64,000 bases of DNA from Vulcanimicrobiota bacterium (GCA_963795855.1 CAWCIZ010000003.1:864001-928000); one strand, 5' to 3'. Shown: positions 1-64,000, counted from the stretch's first letter. Notes: generated by a model from the letters alone, not told the origin. A program made the numbers and translations.

Positions 1-744
1 TAATACCCACGCGATGCTGCTTGCCGGACGAATGAAATGGATCCGCAAACGCGCGTTCCAGCTTGCTCACCATGTGCATTGCTTCCTGGCGCTCCCCGAT
101 GCGCCGGACGAGAACGCCGAATTCATCTCCGCCCAAACGGCCCGCCACGTCGATCGCGCGTACGGCGTTCGCGATGCGTGATGCAGCCATGTGCAAAATC
201 GTGTCGCCGGTGTGATGGCCGAAGGTGTCGTTGATCACTTTGAACCCGTCGAGATCGCCGAATAGCAAAGCGACGCGCTCACCGCTTTCCGCGGTGTTCA
301 TCGCTTCTTGGAGCGTGCGCATCAGACAGGCGCGATTCGCTATACCAGTCAGCGGGTCGTGGTCCGCCGCGCGGCGCGCCCGCACCAGCTTCCGCGCAGC
401 GCCTCATTCGCAGCGCTCGTTACGCGCAAACGATTGGCGACGACGACCACCGCGCAAAGCGCTAAAGAGAGAATGAGCGCATCCGCCAACGGCGAAAGCG
501 CGAGGCTCCGTCGTGGCAAGGGCAATCCGTGATCGAGCAAGCCGAGGGAAACGCCCGTGACGAACGCCGTGGCCAGTGCCGCATATTGGCGCAGATAGTA
601 CGCGATGAACAAGATCGGAACGACCGCCAGCGCGCCGACATGGATGTTCGCCGTAAGGTACGCCAGGACGCCCAGAGCGGCCAGCGCAGCGTAGGCGACT
701 GCGAGGATGCCGAGGTGTCGTCCGTAGGGCAGCTGACGTTTCAT
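1..744 (-). CDS. Membrane-anchored diguanylate cyclase (GGDEF), frameshift near 390, runs off the window edge
   Basis: ORF 349-744 gives the TM N-terminus. The minus strand below ~385 reads HDPLTGIANR...DLDGFKVINDTFGH...RLGGDEF. Confidence 0.85.
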
Positions 745-792
745 CTACCGCCATTGTGCCTGAGTCCGTCCCAAAGCGGCAATAATGAGGAC

Positions 793-1671
793 CTAGGTCT
801 TTGGGCACTCGTGAAGCAGCGTGTAGCCGTCGGAAGTGGTGTGCTGGACGACGTACTGAACGAGCGGAGGCTCGCTTGATTCTTGCTTCGGCGGCGGAAA
901 TTGGAACGTTGCGGGGATGTTGTCGTGCCCTTTGATGAACGGGTCTTCGGCTTCGCTCTTGTAGTAAAACGGGTAGTCGAGGTTCAAACTTTGCTCCGAG
1001 CCGTCGGGGAAGTGAACGATGATGGACACGTATTCCCACACGCGGCCTGTCCGCGGATCGGTCGTCGGATTGTCGTTCGGGGCGAAATCCACGTAGCCGC
1101 AAGGTTCGTGAGCCGCCGGTGCACCGCCGGTGCCCTGCCCCGTTCCGGATTGGCCGGTCCCGGGACCGCCCGGCCCGACGCCGCCGGTGACGGCCTTGGC
1201 GACGGTGCTCGTGCCCTGTCCCTGTCCGCCGGTTGGAACGTGGGTGACGGGTTTCTTATGGAAGTGTGTGTGGACACGCGGCCGAGCGGATGCAACGCGC
1301 CGAACGACGTGATGCTCCGCGGGCGCCGCCGGCTTGACGATGCGCGGCTGTACCTGCGTTTGCGCGACCACCTTCGTATGAACGATGGGTTTCGGCGTCG
1401 GGCGCGGCTTCGGCGTCGGTGTCGCGCGGTGCTCGATGCGCGTGATCTTCTCGATCGTGATGCGCTCGGGTTCCGATGGTATCATCGCGCCCCGCATGGG
1501 AATTACGATGATTGCGATTTCTATGACCGCGATGGCGACGGCGAAGGCAATGACGAGCCGCCGGCGGTTCGCTTCCTTCGATTCGCCGGAAAGGTCGCCG
1601 AGGAACGAGGAGAGCCACCCGCGCTGGGCGGGTGACTCTCCCGGTCTGAGGTGTTTCGACGTCGTGGTCAC
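793..1671 (-). CDS. Single-TM, Pro/Gly-rich linker protein (TonB-like architecture), function unknown
   Basis: TM helix, PTPKPRPTPKP segment, Gly-rich spacer, compact C-terminal domain. Confidence 0.6.
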   Translation of the reverse strand: MTTTSKHLRPGESPAQRGWLSSFLGDLSGESKEANRRRLVIAFAVAIAVIEIAIIVIPMRGAMIPSEPERITIEKITRIEHRATPTPKPRPTPKPIVHTKVVAQTQVQPRIVKPAAPAEHHVVRRVASARPRVHTHFHKKPVTHVPTGGQGQGTSTVAKAVTGGVGPGGPGTGQSGTGQGTGGAPAAHEPCGYVDFAPNDNPTTDPRTGRVWEYVSIIVHFPDGSEQSLNLDYPFYYKSEAEDPFIKGHDNIPATFQFPPPKQESSEPPLVQYVVQHTTSDGYTLLHECPKT

Positions 1672-1678
1672 CAGCAGG

Positions 1679-1996
1679 TTAGGGTTGTTGCGGATTCACT
1701 CCGTACGTTTCTTTGTACCATTGATCGAATTGCTCTTGAGTCGGATAGTAGCCGTATTTTTTGTAGTACCAGTCGCGGTATGCCGACTGCCGGCGCGCGA
1801 CTTCGTGCTGCTCCGCCCGTCTGTCTCGAACTTTGTGGTTGTAATTCGTAACGAAGATCCCGGCTGCGGTGCCGAACAGAATGATGTTGCGGGTACTCGC
1901 GGCTCCGTTTGCTAAAGCCGGTGGCGTCGCGGCGAGCCCGATAGCCGCGGCGAGCGCGGCGGCCAAAGCTCTCTGCTTCATAAACCGTCCTTTCAT
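1679..1996 (-). CDS. Small secreted hypothetical protein
   Basis: Signal-peptide-like MKQRALAAALAAA...ALA, Tyr-rich C-terminus. Confidence 0.65.
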   Translation of the reverse strand: MKGRFMKQRALAAALAAAIGLAATPPALANGAASTRNIILFGTAAGIFVTNYNHKVRDRRAEQHEVARRQSAYRDWYYKKYGYYPTQEQFDQWYKETYGVNPQQP

Positions 1997-2020
1997 CCGC
2001 TCTGACTCCTTCCCACAGAG

Positions 2021-2047
2021 AACGAAAAGGCAGGCTGGCGCGTTTCA
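2021..2047 (-). promoter_or_regulatory. Candidate ECF-type promoter
   Basis: TGAAAC-N17-CGTT on the minus strand upstream of 1996. Confidence 0.35.
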
Positions 2048-2064
2048 AGGAATCCCTCTGCCCC

Positions 2065-2577
2065 GTGGAAGTTCAGAGCTATATACGAGCGATCCCGGAT
2101 TTTCCGATTCCCGGGATCCTTTTCCGTGACATTACCCCACTTCTCAAAGACAAGCAAGGATTCAAGGCCGCGATTGACTTGTTCGTCGACACGTACAAGG
2201 ATCGCCGAATCGATTACGTGGTCGGAATTGAAGCGCGCGGCTACATGCTGGGAGCCCCGCTGGCGTACTCGATCGGTGCCGGATTCGTGCCTGTTCGTAA
2301 ACCGGGCAAGCTTCCTTACAGTAAACTGAGCGAATCGTACGCGCTAGAATACGGAACCAATTCGCTGGAAATCCATGCGGACGCGCTGGGCAACGGCGAC
2401 CGGGTGCTCGTCGTCGACGATCTGCTGGCTACCGGCGGAACCGCCGCCGCGACGCGGCGGCTGTTGGAGCGGCTCGGCGCGAAGATCGAAGGCTTCGCCT
2501 TTCTGATCGAACTCGAGGCGCTCAAAGGGCGCGACGCTTTGAACGGCGTGGACGTTACAACGTTCATCACGTATTGA
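2065..2577 (+). CDS. apt: Adenine phosphoribosyltransferase
   Basis: IPDFPIPGILFRDIT, GIEARG, VVDDLLATGGT PRPP motif; precedes relA. Confidence 0.97.
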   Translation: MEVQSYIRAIPDFPIPGILFRDITPLLKDKQGFKAAIDLFVDTYKDRRIDYVVGIEARGYMLGAPLAYSIGAGFVPVRKPGKLPYSKLSESYALEYGTNSLEIHADALGNGDRVLVVDDLLATGGTAAATRRLLERLGAKIEGFAFLIELEALKGRDALNGVDVTTFITY

Positions 2578-2594
2578 AATCCGGGAGCTGCTCT

Positions 2595-3044
2595 ATGGGT
2601 TCGACCCGTTCCGCTTTGATTTTTGCAATCGTCATTGCCGTGACTGCCGGGGGGACGGTGGCCGCTCGCGCGCAAACTGCACCAGCCTCGCCGGCCGCCT
2701 CGTCGGAGCCATCGCCTCCGCCGCTGCCCTCGCCGCAGCCGGGGCCCGATACTCCGCAGCGCCATAAACTCGCGGTGCAGCAGTTTTTGGCGTGGCAGCA
2801 AGGCCAAATCGATCGGACGCTGTACGGCGACCAAGTGAACAGCGAACTCAGCGACGAGATGCTGGACCGGGGAACGAAAACGCTGGCGAACATGGGTGCC
2901 CTCCAAAGTGCCGTATTTTTGGGCACGGCACACGCCAAAGGGACCGACGTCTACGTATACAAGATGACGTGCGAGCACGGCTCGGTTAACATGGACTTTG
3001 CACTCGCGCCCGACGGAAAAATCTCCCTGATATTTTTCGAATAG
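2595..3044 (+). CDS. Secreted hypothetical protein
   Basis: Signal peptide, Pro-rich linker; C-terminus resembles the small domains ending the serine hydrolases in this window. Confidence 0.65.
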   Translation: MGSTRSALIFAIVIAVTAGGTVAARAQTAPASPAASSEPSPPPLPSPQPGPDTPQRHKLAVQQFLAWQQGQIDRTLYGDQVNSELSDEMLDRGTKTLANMGALQSAVFLGTAHAKGTDVYVYKMTCEHGSVNMDFALAPDGKISLIFFE

Positions 3045-3098
3045 GCCAAACAAAATGGACGCGGCGGCTGCGCTTATGGCATGATGGACGCAATACTC

Positions 3099-5264
3099 AT
3101 GACGATAGCGGAGCTGGTTCAGAAGGTTCGGACCTACGACCCGTCGCTCGACGGGTCGTGGCTTATGCGCGTGTACGATTTGGCGAATCGCGCGCACGAA
3201 GGGCAGCGCCGCGCCTCGGGCGAGTCGTACATTGAGCATCCGCTCGCCGTCGCAGGTATCCTGGCCGACCTCGAGATGGATCGGCAAACCGTGGCCGCCG
3301 CTCTGCTGCACGACGTCGTCGAAGACACGAGCATCACGACCGAACAAGTCGAGAGCGAATTCGGCGAGGAAATCGCCAATTTGGTGGACGGCGTCACCAA
3401 ACTGACGCGAATCCCGTATCAGTCGAAGGAAGAAGCGCAGGTCGAAAATCTGCGCAAGATGTTCATGGCGATGGCCAAGGACATCCGCGTCATCATCATC
3501 AAGCTCGCCGACCGTCTGCACAATATGCGCACGCTGGGCAGTCTTACCGCATCCAAACAAGTTGCGATCGCGCGCGAGACGCTCGACATCTATACGCCCA
3601 TCGCGCACCGCCTAGGCATCTGGAAGATCAAGTGGGAGATGGAGGATCTTTGTCTCCGTTACATCGATCCGGAAGGTTATCGCGAGATCGTCGAGCGCGT
3701 CGCCAAGACGCGTAAGGAACGCGAGAGCGGCGTCGACACCGTCATAAACCGGCTGAACGAAGAGTTCGAACAACTGGGCATCAAAGCCGAGGTTCACGGG
3801 CGGCCCAAGCACTTCTATTCGATTTACACGAAGATGAAGAAAGGCCGCGACTTTTCGACGATTTACGACTTGTCGGCGATTCGCGTCATCGTCGAGTCCG
3901 TCAAAGATTGTTACGCGGCGCTCGGAACGGTGCACGCTCTGTGGACGCCGCTTCCAGGGCGCTTCAAAGACTATATCGCGATGCCCAAGCCGAACATGTA
4001 CCAGTCGCTGCATACGACGGTCGTCGGCCCCGAAGGCGAACCGCTCGAGATTCAAATCCGCACGTGGGAGATGCATCGCACGAGCGAATACGGCATCGCG
4101 GCGCATTGGCGGTACAAAGAGGGCGGCAAGGCCGATCAGTTTGAGAACAAACTGTCTTGGCTGCGCGCGCTGCTCGAATGGCAGAAAGACATGCGTGACT
4201 CGCGCGTGTTCATGGAGAACCTCAAACTCGATCTGTTCGATTCGCAGGTCTTCATTTTTTCGCCGCGCGGCGACGTGTTCAGCATGCCGGCCGGCGGCAC
4301 GCCGCTCGATTTTGCATACAACGTGCACACCGACGTCGGCAATCACTGCGTCGGGGCGCGCGTCAACGGCCGCATCGTGCCGCTCGACCATACGCTGCAG
4401 AACGGCGACATATGCGAGATTCTCGTCAACAAATCCAGCGGGCATCCGTCGCTCGATTGGCTTTCGGTCGTCAAGACCAGCAGCGCCAAACATAAAATCA
4501 AGCAGTGGTTCCGTAAGGAACGCCGCGAAGAAAACGTGCTGGCCGGGCAGGAGGCCATCGAAAAGGAACTGGCGCGCCAGCATATCTCACTTGGCACTCT
4601 GAGCGGCGAAATCATCGAACGCATCGCGAAGCGCTTGAATTACGCGACGCCGACGGATCTTTTCGCCGCCGTCGGGTTCGGCGACGCGTCGGGCGCCTCC
4701 GTGGCCAACCGCATCAAGGACGAACTCAAGAGCGACAACGTCGTCGCGTTTCAAGCGATTACGCGTCCACCGTCGGTTTCACGCCGCGTCGCGCGAAAGA
4801 CCAGCGGCATTCGGATTGCCGGCGTGGACGACGTGCTCGTGCGGTTGTCGAAATGCTGCAGCCCGGTGCCGGGCGACCCGATCATCGGGTACGTCACGAT
4901 CGGAAAAGGCGTCTCGGTGCATCGCGCCGACTGCCCGAACGTCGCGTACATGACCGCGACGCCGGAGCGCATGCTGGAAGCCAGTTGGGTCGGCAAGACG
5001 GAGTTTACGCACGCCGTCGACATCGAGATGGAGGCGCTGGACCGGCCGCAATTGCTGCAAGACGCGATGGCGGTGTTCGCGGAACTGAAGACGCAGGTGA
5101 GTTCCGTTACGGCGCGCGTCAAGCGCGATCGTCACGCGTTAGTGAGCCTAACGGTGCAAATTCGCGACCTCGATCACCTGCACCAAATTCTGCGCAAACT
5201 CGAAACGCTCAAGGACGTGCGCCGCGTCTACCGCGTGACCAAACGCGAGGCGAAATCTTCGTAG
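3099..5264 (+). CDS. relA: Bifunctional (p)ppGpp synthetase/hydrolase, RelA/SpoT family
   Basis: HD motif LLHDVVED, synthetase YQSLHT/EIQIRT, TGS, ZFD CCSPVPGD, ACT. Confidence 0.97.
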   Translation: MTIAELVQKVRTYDPSLDGSWLMRVYDLANRAHEGQRRASGESYIEHPLAVAGILADLEMDRQTVAAALLHDVVEDTSITTEQVESEFGEEIANLVDGVTKLTRIPYQSKEEAQVENLRKMFMAMAKDIRVIIIKLADRLHNMRTLGSLTASKQVAIARETLDIYTPIAHRLGIWKIKWEMEDLCLRYIDPEGYREIVERVAKTRKERESGVDTVINRLNEEFEQLGIKAEVHGRPKHFYSIYTKMKKGRDFSTIYDLSAIRVIVESVKDCYAALGTVHALWTPLPGRFKDYIAMPKPNMYQSLHTTVVGPEGEPLEIQIRTWEMHRTSEYGIAAHWRYKEGGKADQFENKLSWLRALLEWQKDMRDSRVFMENLKLDLFDSQVFIFSPRGDVFSMPAGGTPLDFAYNVHTDVGNHCVGARVNGRIVPLDHTLQNGDICEILVNKSSGHPSLDWLSVVKTSSAKHKIKQWFRKERREENVLAGQEAIEKELARQHISLGTLSGEIIERIAKRLNYATPTDLFAAVGFGDASGASVANRIKDELKSDNVVAFQAITRPPSVSRRVARKTSGIRIAGVDDVLVRLSKCCSPVPGDPIIGYVTIGKGVSVHRADCPNVAYMTATPERMLEASWVGKTEFTHAVDIEMEALDRPQLLQDAMAVFAELKTQVSSVTARVKRDRHALVSLTVQIRDLDHLHQILRKLETLKDVRRVYRVTKREAKSS

Positions 5265-5995
5265 ATCGCTGGCTTCTGCTGCTGGGAGCCGCTTTCGTCG
5301 GCGGCGGAATCAACAGCGTTGCGGGCGGCGGAAGTTTCCTGACATTTCCCGCTCTGCTCGTTGCCGGAGTTCCGGCGATTCCGGCAAACGCCACGAACAA
5401 TGCCGCGATGTGGCTAGGCGTGCTCGCCAGCGCGCGCGGCTATCGCGAAGAAATACGAACCTATCGCTCGCAGATCGGTCCGGCGATTGCCGTGAGTTTG
5501 TTCGGTGCGGCAGGCGGAGCCGTGCTGCTGTTGCACACGCCGCCGAAGATCTTTGAGCGAATGATTCCGTGGCTGCTGCTGTTCGCGACGCTCATTTTCG
5601 CGGTGAGCCCGGTCATTACGCGTTCCCGGAAGCCCAAGAACGTGCATTCGCCGTGGCAGCTCGCCGCTCAATTTTTCGTCGCGTTGTACGGCGGCTATTT
5701 CGGTGCGGGCATGGGCATCATGATGCTCGCGATCCTCACGTTTTCCGCGCTGCCCGACATGAACGCGATGAACGGCGTGAAAAATTTGCTTTCGATCACG
5801 ATCAACGGCATCGCGTGCGTGCCGTTCGTCATTGCCGGCGTCATCGACTGGCGCATCGCATTGCCGATGGCGCTCTTTTCGATGGCCGGCGGTTATTTCG
5901 GCGCGCGTTTTTTCCGCCGCGTGCCTTCGCATATCACGCGCATCATCGTGCTGGCGATCGGCGCCGCGATGAGCGCCTACTTTTTTGTGCGCTAG
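5261..5995 (+). CDS. Sulfite exporter TauE/SafE family membrane protein (start codon unclear)
   Basis: INSVAGGGSFLTFP and YGGYFGAGMG motifs, multi-TM. Confidence 0.88.
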   Translation, partial: VDRWLLLLGAAFVGGGINSVAGGGSFLTFPALLVAGVPAIPANATNNAAMWLGVLASARGYREEIRTYRSQIGPAIAVSLFGAAGGAVLLLHTPPKIFERMIPWLLLFATLIFAVSPVITRSRKPKNVHSPWQLAAQFFVALYGGYFGAGMGIMMLAILTFSALPDMNAMNGVKNLLSITINGIACVPFVIAGVIDWRIALPMALFSMAGGYFGARFFRRVPSHITRIIVLAIGAAMSAYFFVR

Positions 5996-6004
5996 GAAGC
6001 GCTC

Positions 6005-9000
6005 TTAGTGCGTCGGCGCGGGAACCGAGACCGGTTCGACTCCGTGTGCTTGGCCGTTTTGTCCGCGCTTCTCACGGCGACGCTGCACCCACGGCTCGAC
6101 CTTGTTCGAGGCCCAAAGATAGAGCGTCGGAATGACGATCAGCGAGAGCATCGTGGAGCAGAGGAGGCCGCCGATCACGACGGTTCCAAGCGGCGCTTGC
6201 GTTTCGCTTCCCGCCTCGATGCCGGCCGCGATCGGGAACATGCCGCCGACGGTTGCAAGCGTCGTCATCAAAATAGGGCGTAGACGAAGGGGGGCCGCGT
6301 GCAGCACCGCTTCACGCGCGGAAAGTCCGCGCCTGCGCAGTTGATTCGTGAATTCGACGACCAGAATCGCGTTCTTCACGACGATACCTACGAGCATCAG
6401 TAACCCGATGAACGCGGTCAAGCCGAACGAACGCTGCGTTATCAGGAGCGCGAGCACCACGCCCGCGAGCGAGAGCGGCACCGACATCATGATGATGACC
6501 GGGTGCAGCAGCGATTCGAACTGCGAGGCCAGCAGCATGTATATCAACAGCACTGCCAGGATGACGATCATGCCGAGGCTGCTGAACGTTTGGCTCTGCT
6601 GCGTGACCGACTGGCCGAACTGCCAGTAGTAACCCGCCGGAAGCGTCGTAGTGTTCATGATCTGCGTTGCCGCCTGCACCGCGTTGCCGAGCGAGGTATT
6701 CGTCAAGTCCGCGTTGATGTCGATCTCGCGCTGTTTGTTCTGACGTGTGATTTGCGAGGGACCGACGCCGGTTGAAATCGACGCGACTTCACTGAGCGGC
6801 AGCGTGGGCAGCGAATAGGATTGGCCGGGCGTTGCCGTGGAGGTGCTCGTCAGAGCGGAGCTGCCGGAGCTGCCTCCCGAGGCGCCCGAGGTGCCGGACG
6901 ATCCGACCGCACCCGATCCCACGCTCGCCGTAACCGGAATCTGCAGATTTTCGATCGTCGCTAGAGAGCGGCGTTGATCCGAAGGCAGCTGCACGATGAT
7001 GGGATATTCCGTGCCGTTGATTTGCATGAACGAAGCCGTGCTGCCGCTCGTCGCGGTATCGATCGTCTGCGCGATGGATTGCGTCGAAAGACCTAACTGC
7101 GCGGCCAGGGATCGATCCACGGAAATATTCAGCAGCGGCTGCGACGGCGTAATGCCGGTGTCCGGACGCGTGAGGCCCGGCACCTGCGCGAGGCGCGGAA
7201 TGATTTGATTCTGCGCGATGTTGTAGAGCGTCGTCATGTCGGGGCCGTAAACTTGCATATCCAGCGCGTTTTGGCCGCGCGAGATGATCTGCGACACGAT
7301 ATCGATCGGATGGCCGAACGCTGCCAAGCCCGGAATGGGCGGCCCGAAGATTTTGCGCATTGCAGCGAATTTCGGGTTCGGTTTTGCACGCGCCGCTGCG
7401 CTGCCGCGGCGGCCGCCGAACGAACCGTTCAGTGCACCTTGCCACTGCGTAACGAACTGCGCGGCGCCCGAACTCGAGATGTTCGGCTGAAGCGTGATCG
7501 CCATACTGGCGATGTTGGACACCGACGTGGAAACCAGATAGCCTTGGCTGCCTACTTGCGATCCGACGTCGAGTACGCGCGGGTCTCTACGCATCCGATT
7601 CTCGACGTCCTGCGCGACTTTGTTCATGACGTTCAGCGCGGTACCGTTCGGCATGCGCAAATTGAATCTCACGTAGCGCGAATTCGTCGCCGGGAACATT
7701 TCGGTCGAGACCGCACCGAGCCGCAACGCCAGCAGCGTAGCGACGAGAACGATGGCGGCGCCCGCGAAGATTTGAAGCGGATGGTCGACTGACCACTCCA
7801 GGCGCCGGCGATACCAGCCCGCGAACCGCTCGTAGCCCTTGTCGAACTTCGCGACGAACCGCGCGTATGCGCCTTTGTGATGACCATTCGTATGCGGCTT
7901 CTCATCGTGCAAGAGCAGCGTCGAGAGCATCGGAACCGTCGTCAGCGCCACCAACAGTGAGATCGCCACTGCAACCATGACCATCATGGCGAACGGTTTG
8001 AAGATGAGGCCTTGCAAGCCCGGGATCAGCAGCAGCGGCACGAACACCGTGATGACCGTAATCGAAGAGGCAAGCACGGCGGTGAAAATTTCCGTTACCG
8101 CGCTTTCGGCCGCTTCCTTCACATGCTGCCCGCGCGACATGTGCCGGTAAATGTTTTCGATGACCACGATTGCATCGTCGACAATCAGGCCGACGGCCAG
8201 CGCCAACCCTCCGAGCGTCATCGTGTTCAGCGAATAGCCGAACATGTACGCGGCAAAGAGCGTTCCCATCACGGAGATGGGCAGTGATATCGCGACGATG
8301 AGCGTCGAGCGCCATGAGTGCAAGAACAGCAGAATGACCAGAATCGCGAGCGCCGCGCCGTAGAGAGCCGTGTGCTCGAGCGCGGTAACGGCTTGCGTGA
8401 TGAACCCGCGCTGATCGAAGACCACCGCCATTTTCATGCCGGGGTAGCGCTGTTCGATCTGTTTGATCTTGGCGTAGACGCCGTTTGCCGTCTGCACGAC
8501 GTTGGCATTGGGCTGCGCGATAATCGACACGCCAAGTGCGGGCACGCCGTTCAAGCGCTGAAAACTGCGCTGCTCTTGTATCGAATCGGAGACGCTGGCT
8601 ACGTCCTTCAGAAAAACCGGTGCTCCGTTTTTCGTCGTGACGACTATGTTGCCGACTTGCTGCGCGTTCTGGAAGAGTTCGTTTGCCTGGATCTGATATT
8701 CGTTGTTGGCGATCTGAACGATGCCGGCGGGCAAATTCAAGTTTTCTTGCCCGACGCGTGAAACGATTTGGCTGAGCGTGAGGCCGTAACCCGACATCGC
8801 GTTGATGTTCGGCTGAATCATGATCGCGCGGACTTGGTCGTTGCTTATGCCGACCGATGCGACGCCGTTTACGCTGGAAAACTCGTCCGACAGCGTATTC
8901 GTCCACAAGTCGCCGAGATTGCGCAGCGTCATGTTCGCATCGGTCGCATAGACGCGCACGACCGGCAACTGATTCGGATCGAATTTATTGATCGTCGGCT

Positions 9001-9379
9001 GGGAAAGATTCGGATCGTTCGGCAGGCTGCTCCAAATGCGGGAAACCTGCTCCTGCACGTCGACTGCGGCCGTGTCGATATTCGTGCCGTAGTAGAACTG
9101 TGCGCTAACTTCGCTCGTGCCTTCCGACGAGGTCGAGTTGATTTGCTGAATGCCCTGCACGCGGCTGACCGCGTTTTCGATGGGCCGCGTTATCAGCGTT
9201 TCCATCTGCTGCGGTGCCACGTTCGTGTAGTTCACGGCGACGGTGACGACCGGCGGGCTGAAACTCGGCAAGAGATCGACCGGTAACCGGGGGAAAGCGA
9301 AAAGGCCGAGCACGATAATCGCGGTTGCGATCATCGCCACGGTGACGCGACGCGTTACGGCAAAACGGGCAATCGGCAT
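6005..9379 (-). CDS. RND efflux transporter permease (AcrB/AcrD/AcrF family)
   Basis: GLIVDDAIVVIENI, RLRPILMTT, GIVVKNAILVVEF; ATG at 9379 (MPIARFAV). Confidence 0.95.
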   Translation of the reverse strand: MPIARFAVTRRVTVAMIATAIIVLGLFAFPRLPVDLLPSFSPPVVTVAVNYTNVAPQQMETLITRPIENAVSRVQGIQQINSTSSEGTSEVSAQFYYGTNIDTAAVDVQEQVSRIWSSLPNDPNLSQPTINKFDPNQLPVVRVYATDANMTLRNLGDLWTNTLSDEFSSVNGVASVGISNDQVRAIMIQPNINAMSGYGLTLSQIVSRVGQENLNLPAGIVQIANNEYQIQANELFQNAQQVGNIVVTTKNGAPVFLKDVASVSDSIQEQRSFQRLNGVPALGVSIIAQPNANVVQTANGVYAKIKQIEQRYPGMKMAVVFDQRGFITQAVTALEHTALYGAALAILVILLFLHSWRSTLIVAISLPISVMGTLFAAYMFGYSLNTMTLGGLALAVGLIVDDAIVVIENIYRHMSRGQHVKEAAESAVTEIFTAVLASSITVITVFVPLLLIPGLQGLIFKPFAMMVMVAVAISLLVALTTVPMLSTLLLHDEKPHTNGHHKGAYARFVAKFDKGYERFAGWYRRRLEWSVDHPLQIFAGAAIVLVATLLALRLGAVSTEMFPATNSRYVRFNLRMPNGTALNVMNKVAQDVENRMRRDPRVLDVGSQVGSQGYLVSTSVSNIASMAITLQPNISSSGAAQFVTQWQGALNGSFGGRRGSAAARAKPNPKFAAMRKIFGPPIPGLAAFGHPIDIVSQIISRGQNALDMQVYGPDMTTLYNIAQNQIIPRLAQVPGLTRPDTGITPSQPLLNISVDRSLAAQLGLSTQSIAQTIDTATSGSTASFMQINGTEYPIIVQLPSDQRRSLATIENLQIPVTASVGSGAVGSSGTSGASGGSSGSSALTSTSTATPGQSYSLPTLPLSEVASISTGVGPSQITRQNKQREIDINADLTNTSLGNAVQAATQIMNTTTLPAGYYWQFGQSVTQQSQTFSSLGMIVILAVLLIYMLLASQFESLLHPVIIMMSVPLSLAGVVLALLITQRSFGLTAFIGLLMLVGIVVKNAILVVEFTNQLRRRGLSAREAVLHAAPLRLRPILMTTLATVGGMFPIAAGIEAGSETQAPLGTVVIGGLLCSTMLSLIVIPTLYLWASNKVEPWVQRRREKRGQNGQAHGVEPVSVPAPTH

Positions 9380-9497
9380 GAAGTGGAGTTGTAATCTCTT
9401 TCCAGACCCGGGTTGTTCAAACCATCCCATGCGCTGTTTAGAGAGAGCTGAGAGGCCACTGTCAGCGACCTGGCACGCGTGGGTGCGTGCCGCGTGC

Positions 9498-9526
9498 TTG
9501 CCCACGCCGTGACCCCATGATATACT
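9498..9526 (+). promoter_or_regulatory. Sigma70-type promoter of rpsF-ssb
   Basis: TTGCCC-N17-TATACT with extended -10 TG. Confidence 0.6.
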
Positions 9527-9558
9527 CGGCCGGTCCCGGCGATGCCGGGTCATTTCCA

Positions 9559-9608
9559 CTCTGCCCGCCGCTCCCGGTGGGCCGCCCCCCACGGGGTGTC
9601 CGCAGAGG
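9559..9608 (+). promoter_or_regulatory. Probable S6:S18-binding ribosomal protein leader RNA
   Basis: CTCTGC (9559-64) pairs with GCAGAG (9602-07), which overlaps the RBS. The inner hairpin is followed by GGGCCG...TCC, as in known rpsF leaders. Confidence 0.6.
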
Positions 9609-9614
9609 GCTATC

Positions 9615-9953
9615 ATGGCTGTAGACTACGAAGTCACTTATATTTTGCGTCCCAATCTCGAGGAAGCCGAGGTCGCGGAGCGCAGCAACGGAATCGCCGA
9701 GCAGCTCAAGGGTAATGGCGGCGAGATTCTCAGCAGCGAACTGGTGGGCAAGAAGCGCCTGGCGTACGAAATCAACGACGTGCGCGAGGGCATCTACACC
9801 GTGATGCGGTTCCGCAGCACCACCGAGGCGGCGCACGAGCTGGAGCGCCAGCTCGGCCTGAACGAAGATGTGATGCGCGCCCTGCTCATCAAACTCGACA
9901 AGCACGCCTTGGCCGCCGAAAAAGCGGCACCGCCGGCGCCGCCTACGGCCTAA
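9615..9953 (+). CDS. rpsF: 30S ribosomal protein S6
   Basis: YEVTYILRP...GKKRLAYEI...EGIY. Confidence 0.96.
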   Translation: MAVDYEVTYILRPNLEEAEVAERSNGIAEQLKGNGGEILSSELVGKKRLAYEINDVREGIYTVMRFRSTTEAAHELERQLGLNEDVMRALLIKLDKHALAAEKAAPPAPPTA

Positions 9954-10039
9954 ACGTCCAGAAATGCCAAGCCTATGGCATAGCGGCACGCTAGCCTTGG
10001 GCTGACCCGCACACCGAAGTTCAGAAAGAGTAGTGCACT

Positions 10040-10465
10040 ATGGCGGCTTCTTTTAACAAGGTCATATTGGTCGGCAACGTCGTCCGCGATCCGGAGATCC
10101 GGTACGTCGGCTCGGGCGCGGGCGTCACCAAGTTTTCGATCGCGGTCAATCCCAACAAGCGCGACGCAAAGCCCGAAGACACGCTCTTCGTCGACATCGT
10201 CGCGTGGGAGAAGCTGGCCGAGACTTGCAACACGTACCTGAAGAAGGGTTCCAACGTGCTGGTCGAGGGCCGCCTCGTGATTCGATCGTACGACGACAAA
10301 GAAGGCAACAAGCGCAAAGCGACGGAGGTCGTCATCAATACGATGCAGATGCTCGGCTCGCCGCGCGACCGTCAAGACGGCGGCGGCAGTGAATCATTTG
10401 CCGGCGCGGCAGTCGGCGGCGGCGGCCGCGTGGACGACGGATTAGACGAGGAGATTCCGTTTTAG
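10040..10465 (+). CDS. ssb: Single-stranded DNA-binding protein
   Basis: NKVILVGN..RDPEIRY OB-fold, acidic DEEIPF tail. Confidence 0.97.
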   Translation: MAASFNKVILVGNVVRDPEIRYVGSGAGVTKFSIAVNPNKRDAKPEDTLFVDIVAWEKLAETCNTYLKKGSNVLVEGRLVIRSYDDKEGNKRKATEVVINTMQMLGSPRDRQDGGGSESFAGAAVGGGGRVDDGLDEEIPF

Positions 10466-10539
10466 GACCTCGTAATTCTGTCAATGTCAAGATAGACCGG
10501 CAAGAACGCCAATTCTATCTGCCTATACAGGGCTTTTCG

Positions 10540-10570
10540 AAGGCTCGGTCATTTTTGACCGGGCCTTTTT
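10540..10570 (+). terminator. Intrinsic terminator between ssb and the first integrase
   Basis: AGGCTCGGTCA-TTTT-TGACCGGGCCT followed by a T run. Confidence 0.75.
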
Positions 10571-10583
10571 CTATGCCAGCCCT

Positions 10584-11876
10584 ATGTCACTCGGATGGCG
10601 CATTATCGTCAAGATGACAGCGTTATCACGCTCAAAATCGTGCTCGTCTAAGCGTCGACCGTCGTTTCAGCCGTCGGATCTTTACAAAATCCGCGTTTCG
10701 GTTGCCGCAACGGGCGAGCATATTCCTTTGCTCGTTGACGCGCAGACCGGCCTTCCGATCGTGCGACCGAATCAGTTTGTGTTAGTGGTACGGCGGGACC
10801 GATGTCAAGTAGCGACCCTGAAAACTGATCTTGCCGCGCTTTCCGTTGTGCTGGCTTGGGCGAAGAGCGTCGCGTTGGATCTACACGATCTTTTCGATCG
10901 AGGAGCGGGCTTGGAGCAAGCACAGCTGGTCGCGCTGGTTGAGGCACTTCGGAGCGATTACCGCAAGCAGTCACAGTCGAAGATTGTGCCACTGCACCGC
11001 GGACTTGTTTCCGCAGGTGTTTGGGCAAACCGTATCGCCACCGCACGCGATTATGTCGCGTGGAACCTTGGCAACACGCTTGCAAAATGTGAGCCGGGAA
11101 CGCTGCGTTATCAGCACATTCGCGAACGCCGCGAAGAGTTGATTAGGGCGTTCGAGGGGCGCATGCCACGCGTTCGCACGAGTTCTGGCCGCAAGGGCTT
11201 AGATGCAGTGCTGAAGGCGAGACTTTTTGTAGTGACTCGGCCCGATGCCGTGGAGAATCCGTTTCAGACCACCGTGCGAGAGCGTAATGCGCTCATCATG
11301 GACGTTTTGCAAATGCTCGGCCTTCGGAGAGCCGAGTTACTGAAACTGCGGACGGCGCATTTTAGACCTGGTCCGAAACCTGCGCTCTTTGTCGAACGCC
11401 GCCCCGACGATCCGGACGATCCGCGGTTAGACCAACCGCAGGTAAAGACGCGAGATCGGCAACTTCCGCTGGACCCGGCTCTCGCAGAACGAATCCATCG
11501 TTATATCACCGTGGAGCGACAACGTATTCCTAATGCGAAGCGATCGCCATTCCTGTTCTTGTCGCGTTCGGGCAAGCCGCTTTCGCTGGCCGGTGTAAAT
11601 AAGATTTTCGAGCAAATCTGCAAGTGGCACGGTGAGTTCAAGGGGCAACTATCGCCGCACGTTCTTCGCCACACCGCGAACGACGATCTTTCGGTCACCC
11701 TTGAAGAGGCCGGCTGCGATGCCGAGGCTGCGAGGGCCGTACGCAATTACCTCAACGGTTGGGAGCCGAATAGCGCGCAGTCGTCAACCTATACTCGCCG
11801 GTTCGTTGAAGGAAGGGCGCAAGAGATTTCTTTGGCGCACCAGCGCCGGATCTTCACGAAGGTCGGTGAACAATGA
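10584..11876 (+). CDS. Tyrosine recombinase 1 (GinA-like)
   Basis: LGLRRAEL, VKT, SPHVLRHT, LNGW, STYT catalytic set; intact ORF. Confidence 0.9.
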   Translation: MSLGWRIIVKMTALSRSKSCSSKRRPSFQPSDLYKIRVSVAATGEHIPLLVDAQTGLPIVRPNQFVLVVRRDRCQVATLKTDLAALSVVLAWAKSVALDLHDLFDRGAGLEQAQLVALVEALRSDYRKQSQSKIVPLHRGLVSAGVWANRIATARDYVAWNLGNTLAKCEPGTLRYQHIRERREELIRAFEGRMPRVRTSSGRKGLDAVLKARLFVVTRPDAVENPFQTTVRERNALIMDVLQMLGLRRAELLKLRTAHFRPGPKPALFVERRPDDPDDPRLDQPQVKTRDRQLPLDPALAERIHRYITVERQRIPNAKRSPFLFLSRSGKPLSLAGVNKIFEQICKWHGEFKGQLSPHVLRHTANDDLSVTLEEAGCDAEAARAVRNYLNGWEPNSAQSSTYTRRFVEGRAQEISLAHQRRIFTKVGEQ

Positions 11877-13383
11877 GCGCATCAAAGCGATCAAACTCAT
11901 TCGACCGCATTTCAGGTATTTATGAGCCGTTGTACGATATGGCGCGACGGCTTGTTCCGGTTGAGAGGCTTGTGTGGCGCGTGCCATCAGTCTCAGGCGG
12001 ACGGCTCAAGAGCCTTAACTGGGGCCGTTTCCCGCAGATCCCGCGCTACATAGCCGAAGCGATTGTCGCCTACATGCGACATAGTGTCGCAACGAAATCA
12101 CCGGACCACTGCCTGGGCACGTTCAATAGTCTCGTGCAATTCGCCGAAACAATGGTGACGCAGAGCGACCATCATGAGATGCGAACTCTGCTTCTGCTGC
12201 ATTTGGCGCGCATACGTGGTATCGCTCAGGAGTGGCGTTACCACTACGTGCGCGATTGGTATAGATGGTGCTTCGACCAGAACATTTCCGGGCTCGACGA
12301 ACCAGAACTACTGTACGAGTGTGGTCTCGCTCCGAATTCCCGGCAACCGCAAGGGCGAAGCCGGTGCTTTCCGAAGACCCGGACGATGGTCCGCTGGACG
12401 AGATCGAAGAAATTGCGTTACGCGCTGCCCTTCAACGCGATAGCGACTCACTTGTGGAGCGCACGCTGACCTGGATGTTCTTGGCTTTGGGCTGCAATCC
12501 AAAGAATCTGGTTCATTTGCAAGAGAGCGACCTCACATCGATCACAAGCGAGCAGCATACGTATTTCACCCTCAGCGTTCCGCGTATCAAGAAAGGCGTG
12601 CCACCGCGGGCAGTACTGAAGCCGCGCAAGATGGATGCGTTTCTCGCGGAACTGCTCAGACAGCTTATCGAGCGCAACGCGACACTGAACATTCCCGAAG
12701 GCTTTTCAAGGCCGCTTTTTGCCCGTGCGACGCCGCGGCGGGATTGCGTCGGCACCGATATCGAACACTACGCGTATCACTTTACATCACATGATCTCAG
12801 AACGATTCTTGCATCCTACGTGGAGCGCCTAAACGTTATCTCGCATCGCACAGGGCGACCACTGCGAATTACACCAAGGCGATTACGTTACACGTTCGCC
12901 ACGCGAAAGGTCCAAGAGGGTTGCTCAATGGAGGCGTTGGCGGACCTCCTCGATCACTCAGACCTTCAGAATGTGATCGTTTATGACGCGGGTACGTCGA
13001 TGGCCAAGCACCTGGACGAGGCACTTGCAGTGTCGCTTGGGCCGCTGGTGAACCGGTTCATGGGGCGGGTCGTAGCGCGTGAATCCCAGGCGTTCAATGG
13101 CGGCGGGCGCATTAAGGCCGACACCATGGGGCGCATTAAAAACATTGGCACGTGTGGCAGCACATCGCTGTGCACGCTCTTTCCACCATTCTCGTGCTAC
13201 CTTTGTCCCGTTTTTCAACCGTGGCGCAATGCACCCCATCGTGAAGTGTTGGCGGATCTGATTAAGCAGCGCGATGCGCGAGTCCAGGTGAGTGGACGTG
13301 TCGACGATCGCATCGCGAAACAGTACGATGAGATTATCCTTGCCGTCGGCCAGGTTGTGGCGCAATGTGAGGGTGCTGCATGA
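11873..13383 (+). CDS. Tyrosine recombinase 2 (GinB-like), frameshifts near 12320 and 12360
   Basis: ITPRRLRYTFAT, LLDHSD, C-terminal Cys cluster GTCG..LC...FSCYLC; ATGA overlap with gene 1. Confidence 0.82.
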
Positions 13384-15292
13384 GACTTGCATCCGCAGCC
13401 TTACATGAGCCCAGAAAGCAGCTTGAGGCGTTTATCGACAAGATGCGTGCGGCAGCGCCCTTTGGCAAGGTTGACTGGGATAACGCTATGTGGGACCTAC
13501 GGACTGTCTTACGCGGGCGGGTAAGCGTCTTCACAAGCGGACGCGCGAGGTGTTGTGGTTCACCGAGCATAGGCCGACCGGAGCGACGCCGGCAGTCCGC
13601 TTTTGCTGCGCCGTTCGTAGACTTTGCAAAGGCGATAATATGTGCGCGGCATTTAAGATCTGCGCAGACCATTGGCGCGCATCGCGTTTCAGTACGGGCA
13701 GAGCGCTATCTGTACGACGCGCTTAGAAAGGACGGTCTGCTGAGATCCGTGTTCCCTGCAGCACCGCCATTTCGTGTGGGCGGAAGATGCTGCGAGGAGA
13801 CGCGAAAAAATCAGCAGCGCATACCGCGTGAGTCAACGGCTGGAGGAAATTGCAAAGTCTCGTCGACCAGCACGCCATCTCAGGGCTGCGCATACAGTTC
13901 CGCTCGTCGATCCCGAAAAGTGAAACAGTCTGTCATTGTCAGCAAGATGCCCACACGGGAAACGCTTGAGGCACTCGCCGACATTTCGGCATCGAACGAC
14001 GTGTATAACGAGCGTGGAACGTTGATTTGCATGCGCATTGTCGATATTCTTGCCGCGACCGGCTTTCGCATAGGTGAAGCGCTGACGTTACCTTCCAGCC
14101 CGATCGTTCGGCGCGGCGATAACATTGGGCTTCGTTATTGGCCGGAAAAAGGCGGACAGCTACGCATAAAAACCATCAGTTCCGTGCACCGTGATCTGGT
14201 TGAACGTGCCGTCGCTGATTTGACGGAGGCATGCGCGGAGGCCCGTCGTCTGGCTCGATGGTGCGAGGAGAACCCTAGTCGGGTGGCACTTCCTAAAGGG
14301 CTGCCAGAAAACATGACTTCTGCGGATTTTGCCACGCTCTCGCTGGATGACAACCCATCGCAATGGCTTCGCGTTCACAAAGTTCCGTACCGGCGGCAAG
14401 ATAGGAAGATCGCCTTTGCCCGAAAAGACCTAGAACGTGCGCTCGATTGCGCTGCGCGATAATCGCCCACTGGTCCGTACAACGTACGGACAACAGCACT
14501 TGTCGAAATCGCTTATCGTGGTGTTTCTGAACGAGATGCATGCGAAGCGCAAGACGAATAGGTTTGTCTCCATCGGCGTATCATGGTCGGTAATATCCGA
14601 CTTCCTCGGTGGGCGGGAAGAGCATGGATATCGCGGTGTCTTCAGCCGGTTCAACGTGCGCGATGAATCGGGCGACTTCCATCGGATTACCACGCACCAG
14701 TTTCGGCATTGGCTCAGCACCATGGCAAAACGTGGCGGCTTGTCAGAGGTCGAACCCGCGCGGTGGATGGGGCGGCGACGTCTTGCCGACAATCGTGCGT
14801 ACGATCATCGAACGCAACCTGAACGCGCTGAAGAGGCGCGCGCACTGATCCGCGACGGTCGCGCAGCAGGTCCCGTTGTTGACACGTATAGGTCTCTTCC
14901 ACCGGCTGATGGTGACGCGTTTCTCGACGCACACGTTAACGCGGTTCTGACCACGCCGTATGGAATGTGCTTACATGACTACGGACAGGGGCCTTGCGAG
15001 AGGCACTTTTCGTGCGCCGGTTGCGGAGAGTCGCTTCGCCGAAAAGGTGATCCGGAAGAGCGTGCTGCCCTCATAGCAACGCTCGGACGCACTCGCAAGG
15101 CGTTGGACGCAGGTGAAGGTCGAGGCTGCCGACGGCACGTACGGCGCATCAAATTGGATCGCGCGAAATCATGGCCTGGAGATTGATTTAATTACGATGT
15201 TAGCCGTTGACGATGACAATGCGCATAGCCACGGAGATCGAGTGCGTATTTGGCCACAAAACAGTAGGAAGCGGGACAATCATGGCTCCTAG
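13380..15292 (+). CDS. Tyrosine recombinase 3 (GinC-like), several frameshifts
   Basis: ATGFRIGE, HQFRHWLST, WMGR..AYDH, GMCLHD..PC..SCAGC, then GTYGASNW in a shifted frame to TAG at 15292. Confidence 0.78.
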
Positions 15293-15740
15293 ACGCCGGC
15301 GTAGAGTGCCGAAAATGTCAGCGGAGGACAAGCAGCGGGTGTTCCACGAGTGGACGCGTGGTGCCGGCACGAGCGCAAAGGACGCCTCACGTGGGCGCGG
15401 CTTGAAGAGATATCGGGATTTACGCGTCAGGCGCTATCAAGTCATTCGGATATTGTTGAGCAATACGGCGTCGCCAAAGCTATCAACCGGCCTGACAAAA
15501 CGCGTACTCCGTTACCAAAAACGACTGACCAACGCGTACTCGACTCGCAGTGCGAGGTTGAGCGTTTAAAATCGATCATCAACCGTTACGACGAGCGATG
15601 GGCGACATATGCGCGCAATGCCCGCCCTACTCGGATATGACTTGGAGCGCTTGGAGGAGCCCCTTACGCCACCCGGACGCGCAGATTTACGGGTAGCGCG
15701 GCCTCCTGTGCAGAAGCGAGGCGGCCATGGGCGTCTTTGA
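15282..15740 (+). CDS. Small accessory protein of the recombinase operon (GinD-like), two frameshifts
   Basis: Joined frames read MAPRRRR...LTWARLEEISGFTRQAL...coiled coil...LERLEEPL; overlaps the end of gene 3. Confidence 0.65.
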
Positions 15741-16021
15741 TGGACGGGGATTTTCGTGTCGTCGAGTGGTCGAACAGCGGCAGCCTGTCTTGGAGGTGTA
15801 TCACGAGAGTGATGGCGACTGGCAGCTCCTTTGCGGGGGTAACGAACACGAGGACGACAGTCAAATTCTATTGCTACATCCCGCCCACTTGGTCGAGAAA
15901 GATAGTGCGCTCGCACAGGCTTGCGGATTTGCCCCTTGGCTTCGTCGCTACGCGCACTTCACCGAACGAGCCATGGAAGTGCGCGCCGATCGAGGACGAG
16001 GACGATGAGGAAGAAGAGTGA
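15727..16021 (+). CDS. DUF2185/Imm33-like small protein, frameshift near 15920
   Basis: VYHESDGDWQLLCG...DSAL + LADLPLGFVATR...W. Confidence 0.55.
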
Positions 16022-16054
16022 GAGCCGAGAGACGCTATTCCAGTTTACCGCGAA

Positions 16055-16816
16055 ATGCTTGCAGAACGGCCAAACGATCCGGTACTTTGGTTCGATCTCG
16101 GTCTCGCGTACAAACGACTCAAAGATTGGAGTTCGTGTGTTGAGGCGAACTCGAAGGCGCTTGAAATCTCGCAGAGCGCCGGCGATCCGGCTTGGTGGAA
16201 TCTCGGTATAGCAGCGACTGCTCTCAGAAACTGGGATCTTGCACGAAAGGCTTGGCGCGGATACGGCCTGGAGATCGATGACGGCCCAGGGCCCGTAGTC
16301 TGTGACTACGGTTCTACGCCCGTTCGTTTACCAAACGACGAAATTGTATGGGGACCTCGAATCGATCCGGCCCGCGTAATCGTAAGAAACATTCCATTTC
16401 CTGAGAGCGGCTTTCGGTGGGGTGATATCGTTCTCCACGATGGTGCTCCCAATGGTGAGCGCGAAATGAATGGCACGGTGTATTCGGTATTCGATGTACT
16501 TGAACGCTGGAGTCCGTCAGAGATTCCAACACTAGGCGTTGACGTGCACTGCGATTCCATCGAAGATTCCAAGGATTTAATCCGCGCATTTGAATCCCAC
16601 GACTTCGGTGCGGAGGACTGGTCTACAAATGTCCGCTATATCTGCAAGGACTGCAGTGAAGGCCGCCCAGGGCATAATCACGTCCCCCGTGACCCTGGAC
16701 CGAAAAGGTCGTTCGCTTTGGCGAGCCCCATGGGCGCTGCGTTGCAGTTTCTACAAGAATGGTGCGCGGCGTCTCCACACTCCCGCCGATTCTCCAAGCC
16801 CGTACCCATCGGCTGA
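16055..16816 (+). CDS. Tetratricopeptide repeat protein with Cys/His motif (true start probably slightly upstream)
   Basis: WFDLGLAYK, AWWNLGIAATAL TPRs; CKDCSEG..H.H. Confidence 0.75.
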   Translation: MLAERPNDPVLWFDLGLAYKRLKDWSSCVEANSKALEISQSAGDPAWWNLGIAATALRNWDLARKAWRGYGLEIDDGPGPVVCDYGSTPVRLPNDEIVWGPRIDPARVIVRNIPFPESGFRWGDIVLHDGAPNGEREMNGTVYSVFDVLERWSPSEIPTLGVDVHCDSIEDSKDLIRAFESHDFGAEDWSTNVRYICKDCSEGRPGHNHVPRDPGPKRSFALASPMGAALQFLQEWCAASPHSRRFSKPVPIG

Positions 16817-16854
16817 GGGACGTTGAGTAAGTTGACAAAAATGCTCTACAGAAC

Positions 16855-16902
16855 CGTTTTAGCGTTTTAGCATTTTAGCGTTCTAGCGTTTCAGCGTTCG
16901 AA
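16855..16902. repeat. Six degenerate 8-bp tandem repeats (left arm 1)
   Basis: CGTTTTAG CGTTTTAG CATTTTAG CGTTCTAG CGTTTCAG CGTTCGAA. Confidence 0.9.
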
Positions 16903-16929
16903 AAGTGGAAATGATCCGTCGCGACCAAT

Positions 16930-16976
16930 AAAATGTGCGAAAAACGTCCTGTGTTTGCAGGGCGTTTTTGCATTTT
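16930..16976. terminator. A/T-flanked hairpin of left arm 1 (bidirectional-terminator-like)
   Basis: AAAAACGTCCTG-TGTTTG-CAGGGCGTTTTT. Confidence 0.7.
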
Positions 16977-17033
16977 CTATCGTAGGCGTGCAGTTAAATT
17001 CGCTACCGCCCAAGGTTCGGCGGCCCGCGTAAT

Positions 17034-17910
17034 TCACAGTCTTAAGACTCTTAGTCGTTTAGGGTCCGCAATCACGTCAAATCGCACGATGCGCTTGTCT
17101 GCGACTTGCAGAACGATGGCAAGCTTCAAATTACCTTCTGAGGAAATAACGATTCCCGGACTACCGTCAATTTGCGCGACCCGCCCGCGCAACGCGAAGG
17201 CACGGAAGCGAGCTGCATCCGACACGACGGCAGGCGCGCCTTCGACTCGCTGTGACGCGGCGGTGGGCAGAACTTGAGGATCCGCAATCCGTATCACGTT
17301 TGGGTCTAGCAGCGCCATAAGGCGGCCAGTATCCCCTTCCCGTGCAGCATGTAAAAATGCTTCCGCCACCTGGCGTGCGTTCGGATTGTCTTGGCGTACA
17401 ACGGGCGATCTTCGACGCACGCATGCGCGCGCCCGGCTTGCGAGTTTCTTTGCGGCCACAGGCGTGGTGTTGAGAATATGCGCGATCTCTTTAAACGGCA
17501 TTCCAAACGCGTCGTGGAGAACTACTGCAACGCGTTGAGGCGGAGTCAACTCCTCGAGAACGATCGTGAATGCCGTGACTAGCTCGGACGCAAGCAACGT
17601 TGTCTCTTCGGGCTGGCTTGCGTCAGGGGTTGCAATCTGCGGCAACTCACGCTCCTCTTCCGGAATCTCGCGCCGTCTACGTAAGACGTCAACGCAAATC
17701 CGCGCGGCGACGGTAGTCAACCATGCCGGCAGATTTTTGATCGTCGTTGTGTTGGTGCGATCGTATTTGATCCAGGTCTCCTGGACGACGTCTTCGGCTT
17801 CTGTTTGCGAGCCGAGGATCCGGAACGCGACACAAAGTAAATGCCGCCGTTCCACCTCAAAATGCCGCAGCCGTTCCTCTTCTAATCGTTGCACTACGTC
17901 AATATCGACA
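17034..17910 (-). CDS. ECF sigma factor, ECF41/SigJ-like with SnoaL-like C-terminal extension (start approximate)
   Basis: AFRILGS.TEAEDVVQETW, LTPPQRVAVVLHDAFG, KLASRAR, C-terminal IADPKRL. Confidence 0.88.
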
Positions 17911-18247
17911 ATGCCAGCGACGTTCCAGCCAAGGCGAGGAAGAGACCGGGAAACGCGACGTTGTACAGCACACCTGCGCGAATGTGGAACGCGATGGCCC
18001 CGATGAAAAAGACTACTAAGCCCGCAGCCGCCGCCGTTCCGATCGCGGGAACCCCGAGAAGACCCGCAACGAGCCCGAAGGCGCCCGCCGCCTTTAAAAC
18101 AGCGAGCGTGGGAATCCACGAAGGCGGCACGCCGACTTCATCCGATGTCTTGAGTACGAACGGAGCCTTCGCCAGATCAGCAAGACACGCACCCACGTTT
18201 GCGAGAACTGTGAGACCTCCAACGGCCATGTAAAGCTGGTTCATCAT
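17894..18247 (-). CDS. DoxX family membrane protein
   Basis: LKAAGAFGLVAGL, FFIGAIAFHIRA. Confidence 0.8.
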   Translation of the reverse strand: MMNQLYMAVGGLTVLANVGACLADLAKAPFVLKTSDEVGVPPSWIPTLAVLKAAGAFGLVAGLLGVPAIGTAAAAGLVVFFIGAIAFHIRAGVLYNVAFPGLFLALAGTSLALSILT

Positions 18248-18254
18248 GGCATAT

Positions 18255-18281
18255 GACGGCAAGTGGCGGCAAAAGGTGACC
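18255..18281 (-). promoter_or_regulatory. ECF41-type promoter for the DoxX-sigma operon
   Basis: GGTCACC-N16-CGTC, close to the ECF41 consensus TGTCACA-N16-CGTC. Confidence 0.6.
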
Positions 18282-18439
18282 TGGGCGAGGAAAGACTCCG
18301 GACACCCCTCCTAGGACACGAACTCGAATTTGCTCCATGGAGGTTCCGTACGACCTACGGCCATTCGCTTGCGATTCCAATAGTGACCGTTTACTGGTGA
18401 GATCCGGCTCTTCCGGGCACAAAGCTCGCCTTAGTCACC

Positions 18440-18514
18440 AGTTAATGTGAAATGCGAGCAGAAACTACCAATTAGCGTGAAACTCTTCTAAAAGGTGAGG
18501 CAACGCCGTTTTAG
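18440..18514 (+). repeat. Right arm copy 1 (att-like)
   Basis: AGTTAATGTGAAAT...CTAAAAGGTGAGGCAACGCCGTTTTAG; homologous to 20469-20542. Confidence 0.85.
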
Positions 18515-18605
18515 CGTTCTGACGTTCTGAGGTTCTGACGTTTTCGCGTTGTAATATCACCGAATACACGAAAAAAAACGCCCCCTTACGTTCGGGGCGT
18601 TTTTT
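18507..18605. repeat. Left arm 2: six 8-bp repeats plus hairpin
   Basis: CGTTTTAG CGTTCTGA CGTTCTGA GGTTCTGA CGTTTTCG CGTTGTAA, then AAAAAACGCCCC...GGGGCGTTTTTT. Confidence 0.88.
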
Positions 18606-18617
18606 GTCGCTTGATAC

Positions 18618-18802
18618 TCATTGTGGCTCGGCCCGACGGATAGCGCGAAGCTCTTCCAGAATGGAATCGAGTGTCTTTGTGATTCTGTCGTTTGACGCGC
18701 CGTCCGAAGACATCGAGTCCAACGCCAATCCGACGCCGTGCGCGAATTGCCCGAGCGCATCCACTTCGTCTGGTGCGTATGCTTGGCCGCCGGCTCGCTT
18801 GA
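18618..18802 (-). pseudogene. 3' remnant of a TM+GAF-like sensor gene
   Basis: Reads KRAGGQAYAPDEVDALGQFAHGVGLALDSM; similar to 24134-24480; no start. Confidence 0.65.
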
Positions 18803-18858
18803 CGTTCTAGCGTCTCGATTGCCCAATAGTAAAAAGCCCTGTTTACGGGCTTTTTACT
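18803..18858. repeat. Truncated left arm 3: two 8-bp units plus hairpin
   Basis: CGTTCTAG CGTCTCGA, then AGTAAAAAGCCC-TGTTTAC-GGGCTTTTTACT. Confidence 0.7.
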
Positions 18859-18871
18859 TTGTGGCTGTGGG

Positions 18872-20388
18872 TTAGTGCGATGTCGCTAATAACGCACGGA
18901 GCTCTGCATTCTCCACATGATCAAATGCGGCGCACGCGCGATCGATCAGATCGACTAGATGCTGCTCTTCAATCGGATCGATTTTGCTGTGATCGGTGTG
19001 CGCACCGTAGAGCACGAATCCCGCCATCTGCTCCCGCACGACCAACGGGATGGCAACGACTGGCGCATGGCTGCCATGCGGAACGTCGGTGCGTAACCAG
19101 CGCGCCTCGCGAATTTGGAGCGGTGAACGCGCGGAGCGTAAGAAACGCACGAGCTGATCGTCCGCTTCCAGGCGGGCGGCATCCGCCTGATGCCAACCGG
19201 CAGCAGCAACACGAGCGTATTCACTACTGCCGTTACGGCGAAATAATGCCGCCGACGCCAGTCCCAAAGCTTCGGGCGCCTGAATCGCAAGGGCTTCCTC
19301 GATTATGCGTTCATTCGAAGCTAGAGCCAGTGAGGCCCCTAGGCGGCGCAGGTATCGAGCTGCGTCGTAGCGCGAACGAAACAACGTTCGCTCCACGACG
19401 GTCTCGATGCGCCGATGCACCGTATTCATGACGAGCGCAAGCAGGATTGTCGCAATCGCCTGCAACGCAAGCGCCGTTCCGGTCTCTGTAAGGTAGTGTT
19501 CGATGAGCCAGTCGACGCCCGCTATTGAGGCACCGAGTGAGACTGCTGTTGCAGCGAAAACCGTTGACTCGATTCAGTACGAAAATTGGATCAATGTCAC
19601 TGCTCTTGACAAGTGCATACGCAGTGCACGCCGGGAATTATGGCAATTGCTGCCGCTCCGAATCCCGCCCACAATCCAAATGCGGTTTCGTACCCCACAA
19701 TAGGAACGCGAACGGCGATCAAAAACATTGCATACACGAGGTAGCATAGGCCGAGGACCATTCCGAAAAGCGCCAGCCGAATCTGCATCTGCATGCGGCC
19801 CGCGCCCTCGCGATGACGGGCGATGAGAATGCCTGCTGCAATCAGCAGCGACGCCGCGGAGAAATACGCCATCACCGACTCGCCCCAAAAGCTGCCGTGG
19901 AGCGTTTTCGGATATTCGTACACCTCATTCGCGATGAGAAAGCTTTCAGCGGCAATGGCCACCGCAAACGCGATGCGGTCGGCACGAACGCGCCATCCTA
20001 GCACGCTATCGTCCGGGAAGCGAAGGGCAAAAATGATTAATGCCGGCCAAAAGCCGTTATGCGTCAAAAGCGTAGAGATCAAATGAATCGCGTCGCTGGC
20101 GGACGTCGATATTGGTAGGCCTCCCAGGAACGAGTCGGCGGAGTTTAGCGACGCTAAGAACAGTGAAAACGTCATCCATCCCGGACGAACAGTGACAAGC
20201 CACGCGGCGATTACGATTGCGCACGCGGCGAATGTCGCGTCCGTTACGCCGTAGAAGCCTAAAAACTTCTGCGCCAGCGTAACGTGGCCGTGATCGTAGG
20301 CAAAGAGCGCTATTTGATTAGCGATCTGAGTCGAGATAACAACTGCCCCCAGGAACCACGAAATAAGCGGCAGCAGGCGCTTCGACAT
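18872..20388 (-). CDS. Polytopic membrane protein with C-terminal GAF-like domain, two frameshifts near 19565 and 19630
   Basis: FALRFP TM region joined through AYALVK..IDPIFVLNR to VERTLFR...GFVLYGAH...IDPIEE. Confidence 0.7.
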
Positions 20389-20468
20389 GGCGTAGTCTTC
20401 GCGTCGGCTTTCCGATCTACATCGCGTCGGGCTGACAGGGGCCCAAGGTCCTCTCGAAAGGACGCGGT

Positions 20469-20542
20469 AGTTAAGGTGAAATCCCCCGAAGACCGCTAGT
20501 TCGGGCGAAATTCGCCTAAAAGGTGAGACAACACCGTTCTTG
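20469..20542 (+). repeat. Right arm copy 2 (att-like)
   Basis: AGTTAAGGTGAAAT...CTAAAAGGTGAGACAACACCGTTCTTG. Confidence 0.85.
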
Positions 20543-20727
20543 TGGTTGGCGCGAGTTCGAGGCGAGATGGGGGGCCGTTTTGGCCGGAAATCCACAATTA
20601 TCCATGGCCGAGATTCCGGCCGCGGGCGCTAGCGACGAACGCTTCGCTCATGGTGGTTAGGGTCGTTCCATAAAAACCAGTGCGATTTGGCGCAAACAAT
20701 ACTGCCTCGGCCGGCGTCTTTTAAAGT

Positions 20728-21291
20728 ATGGACGATAGGGCGTCGCTCTGCGACTTAGCGAGAGCGGCTTTAAGCGGAGAGCAACAGGCTTACGAGGCGC
20801 TGGTTCGCGACCTCTGGCCAAACGCATATCGTATCGCATGGTCGATCCTCGGAGACCGTTGCGCGGCTGAAGATGCCGCGCAATCCGCATGCGCCGCAAT
20901 TTGCGCCAAGCTCGGCGACCTTTCCGACGTACGCGCTTTTGTCGGGTGGTCGTATCGGATCATCGTATCGCATGCGCGCGATCATGCGCGCGCCAGATCG
21001 CGCCGTGAGCGGCGAGAAACGATCGGTTACGAAACGGCCGTCGCCGTCGCAACGCACGAAGACCCAACGACGCAGCTCGACCTTGAAGCTGCCATCGGCA
21101 AGTTGCCTGAACCGCTGCGGCTTGCACTTGAACTCCATTATTTCATCGGTCTGACAACGAGCGAGGTTGGCCTCGCACTGGGTGTACCCGCCGCGTCGGT
21201 GCGCTTTCGGTTAATGATTGCGCGCCGTCGTTTGCGTCCGCTCCTCTACGATTTAACGATGCACTCATCGGCACGGGAGACTTTATCATGA
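20728..21291 (+). CDS. ECF RNA polymerase sigma factor
   Basis: AEDAAQ region 2, LPEPLR..EVGLALGVPAASVRFRL region 4; GCAAAC-N17-CGTC just upstream. Confidence 0.9.
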   Translation: MDDRASLCDLARAALSGEQQAYEALVRDLWPNAYRIAWSILGDRCAAEDAAQSACAAICAKLGDLSDVRAFVGWSYRIIVSHARDHARARSRRERRETIGYETAVAVATHEDPTTQLDLEAAIGKLPEPLRLALELHYFIGLTTSEVGLALGVPAASVRFRLMIARRRLRPLLYDLTMHSSARETLS

Positions 21292-21938
21292 ATGTCGATC
21301 AAAAAATCGAAGCTGCGCTGCAACGGCGATTTACGCGCGCCGCCGTTCCACAATGCCCGCAAAGCGCGTGGAGTGCAACGACGTCCGCACCCGTTCGGCA
21401 ACGTCCTCGATCGCGCAGTTTCGCCTACGCATGCGCAGCACTTGTTATTCTTATAAGCGGCGGCGTTGCAGCGCAAGCCTCAGGTGCTTTAGGCGCCGAG
21501 TACGCGCATCTTTTTACTTTCAATGGCTCGTCAAAACCGTTACCGCCGCTCATCCACCGTGCGGATCGGTTCACCATGGCGCAAGCGCAACAGCGCATGC
21601 CGTTTTCTATTGTCACACCGGTTGGATTGCCGCCGGAGACGACATTTCAGTACGCGCACGTAATTAGCGAACACCCCCTTCCGCGCGTTTCGCTGGTTTA
21701 CCAAACGCAGATCGGCCCTCGGTATTATCGTATCATCGTTAACGAGACCACGGAGGCCAGCGGCCCAGCCGTCGCTCACGCTGAGGCAGAATTTAAAGGA
21801 AATGATGGCCGCATGCGTCATGAAACGTGGACGATTCCCATGCGCCGTTGGAAGCATGGAGCAATCTTCATGGAGATGGTGACGCCGGGACTACCTGGGG
21901 CAATAGTCGATCGGATCGTTCGCGAAAACACGCTCTAG
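21288..21938 (+). CDS. Putative single-TM anti-sigma factor
   Basis: ATGA overlap with the sigma gene, one TM helix, PFSIVTPVGLPP. Confidence 0.65.
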   Translation: MNVDQKIEAALQRRFTRAAVPQCPQSAWSATTSAPVRQRPRSRSFAYACAALVILISGGVAAQASGALGAEYAHLFTFNGSSKPLPPLIHRADRFTMAQAQQRMPFSIVTPVGLPPETTFQYAHVISEHPLPRVSLVYQTQIGPRYYRIIVNETTEASGPAVAHAEAEFKGNDGRMRHETWTIPMRRWKHGAIFMEMVTPGLPGAIVDRIVRENTL

Positions 21939-21973
21939 ACACCTCACACGCTAAAGTCGATCGGAGAACCGCG

Positions 21974-23371
21974 TTGTTCGTTTTCTCACTGCTTCTTGCC
22001 GCGGGGGCGCCGCAGCCGGCGCCGGACGCCGGGATCGCCGCTCGCATCGGCGCCGCCGTTACAAAAACGGTCGAAGCGCAGCATCCGGTCGGAGGCGCCG
22101 TCGGCGTAGCGAAAGACGGCAAATTAATCTACGTCGCCGCTTTCGGCGACAGGGACCTGTCAACGCGTGCTCCTGTGGACGCGGCCACACACTTCGAAAT
22201 CGGCTCCGTAACCAAGCAGTTCACCGCGGCTGCCATCCTCCAACTCCAGGAACGCGGGAAACTGAGCATCAACGACAAGCTCTCGGCGTATTTCCCCGCG
22301 TTTCCGCACGCCGCGGAAATCACGCTGCGGGATCTGCTTTATCAAGTCTCCGGTCTACCGGATTACCTTCCGGACAACGATATGGCGAAGTCGTTTCGGA
22401 CACCGGCGACGTTGATTTCGATTGCATCGCTAGCGACGAACCTGCATTTCACTCCCGGGACGAAATGGCAGTACAGTAATACGAACTATTTTCTGCTCGG
22501 CAACGTCGTTGCGAAAGTATCCGGTCACACGTACGAACAGTACGTCCGGGAGAATTTGTTCGGCCCCGCCGGCATGACGCAATCTGCGTTCGTCGAGGAT
22601 GAACCGAACCTTACGGATGTAGCGAAAGCGTATTGGCGCGGTGAGGACGGTAAGAGTAAGCTAACTGAAGCCCCGGAGATTCCCGAATCGTGGGCCGGCG
22701 GCGCAGGCGCGATCGTCTCGACGATCCAGGATCTCGTGAAATGGGATACGGCGCTGACGTCGGGTAAGATCGTGAGCGCGGCGGACTATACGCTCATGTC
22801 CACGCCCGGAAAGTTGAATAACGGCAATCCGACGACGTACGGCATGGGATTGGGCATCGACCCGATCTTTGGGCACAAGCGGGTTTGGCATAACGGCGGT
22901 ACGCTAGGCTCATTTACCATGAACGGCACCTATCCCGACGATCATATCGACATCGTCGTGTTTGAGAATAGTGTGGACAGCGATCCGGCCGGCGTTGAAG
23001 TTGCTGCATTGGGCGCAATCTTCCCGGAAGCTCTGGCTGCATCGAAACGCGCCGCACCGGGCGAAGATCTTTCGTTTCGTCCGCGCATTCTCCACTATCT
23101 CGATGAAACTCTGAAAGGAACCATGCCCGCAAGTGAAATGTCCGCTCAATTTGCGAGTATAGCAACGCGGGATACGCAGCAGCGGTTTGCCGCGATGTTT
23201 GCTCCGTTTGGCAAACCGACGGCGGTTATTTTTCGCGGAAAACGACTCAAAGGCGAGGACACCGCGTATTCGTATCGTGTTGAGTTTGCGAAAAACGCAA
23301 TCATGTTCGTGGTCGTATATAACCCGAAGACCAAACTCGTCGACGGTATTGGACTTCAACCGGCCCCCTAG
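21974..23371 (+). CDS. Serine hydrolase, beta-lactamase/AmpC-like family
   Basis: SVTK, YSN, HNG motifs; TTG start after GGAG. Confidence 0.9.
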   Translation: MFVFSLLLAAGAPQPAPDAGIAARIGAAVTKTVEAQHPVGGAVGVAKDGKLIYVAAFGDRDLSTRAPVDAATHFEIGSVTKQFTAAAILQLQERGKLSINDKLSAYFPAFPHAAEITLRDLLYQVSGLPDYLPDNDMAKSFRTPATLISIASLATNLHFTPGTKWQYSNTNYFLLGNVVAKVSGHTYEQYVRENLFGPAGMTQSAFVEDEPNLTDVAKAYWRGEDGKSKLTEAPEIPESWAGGAGAIVSTIQDLVKWDTALTSGKIVSAADYTLMSTPGKLNNGNPTTYGMGLGIDPIFGHKRVWHNGGTLGSFTMNGTYPDDHIDIVVFENSVDSDPAGVEVAALGAIFPEALAASKRAAPGEDLSFRPRILHYLDETLKGTMPASEMSAQFASIATRDTQQRFAAMFAPFGKPTAVIFRGKRLKGEDTAYSYRVEFAKNAIMFVVVYNPKTKLVDGIGLQPAP

Positions 23372-23822
23372 TGTGCGCACTGCCGCTACTCTATTAACTT
23401 AAGGATAACGCGCTACTACCACGTGGATCCAACGCGACAGTTTTACGGACGCACTTGCATGTGAGCTGTCACTGTGGCGTTGTCGAGGCGACGATGAATC
23501 AACGACGCGGTTGACATCATGTCTAACGCGCCTTGCTCTGCGCTATTGTCCGAGCGCTCGAATTCTTCTCGCGACACGTAGCATAGTCAAAGTGACATTG
23601 CCGGTATCGACCGGTTTTACTCAAGGCACTCGGATCAAATTCAGCGCGGCATGCGATCGCCGCGCGGCCGTATCGCCGACTCTTCGCGCTGGTCTTCGCG
23701 GCTAAGCCGCAAATAACGGATCGGCCCGAAAGCCGGCAAGCCAAGCCGTTCGGGAGTTTGCATCATTTGAAGAGGCCGCGGGCGCAAGAGTTGTACGAGC
23801 GAATGGTACAGAAACCCTCAGC

Positions 23823-24110
23823 ATGAGCAACTACCGAGATGAGTTAGCTGGAGCGGAGCGCCAAGGAAAAGCCGCCCACGATGCGATGGAAGGATGGGTT
23901 AACCGCCCACTGGATGCGCCGGACGTTCCCGGCGAAGTGTTGGAAGGATACGCGCGTGAACTGCGTGAGAGCCGAGAACGCTTGAAACGGCTCATCCGCG
24001 AGCAGGGCGTTCGGGACGACATCGAAGCCGCGCTCAAATCTAATGAACAATATCATCGCTCACTCGGATTGAGCATTCGGGATATCCCGGACCCCGCCGA
24101 CGAGGAATAA
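23823..24110 (+). CDS. Hypothetical protein
   Basis: 95-aa ATG ORF, charged and helical, fills the gap. Confidence 0.5.
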   Translation: MSNYRDELAGAERQGKAAHDAMEGWVNRPLDAPDVPGEVLEGYARELRESRERLKRLIREQGVRDDIEAALKSNEQYHRSLGLSIRDIPDPADEE

Positions 24111-24133
24111 CGTTGGATGGCGGTGCCAGGCGA

Positions 24134-24480
24134 TTATTCGCGCGGATCGTCTGAGACTGTATCCCCTTCGCCGACGAGTGCGTCCAATCGCGCGATGACG
24201 TCGTTTCGAAGTGACGCGACAGCGGCTAACATCGATTCTATCCGGTCGCCTGCGTTGCGTTCGAGCCCGTCAAGCGCCGCACCCACCCCGTACGCTACGC
24301 CTTAAGTGCGTCAATTTCGTCCGGTGCAAAGCGCCTCACCGCTCCTTTTCGCACCGCACACGAGCAAGCCGAGCAGCGACCCACGCCCAAACATCGGGAA
24401 AGCATATTCTCCGGCAAGAGCCGTGTGGTAACGATCCAGTTCCATCGCGTCGTGCCAGGTGCGCATCGCGAGGATTGCGG
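24134..24480 (-). pseudogene. 3' remnant of a TM+GAF-like sensor gene
   Basis: AFPMFGRGSLLGLLVCGAKRSGEA / APDEIDALKGVAYGVGAALD across a frameshift; no N-terminus. Confidence 0.7.
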
Positions 24481-24629
24481 GTCGTGCAGATCGGTTGCGC
24501 CGGTCCCGTTCTCTGGTTATAGCTTGCGCTGCCGCGCGAGGTGAGCCGGCAACGTAAGGCAAGCCGAATACAACCGCGATGCGCTAGAACACTCTAAGTT
24601 TCAGGATCGATCCTCGTTTTAAACTTCCA

Positions 24630-25211
24630 TCAGCATGAAGCGCAGATGACCGAATACACGAGCGGGCGCAGGCTGGAACCGGCAATATTGTGCAACTGTC
24701 CGTTCCCACCATCCTTCCAAAAAGCATATGCTATTTCGTTGAGCCCGTCGCGGTAGCCGACTGACACGCCCGATTTTTCAGCATAGTGGTAAGGGGGCTG
24801 ATTCACCGAAGTCAATGCGTATCTCGACGTGATTCTGCTCCACGATTGCAAAACTCCCGCGGAATTGGAAAACTGCACGTAGCCGGTGAAGAGAACATCG
24901 CTGTCGGTCGGGATGTCTTGTTTGACAAGTTTGCGAGCAAAAACGCAGTCGGTAGCATAGCCGCCTGGAGGCACGAGTTCTCGCAGCGCGCTCGTGCCAG
25001 GCAGGTTCGAACCGCCCCCGCCGGACCACGCGTAGGGCCCGAATATCCTTTGGGCGAGGGCCGGCGCGGACGGCATCACGGCGCATCCCGGCCCGCTCGA
25101 TGCTGTATGTGGACCGGCTTGCGCCTTCGATGGGACTCCCATCGGCGTAAAACAGAGGGCTGCAACGAAAAGCGCAGCCGCAAATTTCAGGAAGACACGC
25201 TTGAGTTTCAT
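24630..25211 (-). CDS. Secreted hypothetical protein
   Basis: Signal peptide, AAGGAG RBS, four Cys in the predicted mature part. Confidence 0.65.
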   Translation of the reverse strand: MKLKRVFLKFAAALFVAALCFTPMGVPSKAQAGPHTASSGPGCAVMPSAPALAQRIFGPYAWSGGGGSNLPGTSALRELVPPGGYATDCVFARKLVKQDIPTDSDVLFTGYVQFSNSAGVLQSWSRITSRYALTSVNQPPYHYAEKSGVSVGYRDGLNEIAYAFWKDGGNGQLHNIAGSSLRPLVYSVICASC

Positions 25212-25440
25212 TGTCGAACTCCTTGTGCACAGATTCTAGGGCTGCAGTGTCCCGACGGCGTCCCGGCGCACATCGAAACAGGCGCAAACGACCTGATCGT
25301 GCCCGAAGTTCTGCCGAGCGCTCGCTCGACGAATGCCTAACGAGGCGCCTGCCGCGCTTAGGGGAATATGACCTGCTCGTGAAAACCGGCATGATAGCCC
25401 TGTGCATCGCGTGCGAACGCTGCTCGGTGGATCGCTCTGC

Positions 25441-25998
25441 ATGACGCCGGAATGGATCAGCGCAATTGCGTCCATCGTGACGATGGTGGTTATCGCTGCA
25501 TCGGCGATAACTGCGCTTATGCAGCTTCGCCATATGCGCGGCAGTAACCAAATTGAACTCATTGCAAATTGGACTGAAGCGATCGAGGGAGAGCAATTCC
25601 AGCGCGCGTTTGCATTTGTAAGCAGGGACCTGACGAGAATTCTCTCCGACGCGGAGGCAGTCCGCAGCCTTTCTTGGAGTCCCGTTCCTCCCGAACTGCA
25701 GCCAGTACGAACCGTAGCAAATCATTTCGAATCGATCGGTTCGTTTGTGCGGCGAGGAATTATCGAAGCGGACGTCGCTTGCGATCTGTGGGCATTAGTC
25801 GTTACGCTTGCGTGGGATGCCTCGGTTCCCGTCGTTACCCACGCGCGCTATATCCTGGCCTCCGATGCGCTTTGGGAAAACTTCGAATACATGGCAGCAA
25901 TTTCCAAGCGATGGATCAATACGCACCCAAATGGCACGTATCCCAACGATCAGCCACGCATGCCCAAGGACGACTCGCTCCTGAAGATACTCGGCTAG
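25441..25998 (+). CDS. DUF4760-like membrane-anchored protein
   Basis: N-terminal TM, VANHFESIGSFVRRGII, LWENFEYMA. Confidence 0.7.
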   Translation: MTPEWISAIASIVTMVVIAASAITALMQLRHMRGSNQIELIANWTEAIEGEQFQRAFAFVSRDLTRILSDAEAVRSLSWSPVPPELQPVRTVANHFESIGSFVRRGIIEADVACDLWALVVTLAWDASVPVVTHARYILASDALWENFEYMAAISKRWINTHPNGTYPNDQPRMPKDDSLLKILG

Positions 25999-26290
25999 CG
26001 TGGGTGAGTGGTCAAGGTGGTCGAACAAAACGGCTGATCGCCTTTGAAGTCGTGCTATTTCGCGGCTTTCCGGCTTTACATGCGCACCGAAGGTACAACG
26101 TGCGCCTGTACTGGAACCCTTCTGGTTGGTGCAGTTGCGATTCGCCGCGGACCGAAAATTTTTGCGCGACTCGTATGAATTTTTGTCGCGCTCCCACAAA
26201 CATGGGATAGAGCTTAGTGAAGTTACGGTCTGGTCGAATCTCAGCGGTAGCGCTGCAACGGTGTGCAGAAGAGGCATCTCGCAGCGGGTT

Positions 26291-26451
26291 TTGCATTCGG
26301 AAGCGGCCCTCTGCTATACTTCGGGCAGAGCGCGATGAGGCGCGACCGGTCCGCGGAAAGGTCAGAAGACCGCTCATCCTTCGTCATCGGCATCACAAAC
26401 GAACTTCTGCCTGCAGATGCGGACGTCAGGCGTACTTCAAAGGAAGTTCGT
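26291..26451 (+). promoter_or_regulatory. Sigma70 promoter plus structured 5' leader of the ankyrin gene
   Basis: TTGCAT-N18-TATACT (extended -10); nested stems overlapping the RBS. Confidence 0.55.
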
Positions 26452-27554
26452 ATGCCTACTCGTCAGCTGCCGATTCGGCCAAACGTAGCACACCTAAAGC
26501 ACCAACTGCAGATTTACTTAGCGGGCAGCGTGCCGGCCTTCGGCATGTCGTGCAGCGTCTTCGCGAGTTTCATCCACGCTTATCCGGTCTTACCGACGCA
26601 CAGATTGCAGCTACGCGGCTGAAATTGAGCGATGCGTATCTCGCAATTGCGCGGGAATACGGTTTTCCGAGTTGGGCAAAGTTGAAAGCATTCGTCGAGG
26701 GCGGCAATCCTGCGATCTTGAAGTTACCGGCACATGAGCGTATCGGCGATCCGGATTTCCGGCAGGCCGTAGATTTCATCGATGCGGGCAATGTGGAGGC
26801 TTTACGCGAGCACATGCAACGGCATCCTAGTCTTGTGCGCCGGCACGCTACGCTTTATGGCGGCAACTACTTTCAGACTCCCACGCTGCTAGAATTCATC
26901 GCAGAAAACCCATCGCGCCGCGGCGTATTGCCCGAAAACATCGTTCCGATCGCTCGCGTCCTTTTAGTTGCGGGAGCCAGCCACGATCGTTCTGCGCTGG
27001 ACCGCGCGCTGGCGCTCGTTGCATCCAGTAGCGTGGCGCGGGCTAACGGCGTGCAACGCGCGCTTATCAACGCCCTATGCGATTACGGGGCTTCACCGGA
27101 TGCCGCGATGCTCGATGCGCTGATGTATGGCGAATTTGACAGCGTCGATGCGCTTCTCGAACGTGGCGCCAAGATGAATCTGATGGCGGCGTCCGCTCTA
27201 GGTCGCGTGGAGAAGATACGCAGTCTGGCGCGAAATGCCGGCGATGACGAGCTGAGGCTAGCCCTTGCGCTTGCAGCGCAGCATGGACGCACGGAGACAG
27301 TGCGAACCCTGCTGGAAGCCGGAGCTGATGCTGCGAGCTTTACGCCTCCTCCCGGACACTCCCACGCGACACCGCTGCATCAAGCCGCTCTCATCGGAAA
27401 TGAAGAAATCGTGAAGTTGCTGTTGGCGCACGGCGCTCGCCCCGAGGTGCGCGATATCCTGTATGACGGCACGCCGGCCGGCTGGGCCCAGCACAACGGA
27501 TTTCGCGACCTAGCTGCATGGCTGCGAAAATCTCCAGCAGCAGACGACAACTGA
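26452..27554 (+). CDS. Ankyrin repeat protein, frameshift near 26505
   Basis: MPTRQLPIRPNVAHLKHQ joined to ADLL..IAREYGFPSWAKLK; TPLHQAALIG, GTPAGWA repeats. Confidence 0.85.
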
Positions 27555-27603
27555 CGGCCGTGGGCGGGCACTGGAAAAACGGCCGTGGGCGGGCACTGGA
27601 AAA
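27554..27603. repeat. Perfect 25-bp tandem duplication
   Basis: ACGGCCGTGGGCGGGCACTGGAAAA x2. Confidence 0.9.
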
Positions 27604-27663
27604 AAGGCCATCTCGGCGAAGGCAATCGGCAGAAGCTCCTTGCGCTAGGAAGGGAGGTCCGAT

Positions 27664-29088
27664 TTGGCCATCCGTTTCACGGCATTTCTTCAGGCTGCAC
27701 TCCTGCTTTCAACCGCGGCGGCGACGCCCCAGGCGCACTACGATGGCGACATTCACAAAATTCGCCACGTCGTCATCATCATGCAAGAGAATCGTTCCTT
27801 CGATAGCTACTTCGGCACGTATCCGGGCGCCGATGGAATCGCGATGCGCAACGGTATTCCAATCGCGTGCATCGCAAACGTTCATGGAAAACCGTGTGTC
27901 CGTCCGTACCACGACCTCAATGACGAGGACACGGGCGGCCCACACTCCGCCAAAGCGGCGGATGCGGACATCGACCGCGGCAAGATGGATGGCTTCATTC
28001 GCGTGATGTACGGTGCGAGAAATACCGGCGGCTGTCCGACGGATATTCCGACCTGCATCGTCAAGGGGCATGAGGGCACCGTAATGGGCTACCATACCGG
28101 GCGTGAATTACCGGCGTATTGGTCATACGCGCGGAATTTCGTGCTGCAGGATCACATGTTCGCACCGATCCGATCTTGGAGCTTGCCCGCGCATCTCTAT
28201 ATGGTTTCCGAATGGGCGGGACGCTGCAAGAAAGCGAACGAAGCAATGAGTTGCGTGCCCGACCGCGCGTACAGAAGTCCGGACGAGCGACCGCGGGACA
28301 TCATTCCGCGCAACTATTGGATTCCCGGACGGCCCTCGTACCCATGGACCGATCTCACGTATCTGCTTCACGCGCACCACGTCTCGTGGGCGTATTACGT
28401 CATGGACGGTTTTGAGCCGGACTGTGAAGCCGATCAGCAGAGTTGTCACCTCAAACCGCAAAGCGCGCGCACCCCGGGAATTTGGAATCCGCTGCCTCAC
28501 TTTACCGACGTCAAGCAAGACGGCCAGCTCGCAAATATCAGAGATACGTCGCAGTTTTTCCGCGATCTCAAGGCCGGATCGCTGCCATCAGTCGTGTGGC
28601 TCACGCCGTCGAATCGCTACAGCGAGCACCCGCCGGGGCTGCTCAGCACCGGGCAGGCCTACGTAGTGGGTCTTATCAACGCCATCGCGCGTAGCAAGTA
28701 CTGGGATTCAACGGCGATTTTCGTGAGCTGGGACGACTGGGGTGGATTTTACGATCATGTCGCTCCGCCGAATGTCAATTTCTTTGGATACGGCTTACGC
28801 GTGCCGGGACTCGTCGTGAGCGCGTACGCGCGAAAGGGATACGTCGATCACCAGACTCTCAGCCATGACGCATACGTCAAGTTTATCGAAGATGACTTCC
28901 TAAGCGGTGCGCGGCTTGATCCGAAAACCGACGGCCGTCCGGATCCGCGAAAGAGCGTTCCCGAGGAGGGCCCCCGACTCGGAGATGTACGTCGCGACTT
29001 TGACTTCACGCAGTCGCCGCGACGACCGCTTATTCTTGCGGGCGGCATCGAGGGGCCTTACAAGCCCGGATACACCGGTGGACCTTAG
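27664..29088 (+). CDS. Phosphoesterase / phospholipase C family protein
   Basis: HVVIIMQENRSFDSYFG, SEHPP, WDDWGGFYDHV, GLRVP. Confidence 0.92.
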   Translation: MAIRFTAFLQAALLLSTAAATPQAHYDGDIHKIRHVVIIMQENRSFDSYFGTYPGADGIAMRNGIPIACIANVHGKPCVRPYHDLNDEDTGGPHSAKAADADIDRGKMDGFIRVMYGARNTGGCPTDIPTCIVKGHEGTVMGYHTGRELPAYWSYARNFVLQDHMFAPIRSWSLPAHLYMVSEWAGRCKKANEAMSCVPDRAYRSPDERPRDIIPRNYWIPGRPSYPWTDLTYLLHAHHVSWAYYVMDGFEPDCEADQQSCHLKPQSARTPGIWNPLPHFTDVKQDGQLANIRDTSQFFRDLKAGSLPSVVWLTPSNRYSEHPPGLLSTGQAYVVGLINAIARSKYWDSTAIFVSWDDWGGFYDHVAPPNVNFFGYGLRVPGLVVSAYARKGYVDHQTLSHDAYVKFIEDDFLSGARLDPKTDGRPDPRKSVPEEGPRLGDVRRDFDFTQSPRRPLILAGGIEGPYKPGYTGGP

Positions 29089-29185
29089 GCAAAGCCCAAT
29101 CGTTCGCCAAAGAAATGCCCTGCATTGCGCGGCGCATTTTCATTTACCGGATTTGTCTCCACGGGATGCCCGGTGCCGCCGCATG

Positions 29186-29500
29186 TTATTTCGACTTACG
29201 TCTATTGAGAACGTATTGCACTGACGGACTGATCGGCTTATCGCTGCGATGAATACAGCCTATCCAACAACAAGGTCTGCGCTTTCCCTCCTTGAGATGC
29301 GTGCGCACTCTCTCGACATGTTCCTCGCGCGTTTCCGCTTTCTTGACCGATATAACCCAGCATATCCACTCATTGCGGGCGAGCGGCGTCAGACTCTGCC
29401 ATGCTCCAAACGCTTCGGAGTCGGCAAGCAGCGCCTTGCGCAGATCGTCCGGTACGTTGTGGACCACGCCGCCGGCGATTTCTTTTTTCGTACTGCTCAT
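29186..29500 (-). CDS. YdeI/OmpD-associated family protein
   Basis: VPDDL..LTPLARNEWICW..KKAETR..GKRRPCCW. Confidence 0.85.
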   Translation of the reverse strand: MSSTKKEIAGGVVHNVPDDLRKALLADSEAFGAWQSLTPLARNEWICWVISVKKAETREEHVERVRTHLKEGKRRPCCWIGCIHRSDKPISPSVQYVLNRRKSK

Positions 29501-29597
29501 TTATGTGACTCCGTTCAGACGCCTTATAACCTAGCCACCCCAACCGTCATCACGGTCTCTTTTCTCATGCCATATTCGTCCGCCTTCGGGAGGAGCC

Positions 29598-30563
29598 TTA
29601 CGTTGTAAAGCGCCGCCGGTATTCGGCGGGAGCGATTCCGTAGCGGCGTTCGAACGCACGCCGGAACGTATCGTCGCTCGTATAGCCGACGGTTTGGGCC
29701 AAATCGTTCATGGGATCCTCGCCGTTGACGAGCAGCCAACGCGCCTCGTCCAAGCGAAGCTCTTCGACAAAGTCTGCGGGCGTCAACCCGAGCGTGGCTT
29801 TGAATTTGCGCGCAAAGTGTCGCGGGCTTAGGTCGACGCGTTCGGCGAGCGAATCGAGTGTGAGATCGCGCTGGAGGTTACCGCGAATCCACGCGGTCAG
29901 ATCGCCAAAGTGCGCCTTCGTCTTCGTTTGCGCAAGAAGCGGCTGTGAGTATTGCAGCTGTCCGCCGGAGCGTTTGAGGTAGACTACGATGTCGCGCGCA
30001 ACCGCCAGTGCGAGCTCGCTGCCGTAGTCTTCCTCGACGAATGACAGCGCCAGATCGATGCCTGCCGTTACTCCCGCGGAGGTATAGAATTTTCCGTCTT
30101 TGACAAAAATCGCATCGGCGTTCACGCTCAGTTTTGGCCAGCGGCGCTGCACCTCAGCCGCATAGCGCCAGTGCGTCGTTACGTTGCGTCCGTCCAGTAA
30201 ACCCGTATCCGCGAGAGCGTAAATTCCGGTACAGACCGATGCAACGCGCCGCGCGCTTCGCGCTTGTTCGCGCAAAAATTTCGTGACCGAGGTTCGTGTC
30301 TTCGGGTGCAAACGCACGCCCTTACCGCCCGGGACGATTATCGTGTCGAACAAACCGCCGTCGGCAAGTGCAGTATCTGCATAGAAGCAGACTCCCGATT
30401 CGCTGGTAATGCGACCGCGGCGCAGCCCTACCACGACGACGTCGTAGGCTGCCGGTTCGCGGGCTAAGAGCTGGTTAGCGCTGGAGAACACGTCCGCCGG
30501 CCCGGCCACATCCAGCGTTTCAACGGCGTCATAAACCAAAATTGCAATTCGTCGCACTTTCAT
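29598..30563 (-). CDS. GlxA-family AraC regulator (DJ-1/PfpI + HTH)
   Basis: SVCTG, TTHW, TSAGVTAGID, LSPRHFARKF. Confidence 0.93.
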   Translation of the reverse strand: MKVRRIAILVYDAVETLDVAGPADVFSSANQLLAREPAAYDVVVVGLRRGRITSESGVCFYADTALADGGLFDTIIVPGGKGVRLHPKTRTSVTKFLREQARSARRVASVCTGIYALADTGLLDGRNVTTHWRYAAEVQRRWPKLSVNADAIFVKDGKFYTSAGVTAGIDLALSFVEEDYGSELALAVARDIVVYLKRSGGQLQYSQPLLAQTKTKAHFGDLTAWIRGNLQRDLTLDSLAERVDLSPRHFARKFKATLGLTPADFVEELRLDEARWLLVNGEDPMNDLAQTVGYTSDDTFRRAFERRYGIAPAEYRRRFTT

Positions 30564-30624
30564 ATCCGCACTGTAACGCCGGATGGCGACGTCCGCAATG
30601 GTCTCGAACCGACCTTTCAGGACG

Positions 30625-31452
30625 TTATGCTTGGGACGCGGCTTTGGCTGCGCGCGCAGCTACGTCCGATATGCCCAGGCGCTCGCAGACCGACGCAAAT
30701 GCGGTGGTTGGTCCGTGCCACTGCAACTGGTCGACGCTGTCAAAGAGCCTTGCATCGGTTCGAAGCGTCGCAAGTTTCTTGAAAAGCAAGGCGAGCGTGC
30801 GATGTGCGCCCAGCACTTCAGGTGGGAAATCCTCGATCTTGCCATATCGAATAAGCAAAGACGCCGCCCCTTTTGCGCCGATTCCCTTAATGCCGGGATA
30901 TCCGTCCGCAGCATCGCCCACGAGGGCCAGATAATCGGGGATAATTTCGGGGTCCACCCCAAATTTCGATCGTACTGCAGCGGCGTCGCGAATGGCCTTG
31001 CTCTTGCGGTCTACTTGCACGATCCGATCTCCTCGAACGCACTGCGAGAGATCTTTATCCGGCGTCCAAATGCAGATCTTTTGCACGCGAGGATCGCGCG
31101 CGGCGATCTCGGCGGCGGATGCCAGCGCGTCGTCGGCCTCGAGATCCACCATCGCCCAAACCGCGACGCCCATCGCCCGCAACGCGTCCTCGAGGGGCTC
31201 GAACTGGGCCAGCAGCGCCCGCTCGACCCCATCGCCCGTCTTGTATCCGTCCCAGAGTTCGTTGCGAAAAGACTCGATGACGTGATCCGTTGCAACCCCG
31301 ACGTGCGTGGCTCCCTCGCCAATCATTTGCAAGACGGTATTGAGCACTCCCGCGACCGCACCGAACCGGGCGACTTTATCGGTCTTGGCGCGGCGCAGGC
31401 CGTAAAAGTGCCGGAACAGCTCGTACGTTCCGTCAATCAGGTGAACGATCAC
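30625..31452 (-). CDS. Stand-alone 5'-3' exonuclease / flap endonuclease
   Basis: LIDGTYELFR, EADD, TPDKDL, LALVGD.ADGYPGIKGIG. Confidence 0.92.
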   Translation of the reverse strand: MIVHLIDGTYELFRHFYGLRRAKTDKVARFGAVAGVLNTVLQMIGEGATHVGVATDHVIESFRNELWDGYKTGDGVERALLAQFEPLEDALRAMGVAVWAMVDLEADDALASAAEIAARDPRVQKICIWTPDKDLSQCVRGDRIVQVDRKSKAIRDAAAVRSKFGVDPEIIPDYLALVGDAADGYPGIKGIGAKGAASLLIRYGKIEDFPPEVLGAHRTLALLFKKLATLRTDARLFDSVDQLQWHGPTTAFASVCERLGISDVAARAAKAASQA

Positions 31453-32003
31453 GAGTGTAGTATGCGATAGCGCATGTAAATCACTCCAGTGCCGACGCGC
31501 CGCGTTTCGAGAAGCTCGAGATTCCGCCGGAAGGCCGGCCGGAATGCCGGTTTTCCGCCGCCCAAGATCACCGGATTGACAAGGAGCACACATTCATCCA
31601 CGAGGCCGGCTTCGAGCGCAAGGCCTGCAAGCTCGGCGCCGCCAATGGTGATGTCGTGTTTCGAGTTCCGTTTGAGTTTTCGAACGGACTCGAAGTCGAA
31701 GTCTCGCTCCACTCGCGTGTTCCGCGTCGAAGCGCGCATCAGCGATCGTGAGAAGACGATCTTCTCAGTCTTCTGCCAAATTCGTGCGAAGTCGCGGTGT
31801 TGGGGCGGATAAGTCTGCACCGGCGCATCCCAATAAGCCATTGACTCGTAGAGTCGCCGCCCATAGAGATACGTTCCGACGGGCCGCAACAATTCATTGA
31901 CGAGCGGGTGTACTTGATCGGGATCGCCCCAATCGAACGCTCCGGTTTCGTCCTCAATATATCCGTCGAGCGACGTATTGGTGATGTAGATCAACTTGGA
32001 CAT
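31449..32003 (-). CDS. Dihydrofolate reductase (RibD C-terminal) family protein
   Basis: SLDGYI, YLYGRRLYE, GGAELA, PVILGGG. Confidence 0.9.
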   Translation of the reverse strand: MSKLIYITNTSLDGYIEDETGAFDWGDPDQVHPLVNELLRPVGTYLYGRRLYESMAYWDAPVQTYPPQHRDFARIWQKTEKIVFSRSLMRASTRNTRVERDFDFESVRKLKRNSKHDITIGGAELAGLALEAGLVDECVLLVNPVILGGGKPAFRPAFRRNLELLETRRVGTGVIYMRYRILHS

Positions 32004-32031
32004 ACGAAAACGTCGGCCTTTCGTTACCGGC

Positions 32032-33651
32032 CTAATAGTCGCGCCAGAGCATTGCAGAAATTCTGCCTTGGTCTTGGAAGACGTCGATGACGTCGCCGAT
32101 GGAGTCGATCTGCACATTATTGACGACGAGTTGATAAACGAGACGTCTGCCGCTCTTCGTCGTGATGTATCCGCCGAACGCTTGACCTTTGAGAACCATA
32201 CCGCCGGAGGCGGCCGCGCCTACGTACGTGCCGGTCTTGGCGTGAACGCGCCCTGCGGCTCCCGCGAGCGTCGGGTCCTTTTCGAAATCTTTGACCGATG
32301 CGAGCGAACCGTCGATACCCAGAATGGGCAAGTCCTGATACAGCGTTGCATAGGCTGGACGCCGTTGCATTTCTTGCAGCATCCGCGTTACAGCTCGGCT
32401 CCTCGCGGTGGTGTCGCCGCCGCCGCTTCCGTCGACGAAGTGATAGTCGCCGGAGGGGATAGCGAAGTGGTCTGCGAGATTTCTGCGTTCGACGGCGAGC
32501 GCAGCCGGCATGCTGTTCGCACCGCGCGTCAGACCGAAGAGCACAAGACTCGTGTCGGCACCGATGTTATAACTGATTTTGAGGACCAACTTCGCGTCTT
32601 GCGCGTAGGTCATTCCCCGCAGCATTGCCAGTTGATTCGTTTCGCTATACTTCGGGCCGGGCGGTAACAGCTTCGTCGGGTTCTGTTCTACGGCCGGGGC
32701 TTTGACCGTTATGCCGGCCTTGCGCAACGCTTCGACGAAGACCGTGCGCGCGTAGTTCGACGGCTGCGTAACGCGCACGGTTTGCACGAGCGTGCTTCCA
32801 CCGGTGAGCGGCGGCGTGAAATCTATCGGCAGCTTGCCTTCGATTCTCGCGGTGCAGCCGGGAACTCCAATGCATCGGGGATACTGCGGATCGATTTTCA
32901 GCGTGTCTTTCGATTTCGGGGCGCCGTTGCTCAAATGACTGTCGATTGTAAGCGCGGCGGAAATTGGGCGATGCATGACCGTAGTTTTGGAGCCGACGCG
33001 GCCGCCTGGTGTAATCGTGACATCCACGACGTCATCGTTTACGAAGATCGGCCGGACTTCGAATTGCCCGCGAAAGTCGAACGGTTTGAAGAGCCGATCG
33101 TCGACGATTACGTCGCCGTCGATGCGCGTGACGCCGGCGGCTTTCACCGCACGAGCTAGCCGTTCGTAGCCCGCAAGTGGATTAGGCTTGGTCAGAATTG
33201 CATTGCCGAGGCTGTCTGCTTCGTTGTGATCCCAGTCGCTGACCGCTATCGATCCATCCTGATTCGTGCGGCCCCCCATTGTCAAATCGCCTGAGGCGAC
33301 GACAATCACGTTTCCGTGAAGCACGCCCCCGGCGACGCGACCGCTGCGGTATACCGCGGTGTCGTACCGATGGCCCGGGCCGACCGCGTCGAGTAACTGA
33401 CCGACGCTGAACACTTTACGCACCGAGCCGATGAAGAATCTGCGCTCAGGGTGCACGTCGATGAGCACCTTCGACCCATCGAGCACGCGAAGTCCCCATG
33501 TCGAACCCTTGTACAGAGGTTTGGTCATGATGGATCGGATATCTGCAGGCACGGCAGCGCGCGGAGCCGGCACGCCGGCGATCGTCGTCGCGGTTTTCAA
33601 AACAAGCGCAATCAACGTTGCTGCTGAAATCGAGTATGTTAGTGGCCGCAT
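32032..33651 (-). CDS. dacB: D-Ala-D-Ala carboxypeptidase/endopeptidase (peptidase S13)
   Basis: SVRK, SYN, KTG motifs; signal peptide. Confidence 0.85.
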   Translation of the reverse strand: MRPLTYSISAATLIALVLKTATTIAGVPAPRAAVPADIRSIMTKPLYKGSTWGLRVLDGSKVLIDVHPERRFFIGSVRKVFSVGQLLDAVGPGHRYDTAVYRSGRVAGGVLHGNVIVVASGDLTMGGRTNQDGSIAVSDWDHNEADSLGNAILTKPNPLAGYERLARAVKAAGVTRIDGDVIVDDRLFKPFDFRGQFEVRPIFVNDDVVDVTITPGGRVGSKTTVMHRPISAALTIDSHLSNGAPKSKDTLKIDPQYPRCIGVPGCTARIEGKLPIDFTPPLTGGSTLVQTVRVTQPSNYARTVFVEALRKAGITVKAPAVEQNPTKLLPPGPKYSETNQLAMLRGMTYAQDAKLVLKISYNIGADTSLVLFGLTRGANSMPAALAVERRNLADHFAIPSGDYHFVDGSGGGDTTARSRAVTRMLQEMQRRPAYATLYQDLPILGIDGSLASVKDFEKDPTLAGAAGRVHAKTGTYVGAAASGGMVLKGQAFGGYITTKSGRRLVYQLVVNNVQIDSIGDVIDVFQDQGRISAMLWRDY

Positions 33652-33712
33652 GAACCCACGTTACAGCCTTTTCCCGTATGGTGCAAACGCATCGATGAGC
33701 GCGATCTTAGGG

Positions 33713-33835
33713 TCCGTAGAGGCAGCCGGTACGAAGGCGCCGCCGAACCTGCTGCGTCTGCGTCTCGGAATTGGGTTGGAAGAGCCGCAACTTCCCATCG
33801 ACGATCTAAACCAAGCGCTAACGGCTGCGGAGTAA
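33713..33835 (+). pseudogene. C-terminal remnant of a cystathionine gamma-synthase/lyase family gene
   Basis: SVEAAGTKAPPNLLRL..GIGLEE....IDDLNQAL resembles the family's terminal RLSIGLE..DL..DL.QAL motif. Confidence 0.6.
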
Positions 33836-33925
33836 CCTCAGACGGCTCCAACTTTCTATCGAGCGACGAGAGGCGGCTTGAAACCGCACGGCACATTTCA
33901 CAGGGTTCGAGCCTCCTTACTACAG

Positions 33926-34504
33926 ATGCCAAACCAAGACGAACGCCCGGGCGCGCCTCGTTGGGCTGAGGCCGACGTGATACACTCGGCGCGTCTGGGT
34001 GACGCGGCGGCTGCCGAAGCGCTTATCGCAACGATCTGGCCATCCTGCTTCCGGCTTGCCGCAAGCGTCATAGGCGACTGGAATCTAGCCGGCGACGCCG
34101 CACAAGAAGCGTGCATAATCGTGCATCACCGTTTGGGGACCTTACGCGATCTAGCAGCCTTCGACGCATGGGCCTACCAGATCGTTATACGCGAGGCGCG
34201 GCGCGTTGCACGCCGTCACGGCGACCGCCAACTACCGCGGCCGCTGCATAAACTCTCGTTGGATGACACCATCGCGCTCGACGTGTGGCGCGCTCTCGCG
34301 CTATTGACTCCGACGCTGCGCGAGGTGACGGTGCTCTACTACTTCGACGACCTCAAAGGTAACGAGATTGCCGCTGTGCTCGGCATTCCGCATGCCACGG
34401 TCCGCAAACGGCTTACCAGAGCGCGAGAGCGTTTACGCGAACTGCTCGGCGATTATCATCACGACAACCTGAACCACGCGGAGGAACAGCAACATGCACT
34501 CTGA
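33926..34504 (+). CDS. ECF RNA polymerase sigma factor
   Basis: AGDAAQEA, EIAAVLGIPHATVRKRL; paralog of 20728-21291. Confidence 0.9.
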   Translation: MPNQDERPGAPRWAEADVIHSARLGDAAAAEALIATIWPSCFRLAASVIGDWNLAGDAAQEACIIVHHRLGTLRDLAAFDAWAYQIVIREARRVARRHGDRQLPRPLHKLSLDDTIALDVWRALALLTPTLREVTVLYYFDDLKGNEIAAVLGIPHATVRKRLTRARERLRELLGDYHHDNLNHAEEQQHAL

Positions 34505-35564
34505 GTTTTCATCGCATGCCAAGCGAGCGCGAGCACAGCTCCCGGCGCCTGACGCCCCGGTGAGCAGCATCCTAAGCCGCTCCGCGGCGCTCAAAGCAAA
34601 ACAAAAGGTTCGCGCCATCGTCCTTACGTGTGCGATATCGCTAGCAATGGTCGGTACCGCCGCGGCATTCGGAGCGCAAGTTTTCAGCGGCGTGAAACTG
34701 TGGCTTTCCGGCGACAGCGCAACGATCGTCATTCATTCGTTTGCGGTCACGCGGGAACCCACGTTTGCAAATGTGCGCCGGATCGTTTCCAACGCCACTT
34801 TCCCGATCACGCTGCCGGTTGGGTTGCCGCCGGGGACGCACGTCCACATGATTATGTACGCACCGGCGAATCGCCCGAACGTGATAACGATCATGTACCG
34901 AAACGATCACGGGTTGAACGCCGGCTTCAGCATCTTTGACACCAAAGCGATCGCCTCCGGCCCTCCGCCGATTCCGGGATATACTTCGGCGAATGGGGTT
35001 CATTGGACCGTGGGCGCTGAAACGGTATTCGGCGGCACGGAGGCGCGCAAATACCTCAACCTGCCGCGCATCCAATCTGCGATGGCCGCAAGTTCGCCGG
35101 AAAAATCGCTCGCAGCGATCGAGCCGATGCTCTCGAAAGCAACGGTGCTTGGCGCAAACCCCGATCTCGGGCGGATCGCGGCACGGTATGCGCCCGCGAG
35201 CGGGAACGCCGTCGTGTTGGGCTCTTTCTTCGTGAAGTCGATCCCGGCGCTAGCAAAAAGCGGCAAACCGCTTATCGGTTCGAACACGACGCTCCTCACG
35301 CACATTCCGTCCGTAAGCGGTGCGCCTGATTACAAACACGCGACGTTGCAGTTCTCGCGAGACGTCGCGCTTGCGCCGCAGGGTGTTAAGGCGGTAGCAG
35401 CGGTGATGCGGTACGGCCGCATCGCGCCGAACTGCGTGTGCTCGATGGTTGTCGATCGCCAAGCCTCAAACACGTATGACGTTTGGAGCATCCCGAGCGG
35501 GCGTAGCGCAACGAAGTACGCCGTCGACGCACATTCGCTTAAGGTGACTGAATTGACGCAATAG
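34494..35564 (+). CDS. Putative single-TM anti-sigma factor
   Basis: Overlaps the sigma gene, one TM, FPITLPVGLPPGT shared with 21288-21938. Confidence 0.65.
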   Translation: MHSEFSSHAKRARAQLPAPDAPVSSILSRSAALKAKQKVRAIVLTCAISLAMVGTAAAFGAQVFSGVKLWLSGDSATIVIHSFAVTREPTFANVRRIVSNATFPITLPVGLPPGTHVHMIMYAPANRPNVITIMYRNDHGLNAGFSIFDTKAIASGPPPIPGYTSANGVHWTVGAETVFGGTEARKYLNLPRIQSAMAASSPEKSLAAIEPMLSKATVLGANPDLGRIAARYAPASGNAVVLGSFFVKSIPALAKSGKPLIGSNTTLLTHIPSVSGAPDYKHATLQFSRDVALAPQGVKAVAAVMRYGRIAPNCVCSMVVDRQASNTYDVWSIPSGRSATKYAVDAHSLKVTELTQ

Positions 35565-35715
35565 ATTCATTTCGATGCGCCTCTGCCAAGAACCGGAGCG
35601 GCGGTCAAGAGCGCCCGAAATTGCGAAAGCGCCCTGCGCGAGCAGGGCGTTTCGTAATTTTAACCGTAGTGTGCGCCGGACACCGATCTCTAGCTGTACG
35701 AGAAACGGAGTGCTC

Positions 35716-37820
35716 ATGCATCGCTGTCTCACCGCCCTACTTCTCACCGCGCTTCTCGGCGCCGCCATGCCATTGAACGCGCGGGCATTTGGGATCGAGG
35801 ACGTGCTGGCCGCGCCGTTCGTGGACAATCTCGTCGCCTCTCCCGACGGTACCGTCCTCGTGTGGAAAGTCGATGCAAGCGGCAGGCGCAACCTGTACAC
35901 GAATGCAGGCGGCAGCATCCACGCGCTCACGCACTACGGCGCAGACGACGGCCAAGACATCGACACTCCCGAAATTCTTCCCGGGGACGACGGCGTCGTC
36001 TACCTGCATGGCGGCGTCCAAGACAACGCAGGTGGAGAAAATCCGAACCCGGTACAGCAAGTGCCGCCGCCCGATCGTGCAATTTTCATCGTTTCGATTG
36101 CGGGCGGGGAACCGGTCAAGGTTGCGGACGGCAATGCCGTATTTCTTTCGCCGAAGGGCGATGCCGTTGCGTTCACCACCGTACAGGGCCAACTCGGTGT
36201 CGTCTCGCTGACGAAGAACGCTACGGGTTTCGCGGCCGGCAAACCGGATGTGTTGCCGATTCGCGGCAGCGCTTCCGATGTCGCCTGGTCTCCCGACGGA
36301 GCGAAGATCGCCTTTACGAACTCGCGCGGCGATCACTCTTTCATCGTGATTTACACACCGGCGCAGCATTCGTACGTGTACGCGACGCCGGACTTCACGC
36401 AGGATGCGGCGCCGTCTTGGTCGTCCGATAGTTCGCGCGTTGCGTTCGTCCGTACGCCGGGCGCGATCATCGGTGAAACGGTCTACGACATGGCGACGTT
36501 CGATTCCGGCGGGTCGTCCAGAACGCCATGGTCTATCTGGGTCGCGAACGCGAAGAGCGGCAGCGCGCGAAAGATCTGGACGGCGAACCCCGGTGTGGGT
36601 CACGCGTTCTATCCGACGATGAGCGCGGCGCAGCTGTGGTGGCTGCGCGGCAACACAATCGCTTTCCCGTGGGAGGGCGACGGTTGGCAGCACATTTACG
36701 CGATCTCCGCTGACGGCGGACGCGCGACGCGCCTTACGAGCGGCCAGTTCGAGGTCGAGACGGTGGCGGAGTCGCTCGATAAAACGCATTTGCTGCTTGC
36801 AACGAATGAAGGCGACCTCGATGCGCGCCACATCTGGAGCGTCGGAGTCGATGCCCGGCCGCGTCAGCTTACCCGCGGTCCGAACAATCAATGGTATCCG
36901 ACGCCGGTCGAGCACGGGGGACTTGCGTATGTCGACGCGGGCTATGCCGCGCCGCCCGTGGTGACGATCGCAGGCAATCCCGGAAAAACACTTGTCGCGG
37001 TGCGCACGCCGTCGAACTACCCGCAGACGCAAATGGTGCGTCCTAAACTGATTACCTACAAGGCGCCGGATGGCCTGACGATTCACGCGCAGCTTTCGTG
37101 CCGCACGCAGGCGCGAGGCGAATGCCGGCGATCGTGTTCGATCACGGCGGCCCACCCCGACAGATGCTCGGCGGGTTCCATTATATGGAGCCGTACACGC
37201 ACCTTTACGAGATGAACCAATATCTCGTGAGCAAAGGCTTTGTCGTACTCTCAATCAACTACCGCCTGGGCATCATGTACGGGTACAAGTTCCGGAACCC
37301 GCCGCATGCGGCGTGGCACGGGGGCTCGGAATATCAGGACGTCCTCGCGGGCGCGAAGTGGCTGCAGAGACAGTCAAACGTCGATGCAAACCGCATCGGC
37401 ATTTACGGCTTGTCGTACGGCGGTCTCTTGACGGCACTGGCGCTCGCGCGCAACTCCGACATCTTTAAAGCGGGCGCCGACTTCGCCGGTGTGCACGATT
37501 GGACGACCATGTTTGATCACGATTACGGTCACCCCGTGGGAACACCGGAGCAGCGCCACATCGCGACGATGTCGACGGCCGAGGGCTATCTCAACAAGTG
37601 GAAGTCGCCGGTCTTCATCGAGCAGGGCGACGACGATCGCAACGTACCGTTCTCGCAAGGCGTCGATCTGGCGGCGAAACTGCGAGGGCGCGGCGTGACG
37701 GTGCAGACGCAAGTCTTTCCCGACGAGACGCATGAGAATCAAGTTTGGATGCACTTGGTGGAACAGTATCGGTCAGCCGAAGCTTTCTTGGCAAAGTACC
37801 TGCATCCGGTGCAACCTTGA
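35716..37820 (+). CDS. S9 prolyl oligopeptidase family peptidase, frameshift near 37095
   Basis: Beta-propeller WSPDG repeats; HGGP, GLSYGG, DDRNV, ETH. Confidence 0.9.
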
Positions 37821-39160
37821 TGCTCGCCACGATTGCGCTTTCCGTCGCGCTGCAAAACGCCGTGCGCGCGAATAAAACCCCGGCCGCCGAGATCGCGGTC
37901 CAGCGGTCCGGCAGACTCATCGTCGATGCCGCCTACGGCATGGCAAATCTTGCTCGCCAAACCCCGGCAACGACACAGACGCAATTCGAGATCGGGTCCG
38001 TCACTAAGCAGTTCACCGCCGCTGCCATCCTGCAGCTCAAAGAACGCGGTAAACTCAAGCTCGGCGATCCGCTCGGCAAGTACGTTCCGGAGTATGCGCG
38101 CGGGAAGAACGTCACGCTGGAGCAACTGCTCTGGCAGGTCAGCGGCATTCCAAATTATACCGAGGTCAATCACTTCGTCCACATCGCGGGCAGCACGCCC
38201 GGCGGAGTCGATCCGGCGATTGCACTCATCGCAAACAAACCGCTGGATTTTACGCCGGGATTGCGGTTTGAGTACAGCAACACGAATTATCTGCTGCTCG
38301 GCGCGGTGGTCGCACGCGTATCCCACATGCCGTGGCAGACGTACATCCGCAAAAATATTTTCGGTCCTGCGGGAATGACGCACAGCGCGTTCATTGAGGA
38401 CGAGTCGCATTTGCCGGCTCTTGCCACCGGCTACCAACGTGGAAAAAGCGGCCGTCCGGAAGTAGCGCCGCCGTTGCGCGGCGCATGGGCGGGTGCCGCG
38501 GGCGGCATCGTTTCAACCGCTGCCGACATGGCAAAGTGGGACGCTGCATTCTTTGGCGGCAGGATTGCCGACGCGCAAGATGTGGCTCTGGCGACGACGC
38601 CGCACCGGCTATCTTCCGGAAAGTCGACTGGTTACGGTTTCGGATGGTTTATCGATGAGGAAGCGGGAGAGCCGCGGATCCAGCACAGCGGCGGCACGTT
38701 CGGGTTTGCGTCGGTGAACGAATACTTTCCGAAGTTTCACGAGTTCGTGATCGTTCTCACCAGCGTAGCGGGACTCGATCCGGCGTTTATCGCCGATCAA
38801 ACGATCGATGCGCTGCACCCCGAGATCGCGGCGGCGGAAGCGAAGCCGGCAAAGGGCGAGGAGCCCGCAATTACCGCGCTGGCACGTCAATGGGTACACC
38901 GCCTGCAGACCGGTGATATCGATAGATCGCAGCTCTCTGCAGCATTTGCCAAGCAGATGTCACCACGCATGGTCGACGATATGAAAACGAGCCTCGCGCC
39001 GCTCGGCGGTGCAACTTCATTCGTCTATCGAGGCAAGACCAAAGTTAACGGCGCTACTGCCTATCATTACAGCGTCGGTTTCAAAGGGGCTCGCCTGGAC
39101 TTAACGCTTGCGATCGATAGTCAAGGCAAAATAGCCGCGCTCGACATGGGAAGCGAGTAA
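37820..39160 (+). CDS. Serine hydrolase, beta-lactamase-like family
   Basis: SVTK, YSN, HSG. Confidence 0.9.
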   Translation: MLATIALSVALQNAVRANKTPAAEIAVQRSGRLIVDAAYGMANLARQTPATTQTQFEIGSVTKQFTAAAILQLKERGKLKLGDPLGKYVPEYARGKNVTLEQLLWQVSGIPNYTEVNHFVHIAGSTPGGVDPAIALIANKPLDFTPGLRFEYSNTNYLLLGAVVARVSHMPWQTYIRKNIFGPAGMTHSAFIEDESHLPALATGYQRGKSGRPEVAPPLRGAWAGAAGGIVSTAADMAKWDAAFFGGRIADAQDVALATTPHRLSSGKSTGYGFGWFIDEEAGEPRIQHSGGTFGFASVNEYFPKFHEFVIVLTSVAGLDPAFIADQTIDALHPEIAAAEAKPAKGEEPAITALARQWVHRLQTGDIDRSQLSAAFAKQMSPRMVDDMKTSLAPLGGATSFVYRGKTKVNGATAYHYSVGFKGARLDLTLAIDSQGKIAALDMGSE

Positions 39161-39171
39161 GTTCGACGCTT

Positions 39172-41785
39172 TCACTGACAAGGCAGCCACATCGGCCGTC
39201 GGCAGCACAGATCGCGGCACCAAGGATCTCGCATACCGCTTTGTCCTGCGCCATTTTCGAGGGGCGCAGCGACGGTCGCATGCGCTTCGAGTGCCTGCTT
39301 AGCGATAGCGACGATCGCTTCGACGTGTGCGCGAGTCAGTTCATTGAGTTTGGATGACGCCAGTGCCGCGTTTCCTCTATGGACGACATGCCCGAGCGTT
39401 GCCCGCGCAAGTGCCTGCGCGTCGGTTGGTGTGCCGCGCGCCGGCGCCGTCCACATTAGGCCCAGTTGTTTGACGAAGCGCATCTGCAAGTTGCGGCGCA
39501 CGACACCGTCGTGCATTTCGCGCGGCCCCGTGAGTTCGCCGAAGATGCCGGACTCCGCCCAAGTGAAAAGGTCCGTGATGTTCATGGTGGCGCGGCCGGG
39601 GTACTTCGTCTGCAAGTCGTCGATACGCTCGAGCGTAAGCGGCGAGAAGATCTCTCTCAGCGCCTGATCCTGGGTCTGTGCCGCTATCTCTACGACGGGA
39701 ACGTCGTGACGATTAGGCGGATTGTAAAACCAGGTCTGGTTGTTGTCGATTGACGACATCTCCGAGTACGTCGTCCTCGTGAGAACCGCTGCATTGAAGC
39801 GCCATGCCTCGTCGGAGAACAGCCAGCGCTCGAGCAGCTGCCACGCCTGGCGTTCCTGTGCGTATGGCACCGCTGAAAGCGCTGGTTCTTCCTTCGGATC
39901 GCCTTGGGCGCTTCGCGAAAGATATTCCGCGCCTATCGTGTCCGCGGGGCGCGTCGCGCAAAGCGTGTATTGCGCTAGCGGCATGACAAATGCAAGCCGC
40001 GCCTGATCGAAGGGCCTGCCGCGGAACGGAAAGCGTGCGTTGACCGCGTCCATCACGCCGTGCCACATCTTCAACTGCGTGCCGCACCATGCCAGCGGCT
40101 CGTTCGTGAGATCGTACATTTCGATGCGCGGGTCGATCGAATGGCCGTTAGCGAAAGCGGCAGCGTCTTCGTCGGAAGCGAAACGCTGCATCGGATTCGA
40201 CCAGCCCGACGCCCAACGCCGAAGCGTCGGAATTTCTTGCTCGGGCGTTTTTGCACCGGGGATGTACTTGTAACCGTAAGCGATCGCGTAATAGTCGTAC
40301 GGACCGAGCGTGGTTTGTTCGTAATCCCCGTTGCGAGCGCCCTTTGGCCACAGGTTTGCGACCGGCGTGTACTCCATCACGGAGCTTGCGATGCCGTACT
40401 TCTGGGTAAAGGACTTGCTTTGCAACTGCGAAGCGGTATATGCGAGTGAACCCATGAAGTTGTGCTGCAGCCCCATGTCGTGTCCACTCTCGTGCAACAC
40501 GATGGCAAGTTCGAGCTGTTGGTTGAAGGCGTTCTCATTCGCGCTCGTGTCGGGCAGACCGCGTGCCGGCGCAATGAGAAACCGGTAAAGAAAGCCCGAA
40601 GCGGCGCCGCCGGTTGCGTCTACGTTGACTCCGACGTTGATTTCCTCGCCCGTGCGAGGATCCGTCACGAGCAGCGCTTCCGCACCGTACAGTGGCTGCA
40701 CGTTCGCGACCCACCGGACGACGTTGTGCCGGATATCTTCGGGATCCCAACTTGGATCGGCGGGCTGATCCTGCACTTGAATTGCGTTGAGGATGCCGGC
40801 TCGTGCGAAAGTCTCTGTTCCACGCGAGCAGCGCTGCGCGAACCGTGTTGCGGTACTCCTGCGGAATGGTATTGCTCAGGTAATAGACGATGGGGTGCGT
40901 AGCGTTCGACGGGCGCGCCGGATCTTGCGGCGCGAAGTTCCAACGCGTGATGTACTGCACGTTGCGCGTTTCCAAGTTGTCGGTCGTGAAGTCCAAGAGG
41001 CCTTGTTCGAAATATCCGACGCGCGGATCCGCGATACGCGGCATGTAGCCGTCGTGCGGCAGCGCGATGAGGTTGTACGTCATCTGGACCTCGAGGCTGC
41101 GCGCGTCGGGCGAACTATCTATGAGATTCGGTTTTTCGGACCACCACGTTTGCGACACGCGAAGCACGTCGTTTTCCGGGAACGCCTTCGCTTCTTCGAA
41201 GAACGAGCGATCCGTGTCGAGGTGATAGCCATGCAACGGATTGGTAATGACGTTATCGAACGCCGCCGAAAAATTGGCGACGTCCGACAAGAACGGCGTC
41301 GCCGCGACGACGACCGTATCGGCATCCTGCGCGGCTATCGGCACTACGGCGATGACCGATGACGGCATCGATTGCTGCGTATCGAAATCCTGCGCCGTGT
41401 TCGGAACGACGCGCGCATACGTGTTCGGCCAACGGATCACGACTTGGTCGTCCACGCGATCGAATCGTAAGATGCGCGCAGGCGCAACGTACGGCTCGCC
41501 GGGCGCGGGGCCATATCCGCCCAGGCCCGTGGCCGGCACGGACGTTTCTATGAAATCTGCTCCGAGCTGGGTCTTCGCCAGCGCGAAATAGACTTTGCCC
41601 CCTTTTCTTACGATTGGTATCAACCCGGGCAGCACTTGCGCGCCTTTGACGAAATCGGCGTAGGCCGGCGGCGCGGAGTCTTCAGGATTCGGAGACGCAG
41701 ATGTGTTCGCAGCGCGCGCCGGCGTTGCGGCGAAAACAGCAATGCCCGCACATAAAAGCACGGAGCAAATCGGAATCTTCAACAT
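39172..41785 (-). CDS. Secreted zinc-dependent metalloprotease (DUF5117/DUF4953 type), frameshift near 40800
   Basis: ADPRVGYF, DIRHNVVRW, HESGHDMGLQHNF, SSVMEY Met-turn. Confidence 0.88.
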
Positions 41786-41972
41786 AGGCGTGGGCCTCAT
41801 TGTAGGGGCGAAATCTGCCTTTAACGTAGTGCGCCGCGCGCCGCACGGGGAGTGCCTTTGGAACCATCCGGAAGCCTGGCAAAACGCGAGCAATAGAGCG
41901 CTCGATCGCGGAGCGAGCGCGAGGCCAACTCTGCATCGAGGCGAGGGATATACGGTAACGAATCCTCGGCGG

Positions 41973-44202
41973 ATGCGTCTTTTTGCAGTCGGCGCCGTCG
42001 TTGCGCTCACGCTATTAACGCCTGGCGTTGGCCCCAGCGCGGCGGAAAATCCGCTGATGCAACCCAGTACGCTTCCGTTCGGCGCGTTGCCGTTCGACCG
42101 CATCAACGACAGCGATTATTTGCCGGCGATTGAGGCCGGTATGCTGCAGCAAATCAAAGAGGTTGACGCTATCGCGAATAACCCGGCGCGGCCCACTTTC
42201 GATAACACGCTGGTCGCGATGGAGAAATCGGGACGGCTGCTCCATCGCGCGATGGGCGCGTTCACTGTGCAGGTTGAGACCAACAGCGATCCGGCGCTGC
42301 TGCGCGTACGCCAAGCGATCGCGCCGGAGTACGCCGCACATCAAGACGCGATCTACCTCAATCCGAAACTCTTCGCGCGCGTTCAGGCGATTTACGAGAA
42401 CGTCGATCGGCTCAAGCTCGATCCGGAATCGCGCCACCTCGTCGTAACGTATTACCGGCGCTTCCTCCATGCCGGCGCGGATCTTCGCACTGCAAAGCAG
42501 ATGCAGCTGCGGCAAATCAATCAGCGGCTGGCAACGCTGCAGACCGCTTTCGAACGCAAACTCCTTGCCGGGACGGCCGCGGGTGCGCTCATCGTGCGTA
42601 ACAAGAGTCAACTCGCCGGCCTGAGCGACGGTGCCATTGCCGCGGCGCAGCAGGCGGCAACGACAAAGGGCGATCCGGGCGGCTATCTGATTCCGCTGCA
42701 GAATACGACGCAGCAACCGGCGCTCACCCTTCTGCAGGACCGCGCGACACGCCGGGACCTCTTCGAAAATTCATGGACCCGCACCGAGAAGAACGATGCC
42801 GACGACACGCGTTCGACCATCGCGCAGATGGCTAAGCTGCGCGCTGAAAAAGCAGCGTTGCTCGGCTATCCGGATTTTGCAGCGTACCAGCTCACGCAAG
42901 AGATGGCGCAGACGCCGGCGGCCGTTCAGACCTTCCTGCGCGGGCTGATCGGCCCGACGCGCGCCGTGGCTGCGGAAGAAGCCTCGGAGATTCAAGCGCA
43001 GATTGATAAGGACGGCCGGCATTTTCAGCTCGAGCCGTATGACTGGAACTATTATGCGGAGCAGATTCGCAAAGCGAAGTACCACGTCGACGATAACGAA
43101 ATTCGTCCGTATTTCGAATTGAACGATGTGCTGCAGAACGGCCTTTTCTATGCCGCCAATCAGACTCTACGGCATCACGTTCAAAGAGCGCCGGAACATT
43201 CCGGTTTGGCAGCCGGACGTGCGGGTGTTCGAAGTCTTCGACAAGAACGGCGCGCCGCTCGCTTTGATGTACTTCGATTTTTTCAAGCGCGACAATAAAC
43301 AGGGCGGCGCATGGATGAGCTCCTTTGCTGATTACTCGTCGCTGCTCGGCACAAAGCCGGTCGTCTACAACGTCGAGAACATTCCAAAGGGGGCGCCGGG
43401 GCAGCCAACGCTTTTAACGCTCGACAGCGTGAGCGGCATGTTCCATGAATTCGGCCACGCTCTGAACGCGTTTTTCGCCGACGAAAAATATCCGACGCTC
43501 TCCGGCACCGCGAAACCACGTGACTTCGTGGAATTCCCGTCCCAATTCAACGAGCATTGGGCGCTTTATCCCTCGGTACTCCGGCATTATGCCTTCAACT
43601 ACGAGACGCACGCGCCGATGCCGCAAGCGCTTGTGGACAAGATGGAGCGCGCCGCGAAACTCAATGAAGGGTATTCGATGGGTGAGAGCTTGGCGGCCGA
43701 CGAGCTCGACTTGGCGTGGCATTCCCTGCCGGCCGGTGCTCCGGTGCAAGATGTCGACGCCTTTGAAACGCACGCGCTCAGCTCGTCGGGCACGGATTTC
43801 CGCGACGTTCCGCCGCGCTATCGTTCCACGTACTTCGCGCATATTTGGGCAAGCGGTTATGCCGCAGGCTACTACGCGTATATGTGGAGCGAAATGCTCG
43901 ACGACGACGCGTACCAATGGTTCCTCGACCACGGCGGACTTACGCGCGCAAACGGGCAGCGCTTCCGCGATATGATACTCTCGCGCGGAGATTCGCAGGA
44001 CTACGCTCCGATGTTTCGCGCATTCTACGGCAAAGATCCGGATGTTGGTCCGCTGCTGAAATTCCGGGGTTTGCCTTCGCGAACGGCGCACACGCTCGGC
44101 GGAATGGCCTATCCGGTGCTGCCCAAGCCCGCGATCTTACCGCTCGGGTCGAGCACGAACTGCCACGTCAGCGTTTGCCCGCCCGAGAATGTTACGTTGT
44201 AA
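41973..44202 (+). CDS. dcp: M3 family peptidyl-dipeptidase, frameshift near 43160
   Basis: FHEFGHAL, DFVEFPSQFNE, GYAAGYYAYMW. Confidence 0.88.
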
Positions 44203-45456
44203 TTGTAGAGTGTTCCCGTAGCAATCTTGCTGCTTCCCAAATACACGATTTTCGCGATTGTGCCTAGAGGTTTGAGTTGGGCCGCACTCTGTGCCAGAAC
44301 TTCGGGCGTCAGCATCGCATTGACCTGGGGCGTGTACTGCGACCGATCCAACTTGCCTTGAAGCAACGACGAAAGCGCTTGCCGGAAGCGGCGGGTGATT
44401 GCGGAATCCTCGGCGCTTGCGGCGGTTGCCGGTGCAGCGAGGTCCGGAAAGAGCGTGCCGACGACGATGCGGTTTACGCGGTAAGTGCCGAAGTCGAAGG
44501 CATCGCTCAGCACCACCCACGCAACATGTTGCGCCGGAATCAATTCGGTTTCGGTTTCATAACCGGGCACGCCGCCGTGATGGCCCACAAGTTGCAGATT
44601 CTGCCAATGCACCATGTCTACACCCAGGCCCTGCATTCCATTTTGGCTCGAGAGCGGATTCGCTTGCATTTGTTCAAACGTTGCCGGCGTAAGCAGTTTG
44701 CCGTTCAGCAAAGCGATGTCGAAGCGTACGAGATCCGCGGCCGTCGATACGATGTCGCCGCAGCCGAAAAGCCACGTCGGATCGTACGCGGGAGCGCTCT
44801 TGCCGGTTGCGCTCATGTAGCCGGGAGCGACCGGAATACCGGCGCCGGGATTTCCCATTGTCGTCTGCGTCATGCCGGCGGGCTCGAAGATGTACCGGCG
44901 GTCGTACTGCGCGAGCGGTTCGCCGCTGACGCGTTCGACAATCAGGCCCAGAACGACGTAGCCGGTGTTGCTATAGGCCCATTTCGTTCCCGGCGCCGAC
45001 GTCAGCGGACGCTTTGCCGCCATTGCGAGGATGGCTTGCGGCGTGGTCGGGCGGGACACGATGCCGTTCTGGAACGCATAGTCGGCGTAGTTCCACAAGC
45101 CCGATGTGTGCCGCAAAAGTTCGCGCACCGTGATCAGTTTCGCATACGGCGCGTTTGAAAGGTACGTTGCGACCGGCGCATCGAGGGCGATGCGATGCTG
45201 CTGCACGAGTTGCATGATCGCAACCGCGGTGAACATCTTTGTGATGGAAGCAATGGGAAACCGCGTGTCGGCGGAAGCTTCGCCGAAGCTGACGATCGTA
45301 CACGATGCGCCCGTCGCGCGAGACCGCGACCTGCAGGGCTCTGGTCTGAAGCGGCTGATTCCCGACCAGGTGCACCAGCTGCGCATCCAGCGATGTACTC
45401 GACGGCGCCGGCGACGCGGCCGAAACCGCCGCTGCAAGTAAGAGTCCGTGGATCAT
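44109..45456 (-). CDS. Serine hydrolase, beta-lactamase-like family, frameshift near 45295
   Basis: SITK, YSN, HHG; signal peptide in ORF 44971-45456. Confidence 0.87.
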
Positions 45457-45474
45457 CCAGCCTAAACGCCTTTT

Positions 45475-47471
45475 CTAACCGCGCACCGGCAAAGCCGTCG
45501 GCTTCGGATGGGGCCGAGATTTCTCAACCGGGCGCAATGCAGGCTTTGCTACCGTAGCAGCTTTCGGCGCGGGCCTAGCGACGGGTGCAGCGGGATGCAC
45601 GACCGGTTTCGCGAGCGGTGCAACGGGATGCACGACGGGTTTCGCGAGCGGTGCAACGTGATGCACGACCGGTTTCGCGAGCGGTGCAACGTGATGCACG
45701 ACCGGCTTCGCGAGCGGTGCGACGTGATGCACGACCGGCTTCGCGAGCGGTGCAACGTGATGCACGACCGGTTTCGCGAGCGGTGCATTGCGATGCACGA
45801 CCGGCTTTGCAACAGATGCATTGCGATGCACGACCGGCTTTGCAACAGATGCATTGCGATGCACGACCGGTTTAATCGCTGTTATGTGGATCGGTGCGCG
45901 TTTCACGGCGCGATAAACCGGGTGCGCGGCGGGCGCGCGACGCGCTGGGAGGGAAACGATCTTGGGACGTACGCGGGCGATCGATCGGATTTGGGTCTGT
46001 TGCTTCTGGAACGAAATACGTCTGACGTCAGGCGCCTTTGCTGCCAACCGAGGTGCAGCAAACGTACGGGAAAGCACGATAGGATGCCTTACGGCTCTCG
46101 CCGATACGTAATGCAGATTTGCCGAAGTCGGAACAACCGGAACCGAGCCGCGAAGGAGTACGATTCGCCTGGCCTGTTGTGGACGCAGAACGACGCGACG
46201 CCTGAAACTGCCGCTGCGCCACGCGCTCAGCGGAACCATAGTTGCGCCGCCGTAATACCGAGCGTTCGTGTAGTAGTTGTAAACGTTCGTGATGTTCGTG
46301 GCGCCTGACAGGCCGGTCGGCGGATACGAATAGTTCTGCCCGTACCAAGGCTGATATTGCTCGCCCGGTGCAAGCGGAATCCAACCGATGTCGGCATTGC
46401 TCGAATTGCCGAGAAAACCGCTCAGGCCCCCCAAAAGATTTCCGACATTGCCTAAAGAACCGCCGTTGCCGCCGCTCAAGAAAAATGAAACGACCGCGGG
46501 CAGCCACGCCGAGGCGAGGCTCGCCGATGAGTTCTGATATTGATATGCCGGAGGCTGCCAGAGCCACCCGCCATAGTTTGAATTATTGAACCACGAGCCG
46601 TAGTGCGAGGTCGTATAGCCGTAGGGAGCGTTATCGACCCACGTGTAGCCGTATCCCGGTTCCCACACCCATTGCCCGTTCTGATACGGTGCGAAGTTCG
46701 TTTGGCTTTGATTATTCGGAGCCCACGCGTATCCGTATCCCGGCACGTTTTGCCACTGTCCGTAATTTGCTAGGTTTGCGTAACCGGCAAGCTGCGGCGA
46801 GATATACGGATTTGCGTTATAAGCTGAGACCGTCGCTTGATCCCGCGAGATATTGAATTGATCGAACGAATCCATTCCAATCGCGTTTTGCAGCCCGACC
46901 GAAGAACCGTTCGCCACCAGCGTGCTGCCGGGTGTGAGCGTCTGCGAACCGTTGGCAGTAGCGATTGTCGCTGCTCCGCTGCGTACGGTTACGAGTGTCT
47001 CGCCGTTACTCAGTACCGTAATGCGGTAGTCGCCGCTTTGATTCGGCCGAACGGATAACGCGGGCGTATCGATTTGGGGATTGCCGTCCGCACCTTGCAG
47101 TTCCGCAAGATCGACGGTGCCCGCCGCGCAGCTGCGCCTCGCGCGAACTCGGGATTGAGGTTGATGAGCCGGACTTGCGTGTTGTTCGCTAGCCGCAGCA
47201 TCGAGATGCCGTCGAATTGCACCTCTGCATCGGAACCCGGCCCTGTAGCGATGTAATCGCCCGGAACCAGGACCGCGTTCGTTGCAGCGGCCACTTGCGC
47301 ACCGCTGTCGCCGCGAATGATGACGACGTTGCCGGAGGCGAGGCTCACGCTCGCTACACCGGGAGCACCCGAACTAAACGTTTGCGCGCTTGCCGGCATT
47401 GCGTCGCCCAAGATGCCGGCCAACGCCACGCCCGCCACCGATACGGAGAGAATCTTTTGAAACGATTGCAT
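45475..47471 (-). CDS. FecR + DUF6600 secreted protein, frameshifted near 47110-47150
   Basis: PGDYIATG..AEVQFD FecR; YGQW..VPGYGYAW, APY..GQWVW, HYGSW, IGWIPLAPGE. Confidence 0.8.
45595..45870 (-). repeat. 33-bp coding tandem repeat (~8 copies)
   Basis: KPVVH(HV/RN/PV)A(PL/SV)A 11-aa units. Confidence 0.9.
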
Positions 47472-47491
47472 TGTGGTTGCCCTCGATGAGG

Positions 47492-47518
47492 CAACGCGAA
47501 ACGCCGCTCAGGCGTTCC
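47492..47518 (-). promoter_or_regulatory. Candidate ECF promoter
   Basis: GGAAC-N17-CGTTG upstream of the DUF6600 gene. Confidence 0.45.
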
Positions 47519-47554
47519 GCGCAACGCAAGAGGACCACACGATCCCTTGGTTCG

Positions 47555-48424
47555 TCAACTCAAATAAGCGTGAAACCACGCGAGCGTGCGGCGCCAGGCG
47601 TTGGACGCCGCGCTTGCAACGTACGATTCCCGTGTATCGTCGAAGAAAGCGTGACCCGCTTCGTCGTAGATTTTCAAGTCGTGCGGCGGCGTTACATGCG
47701 AGAAAAAAGCCGTCACGTCGCGCGGAGAAATCGAAGTGTCGCGTGCGCCGTAACTGCCCAGCAGCGGCGTCTTGATTGCATTCGCTTGGTCGAGGATAGG
47801 CTCGACTGCGCCGTAAAATGGCGCGGCTGCTGCGAAAATGCTCGTTGCGACGACTTCTTTGAGCACGATGCCGCCGCCCATGCAAAACCCGGTAATGCCG
47901 ATTTTTGCCTTGAATGATTGCGCGGCGATCCAATCGTGCGCGGCGGCGACATCGGTCGGCACGAATCCCTGCTCGTTCATCTGTTGCGCGAGCGGACGAA
48001 ACGCCGAGATATCGGTTGCGCCGTCACCGTTCGCGGGGTTGAGACGGCTGTACAATGCCGGCGCAATCGCGATGTAACCCGCCTTCGCGAAGCGGCGCAC
48101 GACGTCGCGCAGTTGCGAGTCGACGCCCCAAATCGCTTGAATTACGACGACGCCGGGGTTTGCGGCATGCTTCGAACGGGGCTCCGCGGCGTAGGCCTGG
48201 ATCGGTCCGCCCGCAGCTGGATGCAACTGCGGGCGCGACGCGGAGATATCTGGATCGTCTTCGGGCACGACCGGCGGATGCGGTTTGCCGTACTCCTGAC
48301 CTTGCGCGAGTGCGGGATGGCCAAGCCCCGCAGCCAGCGCCGACGCGGCAACCGCGAATCCGCGCCGCGAGATCGCGGCTGCAGTGGAACGTTGCGGGTC
48401 GACGACAGGGTCACTCATTGCCAA
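47555..48424 (-). CDS. Dienelactone hydrolase family protein, Tat-like signal
   Basis: SRRGF signal, GFCMGG, AGHAF. Confidence 0.9.
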   Translation of the reverse strand: MAMSDPVVDPQRSTAAAISRRGFAVAASALAAGLGHPALAQGQEYGKPHPPVVPEDDPDISASRPQLHPAAGGPIQAYAAEPRSKHAANPGVVVIQAIWGVDSQLRDVVRRFAKAGYIAIAPALYSRLNPANGDGATDISAFRPLAQQMNEQGFVPTDVAAAHDWIAAQSFKAKIGITGFCMGGGIVLKEVVATSIFAAAAPFYGAVEPILDQANAIKTPLLGSYGARDTSISPRDVTAFFSHVTPPHDLKIYDEAGHAFFDDTRESYVASAASNAWRRTLAWFHAYLS

Positions 48425-48442
48425 CCCTATTGCGCCGTCGCC

Positions 48443-50567
48443 TTACGTCCCCTTCTCGCCGCCTGCGTAGAAGATGATCTTGAAAATCGCTTGGGGGACG
48501 GTAATGAGCGTATTCGGGTCGCCGTAGGCGAAATAGAACTCTTCCTGCCTCAGGCGCAAGTGATAGGCGACTGAGATATTCGAGCAGACGCCCTCGCAAT
48601 TGCCGCCGCCGTTGGGCTGAGGCGGGAAGCCGATGACGCGGCGCAGACCGACCGCGAACGACGAGTTCGGCCCGAGCTGATACGCGTATGAAGCGCCGTC
48701 GAACCATTGAATATTCGATGCCGCGCCCGGAAAATACTGAGCGGTGTCGTCCAGCGTCAGGGTTACGTAGCCCCGTTCTCCCAGGCGCATAGTTGAACTG
48801 CGGAACCAGGTATCCAAACGGCCCGCGCCATAGCGCCCGGTATTGAAGGCAATCGTTGTGGGCGTAGACGACGATCCGTGCGTCGGGAAGTTGTTGATGT
48901 TATTCTGCATGCCGCTGTGGTAAGTGATCGATGCGCCGGCATTTTGCGAAATCGGTGTGACCACGCCGTCGAACGGCGATCCCGCTGTTATTCCGGAGCT
49001 GGGGAGGCGCGAACTAAAGAGCCAGTAATTCGATCCGGTCGAGAGTTGCACGTCGATCGTGCTCTTCGTGAGAAAATCGATCAGAGCGAAGTTGTCGCTT
49101 TGGCCGATTCCGCCCGGAATACCGTTGTACGTGGTGCTCTTGTAGCGGTCGACCTCGCCGTCAATGCCGACCGACGAGAGGAAATCGTTCGGCGAGAACG
49201 TCCAGATCCGCGCTGAATAAACGGCGTATCCGGCAATTCCCGGATGCGAATTGAATCCGTCTACGGGATTGAACAGAGCGCCGGTTTTCCGCACCGATCC
49301 GTAGAGCGCGAAATGCTGGTTCGACCATCCGCCGCCGGCGTCGATCCACCCGGCTTCAGCCCCGTCAGTAACGGCCGTTCCGGATTCGCGCGCATAATTT
49401 GCGTACAAAGAAAGGTGCTTGCCGTTGTACCAGCTCACGCCTATTTGATTCGAGTCATCGACTAACCCGGGCAGATTGGCGCTCACGTGCTGCAGCGAAC
49501 CTCTCCAATGATTGTCCGTCGAGGTATAGTCGATCGCACTCGCCGCATCGCTACGTCCCACGCGGATCGCGTCGAACGCCGCAAACCCGAAATTACCGTT
49601 GCGGCCTTCAAAGGCATAGCCTTCGCGGGGCGTCGGAATTGCGGGCGTGTAGAGCGTCGTTCGGAAGCCATTGCAAACGTCGCAGTCGAAATTGCCGTAA
49701 TACGCGCTGGCTTGCGTAAAGAACGGCCGCACCTCGCTAAAGATGCGCTGATATACTGTGGGCGAAATTGACTGCTGGTCGAGTTCGACGTTGGAATAAT
49801 CGGGATGGAACGTTCCAAAAAATGCGGCGGTCTGCGTCACGGGAATCGAAAAATCGAGCCCCGTGCGTGAGGTAGAACCGCCGATGGAGGGCGCGCCCGC
49901 AATGCCGAGCGCGTACGGTGCGATGCGCGGTTTCGGAACGGGCGCACGTGCCACGACCGGAACGGAAACCGAGGCAGCTCGCGCCGCATCGTCGGGGTTC
50001 GTTTGCGCGCCGTCGTACGACCACACGTTGAGTTCGCCGGTGGAGCGCACATAGCGCACGAACTGCATGCGCCACGTCCCGGCGTGCGCTCCGTGAACGA
50101 CGCTCATCGGAATCGCCATCGTCACCGTGTAGCCGGCGCCTTCAATCGCGCCGCTCGACCGCCAGTCTGGTGCAAAGGCGGAATTTTCGGAAGACGCTTC
50201 GTTGTGTGCGCCGATCGGGTTGGATTCGAACTCGTACTGAAATCCGCCCGGACCGGTTGGCCAAAGATCCACCCAGACGGCGTCGTCGGGCCAAGCGATT
50301 CCCCCGTTGATGTTGCTGCCGCCTGCGACCAAGTCGTTGCTGTGCTGTGAGGCGATTACCGGCTCGTGCTGCACCGCATCGAACCGAACGTAAAGGTACT
50401 TTCCGTCGGTCGTAATGTGAACGGTCGTGGGGTCCGTCGCCGCATGCGCCGTGGGCGACGTCCCATTGCAGGGTTATAGGCGCAGTCTGGGTCCAGGCTG
50501 TGGAGGCAGTCGTCGGGGCAAGCGGCGGCGCCGCCTGAACCATGGGAACGCTCAGATTGGCAAGCAT
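48443..50567 (-). CDS. Sugar-binding (CBM9-like)/DUF5916-type protein, frameshift near 50445
   Basis: DDAVWVDLW, FESNPIG, PDYSNVELD, EVRPFF; aromatic beta-strand C-terminus. Confidence 0.65.
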
Positions 50568-50591
50568 AGGTATCTCCTAATTCCTTAAGAG

Positions 50592-50620
50592 ATACTAGCA
50601 GCGGCCTGAGATTGTGTCAA
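50592..50620 (-). promoter_or_regulatory. Sigma70 promoter
   Basis: TTGACA-N17-TAGTAT with AT-rich upstream sequence. Confidence 0.65.
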
Positions 50621-50705
50621 CTAATATTTTAGTTTAAGGGCGGTCCCGGCGGCAGCGCCGCCTCCTGCAGCCCCAAATAGAAAGGTACGCGGAATACGCG
50701 TACCT

Positions 50706-51200
50706 TTATGCTAGCCTGCTGCGGCGACAGGCGGCTTTGAAGTCGGGTTTGGTTGCCGACATCGTGTTGTATCCCGTGTACGTAAACATGTTGTTGTTGT
50801 TGCGCACGGTTTGGCCGTGACCCAGTTTGCCGCTTGAAACCCACATGTCACGAGAAGTTTCAACGTTGCCGCTCATCGTCCACATGCCGGTAAACGACGA
50901 CGGATCGTTCGAAACGCCCGCCGAGATGTAGCGATTGTTCTTGCCGTCATACGTCGTAGAAGTCGTACTCACGTACGCCGTTTTCATACTCCCTTGCTTC
51001 GGCGCCTGAATCGTTTGATGCAGAACTCCAGAATCAAACGTGTACGTAATCGTTGCCTTCTGGTTTTGGTGTCCCGGCGGCCCGCCCGTACACGACCACG
51101 TGCCGACGTAGTATTGCAGAGCGGAGGTTCCGGAGCTTGACTGCGCCGCCGCCGGAACTGCGGCGATGGCGAAAAGTGCAAGAAACGCCAGAGTTTTCAT
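50706..51200 (-). CDS. Secreted hypothetical protein
   Basis: Signal peptide, LQYYVGTWSC beta-barrel-type start. Confidence 0.7.
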   Translation of the reverse strand: MKTLAFLALFAIAAVPAAAQSSSGTSALQYYVGTWSCTGGPPGHQNQKATITYTFDSGVLHQTIQAPKQGSMKTAYVSTTSTTYDGKNNRYISAGVSNDPSSFTGMWTMSGNVETSRDMWVSSGKLGHGQTVRNNNNMFTYTGYNTMSATKPDFKAACRRSRLA

Positions 51201-51485
51201 TCGAAATCCCTACCTTTCCGACTTGCACGTTCGGCGGTTGTCAGCCGCTTCCGCCGTGACATTCGGACCTGCAATTTGTGGCAGCCGGGCGAGCGTGGGC
51301 ACGCCACCGCACGTTCGCAGTTACTTTCAGCGCGCACGTTGCAAGGGCGCAGGCGCCGCACTATCGCGTTCAAGCAATTGCCGCGGCCAATCTTCTGTGT
51401 GCGTATGCCGTGAACACGCTAGCGCCCGTTCTTCAGACTTTTTTTAGGCATCTCGCCGAAAGTTGAGTTCGAGGAGGCCGATCCA

Positions 51486-51629
51486 ATGACTGAGTGCGAT
51501 ATATTGAAAATTAGTCAACGGCTTTGCGAGCGCGGGTTTCTGAGGTGCGTCGGAATCGACGACGGGCTGCCAAGATACGAGCTCACGATAGCCGGACGCC
51601 TCGCACTGCTGCGCTCCGCCGGAGGCTAA
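51486..51629 (+). CDS. 47-aa small protein, winged-helix wing-like
   Basis: GAGGAGG RBS; MTECDILKISQRLCERGFLRCVGIDDGLPRYELTIAGRLALLRSAGG. Confidence 0.5.
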   Translation: MTECDILKISQRLCERGFLRCVGIDDGLPRYELTIAGRLALLRSAGG

Positions 51630-52081
51630 AGACGCAAACGGCGTCTGGCTGAGAACATCGCGCCGAGTGCCGGTTGAATCGGTGCGAAAGCGGAGAGACC
51701 AATGTTTTTGTGGACGTCGTCGTAAATCGCTTCGATCCCGCCCCGCATGAAATACGTCTCGTGCCAGAATCCGGTACCGCCGGAATCCTTCACGAAGTTT
51801 TGCCACCAGATTTGGTGCGGTTCGCTTCGCGCCCATCGCTCCAACGAATCGAAATCGCGCCAATACTGGCGCATGCCGGCGTGCGGCGGAAAGAGCGAAA
51901 ACAAAAGGTTTTCGTGCAAAAGTAATCCGTTCGGCCTTTGCGCCACGCTGTTTTGAATCTTCGGGCCGAATCCGAAAAGCGTTTTCAAGCCCGCCCACGT
52001 GCGCACGCGCATTCCGAGATAGATCACTACGAGATCGGGATATGCCGATAGATCGACGGTCAAGCGTTGAACCGGTGGCAT
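51626..52081 (-). CDS. DUF4188 (heme/monooxygenase-like) protein
   Basis: LVVIYLGMR, QYWRDFDSLERWA..PH..WW, GFWHETY. Confidence 0.85.
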   Translation of the reverse strand: MPPVQRLTVDLSAYPDLVVIYLGMRVRTWAGLKTLFGFGPKIQNSVAQRPNGLLLHENLLFSLFPPHAGMRQYWRDFDSLERWARSEPHQIWWQNFVKDSGGTGFWHETYFMRGGIEAIYDDVHKNIGLSAFAPIQPALGAMFSARRRLRL

Positions 52082-52093
52082 AGCATGCTCTCC

Positions 52094-54233
52094 TCATTGA
52101 CCTGGGTGGTACACGCGCTCGGTATGCCCGCGCAACTCGTCGGGATAAAAGTACACTTCGCGCAGGTTGCCGCTCGCATAACGCGCGGCTTCGTCATCGA
52201 AATGCGGCGAGTCCGGATGTCCGCTCTCGCCGCCGGCAGTGACCGCAACTGCGCGCACGCGTTTACCGAACTCGACGATCGCAACGAAACTATTCCCGTC
52301 GGTTCCGTACCAACGTTTGGTGTTGCGTCCGGCGCCGCGTAAAACGCGGCGAGCGAGCCCCAAGTTCCCGCAACGAACGGCACCGGAATGCTGGCTTTGC
52401 GATCGTCGAAGTGCGGCGTTATGCTGTCGTCGAGACGTTGAAAACGGTTGATCTTACCCCACCGCGTTTGCCACGTTCCGAAATCCGCGGTCAAGCGATC
52501 CACCGCCGCTGCAAGCGCCGCGAGTTTCGCGCTATCGGCCGTTGCAAGCAGTGCGGCGCGCTTGCTGGTGCCTGCGGCTTTCGCGAGCCGGTTCGCCCAA
52601 AAGATCGCGATCGAGGTCGCGACGGAGTCTGATCCCCAGCGATCGTTCCAATGGCGAAGTACGGCCATCGGGCCGCGCAGTTTTGTTTTGAGCGGATCGC
52701 TCGACGGGACTTTGTCATATGCCTGTGCGAGCGATGGGACGAGGACTGCGAACAGCGGCAAATGCGGATCGAATGCATCGCGGAGCAGCCGCTCGAGCGT
52801 AAATGCGCCTGCGTTTTCAAGCAGCATCCGCGCATGAATGCCGCGCTCGTTTTCGCCCGCCGTATCCATGTAGCGCGCGAACGCGCTTCGTTTCGGGCTG
52901 TCGGGCCCCGCAGCGGAGTATGGCCAGTCGTTCGAGTTGAAGACCCATCCCGTCGCGGGATTGAGTACGTGCGGGTCGGCGTCGAGCGGAAGCACCCCGT
53001 GCCAATCGGTAGCGGGGTTGGACCCGTCTACCGGCTTCGTATAATCGAAGCGATCGTCGCGCCGTGGAATGAACTGCGGATGCATGTACGCAATTTCGCC
53101 CTTGTCGTCCGCGAAGATCGTGTTGTTCGACGAATTCGCCTCGAGCTCCGCGATGCGCTTGTAGGATGCGAAATCCACGGCCTTCGTTCGCAAGTACGAT
53201 TGCTCGAGCGCGCGAATAGGCCGGAACATCAGCGCTTCCGCGATCCATTTTCCATTTTTTGCCGCAACGATAGGCCCGTGGTGCGTGCGATAGACGGTGA
53301 ACGCCTTCGACGCCATGCCGCTCGGTACGCGATACCGTATCGACACTGACGACACGGTAACCGATCGTAGATCCGTCCCGTAGCGGTAATACAATTTGCC
53401 GTTTTTACGGACGATCGTTTCGGCAAATTGATCGACCACGTCTGCGCCCGTCGACGTATGCATCCAGCCGATATGACGGTTGAAACCTTGATAGATGAAG
53501 AACTGGCCCCATGTGACTGCGCCGTATGCATCCAGCCCTTCGTCGCTGCTCATCTGCAGTTCCGAACGAAAGTAAAACGACGTGTGCGGATTGATCAGAA
53601 GCAGGGTGTGATGGTTCGCGGTCTTTGCCGGTGCGATGGCGATGCCGTTGGAGCCCTGCGCATCCGGAACCGGAGCATTGGGATTTTGCGAATGCGAGCG
53701 CATCCCGATGCCGGCGCCGCCGTAAAAGGCGCGTAAATCATCGAGCGATACGTCCTCGATATCTCCGCCGATGCTTCCTTCGGTGAAGCTGAGCGCCATC
53801 CAGGGTTTGAAATGCGTGATCACTCGCGGGTGAACCGACGGATGCGTTTGAAGATAATAATTCAGTCCGTCCGCCCACGAGTCCATGAGCCGGCGCAGCC
53901 AGAGCGGGCTTCGCGCGTAACGTGCCTGCAGATCCCGGGGATCGGTCCAAAGGCGCTGGCGCAGATCCTGAAAGATCGCCGATTGCGCCTTGCGCTTCCG
54001 CCATTCGACCGAGCGCGGTAAGGTAATTTGTTTCAACGCGGTTGAAGTCGTCCTCGGCCTGCGCGTACGCCATACCGAAGACGGCATCGGCGTCGGTACG
54101 CCCGTGTACGTGCGCGATACCCCACTCGTCGCGTACGATAGTTACACTGCGAGCTTGGACCGCCGGGTTCGACGGCGTTATCGCCGGGGGAGCAGCCAAG
54201 ACGGCTCGCAAGCAACAGCATCATCAAGCGCAT
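52094..54233 (-). CDS. Penicillin acylase family (S45), several frameshifts
   Basis: RDEWGIAHVHG..FGMAYAQAED, GSNGIAI (Ntn Ser), NPH, GGESG.P.SPHF. Confidence 0.88.
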
Positions 54234-54335
54234 AGCGCACAGATTCGCGCCAGGCGCTCTATCTCAGCCTCTCGGGCCGGCATGCGCTCGTCACAGGCGC
54301 TGTTCGTACGTCGTTGCCTTAGCGAGGTAGCAGCG

Positions 54336-55076
54336 ATGAATACCAGCCTCGGACGCCATCTCTATGGCTTGGCGGCGATTACTTTGGGCATCTGCACGCT
54401 GATATGGCGCGATTTCATTTGGCAGATCGAACCGCCCGGGGCCTTTGTGCATGTCGGCGCCATCATCGATTGCGCCGGCGTAGTGCAGATCCTCGGCGGC
54501 ATCGCGATTCAATTTCGACGTAGCGCACGCGCCGGCGCGACCGGGCTCGGTATCGTCTACGCCATTTTCACGCTTCTGTGGCTGCCTTTGTGGATTCGTA
54601 AACCGCTTGTCTTCGACTATTTGGGAAATGCCTTCGAACAATTCGCGATGTGCACGGGAGCGCTTGTGGTTTACGGGGCAAAAGCTGCGCGCATCGGGTA
54701 CTACGGGTTCGGCGTCAGCGTCATTTCGTTCGCGGTTTATCAGGCTGTGCACCTCGACTTCACCGCCGAGCTCGTTCCAAAGTGGATTCCGCCCGGGCAA
54801 ATGTTCTGGGCGATTCTCACGACGATCGCATTCGCTTTGGCCGCAGTTGCCTTACTGACCGGTTTGGAGGCGTTGCTCGCCGCTCGCCTTACCACGCTGA
54901 TGCTCGCCATCTTCGGCGTGGCGATCTGGGTTCCGGCGACGGTGCTTCACCCGCGCAGCACGTCCGATTGGGCCGAACTCGGCATCAATTTCGGCATTTG
55001 CGGCGCGGCTTGGATCGTTGCGAACTATATCGCGCTGCGACGAAAAGCGCCCGCGCTCGGCGTCGCTCGTTCCTAA
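54336..55076 (+). CDS. DoxX-like membrane protein
   Basis: Multi-TM; LVPKWIPPGQMFWA. Confidence 0.7.
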   Translation: MNTSLGRHLYGLAAITLGICTLIWRDFIWQIEPPGAFVHVGAIIDCAGVVQILGGIAIQFRRSARAGATGLGIVYAIFTLLWLPLWIRKPLVFDYLGNAFEQFAMCTGALVVYGAKAARIGYYGFGVSVISFAVYQAVHLDFTAELVPKWIPPGQMFWAILTTIAFALAAVALLTGLEALLAARLTTLMLAIFGVAIWVPATVLHPRSTSDWAELGINFGICGAAWIVANYIALRRKAPALGVARS

Positions 55077-55278
55077 GAGGCGTTGTTGGGCCGGTCGGTT
55101 GGCGGTGCCTGCGGGTTGAACGGTACGTGATAAGCTTGTGGGAGTTAAACGAAGCGTCGGACGCGAAACGCACCCATGCGGCCATTTTTTTGGCGCGTCA
55201 TGCTGCCGCACGTTTGAGCCAAAGGTCCATGCATAAATCCCACGCAAAACATCCGTATCAGACGGGGGACGTGCTTTC

Positions 55279-57366
55279 GTGATTGCGCCATTCTTGCTCG
55301 GTGCCATGCTGACGGTAAACGATATCGTCGCACAACATCCGGTGAACGGCAGCCCGCCGACCGCTTTCACTTGGGCGCCCAACGGATCCGCGTACGTATA
55401 CAGCGTCGCAGGCGCTCGTGAAGGCGATTCACCCGTACTCCGGCTGCATGACATGCGAACGAACCGGGACCGCGCGCTTTTCAAGGCCGCCCCCGAGCAG
55501 CGCGGCTCACGTTCGCGCGATATCGCGGAAATCGTGTGGTCGCACGACAGCCGCCGCATCGCGCTGATCGATGCCGGTACCCTTGACGTCATCGATCCGG
55601 TGAACGGCCGCGAGGAGCGCCTTGTCGCGAATGCCGACGATCCGCAGTGGGCGCCGGACGACCGGCGGATCGCCTACGTCCACGAAAACGATTTGTGCGC
55701 GGTGGACCCCGTATCGCGCCGCGTCACCCAATTGACGACCACAGGTTCGCCGACGCGTATCAACGGCGACCCGGACTGGCTCTACAGCGAAGAAATGGAT
55801 GTGGAGCACGCATATGCGTGGTCGCCGGACGGCATGCGCATCGCCTATCTCTCGTTCGACGAATCGCCGATTCGCCCGTTTCCGATCGAAAATTACGTGC
55901 CGCGCATCAGCACCATCGAGCAGCAACGCTATCCGTTGGCGGGAGACAAGAATGCGCGCGTTTCGCTCAACGTCGTCGATGTCGCGTCGCGGCGTTCGCG
56001 CATGCTGTACGACGGCGGGCCGCGCGATGAGTACGTTCTTTCATTCACGTGGTCGCCGCGAGGCGGCGTCCTGCTCGATCAAATAATCGATCGCGCGCAG
56101 AAACATTTGCGCTGGTTAGCCTTTTCGCCGAATGGCGCGTCGCGCACCGTCACCAGCGAATCCGATCGGAGATTCGTCGACGTCGAGCCGCTTCCGAAGT
56201 GGTCAACGGACGGGCGAAATCTCTTCCTTCTGTCCGAACGCGGCGGGCGACAGTCGCTGTGGCGTATCGACGTCAAAAGCGGTGCAGCACGTCAAATCAC
56301 CGGCGCGTACACGGTGCAATCGATTGTGCGCTTAGATGATGCTTCGGACTATGCGTACGTGGAAGCGTACTATCCGACGAGGCGCGACCGATCGCTTCTG
56401 CGGGTTTCCCTTGCCGACGGACACGTCGACAACCTCACGCCCGGCAGCGGAAGCCACAACGTTGTTTTTGCGGAAAAGTCGCCGAACTTCATCGAAACGG
56501 ATTCCGCCTTGAATGCGCCGCCGGTCATATCGCGACGGGTTCTTGGACGCGCGTCGCATGCAGAAATCTTTCGCACGCCCGATCTTGCACGCTTCAATCT
56601 CGGAACGGTGCGCGCGTTGGAAATTCCGTCGCAATGGGGACCGCTGGACGCGACGCTCGTCGTTCCCGCAAATTTCGATGCTGCGAAACGCTATCCGGTC
56701 ATATTCACGCCGTACGGCGGACCGATCGGCATCGGCGACAATGAAAGCGTGAATCGTTGGGGCGGCCTCTTTCCGTATCTGCTCGCACAGCATGGTTTTC
56801 TTGTGTTTACGATTTCAGGACCAGCGTCGAACGTCGATCGCGCTTCCGCCGAACGTATGTTTTACCATCGCATGGGAGAGATCGCCATGGCAGGACAGCT
56901 CGCCGGCGTGAAATGGCTCGAAAAGCAGCCGTACGTCGATTCTTCACGGCTCGGTCTTACCGGATGGAGTTACGGCGGCTATCTGACCGCGTTCACGATG
57001 ACGCATGCGCCCGGCGTCTTTCGATCCGGTATCGCCGGCGCGCCGCCGGCTGACTGGCATTTTTACGACACTGCGTACACCGAACGGTACATGGGATTGC
57101 CGGCGCAGCAACGGGCCGCCTATCGCGCGACGTCGGTTTTGCCGTCTGCCGCACGACTCGATGGCTCGCTCCTGATCTTGCAAGGCACGTCGGATGATAA
57201 CGTGCACCTGATGAACTCGCTGTCGCTGCTCGATGCGTTCATGCGCGCGGGTAAGCACGTCGACTACTTCGTGTATCCTGGCGAACGTCACGGTCCGCGC
57301 AAGATCATGCATCGCAGGGACGTCTACTCGCGCATGCTCGATTGGTGGAATCGCACGCTCAAATAA
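55279..57366 (+). CDS. Dipeptidyl peptidase IV family (S9B)
   Basis: DWLYSEE, YGGP, GWSYGG, YTERYMG, DDNVH. Confidence 0.95.
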   Translation: MIAPFLLGAMLTVNDIVAQHPVNGSPPTAFTWAPNGSAYVYSVAGAREGDSPVLRLHDMRTNRDRALFKAAPEQRGSRSRDIAEIVWSHDSRRIALIDAGTLDVIDPVNGREERLVANADDPQWAPDDRRIAYVHENDLCAVDPVSRRVTQLTTTGSPTRINGDPDWLYSEEMDVEHAYAWSPDGMRIAYLSFDESPIRPFPIENYVPRISTIEQQRYPLAGDKNARVSLNVVDVASRRSRMLYDGGPRDEYVLSFTWSPRGGVLLDQIIDRAQKHLRWLAFSPNGASRTVTSESDRRFVDVEPLPKWSTDGRNLFLLSERGGRQSLWRIDVKSGAARQITGAYTVQSIVRLDDASDYAYVEAYYPTRRDRSLLRVSLADGHVDNLTPGSGSHNVVFAEKSPNFIETDSALNAPPVISRRVLGRASHAEIFRTPDLARFNLGTVRALEIPSQWGPLDATLVVPANFDAAKRYPVIFTPYGGPIGIGDNESVNRWGGLFPYLLAQHGFLVFTISGPASNVDRASAERMFYHRMGEIAMAGQLAGVKWLEKQPYVDSSRLGLTGWSYGGYLTAFTMTHAPGVFRSGIAGAPPADWHFYDTAYTERYMGLPAQQRAAYRATSVLPSAARLDGSLLILQGTSDDNVHLMNSLSLLDAFMRAGKHVDYFVYPGERHGPRKIMHRRDVYSRMLDWWNRTLK

Positions 57367-57437
57367 ACCAGCCGACTGGGTAATGCTACGCTTTTGCGCG
57401 TTGGGGACGATACCTTAGATCATCGATGGAGGCTCTA

Positions 57438-57659
57438 ATGGCGGAAAAAGTACGGATCGTTCCCACGGCCGATGGCGGATACATGATAAGCGGCGGAGAT
57501 TTTGAAGTCGTTTGGCAGAGCGGCAACGTCGTGGCGACGCGTTCCGTCGTATACCTGTGTCGCTGCGGTCAATCGAAGAATAAACCGTTTTGTGACGACA
57601 GCCATAAAAGGACGGAATTTCGGTCGCGCGAGGGAGACGAAACAGCTCATAAGGGTTAG
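57438..57659 (+). CDS. CDGSH iron-sulfur domain protein
   Basis: LCRCGQSKNKPFCDDSH. Confidence 0.9.
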   Translation: MAEKVRIVPTADGGYMISGGDFEVVWQSGNVVATRSVVYLCRCGQSKNKPFCDDSHKRTEFRSREGDETAHKG

Positions 57660-57676
57660 GTGCACCGCGGCGGAGC

Positions 57677-58435
57677 TCAAGGCCACGCGCCGGGATCGGC
57701 CGCTACGGGGAGCATCGCTGCCGGCGTCTCCAATTTCGTTACGTAAGACGACCCCTCGGAATGTGATATCACTGCAATTGACGGGTTCGAGATCGGCGGC
57801 AGTATGACGCTGTGCTCCCGGAGATACGAACCGGGCGCCCATGCTCCGACCGCGACGACTCTCCATTCAAAGGTCGTACGCGTGCGCGATGGCCTGACGT
57901 CCTCAATGCGCAGAACCCGATTCGGGAGAATTCGCGAATAGCAGAGATACGGCAGACGGTCTGGATTATTCTTGAAACTGTCGTCCTCGAAGTAGTAGGG
58001 CATCGCGTTCATCGTCAAACGGTAGCGGAACGCGCCGGGAACGCGGACCTTCAGAACCATTCCGGCCCGCACTAGCGCATCGAGGACGTCGTACGCGGTG
58101 CGTACATTCGCATCGGAAAGCCGGTCAACCGGAATGGCGCCGAGCCACGCAGGGTGCAACCACACGCCTTCCTCACGATATTCCGACGTGTAACCCGGAT
58201 AATAATAGCGGCGTATAACGGGTACTGGATTCCATCCCAGCGGAACGCAAGCGTGATACTGCTCCGACAGATCGCTCTGGAGCGTTTGCATGACGACTCG
58301 AGACGCCGGAGAACACCCGTTCAGAATGCCGCACACAAGAAGCACGCCTCGCAAAAGTTTTAACGCATCCTGGTATACTTCTGCTATGCGTTTATTTCGG
58401 CAACTGCTCAGCGTGCCCACACCATGATAACTCAT
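57677..58435 (-). CDS. Hypothetical protein, possible lipoprotein (start uncertain)
   Basis: ILNGC lipobox-like; ORF fills the gap. Confidence 0.5.
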   Translation of the reverse strand: MSYHGVGTLSSCRNKRIAEVYQDALKLLRGVLLVCGILNGCSPASRVVMQTLQSDLSEQYHACVPLGWNPVPVIRRYYYPGYTSEYREEGVWLHPAWLGAIPVDRLSDANVRTAYDVLDALVRAGMVLKVRVPGAFRYRLTMNAMPYYFEDDSFKNNPDRLPYLCYSRILPNRVLRIEDVRPSRTRTTFEWRVVAVGAWAPGSYLREHSVILPPISNPSIAVISHSEGSSYVTKLETPAAMLPVAADPGAWP

Positions 58436-58474
58436 TCGTTCGGCGGGTCGTGACGCGCCATGGAAAAGGGGCTC

Positions 58475-59882
58475 CTACAACCACTGCTCCAATCCGACGC
58501 CGACTACAGTGCCGTTCGGATCGAGGCCAAGTGAGTACGACATCGTGCCGCGATCGAACGTGGCGCGATAGTAGTAACTGAGCACGGGCGGGCGCGGATC
58601 CGAACCGACCAGTTCGAGGGAACGTAGTTTTCCGAGGCGCCGGCCCAAATCGACGTATTGCGCAGCGATCACCCCGTGCACGTATCTCGCGGTGTCCTCG
58701 CGCAGAGGAATCGACGAAAACTTGCCGGAGAGCGCTTCCATAAGATAGAGCTTGGCGCGCGCGGATTGCGCGGCGTTTTCACGCAGCGCCTTTACCGGCG
58801 GGGCGACGAGCTTTACACCGTAGAGCGTGCTGGCGATTTGATGTACGACCGGTGCAGGCTGAAAAGAATCGCTGTTTCCGAAGACGACGATCGCTACGCC
58901 GTCGTTCGGAAAGGTGTAGTTGTCCGTGATGAAGCCCGGAACGCCGCCGCTGTGAGTCGAGCACTTCTCGGTGCAAATACGTGCCGACGCCCAGTCCGAA
59001 ACCGTAGCCGGTCGACGTTCCGTCGGTAAGCTTTTGCGCCGTGGACATCATCCGGAACGAGTGAGGCGACACTACGCTTCCCGAGTCCAAAGCCGAATCC
59101 CAACGCGCAAGGTCGGAAGCGCTCGTGTTCAGGCCGCCCGCGGCCCACGCCCAATCCCAGTTCCAATCGATCGTGTGCAGCACCGGCTCGAGCGGAAGCG
59201 TAGAGTATCCCGCGGCCGCGTCATGATACACAAAGAGCGGATTCCAAAACGTCATACTGGAGAGATGCAGCGGGCGTACGATGTGCTGCATGACGAAATC
59301 GGTATACGATTGACCCGTAATCTTCTGAATGACAAGTCCGAGCAGCACGAAATTCGTGTTGCTGTATTCCCACCGTGTGCCCGGCCTGAACGCAAGCGGT
59401 TTGGAAGCGATCGTCGCTACGATATGCTCGGGCGTGGTCGGCAACTTCGACGCGGCATCGAAACTCTCGAGTTCGGTGTATCCGGGAATTCCTGACGTGT
59501 GCGTGAGCAACTGCCGTAACGTCACTTCGCCGGCATGCGGCGCGTTCGGCAAGTACTTCGAAAGTTTGTCGTCGACGTTCAACTTGCCGGCCTGCGCGAG
59601 CAGCATGATGGAAGCGGCCGTGAACTGCTTGGTGATCGAGCCGATACGAAACGTCGTTGCCGCGTCGACCGGCACGCGGTCGTCCAGATTGCTCCAGCCG
59701 AATCCTTGCGCGTAAACGACTCGTCCGTGCTCGGAAATTGCGACCGAGATTCCGGGCACGTTCTGCTGCGTGAGCGTCTGCCGCGCTATTGCGGCAATAC
59801 GGTGCTGCATCGCGGAATCGATTGGGCGCGGCCCTGCTGCCACCAGACTCATGCAAAAGAACGCGACGGCAATAGACTTCAC
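58475..59882 (-). CDS. Serine hydrolase, beta-lactamase-like family, frameshifts near 58950 and 58790
   Basis: SITK, YSN; C-terminal part in ORF 58475-58741. Confidence 0.85.
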
Positions 59883-60433
59883 GGCGAACCCTCCATGCGA
59901 CTCCGGTTCTGCGTAGAACGATCCGAGCCTTGAGCCGCGTGGAGATCGATCACCCAGTCGTTGCATCGCATGAAGTGCCCGCGTGGATACTCAAAAGTAG
60001 AAGCGCCCTCGTTCGTGAACCCGGCCTTCCTACAGACGGCATTCGATGCCGCGTTGTCGACCGCTGGATATGCGTGCATGAAGCGATGTATTCCCTCGGC
60101 CTTTGCGTAGGAAACGATCGTGCGAGCGGCTTCGCTTGCGATACCGCGGCCGGCGTACTCGGGCATCACCATCCAACCCGTCTCGTACATCTGCGCGCCT
60201 TTCCAAGTGCGTTCCCAGTAGCCGATGCTTCCCACGATGATAGTGCCGCTATCGATGCGAATGGTGAACATTCCGCCAGGGCCCGAAAAATTGGCATACC
60301 GTTTTTGACGTGCGAGAATCTGCTCGGCCGTTTCCACGCCGCCGAGATGCTCCATCATCTGCGGATTTCCGAGCGTCATTTGCAGCACAGGCAGGTCGGC
60401 GTCGGTCCAGGCATGCAACTCGATGTCGGTCAC
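59879..60433 (-). CDS. GNAT N-acetyltransferase (RimJ/RimL type)
   Basis: YETGW..PEYAGRGIA, NAASNAVCRKAGF. Confidence 0.88.
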   Translation of the reverse strand: MTDIELHAWTDADLPVLQMTLGNPQMMEHLGGVETAEQILARQKRYANFSGPGGMFTIRIDSGTIIVGSIGYWERTWKGAQMYETGWMVMPEYAGRGIASEAARTIVSYAKAEGIHRFMHAYPAVDNAASNAVCRKAGFTNEGASTFEYPRGHFMRCNDWVIDLHAAQGSDRSTQNRSRMEGSP

Positions 60434-60520
60434 GATGATTAACCTCGAGCGCGAAGGTTCCGCGAGGCGGCCTCGTCTCCCGCAGGCAGCGTGCATTACG
60501 GCGCATAATTTTTGCAGCGC

Positions 60521-62476
60521 ATGAAAAGAACGACGATCGCCGCCGCATTCGCCCTGACCGGTATCTTCGCGCTCCCGGCCGCCGCACAAACCCCGTCGAT
60601 GAAACAAGTGCTGCAAGCGGCGTTTTCGATAACGTCGTACGGCAGCGTCGCAATATCGCCGGGCGGCAACGCGGTCGCGTACGAAGCAACGACGCGGCCC
60701 GGCGGCTTGAAGAATCCAATGCCGCAAACGGCGCTCTACGTCCAAACTGTGCCGGGTGTCGCTGTGCGGCTGACGGGCGGCAACGGAAAGGCGTTTTTCG
60801 AGGAGTCCGAGCCCCAATTTTCGCGGGACGGTGCGCGCATTGCGTTCTTGTCTAATGCGGGCAACAAAGAGCAGGCGCAGATCTATCTTGCGAATTCGGA
60901 CGGCTCGCACGTTCGGCAGCTGACGCATCTGACCGGCGCCGTGCAATCGCTGCGCTGGTCGCCGGACGGCGCAGATCTCGCCGTGCTCTCGATTGCGCAT
61001 CCGCACCGAAAATCGGGCGCTCTTGCTGCAGGAGCGCGCAAAGTGGGCGTTATCGGTTCGGTAATCGACGAGCAGCAACTCGCCGTCGTGAACACCTCGA
61101 CGGGCGTGCTGCGCGAACTGACGCCCGCCGATGCGTATGTCTACGAATATGGCTGGGCGCCGGATTCGAAGCGTTTGGCCTTCACCTACGCATATGGAAA
61201 CGGCGACAACAATTGGTGGGTTGCGCGCTTGGCGACGATCGATCTCGAGGCGCGCCGTCGCGATCTGCTTCGTCCAAAATTCCAAATCAACGATCCCGTT
61301 TGGTCCCCGGACGGCCGGAGCATTGCCGTGATCGGCGGTTTGATGAGCGACTTCGGCTCCGTCGGCGGCGACGTTTATCTTGTCGACCCGAATACGGGAC
61401 GCACGCGCGACGTCACGCCGAACATGCAGCTGAATGCGGCGTCGCTGCACTGGACGAGCCCCTCGCAGTTGCTCATGACGGCGCACGATCTCGGATCGCT
61501 GATGCTGTTCCGCTTGAATGTTAAGTCTGGGGCGCGTCAACCCATTGGGTATACCGGCGAAACCGTTTACCGCTGGGATGCAACCCCCAGCGGAAGGAAC
61601 ATCGCCTTTGTCCGCACGTCCTTCTCGCGTCCGCCGGAGGTCTGGATGGGTGCGCCGGGTGCGGCGAAGCAAATCACGCACGGCAATGCCGGCGCCCCGC
61701 GATTCTGGACCAAAGCCGTGTCGCTGCGTTGGATCGACGGAGCGTATCGTCCGCAAGGCTGGCTGATTTATCCCCGCGACTTCAATCCCGCAAAGCGCTA
61801 TCCGATGATCACGATCGTCCACGGCGGTCCCAGCTCGGAAAGCTTGCCGACATACACAAACACGACCATGGCGGCGCTCACCAGTCACGAGTACTTCGTA
61901 TTGGAACCAAACCCGCGCGGAAGTTACGGCCAAGGTGAAACGTACACCAGCGCAAACGTGAAAGATTTCGGCTACGGCGACTGGCACGACGATCTCGCCG
62001 GGGTAGACGCAGCAATCGCGCACGCGCCGATCGACGCCCATCGCCTAGGCTTGTGGGGCTGGAGTTACGGCGGTTACATGGGCATGTGGGCAGAAACGCA
62101 AACCAGGCGTTTCAAAGCGATCGTTGCCGGCGCGGGCGTCGTGAATTGGCAGTCGTACTACGGTCAAAACGACATCGACCAGTGGATGATTCCGTTCTTC
62201 GGCGCGTCCGTGTACGACGATCCCGCAGTGTATGCGAAAAGTTCACCCATTACGTTTATCAAAAACTCGCACACGCCCGTCCTGATCTTGCAAGGCGAGC
62301 GTGACGAAGAGGTCCCGGCGCCTCAAGCGTTCGAGTTTTATCACGCGATGCAGACACTCGGCGTACCTTCGAGATTGGTCGTGTATGCTGATGAGGGGCA
62401 TGGTCCGCGCAAGCCGGCGAACCAAATCGACATTTTGCAGCGCACCTTGAACTGGTTCGGAAAGTACCTGAAATAA
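60521..62476 (+). CDS. S9 family peptidase (acylaminoacyl peptidase type)
   Basis: HGGP, NPRGS.G.G, GWSYGG, DEEVP, EGH. Confidence 0.95.
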   Translation: MKRTTIAAAFALTGIFALPAAAQTPSMKQVLQAAFSITSYGSVAISPGGNAVAYEATTRPGGLKNPMPQTALYVQTVPGVAVRLTGGNGKAFFEESEPQFSRDGARIAFLSNAGNKEQAQIYLANSDGSHVRQLTHLTGAVQSLRWSPDGADLAVLSIAHPHRKSGALAAGARKVGVIGSVIDEQQLAVVNTSTGVLRELTPADAYVYEYGWAPDSKRLAFTYAYGNGDNNWWVARLATIDLEARRRDLLRPKFQINDPVWSPDGRSIAVIGGLMSDFGSVGGDVYLVDPNTGRTRDVTPNMQLNAASLHWTSPSQLLMTAHDLGSLMLFRLNVKSGARQPIGYTGETVYRWDATPSGRNIAFVRTSFSRPPEVWMGAPGAAKQITHGNAGAPRFWTKAVSLRWIDGAYRPQGWLIYPRDFNPAKRYPMITIVHGGPSSESLPTYTNTTMAALTSHEYFVLEPNPRGSYGQGETYTSANVKDFGYGDWHDDLAGVDAAIAHAPIDAHRLGLWGWSYGGYMGMWAETQTRRFKAIVAGAGVVNWQSYYGQNDIDQWMIPFFGASVYDDPAVYAKSSPITFIKNSHTPVLILQGERDEEVPAPQAFEFYHAMQTLGVPSRLVVYADEGHGPRKPANQIDILQRTLNWFGKYLK

Positions 62477-62505
62477 GCGCCGCAATTCGTGGTTATGCTG
62501 TAAGT

Positions 62506-63105
62506 ATGTGGCCGCAGCCGATCGTTTTGCAGAATGAAATCGTGCGCCTCGTGCCGCTGGAAGCGGCGCATGGCGATGCGTTGAAGCAAGCCGCGAGCGA
62601 CGGACGCCTTTGGGAGTTGTGGTACACGACGATTCCGGAGCCGGGTGAGATGGCCGCCGAAATCGAACGCCGCTTGAGCTTACAGCGTCAGCGCTCGATG
62701 CTGCCGTTCACCGTCGTGGACTCTCGCAGCGATCGCATCGTCGGACAAACGACGTACATGAACGTCGATCCGCAAAACCGCCGGCTGGAAATCGGCTCGA
62801 CGTGGTATGCCGCAAGCGCGCAGCGAACGGCAATCAACACCGCGAGTAAATTGTTGCTCTTGACGCATGCGTTCGAGAACTTGCAGTGCATTGCCGTCGA
62901 ATTCCGCACGTCTTCGTTCAACTTCCGGAGCCGGTGCGCGATAGAGCGCATCGGCGCCAAACTCGACGGTGTGCTGCGCCATCACATGCATCACCGGGAC
63001 GGCACGCTTCGCGATACGGTGGTGTACAGCATCATCGCGCCGGAATGGCCGGCGGTGCGGCAAAATCTTGCGGCGCGGTTAGCGCACGGGAGGGAGCGCG
63101 GCTAA
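62506..63105 (+). CDS. GNAT N-acetyltransferase
   Basis: LEIGSTWY..QRT.INT, N.RS..AIERIGA, RDTVVYSI. Confidence 0.92.
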   Translation: MWPQPIVLQNEIVRLVPLEAAHGDALKQAASDGRLWELWYTTIPEPGEMAAEIERRLSLQRQRSMLPFTVVDSRSDRIVGQTTYMNVDPQNRRLEIGSTWYAASAQRTAINTASKLLLLTHAFENLQCIAVEFRTSSFNFRSRCAIERIGAKLDGVLRHHMHHRDGTLRDTVVYSIIAPEWPAVRQNLAARLAHGRERG

Positions 63106-63720
63106 CGCAGACGCGATGTCGGGATATCGGCTGAACGAGTCGCAGGTGATTACTACGGTCGCGCCTCCCGCGAATATGGCGTAGCGCCCGCTGTACTCTT
63201 GCTCCTCGCGCGTGACTGCCCAAACGCCGGGAAGCACTTGCGATCGTTGGTCCGTAACGCTACCTGATTTTGCGTATCGCGGAAGCGTCGCAGGGGTGTA
63301 TGCGTATCTTAGGACGTTGCCGACGGCGTCCACGGAGAACGTCCCGCTCCCGTGACTGCCGTCGCGCTGCAGCGGCGTGAACGCGTAAGTGCGCGAGTCC
63401 AGTGCCTGATACGAATACTCGCCGATGAACTGCGGATCGAACGGCCGGTGAAAAACGTCGGCCGGATTCGGATGTTCGTACTGATTTTCTACTTGCGCTA
63501 TGGTCCGCGCATCCGCGGGTTGCCCTCCCGTCATATCACGAATCACGCGCACCTTGACGGTGCGGCCGTCTTCGCTCGCCACGGCGAGCACCAGCTCGTC
63601 ATGACGATGCATCGGTCCGGCATGCACGTCGAAGATGCGCGTCATTCGATAGACGATCGCGCCGCGTTCTTGCGTCAGGGCGTGCTGCGCGATCTGCGCG
63701 ACCGCCGGCGGAGGCAACAC
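63079..63720 (-). CDS. Hypothetical protein (start uncertain)
   Basis: 213-aa ORF with plausible composition. Confidence 0.55.
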   Translation of the reverse strand: MLPPPAVAQIAQHALTQERGAIVYRMTRIFDVHAGPMHRHDELVLAVASEDGRTVKVRVIRDMTGGQPADARTIAQVENQYEHPNPADVFHRPFDPQFIGEYSYQALDSRTYAFTPLQRDGSHGSGTFSVDAVGNVLRYAYTPATLPRYAKSGSVTDQRSQVLPGVWAVTREEQEYSGRYAIFAGGATVVITCDSFSRYPDIASALAALPPVR

Positions 63721-63745
63721 GAGCCGGACGAAGGCCCCGGCGGAT

Positions 63746-63961
63746 CTAGGTCGCGTCGCGCACGTTGCGCTTCGTCTTGTCGATTCCGGCCTTCGCTTCC
63801 TCAGTCACTTCGCGCGCCACCGAGCCGGCTTTTTCGCCCGGAGTCATCACGTCGCCGAAGGCGGTGCGTCCCGCTCGCTCCGCGTCCGCGTTGCCGCGAT
63901 GCGCGCCTTCTTTGATTGCGTCGCCTACGTCTTGAACGGTTTTCTTGATTTCATTTCCCAT
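63746..63961 (-). CDS. Small hydrophilic CsbD/LEA-like protein
   Basis: 71 aa, charged Ala/Gly-rich. Confidence 0.6.
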   Translation of the reverse strand: MGNEIKKTVQDVGDAIKEGAHRGNADAERAGRTAFGDVMTPGEKAGSVAREVTEEAKAGIDKTKRNVRDAT

Positions 63962-64000
63962 AGTGTAAGCAGACTACCCCGTGCCCGAATCCCGATAACG

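Follow-up and report, generated by a model that had tools for sequence, protein, structure and literature searches.

Cassette units stacked downstream of ssb in a Vulcanimicrobiota genome are probably derivatives of a DDE transposon family that sits at the ssb stop codon

INTRODUCTION

How do genes that encode no recombinase come to be stacked, one unit behind another, at a single site in a bacterial genome? This question is raised by a 64-kb stretch of DNA (here, the window, with positions counted from its first letter) from a Vulcanimicrobiota genome that is 86% complete. Downstream of ssb in this window, blocks of unrelated cargo alternate with short repeats that match the end of ssb. An original prediction, made from the DNA alone, described non-autonomous units of 1.6 to 1.7 kb, with three left arms and two right arms among them, that had been mobilized in trans and accreted at one site as an integron-like array using neither attC sites nor IntI. 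Here, we compare the window with genomes of relatives, identify the true ends of the units, and weigh several accounts of how the units move.

RESULTS

Layout of the locus

The features that make up the stack and its surroundings are as follows.

10040..10465, plus strand: ssb (PF00436, E 4e-34); its last 9 bp by sequence, 10457-10465 (Pro-Phe-stop), are the target
10466..16853, plus strand: GInt-like element with three recombinase-type genes, a small ORF, and TPR cargo (PF00589 on two genes)
16854..16902, plus strand: footprint run 1, one 9-mer and five 8-mers copying the ssb end, with decay rising distally
16903..16975, plus strand: inner remnant of a left end with a terminator-like hairpin, the tip and outer repeats gone (profile, fold, and terminator scan)
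17034..18262, minus strand: cargo 1, a DoxX-like protein and a SigJ/ECF41-type sigma factor (domain and family searches)
18437..18505, plus strand: right end 1, two GTGAAA-type repeats and a terminal motif (right-end profile, E 9e-10)
18506..18554, plus strand: footprint run 2, one 9-mer and five 8-mers
18555..18802, minus strand: relic unit, a hairpin (18569-18605) and the 3' fragment of a sensor gene, without a right end
18803..18858, plus strand: two decayed footprints (18803-18818) and a hairpin (18830-18858)
18872..20388, minus strand: cargo 3, a membrane-GAF protein (PF13492), frameshifted here near 19545-19670
20466..20533, plus strand: right end 2 (right-end profile, E 4e-10)
20534..20542, plus strand: a single decayed copy of the ssb end, CCGTTCTTG (by sequence)

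Besides the end of ssb (10457), the window contains the motif CCGTTTTAG only at 16854 and 18506, which bears out the proposed identity between the junctions and the terminal 9 bp of ssb; in the last junction, two positions differ. The tandem-repeat pattern has two matches in the window and none in 100 shuffles. Accretion of units at ssb, as originally proposed, is supported; adjacency to ssb is not, as the gene lies 6.4 kb upstream of the stack and the multi-recombinase element between them (10466-16853) had been omitted. The interval between ssb and rpsR (C3:937628) is ~63 kb in this genome. We found no tRNA in the window that could serve as a target, and an Rfam search gave no match.

Of the three proposed units, the middle one is a relic of ~290 bp that lacks a right end, and none of the three retains a left-end tip. 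All cargo of these units lies on the minus strand, but this is not a trait of the family, given that complete units in relatives carry cargo on both strands. The cargo proteins scanned include no recombinase family, as expected. The three A/T-flanked hairpins have folding z scores of -4.2 to -6.4 (-5.5 for the one in the left-end remnant), and such a hairpin may terminate both read-through from ssb and the convergent transcripts of the cargo.

Repeats between units are copies of ssb ends

The repeats that had been assembled with hairpins into three left arms are present at 16854-16902, 18506-18554, and 18803-18818; the 8-mers, however, are not part of an arm. We define a footprint unit as a copy of the ssb 3' end (CNTTY-stop) between units. 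Among relatives, 25 of 87 distinct ssb ends are directly followed by 8-mer repeats, the first of which equals the host allele in 12 of the 25. We parsed 132 extra repeat units at ssb ends, allowing at most one mismatch: 115 are 8-mers, 17 are 9-mers, and 113 are valid ssb-end alleles (Pro-Phe-stop). The last three letters are TAG in 61 units, TGA in 48, TAA in 15, and TGG in 2, compared to 25 expected for TGG under independence. Because noncoding mutation would not avoid TGG, the 8-mers between units derive from real gene ends. Adjacent footprints are identical in 53 of 132 cases (23 in shuffles), which fits duplication of the current allele or slippage. Footprint runs are also found 3' of the right ends of GInt-like elements, and either family, the DDE units described below or the GInt-like elements, may make the 8-bp footprints. 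Four scar-like matches away from ssb (L220 to L223) have no ends adjoining them and were treated as chance.

True ends of the units and their link to ssb

Comparison of relatives revealed inverted tips, TGYTGTCTCAC on the left and GTGAGACAACG on the right, accompanied by subterminal GTGAAA repeats. After ssb or a repeat run, the sequence in relatives starts with TGYTGTCTCAC or GGCTGWCTCAC, which is the right tip inverted, and continues with GTGAAA-type repeats and then the hairpin. Left tips have TG in 51 and GG in 35 of 98 cases and right tips have CG in 62 of 66, duplicates included. On this comparative evidence, the true left end is an inverted copy of the right end that is mostly decayed in the window: the left-end profile matches at 16908-16975 over model positions 61 to 127 only (E 8e-4), and elsewhere in this genome it gives weak, hairpin-only matches. 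Loss of the left tip is common, a recognizable left tip following only 19 of 59 right tips.

The two right arms fared better. Their reported matches (13/14 and 21/23) were reproduced, and they are genuine ends of elements. In this genome, the right-end profile matches these two arms and nothing else; right end 1 is one of the 44 seeds of the profile and right end 2 is not a seed. Right end 1 is 79 to 82% identical to ends in L071 and L073, and right end 2 is 87% identical to an end in L071.

An exact pattern of right tip plus 9-mer gave 51 matches in 27 of 151 genomes, and a reversed control gave two. Thirty-five of the 51 matches lie on the ssb contig, all of them downstream of ssb, on the same strand, and within 32 kb, and 16 lie on other contigs; the arms do recur elsewhere, tied to ssb ends. 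The right-tip site in L212, on another contig of a seven-contig genome, may be a secondary site. The same ends bracket complete units of 525 to 13,090 bp in other Vulcanimicrobiota, so the proposed fixed size does not hold. Left and right ends within one unit are more alike than ends of different units (P < 0.0001), a result to which kinship contributes; all statistics in this study are taken over related genomes, and the P values overstate significance.

A SWIM-finger DDE transposase travels with the ends

Large units encode a PF01609 protein of 474 to 540 amino acids (aa) (typically ~480 aa) immediately internal to the left end, on the minus strand and oriented toward the hairpin of that end, and the unit ends travel with this gene at a fixed distance of 170 to 360 bp. 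A word-index search returned 79 homologues of this clade, which is present in 15 of 401 genomes of the phylum (including unpublished G251), all within the family of the window; titles of records with a related transposase mostly name Vulcanimicrobiota or Eremiobacterota. We reduced 68 transposase loci to 42 by dropping 13 that lacked the C terminus or had a short flank and 13 duplicates. In 40 of the 42, the unit lies at the stop of ssb or at one of its displaced copies (37 scored automatically and 3 by eye, L131, L141, and L187); among the 37, 30 directly adjoin the stop, 4 come after another right tip, and 3 after a GInt-like end plus a 9-mer. The exceptions are L186, which has no such site, and L132, a 25%-identical outlier. 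In six further genomes (again including G251), some of which may repeat earlier loci, a transposase unit abuts ssb.

Residues D250, D329, and E393 and the series Y386-R389-E393-K400 are invariant in 51 of 51 sequences, and of the predicted zinc ligands, the CxC..C motif is conserved in 50 and the H in 48 of 51. A structure model (pLDDT 88.6) has the Tn5 transposase as its best fold match (Z 18.0, root mean square deviation [RMSD] 3.8, 262 aligned residues) and piggyBac third in the list (Z 13.6, RMSD 5.6, 262 aligned); its N terminus matches ZSWIM8 weakly (Z 5.2). A feature search returns SWIM and DDE_Tnp_1 clusters, and a sequence search of solved structures found nothing below E 0.72. Four proteins scored far below the cutoffs of IS family models, with IS5 (NF033579) best at 47 to 62 bits against 140 and NF033592 at 22 to 29 bits against 115. 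Distant SWIM-DDE proteins of ~405 aa have no link to ssb in the loci examined.

Among 120 ORFs from 11 units, there was no match to the tyrosine recombinase family PF00589 and none to an integrase or conjugation family; the same ORFs include one resolvase and a few IS fragments. We found no helper transposase in the 86%-complete genome of the window with either alignment A1 or PF01609. With no left tip and no transposase found there, the stack in the window is probably frozen.

Cargo-only cassettes and their transfer

Of 23 complete units, 4 encode an intact transposase, 6 contain transposase fragments, and 13 have none. Cargo and its order downstream of ssb vary among relatives, as the original prediction anticipated. 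A 545-bp cassette recurs at different ranks in the ssb arrays of five genera; in four genomes compared pairwise (six pairs), it is 94 to 96% identical, while ssb is 72 to 83% identical. Because of this identity across five genera, we conclude that cargo-only cassettes move. The cassette has a right end (partial in two genomes) but lacks a left tip, a structure that suggests it is transferred within composites.

The membrane-GAF unit of the window recurs in G145 and G152 beside different neighbors, at 83 to 85% DNA identity and with the gene intact (504 aa); this identity is barely above that of ssb (79 to 81%), and therefore vertical descent is possible for this unit. An orthologue of cargo 1 was absent from five genomes of the same genus (best matches 68 to 77%; three of the genomes are fragmented), and these together with 300 genomes of the family yielded only distant paralogues. 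In sequencing run X1, low-depth contigs carry pieces of cargo 1 that are 93 to 100% identical, along with its right end and different repeats behind that end. No circles or empty-site joints were found in this run, which, at 5% of words and 2 to 4× contigs, is uninformative about intermediates or habitat; two loose ends there presumably represent library adapters. The viral contigs, plasmids, and phages searched contain no carriers. Unpublished genomes G125, G153, and G170 enter denominators only, and no conclusion rests on unpublished genomes.

Flanks and stop codons

Identical flanks are found in 4 of 23 complete units (chance 0.20), or in 3 of 8 when only units directly abutting the ssb stop are counted. 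Because flanks match in so few units, target duplication alone is insufficient. The 8-mer behind the right tip equals the host ssb allele in 14 of 30 cases (chance 0.20, P = 0.0009). The most distal right end carries the host allele in 11 of 23 arrays and inner ends do no worse (7 of 17); because distal ends match the host no better than inner ones, composites do not explain all mismatches. Locus L202 is a two-unit composite whose outer flanks are identical 9-mers.

Among the 12 closest genome pairs, 8 differ in the stop codon of ssb and 1 in that of rpsF (P = 0.009), a contrast that is weaker over 22 pairs (14 versus 7, P = 0.07). The ssb stop codon has little tree signal (29 changes, 33 when shuffled; 24 and 34 for rpsF). 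The stop-codon set has 76 rows and includes unpublished G014, which is absent from the ssb-end counts.

DISCUSSION

Origin and movement of the units

We consider it probable that the units in the window derive from a target-specific DDE transposon family found in Vulcanimicrobiaceae and that they have lost the transposase and decayed in part. The transposase of this family would insert at the ssb stop, and its composites would lift cassettes. The sequence comparisons establish the ends of the family, its predicted transposase, its siting at the ssb stop, and internal deletions that lead to cargo-only units. In this scheme, the transposase would recognize the end of ssb and insert at the stop, duplicating 8 to 9 bp and displacing older units downstream; loss of an element would leave one extra copy of the ssb end as a footprint. 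A new autonomous element could then lend its left end in cis and lift a composite that terminates at an older right end, bringing right-end-only cassettes and foreign footprints into a new host. We favor duplication combined with composite transfer and allele switching, to which GInt-like elements may contribute, as elements at the same site could make footprints or switch alleles. Composite transfers explain part of the flank mismatch. One observation against this scheme is that most footprints (115 of 132) have a length of 8 bp, although the symmetry of the tips suggests 9.

These results recast much of the original prediction. That the units are non-autonomous and accreted at one site agrees with their lack of a transposase and with the tie of their ends to ssb in relatives, but purely trans mobilization is unlikely because units without a left tip need a left end in cis, and it is a family of DDE transposons, in place of an unknown system, to which the ends can be assigned. 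The possibility it raised against itself, that the arms are the ends of larger autonomous elements decayed in place, is for that same reason partly borne out. Decay as the whole account, with no movement of cassettes as such and with cargo shared through descent or homologous recombination, would accommodate the frequent lack of a left tip after a right tip (complete in the window) and the deletion series of the transposase. We find it the hardest account to credit, given the 545-bp cassette with different neighbors in five genera, the near-identical cargo 1 unit with other repeats in run X1, and the lack of orthologous cargo in same-genus genomes. Almost as improbable is that GInt-like tyrosine recombinases move the units in trans, or make all footprints, with the DDE gene as a passenger. 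A GInt-like element does lie immediately upstream in the window, and others follow ssb in L070, L093, and L104; footprint runs occur behind such right ends; and the sections of PMC5385486 used here describe GInts at the end of ssb whose direct repeats are imperfect. The unit ends, however, are unlike GInt-like ends and keep their fixed distance to a DDE gene with invariant catalytic residues; GInt-like elements may nonetheless make the footprints.

A more serious, though still doubtful, alternative keeps the same elements and enzyme and has the transposase carry 8 to 9 nt of donor flank, by a hairpin extending into the flank, as in piggyBac, where 4 nt are carried, or as the spacer of a circle. 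Flaps would anneal into a near-identical target gap, so that flanks differ after replication and the host stop codon is sometimes replaced; excision would usually be seamless, and footprints would arise when mismatched overhangs are filled in. Flanks do differ in 19 of 23 units, a figure that becomes 11 of 13 for units whose left and right ends are each other's best match; identity is rarer across a unit than between adjacent footprints (P = 0.04); the stop codon of ssb turns over quickly with little tree signal; and piggyBac, whose chemistry we take from portions of PMC7351741, is third in the fold list. On the other side, the right flank often equals the present host allele, L202 fits duplication plus a composite, the YREK series and the Tn5 match indicate flush hairpin cutting, the stop-codon contrast fades over 22 pairs, and GInts are reported, in the sections of PMC5385486 used here, to generate att variants by themselves. 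It is conceivable, if on balance unlikely, that a single-protein DDE transposase acts as a conservative site-specific integrase, carrying 8 to 9 nt of the previous host's ssb end, overwriting the recipient stop codon with synonymous variants, and leaving an ordered footprint tape of past hosts and events together with an integron-like array.

Relation to known systems

Integrons carry attC hairpins at cassette junctions. The stack resembles them in its ordered array of variable cassettes with the newest at one end, and differs in enzyme class and in having neither IntI (best TIGR02249 score 70.5 against 265 in the 86%-complete genome) nor attC-like hairpins at its junctions, which fold no better than shuffles (z 1.1, 0.0, and 0.2). 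The predicted absence of both is supported, and the integron analogy holds for the outcome only. By analogy, the stack behaves like MIC cassettes accreting at an ICE-style site and is not an integron.

Pavlovic 2004 and Bellanger 2011 reportedly treat site-specific accretion among ICEs and related islands. As far as the text drawn from PMC5812530 covers it, such accretion likewise involves stacking in tandem at a single site, decay, and cis mobilization, but matches to integrase or conjugation families were absent from the unit ORFs scanned here. MICs (MIC231 of the IS231/IS4 family and Tn3-family MICs of Xanthomonas) hold passenger genes between transposon ends, without their own transposase, and are activated by the cognate enzyme; tandem clusters whose ends pair in alternative ways have also been described (PMC4337579, in part). 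Passenger genes between autonomous-element ends with no transposase are found in 13 of 23 complete units in relatives, and the window has the right ends; two intact ends are not found, as its units lack left tips. The 545-bp cassette gives comparative support to a possible MIC-type mobilization by a cognate transposase. Units here differ from MICs in that their single fixed target lies in an essential operon, in their footprint runs and many right-end-only cassettes, and in their mostly nonmatching flanks.

According to the parts of PMC2266710 consulted, the IS4 family (and IS5-like elements) shares with this family a DDE enzyme with the full YREK series, an unbroken gene, a Tn5-like fold, and, in some members, a strong target preference. 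The IS4 signature as defined there, Y-2-R-3-E-6-K with the DDE triad, is present in 51 of 51 sequences. The direct repeat of 8 to 9 bp may be a further likeness to IS4, which has target duplications of 7 to 13 bp; here, the two copies that flank a unit agree in 4 of 23 units. The tips here (TG/GG...CG) are unlike the subgroup ends listed in those parts, which start with CA or CT, and the N-terminal SWIM finger, subterminal repeats, and cargo of up to 13 kb also differ. The family fails membership in IS4 or IS5 on model score and tips. PiggyBac shares the IS4-type hairpin pathway and a fixed target, and serves as the model for flank carrying; as covered in portions of PMC7351741, it is eukaryotic, with an invariant 4-nt target and no footprints. 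Further literature for comparison includes parts of 10.1101/2023.03.28.534373. A literature search, with ISfinder, subscription journals, and supplements outside its scope, found no earlier description of the family.

If our reading is true, a DDE transposase able to locate a single gene end without any obvious targeting partner would represent a compact, naturally occurring site-specific integrase, with the SWIM finger as a testable candidate for the targeting part. The family would indicate that an integron-like capture array can arise from transposon parts in soil bacteria, and footprint runs would document, in order and in countable form, the traffic of mobile elements through one locus. 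Should flanks be carried, this would be new chemistry for bacterial transposition and would explain the fast stop-codon turnover of an essential gene.

The element directly behind ssb

The GInt-like element at 10466..16853 is the newest arrival at ssb and belongs to another family than the cassette units. It matches NF041502 at E 1e-72, yet below the cutoff, and its second and third recombinase-type genes are frameshifted in this assembly. Homologues lie directly 3' of ssb in the three loci named above. On its gene layout and its direct repeats at ssb, the element is a candidate GInt; the cassette units have no ginABCD operon. GInts, SEs, and Tn554 use several tyrosine recombinases, which fits this element and not the cassette units, their flanks are imperfect, and SEs and Tn554 copy donor flank as a footprint (PMC5385486 and PMC10214605, both in part). 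Table S3 of PMC5385486 may include related elements.

The ssb-rpsR interval

The interval between ssb (window 10040..10465, plus strand) and rpsR (C3:937628) is an accessory region of approximately 63 kb, which includes window positions 20543-64000, extends beyond them, and encodes many peptidases, serine hydrolases, and ECF sigma pairs. Among only those relatives in which rpsR was reached, the accessory region spans 3 to 19 kb or is absent. We also observed an ORF at 45475-46917 with proline-rich tandem repeats of 11 residues close to its C-terminus. Genes split by frameshifts were detected at these window positions:

19545-19670, within the membrane-GAF gene of cargo 3
35575-37820
39172-42106
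41703-44202

These frameshifts may be assembly indel errors instead of decay.

A GInt-like multi-recombinase element, of a different family from the cassette units, directly abuts ssb (10466-16853) and carries frameshifts in its genes 2 and 3. The array in one relative (G145, L073) contains a 114-bp stretch of this element's left end, 82% identical to the window copy.

Stacks, a possible secondary site, and related families

The largest stack seen, in G078 (L205-L208), has nine right tips over two contigs, with transposase fragments and runs of ssb 3'-end footprints up to 10 units long. A REP-like hairpin repeat family often occurs after the ssb stop or a footprint run (L062, L065, L066, L082, L083, L099, L116).

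In a seven-contig genome, tandem units lie on a contig other than that of ssb (L212, G074 C2), possibly a secondary site. A transposase with 41% identity, cut by a contig end in a record titled Bdellovibrionales (L129), possibly reflects spread outside the family, or mis-binning.

A second SWIM + DDE_Tnp_1 family (L225-L234; approximately 405 aa) lies beside a small divergent zinc-ribbon ORF. A tRNA is nearby in 5 of its 15 short loci, and two of these tRNAs (L154, L157) have stop-codon anticodons.
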